A model generated the notes under the pieces. It saw nothing but the letters and a program-made list of their open reading frames with translations, did no database searches and had not been told where the DNA came from. A program made the position numbers and the translations under genes. From IMG/VR virus record IMGVR_UViG_2547132270_000002: a stretch of DNA of 6,341 nucleotides; one strand, given 5' to 3'. This document shows positions 1 to 6,341 of the stretch, piece after piece; position 1 is the first letter of the stretch; the number at the start of each line of letters is the position of its first letter. The DNA is from a virus (taxonomy: Duplodnaviria; Heunggongvirae; Uroviricota; Caudoviricetes).

Positions 1-106
1 TCCCCGCCGTTGTTCACAAGCCAGCAGAAAAGGCCGAATTTTCGATGACTGCCTGTACATTGCAAAACAGTGGGCAGGTAAACAGAAAGGGAAAAAATGA
101 CAGTCT

Positions 107-160
107 GAGAGCCACTTTCACAACGGCTCTCCATTACAAAGCCCATCTACTGGTGGGCTT
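107..160. other. Two adjacent perfect stem-loops of unknown function
   Basis: Seen in sequence: gagagcc (107-113) pairs with ggctctc (125-131) around an 11-nt loop; aagcccatc (139-147) pairs with g-tgggctt (152-160), 9 bp including one G-U, around a 4-nt loop. No U-tract follows on either strand. Confidence 0.45.
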
Positions 161-274
161 GATAATGGCTTATACCCTACACGGGATAACTTAACTGATA
201 TCCCTTTTAACGGATAAAGGTGTTCAAGCCTGACACATCATGCGCTGTATCGTCGCTGTATTCCCGCATTAACC

Positions 275-475
275 ATGACCGTAGCCCGATGGGGAACTCC
301 TCTGCGCGAGTGTGCGGAAATAATCAAAAACGATGCACACCGGGTTTTTACCGCGCTAATGATTCGCGGGTTTGTCCCTCATGCTCGCCAGTCCTGTGCG
401 AGGGTGGAAGAAACAGGGCATGTATTCAGGAGCGTGCGACCACGGTCGCACGGTATATTTGTCAGGAGGTTGTGA
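275..475 (+). CDS. Hypothetical small basic protein (66 aa); weakly supported
   Basis: ATG at 275, TGA at 473-475 overlapping the next ATG in a TGATG arrangement. About 12 K/R against 5 D/E by my count. No recognisable SD upstream, and a second frame (220-585) is also open over the same DNA, so the frame call is uncertain. Confidence 0.25.
   Translation: MTVARWGTPLRECAEIIKNDAHRVFTALMIRGFVPHARQSCARVEETGHVFRSVRPRSHGIFVRRL
433..452. other. Perfect GC-rich palindrome cgtgcgacc-ac-ggtcgcacg (hairpin or operator-like dyad)
   Basis: Seen in sequence: 433-441 is the exact reverse complement of 444-452. It sits 11 nt upstream of the AGGAGG at 464-469 and is followed by the U-rich stretch gtatattt. 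Confidence 0.5.
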
Positions 476-585
476 TGAAAGAGTCGCAGAAATTTAATTC
501 AATAATGGAACGATTCTGTTCTCCTGAGCGAGAGGCTTACAATATGCATTCATTGAACGCCTGTTGTAATATCGCCAAACATTAA
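475..585 (+). CDS. Hypothetical small protein (36 aa) with a strong ribosome-binding site
   Basis: ATG at 475 preceded by AGGAGG (464-469) with a 5-nt spacer; TAA at 583-585. Product MKESQKFNSIMERFCSPEREAYNMHSLNACCNIAKH. I recognise no homologue. Confidence 0.3.
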   Translation: MKESQKFNSIMERFCSPEREAYNMHSLNACCNIAKH

Positions 586-717
586 TCAGGTGCACGAGAT
601 GTCGGCTAATACTGACCCTGACGAAATGTGGCGCTGCTTTAATCTGAAAGATGGTGCAGACGACCTGTAGTTCGCATCCATTCCTGATTACCCTATTCAA
701 GTTGATGAGACAGAAAC

Positions 718-963
718 ATGACAGCTGCTAAAGAGCAGATTGAATATGAGCTAAATGTATTCTTCGCGTCCGCCCTTGGTGATGTGTTTAAAAGTTGCCG
801 ACTGGCTGAAAGCGTATTGGATTACCAGATCTCTACTGTTAGTTTTCCAACGGAAAAAAACGCCTGGCTGGAGCTAGGTGAATTACCCGTGATTATCGAG
901 TTGTCTAACGGACGTCGCTTTGAGATTAGTGCGTCTGAATGGTTGCAAATCACACCGCTTTAA
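718..963 (+). CDS. Hypothetical acidic protein (81 aa) immediately upstream of cos; accessory (moron) position
   Basis: ATG at 718 with a weak SD-like GAGA 7 nt upstream; TAA at 961-963. Protein-like composition with 12 D/E against 6 K/R, no transmembrane-like segment. Same orientation as the late and head genes. Not recognised from memory. Confidence 0.55.
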   Translation: MTAAKEQIEYELNVFFASALGDVFKSCRLAESVLDYQISTVSFPTEKNAWLELGELPVIIELSNGRRFEISASEWLQITPL

Positions 964-1038
964 ATTAAGCCCGCAGCCCACCTTGGCTACTGGCATTCGC
1001 TAGTAGCTGGGTCCTTTCCAGCGATCCGGCAGGCTACG

Positions 1039-1050
1039 GGGCGGCGACCT
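1039..1050 (+). other. cosN: cosN 12-nt cohesive-end sequence GGGCGGCGACCT
   Basis: Exact match to the lambda 5' cohesive end as I recall it, preceded by ...TACG as at the lambda right end. Nicks are expected at 1038/1039 on the top strand and 1050/1051 on the bottom strand. Confidence 0.9.
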
Positions 1051-1090
1051 CGCGGGTTTTCGCTATTTATGAAAATTTTCCGGTTTAAGG

Positions 1091-1106
1091 CGTTTCCGTT
1101 CTTCTT
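1091..1106 (+). promoter_or_regulatory. cosB R3 element (gpNu1 binding site)
   Basis: cgtttccgttcttctt resembles the R1 core cgtttcctttct and lies about 50 bp from cosN, as lambda R3 does. An A/T-rich spacer (1110-1140) follows, where the lambda IHF site I1 lies. Confidence 0.65.
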
Positions 1107-1146
1107 CGTCGTAACTTAATGTTTTTATTTAAAATACCCCCTGAAA

Positions 1147-1162
1147 AGAAAGGAAACGACAG
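1147..1162 (-). promoter_or_regulatory. cosB R2 element (gpNu1 binding site)
   Basis: agaaaggaaacgacag is the perfect reverse complement of the R1 16-mer at 1188-1203. Confidence 0.8.
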
Positions 1163-1187
1163 GTGCTGAAAGCGAGCTTTTTGGCCT

Positions 1188-1203
1188 CTGTCGTTTCCTT
1201 TCT
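1188..1203 (+). promoter_or_regulatory. cosB R1 element (gpNu1 binding site)
   Basis: ctgtcgtttcctttct forms a perfect 16-bp inverted pair with R2, 25 bp apart, ending 24 bp before the nu1 ATG. Confidence 0.8.
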
Positions 1204-1227
1204 CTGTTTTTGTCCGTGGAATGAACA

Positions 1228-1747
1228 ATGGAAGTCAACAAAAAGCAGCTGGCTGACATTTTCGGTGCGAGTATCCGTACCATTCAGAACTGGCAGGAAC
1301 AGGGAATGCCCGTTCTGCGAGGCGGTGGCAAGGGTAATGAGGTGCTTTATGACTCTGCCGCCGTTATAAAATGGTATGCCGAAAGGGATGCTGAAATTGA
1401 GAACGAAAAGCTGCGCCGGGAAGTTGAAGAACTGCGGCAGGCCAGTGAGGCAGATCTCCAGCCAGGGACTATTGAGTACGAACGCCATCGACTTACGCGT
1501 GCGCAGGCCGACGCACAGGAGCTGAAAAATGCCAGAGACTCCGCAGAAGTGGTGGAAACCGCATTCTGTACTTTCGTGCTGTCGCGGATCGCAGGTGAAA
1601 TTGCCAGTATTCTCGACGGGATCCCCCTGTCGGTGCAGCGGCGTTTTCCGGAACTGGAAAACCGACATGTTGATTTCCTGAAACGGGATATCATCAAAGC
1701 CATGAACAAAGCAGCCGCGCTGGATGAACTGATACCGGGGTTGCTGA

Positions 1748-1773
<26 letters not shown>
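1228..1773 (+). CDS. nu1: Terminase small subunit gpNu1 (181 aa)
   Basis: ATG at 1228, TAA at 1771-1773. The protein MEVNKKQLADIFGASIRTIQNWQEQGMPVLRGGGKGNEV... matches lambda gpNu1 as I recall it, including the N-terminal winged-HTH region and K35 (AAG at 1330-1332). Sits directly downstream of cosB. Confidence 0.97.
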
Positions 1774-5454
<3,681 letters not shown>

Positions 5455-5474
<20 letters not shown>

Positions 5475-6341
5475 TCTCCCGCATATTGCCAGCATGGCCT
5501 TTAATGAGCCGCTGATGCTTGAACCCGCCTATGCGCGGGTTTTCTTTTGTGCGCTTGCCGGCCAGCTTGGGATCAGCCGCCTGACGGATGCGGTGTCCGG
5601 CGACAGCCTGACTGCCGGAGAGGCACCCGCGACACTGGCGTTATCCGTTGATGATGACGGACCACGACAGGCCCGTAGTTATCAGGTCATGAACGGCATC
5701 GCCGTGCTGCCGGTGTCCGGCACGCTGGTCAGCCGGACGCGGGCGCTGCAGCCGTATTCGGGGATGACCGGTTACAACGGCATTATCGCCCGTCTGCAAC
5801 AGGCTGCCAGCGATCCGATGGTGGACGGCATTCTGCTCGATATGGATACGCCAGGCGGAATGGTGGCGGGGGCATTTGACTGCGCTGACATCATCGCCCG
5901 TGTGCGTGACATAAAACCGGTATGGGCGCTGGCCAACGACATGAACTGCAGTGCAGGTCAGCTGCTTGCCAGCGCCGCCTCCCGGCGTCTGGTCACGCAG
6001 ACCGCCCGGACAGGCTCCATCGGCGTCATGATGGCTCACAGTAATTACGGTGCTGCGCTGGAGAAACAGGGCGTGGAAATCACTCTGATTTACAGCGGCA
6101 GCCATAAGGTGGATGGCAACCCCTACAGCCATCTTCCGGATGACGTCCGGGAAACACTGCAGTCCCGGATGGATGCAACCCGCCGGATGTTTGCACAGAA
6201 GGTGTCGGCATATACCGGCCTGTCCGTGCAGGCCGTGCTGGATACCGAGGCTGCAGTGTACAGCGGTCATGAGGCCATTGATGCCGGACTGGCTGATGAA
6301 CTTGTTAACAGCACCGATGCGATCACCGTCATGCGTGATGC
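5455..6341 (+). CDS. C: Prohead protease / scaffold-related protein gpC (partial; 3' end beyond the window)
   Basis: GTG at 5455 preceded by GAGGAGGAG (5442-5450), overlapping the B 3' end by 20 nt. MTAELRNLPHIASMAFNEPLML... matches lambda gpC as I recall it. The serine in NDMNCSAGQ is at codon 166 (AGT, 5950-5952). Open to the window end. Confidence 0.95.
6169..6341 (+). CDS. nu3: Scaffolding protein gpNu3, nested in-frame start inside C (partial)
   Basis: In-frame ATG at 6169, 714 nt downstream of the C start, which is the same offset as nu3 relative to C in lambda. Called from established lambda gene organisation; the local SD is weak. Confidence 0.6.
   Translation, partial: MDATRRMFAQKVSAYTGLSVQAVLDTEAAVYSGHEAIDAGLADELVNSTDAITVMRD

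Follow-up and report, generated by a model that had tools for sequence, protein, structure and literature searches.

Lambdoid phages carry accessory genes between the Rz lysis gene and cos, such as bor in lambda and rha in P22 and phi80. The locus described here uses the same slot, which lies after the holin, lysozyme and Rz genes and before cos and the terminase gene Nu1 and is highly mosaic. Its accessory gene encodes a 67-residue protein of the phage protein family phrog_4439; the protein is not homologous to Bor, and it is specified by a separate small ORF whose start overlaps the stop codon of an Ant/Rha-like gene. Within phrog_4439, the peptide encoded in our sequence is identical to the RefSeq protein WP_000187850.1 over residues 37-67, which comprise the core RRCSQASRKGRIFDDCL and a basic tail, although only this C-terminal half of the protein lies in the sequence under study. 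Ribosome modulation factor (RMF) is, like the 67-residue protein, small and basic, but the 67-residue protein is not a member of the RMF family. With sigma-factor region 2 there is no sequence relationship, and the helical resemblance to that domain is common to many unrelated bundles.

The window analyzed here is a stretch of 6341 nucleotides that constitutes the entire whole-genome shotgun contig AEJY01000192.1 (L027; assembly GCA_000208505.2), to which it is 100% identical. Positions 1009-1300 of the window are 97.9% identical to the cos/nu1 region of lambda and of DE3 by BLAST; together with the ORF map (Table 1), this identity identifies the window as the head-gene region of a lambda-like prophage. 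We conclude, with a probability of about 0.93, that bases 2-100 hold the final 32-33 codons, with the stop codon, of a real phrog_4439 gene, read in frame 2 of the + strand of this lambda-like prophage and cut by the end of the contig. The gene belongs to an already catalogued, uncharacterised phage family, and its truncation at a contig end is ordinary.

The intact gene in related loci

Because the window is identical to the whole of AEJY01000192.1, its edge is the physical end of a draft-genome contig, and because the contig starts inside the gene, the truncation is already present in the deposited assembly. The sequence-only reading had suspected that the window edge cuts into the 3' end of an upstream gene, and it had named upstream extension as the check. 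The upstream sequence was recovered from L026, L001, L013, L016-L019 and L023; frame 2 is continuous in all of them and runs upstream to an ATG in L026 and its collinear relatives, which bears out the suspicion. A complete ORF with its own start (~65-75 codons) is thus absent from the window and its contig and present in L026 and the collinear relatives.

L026 is an independent assembly (Logan SRR024110_243, 22.8 kb) whose portal protein is identical to that of the window. Compared with window positions 4-6341 (6338 bases), it displayed 0 substitutions and two single-base gaps, and it extends 2875 bases further upstream; its source may be a near-identical strain rather than the same strain. 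The complete ORF in L026 begins with an ATG at 2769, in frame with window frame 2, and window 5-100 corresponds to the last 32 codons and the stop of the 67-codon gene. Using the A6 run of the window, the product is 67 residues long (MTPIDFIHKNVTTELIKFGYDQNAAMTGADMAVEHYRRCSQASRKGRIFDDCLYIAKQWAGKQKGKK), and this exact sequence is named hypothetical protein in databases, mostly of Escherichia albertii. The one-residue variant WP_000187850.1, a hypothetical protein of E. coli in RefSeq, ends at the equivalent of window base 100 and is encoded at L001 2894-3097 and L013 3394-3597, and the same gene is called in five further collinear loci that are up to 98.6% identical to window 4-4963.

As for the origin of the contig break, repeat collapse during assembly is a plausible cause, since the segment at the 5' end of the window is present at a median of 2 places per E. 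coli genome that has it. For annotation, these results fix one contig end, where + frame 2 is the partial CDS of a known uncharacterised phage family, and they reveal a gene split in the deposited assembly that gene finders would miss or miscall.

Both gaps in L026 fall in A-runs that are one base short relative to the window, namely the run preceding the stop codon (window 92-97; L026 2965-2969) and a run at window 848-854 (L026 ~3724). Each gap disrupts a reading frame that the window and its relatives preserve, converting the 67-aa gene into a 98-aa call and the 81-aa ORF located before cos into a 52-aa call. The collinear relatives have A6 before the stop, as in the window, whereas L026 has A5 and its ORF runs on to 98 aa. 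Both A-run differences look like homopolymer miscalls.

The same region varies in length elsewhere. In a Shigella/E. coli variant (L002 ~3081-3100, corresponding to window ~84-100), an extra A in an AAAG run upstream of the A6 gives a product of 70 aa with the tail RQKREKMTT. This tail variant occurs on >200 contigs and is without annotation in the L002 RefSeq genome. It seems that the basic tail can accommodate frameshifts in its A-runs.

Table 1. Features of the 6341-nt window, with strand and the basis on which each was assigned
Feature	Position	Strand	Basis or remark
Contig-end bases TCC (TTA in all relatives)	1..3		Probable assembly-end artefact; real breakpoint less likely
3' fragment of 67-codon phrog_4439 gene (codons 36-67 + TGA)	2..100	+	Translation, PHROG match, relatives, substitutions
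A6 homopolymer before the stop; its length sets the C-terminal tail and stop position	92..97	+	L026 and relatives compared
Two adjacent stem-loops after the stop	107-113/125-131 and 131-145/154-168 (107..168)	+	Inverted repeats I3 and I2
81-aa hypothetical ORF between truncated gene and cos	718..963	+	Gene call in contig and relatives
Lambda-type cos region	1009-1227	+	BLAST to lambda
Terminase small subunit Nu1	1228-1773	+	PF07471 Phage_Nu1
gpA terminase large subunit	1748-3673	+	Gene calls and Pfam families of L027
gpW	3670-3876	+	Gene calls and Pfam families of L027
Portal gpB	3873-5474	+	Gene calls and Pfam families of L027
S49 protease/scaffold gene, runs off right contig end	5455 onward, to 6341	+	Gene calls and Pfam families of L027

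Assignment of the coding frame

To the sequence-only reading, three frames had appeared open at the left end of the window, and a six-frame reading of the first 150 bases agreed. Frame 2 of the + strand is open from base 2 and closes at a TGA at 98-100 (PRRCSQASRKGRIFDDCLYIAKQWAGKQKGKK followed by the stop), frame 3 runs open from base 3 as far as a stop at 192-194, with an ATG ORF at 45-194 (49 aa) inside it, and one frame of the - strand is open from 146 down to base 1. Frame 1 of the + strand and the other two - strand frames contain stops within 1-150. With 3 stops in 64 codons, the chance that a stretch of 33 codons is open is (61/64)^33, or ~0.2, and three open frames of six across 100 nt is unremarkable. 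Chance alone can be expected to produce an open stretch of this length, so that the choice of frame must rest on homology.

The 32-aa peptide of + frame 2 matched phrog_4439 with an E-value of 9.8e-14 (52.2 bits) over profile positions 37-66 of 74, and a full-length 67-aa relative matched the same family with an E-value of 1.5e-34. We then compared the window with the homologous genes of Edwardsiella, Serratia, Pantoea and Gilliamella across 26 ungapped codons. Substitutions at frame-2 codon positions 1, 2 and 3 numbered 40, 45 and 88, respectively, with 50 synonymous versus 58 non-synonymous codon changes. This third-position excess reads as the signature of a translated frame 2 under purifying selection. 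Counting stops in the alternative frames across the homologues did not separate frame 3 from frame 2. The earlier view that the coding assignment is ambiguous therefore stands for the 100-base fragment taken alone, on which three frames are open, and falls once homology and substitutions are used, which pick + frame 2.

Sequence of bases 1-3

BLAST matches to the left end of the window all begin at base 4, and this holds for complete E. coli genomes, IMG/VR contigs, the collinear loci and L026 alike. None of the viral, genome and metagenome collections contained an exact match to window bases 1-33 or 1-40. At this edge the window has T-CC-CCGCCG, whereas all relatives have T-TA-CCGCCG. The junction is CATTACCGCCG in L001, L002, L016-L019, L023 and L026, and the form expected of the intact gene is ...CATTACCGCC.... 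The presence of CC rather than TA at bases 2-3 changes the Tyr36 codon from TAC to CCC (Pro), at a position where Tyr is nearly invariant in the family. We regard bases 1-3 as probably a contig-end error, which is the most economical reading because the window is itself the contig and the zero-substitution assembly L026 reads TTA, and we flag these three bases as unreliable.

The phrog_4439 family and its predicted structure

The core encoded in the window matches the conserved motif H-Y-R-R-C-S-Q-A-S-x-K-G-x-I-F-D-D-C-L, except that the preceding Tyr reads Pro. A word-indexed search returned 33 close homologues, 66-94% identical among aligned members and all named 'hypothetical'; they come from Escherichia, Shigella, Enterobacter, Klebsiella, Leclercia, Citrobacter and Lonsdalea. 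When 1.84 billion representatives were searched in full with a HMMER profile, 104 clusters (50% identity) were obtained at E <= 1e-3, nearly all of 50-115 aa, and the range of the family is ~100 clusters at 50% identity in Enterobacterales and Gilliamella. The few long hits (P0073 and similar, of TPR/NB-ARC type) were rejected as repeat-driven false relatives. Conservation is concentrated in an N-terminal M-x-P-x-x-F-I, in G19-Y/F20 and in the core HY-R-x-S-QAS-KG-x-F-DDC-L, and the Lys/Arg-rich tail that follows the core is variable in length and sequence. Distant members of the family do not always retain the two cysteines, which makes an essential metal site or disulfide unlikely.

An AlphaFold2 model built on a 27-sequence alignment (pLDDT 88.3, pTM 0.75) places long helices at residues 3-17, 22-38 and 48-64 and a short helix at 41-44, and the protein is accordingly predicted to be a soluble helical bundle of three long helices and one short helix, with a basic tail. 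With Foldseek, the viral models (BFVD) yielded matches to small, unnamed phage proteins alone, all at E >= 0.008. Pfam profiles gave no relative beyond the weak RMF match considered below, NCBIfam gave no match for either the 67-aa protein or its Ant/Rha-like neighbour, a profile search of PDB sequences gave nothing significant and no sigma factors, and literature searches on the protein accession, PHROG id, contig and run accession returned no papers.

Two sets of matches were considered and set aside. PPR-repeat and miscellaneous PDB matches are helical-hairpin noise, with per-domain E-values of ~100 and a whole-sequence E-value of 0.0016 that arises from summed repeats. The match of residues 29-56 to RMF (PF04957) scored 14.0 bits (E 0.054) against a gathering threshold of 27.9 bits, and only 1 of 56 family members matched.

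Genomic neighbourhood

The gene order is holin, (DUF1327), lysozyme, Rz-type lysis protein, a 198-aa Ant/Rha-like gene, the 67-aa gene, ~620 nt, the 81-aa ORF, cos and Nu1, and the holin, lysozyme, Phage_lysis, 198-aa, 67-aa and Nu1 genes are all on the + strand in L026, L001, L013 and L016-L019. The ATG of the 67-aa gene overlaps (ATGA) the stop of the 198-aa gene (L026 2176-2772), whose product matches phrog_63 (anti-repressor Ant) with an E-value of 5e-12, as well as phrog_4936, and is called 'Rha family transcriptional regulator' by RefSeq in some genomes. This ATGA overlap suggests that translation of the 67-aa gene is coupled to that of its Ant/Rha-like neighbour. If lambda is a guide, the 67-aa gene would be expressed as part of the late operon; a scan of window 1-1300 yielded no promoter-like site. 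Alternative cassettes fill the slot in other phages, including a KilA-N gene with an 85-aa ORF, a Phage_pRha gene, and bor/ybcV-type genes.

In two species of Edwardsiella and in Pantoea, the homologue again overlaps the stop of an Ant/Rha-like gene through ATGA, near lysis and terminase genes. At two Serratia loci the homologue instead lies directly after a CII-like gene and before replication genes; the downstream gene is confirmed as O-like in L030, and we infer that it is O-like at the second locus as well. In Gilliamella, a small unknown gene, itself downstream of an HTH gene, comes before the homologue, and a replication initiator comes after it. The family has thus changed between late and early operons but kept its place next to regulator genes, and what is constant across these loci is adjacency to a lysis-lysogeny regulator, not a fixed operon. 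The early-operon homologues of the Serratia and Gilliamella prophages are found at L030 3024-4979, L031 2367-4179 and L033 3745-5087.

Proposed role

An enzymatic or structural (virion) role for the 67-aa protein is unlikely. On the basis of the predicted fold, the charge and the gene neighbourhood, we tentatively suggest a small accessory modulator that binds a partner macromolecule, a proposal that is possible but more apt to be wrong than right. Such a modulator would act in a lysis-lysogeny or early-replication circuit, where its partner could be a regulator protein or, by way of the basic tail, nucleic acid.

A broader and still more doubtful idea is that phrog_4439 constitutes an unrecognised class of small helical lysis-lysogeny modulators, each of which partners whichever regulator its gene directly follows. 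In Escherichia, Edwardsiella and Pantoea the partner would then be an Ant/Rha-like anti-repressor, and in Serratia a CII-like activator. The small protein might act by stabilising or inhibiting this regulator, or its basic tail might tether the regulator to RNA polymerase or nucleic acid. A family that has no assigned function and that sits beside lysis-lysogeny regulators is a cheap candidate for knockout or pull-down.

Alternative readings of the locus

A truncated frame-2 gene has to be weighed against two other accounts of the first 100 bases. The real gene could be the frame-3 ORF at 45-194 (49 aa) or the - strand frame across 1-146, as both of these frames are open in the window, frame 3 is free of stops here in all homologues examined, and the A-run of L026, one base shorter, joins frame 2 to frame 3 in its 98-aa call. 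However, neither of these peptides has a PHROG match, and that of the frame-3 ORF has no Pfam match either, whereas frame 2 carries the third-position substitution excess and is the frame annotated by RefSeq and other gene callers. The - strand counterpart of window 1-146 contains stops in 5 of 6 divergent homologues, and the L026 fusion appears to be a sequencing error, given the second ORF-breaking homopolymer undercall in the same assembly; we find coding in either of these frames scarcely credible. Frame 2 might also be a dead remnant from which no protein is made, in which case a rearrangement at base 3/4 (a deletion, an IS insertion or a prophage junction) would have spared no more than the 3' third to half of it. 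The mismatch to all relatives does fall exactly at the window edge (bases 2-3), two adjacent mismatches at a given spot would be expected from point divergence with a probability of only ~2e-4, given 98.6% identity to the closest collinear relative, and the TCC prefix was found nowhere in three large collections. Yet the window is a whole contig, and a few wrong bases are common at contig ends; three bases are too few to identify a foreign element, and L026 reads through this point with the canonical TTA and an intact gene, with zero substitutions over 6338 bases. We therefore judge a remnant very improbable and retain the reading of a real gene cut by the contig end.

With respect to function, the 67-aa protein could mimic a sigma-factor region-2 domain, or otherwise bind RNA polymerase, and so serve as a phage transcription modulator. 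Its structural superpositions on sigma region 2 show a sequence identity of 3-12%, and equally good structural matches to terpene synthases, cyclins and a spidroin imply that the resemblance is that of a generic helical bundle. A Pfam sigma-region match was found in 0 of 56 family members, in line with the profile search of PDB sequences, and we consider this sigma-like role improbable, if somewhat less so than a dead remnant. An accessory modulator of the kind suggested above is the reading that we prefer, with the reserve already expressed.

Sequence between the truncated gene and cos

The two adjacent stem-loops that follow the stop codon (Table 1) belong to a stretch, 95-225, whose RNA fold has a free energy of -43.1 kcal/mol (z -5.75). 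The stem-loops were not called in a consensus terminator scan, because they have no T-run. Variants in L002 keep the stem pairing via G-U on the + strand, whereas the variants in L014 do not compensate. The 95-225 structure may serve in mRNA stabilisation or processing, or it may be a sequence that marks a recombination boundary.

Matches from other lambdoid phages and genomes begin at 130-132. Window 4-130 is carried by 18 of 5426 complete E. coli genomes, whereas the sequence from ~131 onward is common to thousands of genomes, and the rarity of the former against the commonness of the latter therefore places a mosaic breakpoint ~30 nt past the stop codon (~130/131). The stem-loops straddle this breakpoint.

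Some part of window 1-700 was matched in 4064 of 5426 complete E. coli genomes, and, among the matches listed, many span ~131-452 at 92-97% identity, in a stretch that is often unannotated. The 131-168 hairpin lies at the start of this stretch, and a terminator-like hairpin and T-run at 433-452 (+) close it. An Rfam search of window 1-1300 gave only chance-level matches to miRNA models over the cos region and none for 131-452. Candidate identities for 131-452 are a conserved non-coding element, a small RNA or an unannotated small gene.

Within the same region, window 220-585 (+) contains a 121-codon ORF with a GTG start, residues 24-44 of which match phrog_6954 'Rz-like spanin' with an E-value of 1.1e-7; this ORF is perhaps a remnant, perhaps a spurious member of the family. 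At the equivalent position (L002 3205-3381), the annotation of relatives instead has a small hypothetical gene on the - strand. The 81-aa ORF further downstream has no PHROG match and is listed in 189 blocks of the assembly collection; like the truncated gene, it belongs to the uncharacterised accessory ORFs found in the slot between Rz and cos.

Follow-up and report, generated by a model that had tools for sequence, protein, structure and literature searches.

Positions 220-585 of the analysed DNA, a 6,341-nt stretch referred to here as the window, form a mosaic junction close to the right-hand end of the genome of a lambdoid phage. In all likelihood, this junction brings together three unrelated things, none of which is a coupled gene pair: an RNA-like element, a SopB-type binding site and the stump of a gene. 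The first-pass annotation of the same DNA had described a pair of translationally coupled small genes preceded by a perfect palindrome, and had named as alternatives a single longer protein, a coincidence of open frames and, for the palindrome, either an mRNA hairpin or a protein-binding dyad.

The window comprises the right and left ends of a lambda-like genome, joined at cos. Region 220-585 lies between the lysis/accessory genes and cos, on the sense (+) strand of the late transcription unit, an orientation that was read from gene order. The sequence relatives of the window are many 46-48-kb non-mobilizable Escherichia/Shigella "plasmids" and the Ravinvirus YDC107_1, with ~96% identity over ~90% of its length. 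Its left flank (1-245) finds matches on chromosomes only, in Stx-like prophage contexts, and its 6.3 kb are devoid of sopAB. The phage behind the window would seem to be a lambdoid mosaic of the integrating kind. The features discussed below are as follows:

242-417, + strand: conserved structured-RNA-like element, based on covariation and a covariance-model score of 211 bits
246-252/329-335, + strand: helix P1 of the 5' domain
258-267/312-321, + strand: helix P2 of the 5' domain, which also holds an inner helix, P3, and the tip
351-369, + strand: middle hairpin
393-397/413-417, + strand: 3' hairpin with a conserved 15-nt loop, GCGAGGGTGGAAGAA
275-475, + strand: 66-aa ORF, apparently a chance open frame over the RNA-like element and not a gene
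433-452, no strand: predicted N15-type SopB (ParB) centromere site, an "IR" palindrome, based on identity to N15 IR4
464-477, + strand: SD AGGAGG (464-469) and ATG (475-477), a genuine phrog_2571 gene start in relatives
475-585, + strand: 36-aa ORF, about 20 N-terminal codons (475 to about 534) followed by unrelated sequence
531-1008, + strand: rare replacement segment containing an 81-aa ORF at 718-963 (WP_000122986.1)
about 1010-1220: cos region
1228-1773: Nu1
1748-3673: A
3670-3876: W
3873-5474: B

Other inverted sequences were noted in the window. A hairpin at 139-160 (within about 127-172), AAGCCCA-TCTACTGG-TGGGCTT, lies just 5' of the RNA-like element; it has no T tract and was not flagged by the terminator scan, and phage Ayreon has a terminator annotated over its homologous stretch. 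Just before Nu1, a 25-nt imperfect inverted repeat spans 1147-1203, which we take to resemble the terminase-binding repeats of lambda cosB.

The RNA-like element at 242-417

The core of the region (242-420, about 180 bp) is common to hundreds of phages and is found in 4,062 of 5,426 E. coli genomes, with flanks that differ from copy to copy. Lambda carries it at 46869-47031, between bor and lambdap78, and K-12 carries it in DLP12 at 579010-579173, between borD and ybcV; further copies are present in Stx phages and in Salmonella phage S137. The phage-plasmid pEA26_5 has, in addition, a second and partial copy of the 5' part of the element (3169-3353/3285-3391 in the stretch examined).

A consensus fold, derived from an alignment of 38 distinct alleles, has an energy of -45 kcal/mol on the + strand against -29 on the - strand. 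Among close alleles, 99.4% of the cells are paired, compared with 28-62% when the partners are slid. A wider test used a covariance model to align 31 copies, divergent ones included. In this alignment, which was fitted to the model's own structure, 95.9% of the cells are paired and both partners vary in 15 of the 39 pairs. Shuffling yields 5.2±1.4 such pairs, with none of 500 shuffles attaining 15, and sliding the partners yields no more than 4; the covariation score of 0.185 compares with 0.075 or less in the controls.

Individual changes agree with this picture. CG is exchanged for GC in P2 of the lambda and K-12 DLP12 copies. A MAFFT alignment made without regard to structure shows that P2 of the Salmonella phage S137 copy differs by three compensatory double changes (TATCATCGCA/TGCAATGATA against TATTCCCGCA/TGCGGGAATA), that its 3' stem is wholly different (TCTCGAT/ATCGAGA) around the conserved loop, and that its middle hairpin has been replaced and is still a hairpin. 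Because the G·U pairs fit the + strand only, and would be C·A on the - strand, the RNA would correspond to the sense strand of the late transcript. The fold is not strictly maintained, however: the window copy itself has a C263·A318 mismatch in P2, and both hybrid alleles (G·G at the same P2 pair, 263/318) and a truncated variant (the L268 type) occur. As a single sequence, 242-480 folds no more stably than its shuffles (z = -0.34).

These observations were weighed against a reading in which the core is a DNA "linker" for homologous recombination between lambdoid modules, its covariation being linkage among a few ancient alleles. Such a reading would suit the mosaic flanks with their several recurring breakpoints, the recombinant hybrid alleles with mismatches and the duplicated partial copy in pEA26_5. 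It is nevertheless unlikely given the many independent compensatory pairs across six helices and the G·U intermediates that work on one strand only, and the complete replacement of the S137 stems around a conserved loop is unpredicted by recombination alone.

The structured-RNA reading is the one that we favor. With a confidence that stays a little short of even, 242-417 would further belong to a previously undescribed structured-RNA family of about 165-180 nt, situated in the lambdoid late transcript with the lysis cassette on one side and the packaging genes on the other. Its members would come from lambda, DLP12, Stx, HK97-like and Salmonella phages as well as N15-like phage-plasmids, and its purine-rich loop, GCGRGGGTRGAAGAA in most copies, would be a functional contact.

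In the proposed mechanism, 242-417 would be non-coding, transcribed within the late (+ strand) transcript and folded into a multi-helix structure. No sequence is common to the three classes of upstream flank, and a sigma-70 promoter scan of 1-1250 found no site; from these two results we infer a cis-acting element of the late mRNA. It may act as a processing/stability element or as a protein-binding platform, with the conserved purine-rich loop as the putative recognition element or contact.

The element is unannotated in every record examined, and no description of an RNA in the bor-cos or borD-ybcV region was found in the searchable literature. With an E-value limit of 1, Rfam 15 had no relevant match to window 1-1300, the right end of lambda or the locus in pEA26_5; at a permissive threshold, only chance microRNA-like matches appeared, on the inverted repeat at 1147-1203. 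Known small RNAs were also considered as candidates. The Pas sRNAs occupy other positions (between Q, the esterase and the holin, or within structural genes) and AgvB/AsxR were rejected as well, Rfam giving no match to either group.

A 16-nt degenerate pattern was also scanned against genome contigs and proved unspecific, nearly all of its 120 matches being due to chance and the three real ones being identical to lambda. Lambda-identical stretches (roughly 235 bp compared) occur in assemblies labelled Pseudomonas sp., Chromatiales MAG and Kitasatospora, and are most likely lambda DNA contamination.

The element is the real interest of the region and appears to be undescribed. If it is both real and undescribed, then a conserved and unannotated structured RNA is present even in the late operon of lambda, a proposition that is testable by lambda genetics.

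The palindrome at 433-452 and the SopB sites of N15

The palindrome consists, as first described, of perfect 9-nt arms around a 2-nt centre (CGTGCGACC-AC-GGTCGCACG), and its core, GTGCGACCACGGTCGCAC, lies at 434-451. These 18 positions are an exact match to the perfect inverted repeat GTGCGACC-NN-GGTCGCAC, for whose 16 specified bases about 1.5e-6 exact matches are expected by chance in 6.3 kb. The SopB-binding inverted repeats of the linear phage-plasmid N15 were reportedly described by Ravin and Lane in 1999. The N15 centromere sites IR1-IR4 are bound by N15 SopB, and the core of IR1 and IR4 is GTGCGACCACGGTCGCAC (PMC7205306, Table 4). The 20-mer of the window is 100% identical to N15 45560-45579, which is IR4. 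Of the two alternatives that had been offered for the palindrome, the protein-binding dyad is the one borne out: on sequence identity, it is a known dyad, the N15-type SopB site.

The distribution of the dyad was examined in N15 and in relatives of the window. N15 has exactly four dispersed copies, at 33479, 35930, 41124 and 45561; the dyad recurs at several unrelated positions in related contigs, and the window has one copy. The phage-plasmid pEA26_5, which is one of the 46-48-kb plasmids and shares 96% identity with the window, has six IRs. Three cluster at its right end, and one of the six stands at the exact homologous position, before the same SD and ATG. This phage-plasmid encodes SopA, a SopB that is 73% identical to N15 SopB (SopB_HTH, PF18090) and an N15-type RepA. 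Two chromosomal relatives have the whole arrangement; the dyad of one is perfect, with GT at its centre, and that of the other, AVS0969, is altered by a substitution (T446C). N15-type centromere palindromes are unmarked in the RefSeq/GenBank records examined.

Where N15-family SopA and SopB are supplied, by the replicon or by the cell, a SopB dimer would bind the dyad and nucleate a partition complex. Since the window holds no sopAB and its left flank matches chromosomes only, this copy may be without function. It is perhaps an orphan in the window's probably integrating phage, having arrived by recombination with N15-like phage-plasmids.

It is quite unlikely, in our assessment, that the palindrome serves mainly as an RNA hairpin or as an intrinsic terminator before the downstream gene, and not as a protein site. 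As RNA, it would form an 8-bp stem with a 4-nt loop, and the 61-nt stretch 425-485 folds at -19.1 kcal/mol (z = -2.5). The hairpin once proposed to control the downstream ORF is therefore a stable one, but the SD lies outside it. That stability suits a terminator, as do the terminator scan, which flags the window copy as terminator-like, and the N15 record, where IR4 carries the label of a putative rho-independent terminator. Chance alone would give about 1.4 such sites in the region, however, the tail of the window copy (GUAUAUUUGU) is weak, and late transcription is Q-antiterminated. The sequences after the other IR copies are mutually different and mostly not T-rich, whereas the 18-bp dyad shows no variation between unrelated positions, one of them within repA; what is conserved would thus be the protein site. 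The two roles are compatible and not mutually exclusive.

Several further observations concern the palindromes themselves. The centre of the window palindrome (442-443) is AC, and at the same locus it is GT in EC12, YDC107_1 and OZ043763. The 20-mer of these relatives is the exact reverse complement of that of the window, while both flanks keep their orientation, a pattern compatible with gene conversion among IR copies or with an inversion mediated by a hairpin. In pEA26_5, palindromes at 1473-1493, 1692-1711 and 3378-3396 of the stretch examined fall within 2 kb and exactly at homology breakpoints, which suggests that the palindromes or the element copies are recombination joints. In N15, IR3 (41124-41141) lies about 20 bp upstream of an annotated promoter (-35/-10, 41162-41190), which is then followed by a terminator. 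This position is in line with a role of Sop in late gene expression, which the title of Ravin et al. 2008 states to be facilitated by the Sop system (cited in PMC11652158).

The reading frames over 220-585

All of the sequence features on which the first-pass annotation built its gene pair are present: the ATG-initiated ORFs at 275-475 (66 aa) and 475-585 (36 aa), the 121-aa ORF from a GTG at 220-585, which shares its frame with the 36-aa ORF, the TGATG overlap (stop TGA at 473-475, ATG at 475-477) and the AGGAGG SD at 464-469, 5 nt before the ATG. The window contains 65 ORFs of at least 30 aa, so open frames as such are unremarkable. Pfam and PHROG scans of the 66-, 36-, 121- and 81-aa ORFs gave no significant match.

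The SD and ATG 475 are a genuine translation start, as had been supposed, but one that belongs to a gene of 286 aa that is truncated in the window. The annotated CDS starts in EC12, YDC107_1 and pEA26_5 align exactly with them, and the genes that follow are 198-286 aa long. The 286-aa product (WP_175120194.1, from pEA26_5) belongs to phrog_2571 and has neither a known function nor a Pfam domain. By BLASTP, the 36-aa ORF matches residues 1-20 only of this protein, at 65% identity and with non-conservative changes, and PHROG gave it no full-length match to the phrog_2571 profile. At the DNA level, homology is lost at about 530. Segment 531-1008, which follows, is dissimilar to pEA26_5, is present in only 2 of the 5,426 E. 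coli genomes and stands where the phage-plasmids have the 286-aa gene and a 149-aa gene. These alignments identify the 36-aa ORF as the stump of a gene, one that is perhaps still translated and probably without function.

The 81-aa ORF within the replacement segment (718-963) is annotated by PGAP and is a rare cargo gene beside cos.

We regard it as quite improbable that the 36-aa ORF is a functional small protein expressed from the strong ribosome-binding site that it inherited. Its SD and ATG are intact, and the ORF itself is intact in the three genomes that have this arrangement. Its homologues extend over residues 1-20 only, however, with the non-conservative changes just noted, the arrangement is very rare, and PGAP does not call the ORF. 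Its substitutions, 2 non-synonymous and 1 synonymous, give no sign of purifying selection, a comparison with no statistical power.

The upstream frame was compared across 116 homologous stretches drawn from IMG/VR contigs and annotated relatives, which represent 82 unique variants, the window included. An extra T follows window position 300 in 74 of the 82 variants, the T at 345 is absent from 43, and more indels of 1-2 nt occur at 373-374, 375 and 420. None of the six frames across the core is open in more than 25 of the 82 variants. Of the 116 stretches, 75 close the frame from ATG 275 after 11 codons, and the same DNA is read in another frame in other variants. PGAP leaves 220-585 without a gene in the two relatives that match the whole arrangement at 96-97% identity. 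A small conserved peptide starting at ATG 275 was also considered and rejected: MTVARRGIPSA is encoded in most copies, but lambda has a different frame and sequence.

As far as this comparison of homologues goes, the 66-aa ORF is a chance frame and not a gene. The checks suggested along with the gene pair point the same way. BLAST searches of phages and E. coli genomes find a mosaic region with frame-disrupting indels across 275-475, the very outcome that had been named as refuting the proposal, and the substitutions among homologues follow RNA pairing and not codon positions. The single long protein at 220-585 falls with the 66-aa frame, being broken by the same indels, and the alternative of a mere coincidence holds, with the TGATG overlap explained as a coincidence of the spacer of the ribosome-binding site.

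That the 66-aa and 36-aa ORFs are genes coupled through TGATG, with the hairpin modulating the second, is thus highly implausible: the overlap, the strong SD and the two open frames all exist, and a few close variants preserve the frame (one, L015, at 66 aa), but in most homologues it is closed by frameshifts and the early stop, the downstream member is the stump of a longer gene, neither ORF has a significant protein-family match, relatives at 97% identity carry no call, and substitutions track RNA pairing.

For annotation, the outcome is that two small genes drop out as spurious and that a so far unannotated protein-binding site receives a name. For phage evolution, the region would illustrate how partition sites and gene starts of N15-like phage-plasmids move into apparently integrating lambdoid prophages, with palindromes right at the mosaic joints.

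Comparison with known systems

Cis-acting structured RNAs are known from the polycistronic transcripts of phages, examples being the RNase III processing hairpins of T7 and lambda sib. The element at 242-417 resembles these in being a long, irregular and conserved stack of helices on the sense strand, between gene blocks of one transcript. Unlike them, it matches no Rfam 15 family, and processing is only putative here. It also differs by its conserved 15-nt purine-rich loop, which suggests a specific ligand or partner.

The gene start downstream of the palindrome compares directly with that of the phrog_2571 gene of pEA26_5. The two share the SD, the ATG, the match over the first 20 residues and the position immediately after an IR, whereas the window keeps only about 7% of the gene, the rest being replaced by unrelated rare DNA.

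The palindrome takes the same position as IR4 of N15, at the right end, after the lysis genes and just before the last gene(s) preceding cos, and its SopAB-encoding relatives have dispersed copies of the dyad, as N15 does. The differences lie in the surroundings. Only cos and the 20-mer are common to N15 and window 1-1250, and the flanks of the dyad are not those of N15. The relatives have three clustered copies at the right end, where N15 has one. The window's phage is, moreover, an apparent integrating lambdoid mosaic, so that a cognate SopB may be absent.

A more distant counterpart is found in the F plasmid, whose sopC repeat, bound by SopB, is TGGGACCACGGTCCCA (PMC3597684). Both sites have the same architecture with a central GACCACGGTC, and both belong with the ParB (SopB) family. 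They differ by one base per arm, GCGACC against GGGACC, and F SopB is non-functional with the N15 sites (PMC7205306). The sites of F are also clustered and not dispersed, forming 12 tandem repeats of 43 bp (PMC3597684).

Follow-up and report, generated by a model that had tools for sequence, protein, structure and literature searches.

The 81-codon open reading frame (ORF) between the lysis arm and cos in this lambda-type packaging region is, on comparative evidence, a genuine protein-coding gene under purifying selection. That it is a real, mobile, and dispensable accessory gene is, at the least, very highly probable. As a whole, the locus is best explained as a genuine gene in a mobile late-operon cassette with an anti-defence product, an explanation that we hold tentatively and at clearly less than an even chance. 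Throughout, "the window" denotes the whole 6,341-nucleotide stretch of DNA that was analysed. The features discussed are collected in the table.

The ORF lies exactly where the initial annotation had placed it, at positions 718-963 on the plus strand. It starts with ATG, has 81 codons, and ends in a TAA stop whose last base is separated by 75 nt from the 12-mer of cosN; the encoded protein has a net charge (K+R-D-E) of -6 and a pI of 4.40. The proposed co-orientation with the head genes was likewise confirmed: the gene lies on the same strand as Nu1, A, W, and B, and in the two annotated prophages that carry it (L001 and L002), ninG, Q, and the holin, endolysin, and spanin genes through to the head genes all point in the same direction. 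Since the window contains numerous longer antisense ORFs, the length of the ORF is not significant by itself, and it is the comparative evidence that settles whether the ORF arose by chance. Orthologues with 62-74% protein identity were found in metagenomic and genomic contigs. Nei-Gojobori dN/dS values, both for the window gene against these copies and among the copies, were 0.13-0.25, with dS for the most distant pair near or beyond saturation. The excess of synonymous changes was significant by Fisher's test (p 1e-5 to 1e-16), and substitutions at codon positions 1, 2, and 3, summed over all pairs, stood at 636:413:1246. Frame +1 was the sole stop-free frame of the six in nine of nine ungapped orthologues, and a length of 79-87 aa was kept down to 38% identity. 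The ORF is thus conserved, a point on which the initial annotation had let its accessory-gene idea depend. PGAP calls the same coding sequence in two complete E. coli genomes, those of L001 and L002 (WP_000122986.1, hypothetical protein), and about 92 contigs from E. coli, E. albertii, and E. marmotae encode a protein identical to that of the window, in every case recorded as "hypothetical".

The window gene is preceded by a weak Shine-Dalgarno-like motif, and a purine-rich stretch stands at the matching distance in every orthologue, for example GAGGTGAG in L004 and GAGGTAGAG in L029. The weakness of the motif in the window, together with a frameshifted 52-aa variant (P0010) in 6 contigs, could be taken to indicate a chance or decaying ORF rather than a functional gene. 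Set against strong purifying selection over 38-98% identity, a retained length of 79-87 aa, and a uniquely open frame, such a reading has a very slight probability.

Table. Features of the window, and contexts in which the 81-aa gene occurs in other contigs.
Position or locus	Strand	Feature	Basis
133..166	+	Well-formed framed hairpin ATTACAAAGCCCATCTACTGGTGGGCTTGATAAT, at the start of inter-phage homology	
433..452	+	Terminator-like hairpin CGTGCGACC..GGTCGCACG with T-rich tail, end of conserved block 131-452	
537..569	+	Degenerate copy of the framed hairpin; a framed hairpin precedes the gene in most lineages	
599..721	+	Decayed small ORF (MSANTDPDEMWRCFNLKDGADDL*FASIPDYPIQVDETET*), its TGA overlapping the start codon of the 81-aa gene (ATGA)	
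702..1008	+	Mobile cassette (block common to unrelated phage backbones)	blastn
707..710	+	Weak Shine-Dalgarno-like GAGA, 7 nt before the ATG	read from sequence
718..963	+	81-aa acidic protein gene, stop included; cassette payload	ORF listing, purifying selection
986..1007	+	Stem-loop GCTACTGGC/GCTAGTAGC, putative cassette terminator remnant, T-run missing	inverted repeat I6
1009..1050	+	Lambda right-end homology and cosN 12-mer, abutting the cassette	blastn
1228..1773	+	Nu1 small terminase subunit, first gene after cos	small-subunit annotation in L001, L002
1748..3673	+	A	
3670..3876	+	W	
3873..5474	+	B	
window, L001/2, L011-16, L018		Nu1/GpA context	
L013		68%-identical terminase behind the same cos	
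L006 (Enterobacter)		DUF1441/GpA context	
L003; L007/L008/L017 (Edwardsiella)		HNH+Terminase_4/TerL context	
L009		Terminase_2/3 context	
L025		Sf6-type small terminase context	
L029		Unclassified packaging module	
L010		Gene between two glycosyltransferase genes, 3' of capsid gene and 5' of Ad1 adaptor	
L026/27, L028		Gene 3' of phrog_797 gene	
L026		81-aa gene 5' of tail-completion/Neck1 and tail-terminator genes	

The family to which the protein belongs is very rare, so far undescribed, and an orphan by sequence as well as by predicted fold. When 5.8 billion protein clusters were searched by word index, 10 clusters were returned, and an exhaustive HMM search over 1.84 billion representatives brought in three distant relatives at about 40% identity; with two more profile iterations the family closed at about 18 clusters, which include no fusions and no annotated members. 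Weak matches to repeat proteins in the HMM search (P0014 and P0015) were set aside as low-complexity or TPR noise. The named hosts are Escherichia, Enterobacter (soli, asburiae, and ludwigii), and Edwardsiella tarda, in addition to a few metagenomic contigs. By tblastn, the gene was found in none of 50,697 phage records and none of 72,556 plasmids; seven IMG/VR contigs carry it. Its DNA is present in only 2 of 5,426 complete E. coli genomes, and other lambdoid phages have other cargo in its place.

A match to a characterised family of mundane function, which the initial annotation had named as a result that would count against an accessory gene, was not found for the 81-aa protein or any of 17 family members in Pfam, PHROG, NCBIfam, or PADLOC, and searches of PDB sequences with the single sequence and with a profile gave only noise (E 0.5 or worse). 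Similarly, no paper was found that mentions the accession WP_000122986.1 or the peptide motifs of the family. Orphan accessory genes are a familiar kind of phage gene; this particular family had not been described. All of its members are acidic, with net charges of -6 to -9 and pI values of 4.1-4.65. The 81-aa protein has a GRAVY of about 0.1 and neither a hydrophobic segment nor a signal-like N-terminus; from these properties and its acidity, it should be soluble and presumably cytoplasmic.

AlphaFold2 returned confident models from two shallow alignments, one of 11 sequences (pLDDT 86.6, pTM 0.74) and one of 17 (pLDDT 90.7, pTM 0.79). In the model, a long N-terminal helix (residues 2-23) runs into a strand (24-29) and a short helix (35-38), followed by a small antiparallel sheet of strands 51-54, 58-62, 67-70, and 76-78. 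The product is thus predicted to be a soluble cytoplasmic 9-kDa alpha/beta protein in which the N-terminal helix packs on the small sheet. G21 and D22 are invariant at the junction of helix and strand, as are E61, N64-G65, F68, and A72-S73-E74-W75 in the C-terminal sheet and loop; Q77, I78, and T79 are almost invariant, and the N-terminal helix is variable. Judging from the model, the invariant residues are probably exposed on the surface of the protein. The structural comparison suggested at the outset yielded no neighbour: the best Foldseek hits were at E 0.02 in BFVD, to unnamed proteins, and at E 0.38 among all PDB chains, where nothing was significant.

The limits of the cassette follow from comparisons between otherwise unrelated phages. 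By blastn, window positions 702-1008 align with positions 7985-8291 of L003 at 76% identity and positions 730-1008 align with L004 at 79%, and in both cases the flanks have no homology. The cassette, of about 300 bp, appears to consist of a ribosome-binding site, the 81-codon ORF, and a terminator hairpin. A hairpin homologous to the stem-loop at its 3' end, GCCACTGGCATxCGCTGGTGGC followed by T6-7, occurs in L003, L004, and L006, where it scored as an intrinsic terminator; in the window the stem is kept and the position of the T-run is taken by the cosQ region. Most other lineages (L010, L025, L026, L028, and L007/8/17) likewise have a strong intrinsic terminator directly 3' of the stop codon, of differing sequence. 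On the cos side, window positions 1009-1038 equal the last 30 bp of lambda (48473-48502) by blastn, a stretch that we take to begin with cosQ (GGGTCCT), and the cosN 12-mer GGGCGGCGACCT follows at 1039-1050. Since the lambda homology begins at 1009, the cassette abuts the cos region precisely.

The GC content over positions 481-960 is 0.43-0.45, compared with 0.53-0.56 in the terminase genes Nu1 and A. Upstream of the gene, the widely conserved block that ends at the terminator-like hairpin recurs in many of the 392 records that matched the query, lambdoid and Stx phages among them. Two further small ORFs upstream were considered and rejected. The DNA of the ORF that overlaps the start codon of the 81-aa gene is conserved with Enterobacter L006, and its frame is broken at differing sites in the window, in L006, and in L016/L018; as it is broken in every copy, with no intact copy in any locus examined, and is missing from other lineages, it was discarded as an obligate upstream partner. 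A 36-aa ORF at 475-585 was not accepted as a gene because it sits over a palindromic hairpin and matches on both strands. No sigma-70-like promoter was found upstream of the gene above shuffle expectation at 13 loci (the window and 12 others), in a scan based on consensus sequences that weak or activator-dependent promoters could escape.

A second kind of hairpin recurs around the cassette. It is framed by short motifs, taking the form ATTACA, a variable GC-rich stem of 8-10 bp, a loop, the complementary stem, and (T)GATAAT. Its copies all lie on the late-gene strand and all at cassette boundaries: directly 3' of the last lysis-arm gene in L003, L004, L007, L008, and L017, and on both sides of the 81-aa gene in L029, with further copies in the phages PhiR70_1 and Kati. 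The inner stems covary fully, and in an alifold consensus of nine copies compensatory changes were seen in 3 of 17 pairs. By blastn, the framed hairpin was also found in 27 phage records that do not have the 81-aa gene, among them phi80, cdtI, phiP27, mEp390, Edwardsiella EPP-1, and Klebsiella prophages, where it is mostly unannotated and often close to the right end of the genome. The right arm of lambda has no copy, and neither the region nor the framed hairpin itself matched a family in Rfam. The element may be a terminator, a processing site, or a recombination boundary.

Of about 12 independent contexts, nine place the gene between lysis arm and small-terminase gene and three, those of distant family members, place it inside the head-tail module; its small-terminase neighbours are of five different types (annotated from precomputed Pfam and PHROG matches). 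The contigs L027 and L028 stop shortly past the gene. This distribution shows the cassette to be mobile among at least 12 backbones, beside five small-terminase types and also inside head-tail modules. In L013, window positions 314-1083 are shared at 99.9% identity and are followed by a terminase of 68% identity, a switch that points to a recombination breakpoint inside cosB.

Is the gene nevertheless part of the machinery next to which it sits? It is always found in late operons, directly 5' of a small terminase gene in nine of 12 lineages; in the other three its neighbours are adaptor, closure, and tail-completion genes. This preference for terminase-proximal sites and the presence of the gene in connector regions could instead indicate a role in virion assembly. 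More broadly, the product might serve a phage-internal late function: it could assist, without being essential, in DNA packaging, cos cleavage, or head-tail joining, or it could be a minor virion or ejected protein. However, the small terminases that adjoin the gene belong to five unrelated families, which makes a specific packaging partner unlikely, and the gene brings its own terminator. L009 and L028 share a head-module type (DUF6260/DUF7370) and yet hold the gene at different positions; lambda lacks it, as do lambda-like phages whose flanks around the slot are similar, cos and the beginning of Nu1 among them; and in L010 the copy lies not between structural genes but between glycosyltransferase genes of the PHROGs class moron/host-takeover. 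A phage-internal function is, on balance, quite improbable. Rather than a core morphogenetic gene, the 81-aa gene is dispensable, horizontally mobile cargo in a variable slot, its dispensability following from the phages that have the same flanks and lack it.

In lambdoid phages with the flanks of the window, this slot holds YbcV (DUF1398) and YlcI-like genes on the opposite strand, or Bor, or nothing. The initial suggestion that the arm between the lysis genes and cos is a hot spot for accessory genes is therefore well founded. The same slot, between lysis arm and cos/Nu1, is occupied by YlcI/YnfO (DUF3950) and YbcV/YdfO (DUF1398) in DLP12, Qin, and many lambdoid phages. It had also been suggested that the gene might be related to YlcI and YnfO, the small genes beside Nu1 homologues in K-12 cryptic prophages. 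Nothing more than the analogy of position near a Nu1/noh gene speaks for such homology. Pfam DUF3950 was not matched at E<=1 by any of the 17 family members, BLASTP gave E=38 for YnfO and no reported match for YlcI, and the family HMM gave E about 1 for both. In addition, YlcI and YnfO are basic proteins whose genes run in the direction opposite to nohD and nohA. This part of the initial annotation is refuted at the level of sequence, and the probability that it is correct is vanishingly small: the sequences of the YlcI/YnfO and YbcV/YdfO genes are unrelated to that of the 81-aa gene and their strand is opposite, and they are best seen as alternative cargo, not homologues. Homology to YbcW/lambda p79 and to lambda p78 was examined and dismissed, with nothing from BLASTP and the family HMM (E 0.3 or worse).

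Small cargo genes in late operons recall phage morons in the sense of Juhala and Hendrix, such as HK97 gene 15 and lambda bor and lom, which are likewise extra DNA relative to related phages and lie between modules of the late operon. Morons are characterised as added DNA of deviating GC content with a terminator and a promoter of their own (PMC3594210). The present cassette resembles them in a GC content below that of its flanks, in horizontal spread among unrelated backbones, and, in other lineages, in a clear terminator of its own. It differs in that the consensus scan found no recognisable promoter of its own for the 81-aa gene, in that the product is a soluble acidic protein and not a membrane protein or lipoprotein, and in that the terminator of the window is reduced to a stem that has lost its T-run. 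Because the scan found no such promoter and expression in the lysogen would be hypothetical, we call the locus a moron-like accessory cassette and stop short of classing it as a moron.

If the gene were nonetheless a classical moron acting for the lysogen, it would be expressed in the repressed prophage from a weak or non-canonical promoter, its terminator would shield the late genes downstream, and its product would help the lysogen, for instance by keeping out superinfecting phages or satellites or by making their infections abort. Several features fit such a role: the gene moves as a unit with a private terminator, even where it sits within an essential structural operon; terminator-like hairpins upstream insulate it; and its GC content is below that of its flanks. 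Moreover, terminators do not affect Q-modified polymerase, so the retention of one hints at transcription by unmodified polymerase. On the other hand, a sigma-70-like promoter rose above shuffle expectation at none of the 13 loci, the intergenic spacers in L026 and L010 are just 38-52 nt, and the window copy of the terminator has no T-run. Known exclusion morons such as HK97 gp15 are membrane proteins, unlike this soluble product. Overall, we regard a lysogen-acting moron as unlikely.

The reading that we prefer, of late-expressed cargo directed against host immunity, would work as follows. Temperate Enterobacterales phages would have taken up the cassette in their late operon, and in the window it stands exactly between the lysis arm and the base at which the cosQ-containing homology to the right end of lambda starts. 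With no promoter of its own, the 81-aa gene would depend on Q-modified RNA polymerase, which would transcribe it together with the late genes; late co-transcription is the simplest inference from the co-orientation of all genes from Q to the head genes in L001 and L002. The 3' hairpin may act as a terminator for unmodified polymerase or may stabilise the 3' end of the mRNA. The product seems too small and featureless for an enzyme and could instead bind another macromolecule stoichiometrically and block it, through the invariant C-terminal sheet and the "ASEW" loop. Its likeliest class of target would be a component of host anti-phage immunity that acts, or is triggered, late in infection. That the protein binds and inhibits some factor of the host or of a rival element is probable; that it is specifically an anti-defence protein is a possibility to which we give rather less than even weight.

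The positive evidence for an anti-defence role is circumstantial. Like Acb2/Tad1 sponges, Acrs, and Ocr-type proteins, the 81-aa protein is small, acidic, and dispensable and is encoded in a variable accessory slot, and being a small protein from a variable accessory region of a mobile element is a generic trait of anti-defence proteins. Unlike them, it is only moderately acidic, has no sequence or fold similarity to them, and is encoded in late operons and not in early regions. A charge of -6 on 81 residues is far below that of DNA mimics, and neither the charge density nor the fold of proteins of the Ocr, ArdA, or Ugi type was found in it. No homology to known anti-defence proteins was detected with PADLOC and no fold match with Foldseek against BFVD and PDB chains, and the protein matched neither the PF24729 hairpin domain nor the fold of solved Acb2/Tad1 structures. 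Many anti-defence proteins are made early, and the position of the gene in late operons is a point against an anti-defence role.

In L003 and L004, a gene with an Acb2/Tad1-hairpin domain (Pfam E 5e-18 and 2e-17, both passing the curated cut-off) precedes the 81-aa gene at a distance of 0.7 and 0.3 kb, respectively, with one gene between; the two contigs are related to each other and stand for a single lineage among about 12. In L010, the neighbours are the two glycosyltransferase genes of the moron/host-takeover class. Small size is typical of anti-defence genes, and they cluster at times (PMC11370490). In the AntiDefenseFinder study, 17.8% of the known systems in phage genomes had another within 1 kb, and about two-thirds stood alone (PMC11370490). 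Given this low rate of co-localisation, guilt by association with the Acb2/Tad1 gene is weak.

A blocking protein need not be aimed at immunity. As a host-takeover factor, it might inhibit a housekeeping protease, a nuclease, a division protein, or a stress-response regulator, to the benefit of late development or burst. All structural matches fall below significance, however, and the extreme rarity of the family fits arms-race cargo better than a takeover function of general use; we consider such a role improbable.

Whatever the protein does, the locus shows how a promoter-less gene and its terminator can move as a unit among at least five types of packaging module and into head-tail modules. 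The covarying framed hairpin that it brings to light is conserved and marks the limits of cassettes between the lysis genes and cos in many temperate phages of enterobacteria. If the 81-aa protein has no phenotype, it would simply join the numerous small orphan ORFs of phage accessory regions. In a more far-reaching and unlikely version of the reading that we prefer, the product would found a new family, possibly with a new fold, of phage immune inhibitors or late blockers of host factors, spread as a promoter-less gene-terminator cassette and perhaps exchanged at the ATTACA...GATAAT hairpins. If it is truly an inhibitor of host immunity or of a late factor, it would represent a new anti-defence family with no detectable relatives in sequence or structure, and its 81 residues would make a compact probe for the pathway that it targets.

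A frameshifted variant of the 81-aa protein, shortened to 52 aa (P0010), occurs in six contigs, and the 81-aa gene is therefore occasionally lost as a pseudogene. The left edge of the window (1-100) is the 3' end of a further hypothetical gene, small and co-oriented, that resembles WP_000187850.1. A gene of this type was found in 18 of 5,426 complete E. coli genomes, and in at least one of these 18 the slot before the terminase does not contain the 81-aa gene.

Two small ORFs lie upstream of the 81-aa gene (see table). The nearer one is decayed, and its TGA shares bases with the start codon of the 81-aa gene (ATGA). The underlying DNA is 72-85% conserved in the Enterobacter locus L006, and the E. 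coli copies carry a 15-nt deletion. The frame is broken at differing codons in the window, in L006, and in the pair of further loci L016/L018, and no intact version was found in any locus. The more distant ORF, of 36 aa, is probably not a gene: in tblastn searches it gave matches at one place on both strands, because a palindromic hairpin (537-569) lies beneath it.

Further upstream, parts of a block of about 320 bp (131-452) are common to many lambdoid and Stx-converting phage records, as counted within the 392 phage records that match a query of window 1-1230. In the matching records the block is mostly unannotated, or else labelled 'hypothetical protein' or 'terminator'. The block closes with a hairpin whose 9-bp stem is perfect, followed by a T-rich tail (433-452), and an internal segment (241-347) matches lambda DNA between bor and p78.

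On the cos side, the first 770 nt of the IMG/VR contig L013 match window 314-1083 at 99.9% identity, a stretch that includes the cassette and cos. Beyond window position 1083, inside cosB, L013 runs into a terminase of only 68% identity, and this switch marks a sharp mosaic breakpoint slightly downstream of cosN. Between cosN and Nu1, the window also contains a long inverted repeat (1142-1209; AAAGAAAGGAAACGACAG...CTGTCGTTTCCTTTCT), which we take, from its position and by analogy with lambda, to lie in the cosB region. Its matches to miRNA families in Rfam are sub-threshold and spurious.

The neighbours of the gene differ in other backbones. In the most distant lineage (L010, 4950-7312), the two genes that flank the 81-aa gene encode glycosyltransferases (phrog_1579 and phrog_854, both classed as moron/host takeover). 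Together the three genes form an accessory island within a head module, inserted between the genes for the capsid and the Ad1 adaptor. In L003 (8407-9060) and L006 (8408-9277), which have different backbones, the gene directly downstream of the cassette belongs to the same uncharacterised families (phrog_29765/13555) and has a marginal Pfam match to Phage_Tail_Tip (24 bits, where the cut-off is 22). A tail-fibre-like domain directly before the terminase is in an odd location.

Small ORFs and framed hairpins, by locus (L, other loci in the comparison)
Feature	Locus	Coordinates	Strand
Decayed small ORF, MSANTDPDEMWRCFNLKDGADDL-stop-FASIPDYPIQVDETET-stop	window	599-721	
36-aa ATG ORF	window	475-585	
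Framed hairpin	window	133-166	late-gene
Framed hairpin	window	537-569	late-gene
Framed hairpin	L003	7276-7310	late-gene
Framed hairpin	L004	1303-1337	late-gene
Framed hairpin	L006	7712-7745	late-gene
Framed hairpin	L007/L008	7891-7925	late-gene
Framed hairpin	L017	5891-5925	late-gene
Framed hairpin	L012	5343-5377	late-gene
Framed hairpin	L015	5411-5448	late-gene
Framed hairpin	L022	1502-1535	late-gene
Framed hairpin	L023	1503-1540	late-gene
Framed hairpins, two	L029	208-242 and 575-610	late-gene

We also observed a family of 'framed' hairpins, in which ATTACA is followed by a variable GC-rich stem-loop and then by GATAAT. Across the copies the frame is fixed, whereas the inner stems covary. 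Rfam has no entry for this element, and the lambda right arm has no copy of it. The hairpin also occurs in phages that do not have the 81-aa gene, with 27 such records including phi80, cdtI, phiP27, mEp390 and Klebsiella prophages. Every copy in the table has the orientation of the late genes and sits where a cassette or module of the lysis-to-terminase arm begins or ends. The framed hairpin might serve as a terminator, as a site of RNA processing or as a recombination boundary.
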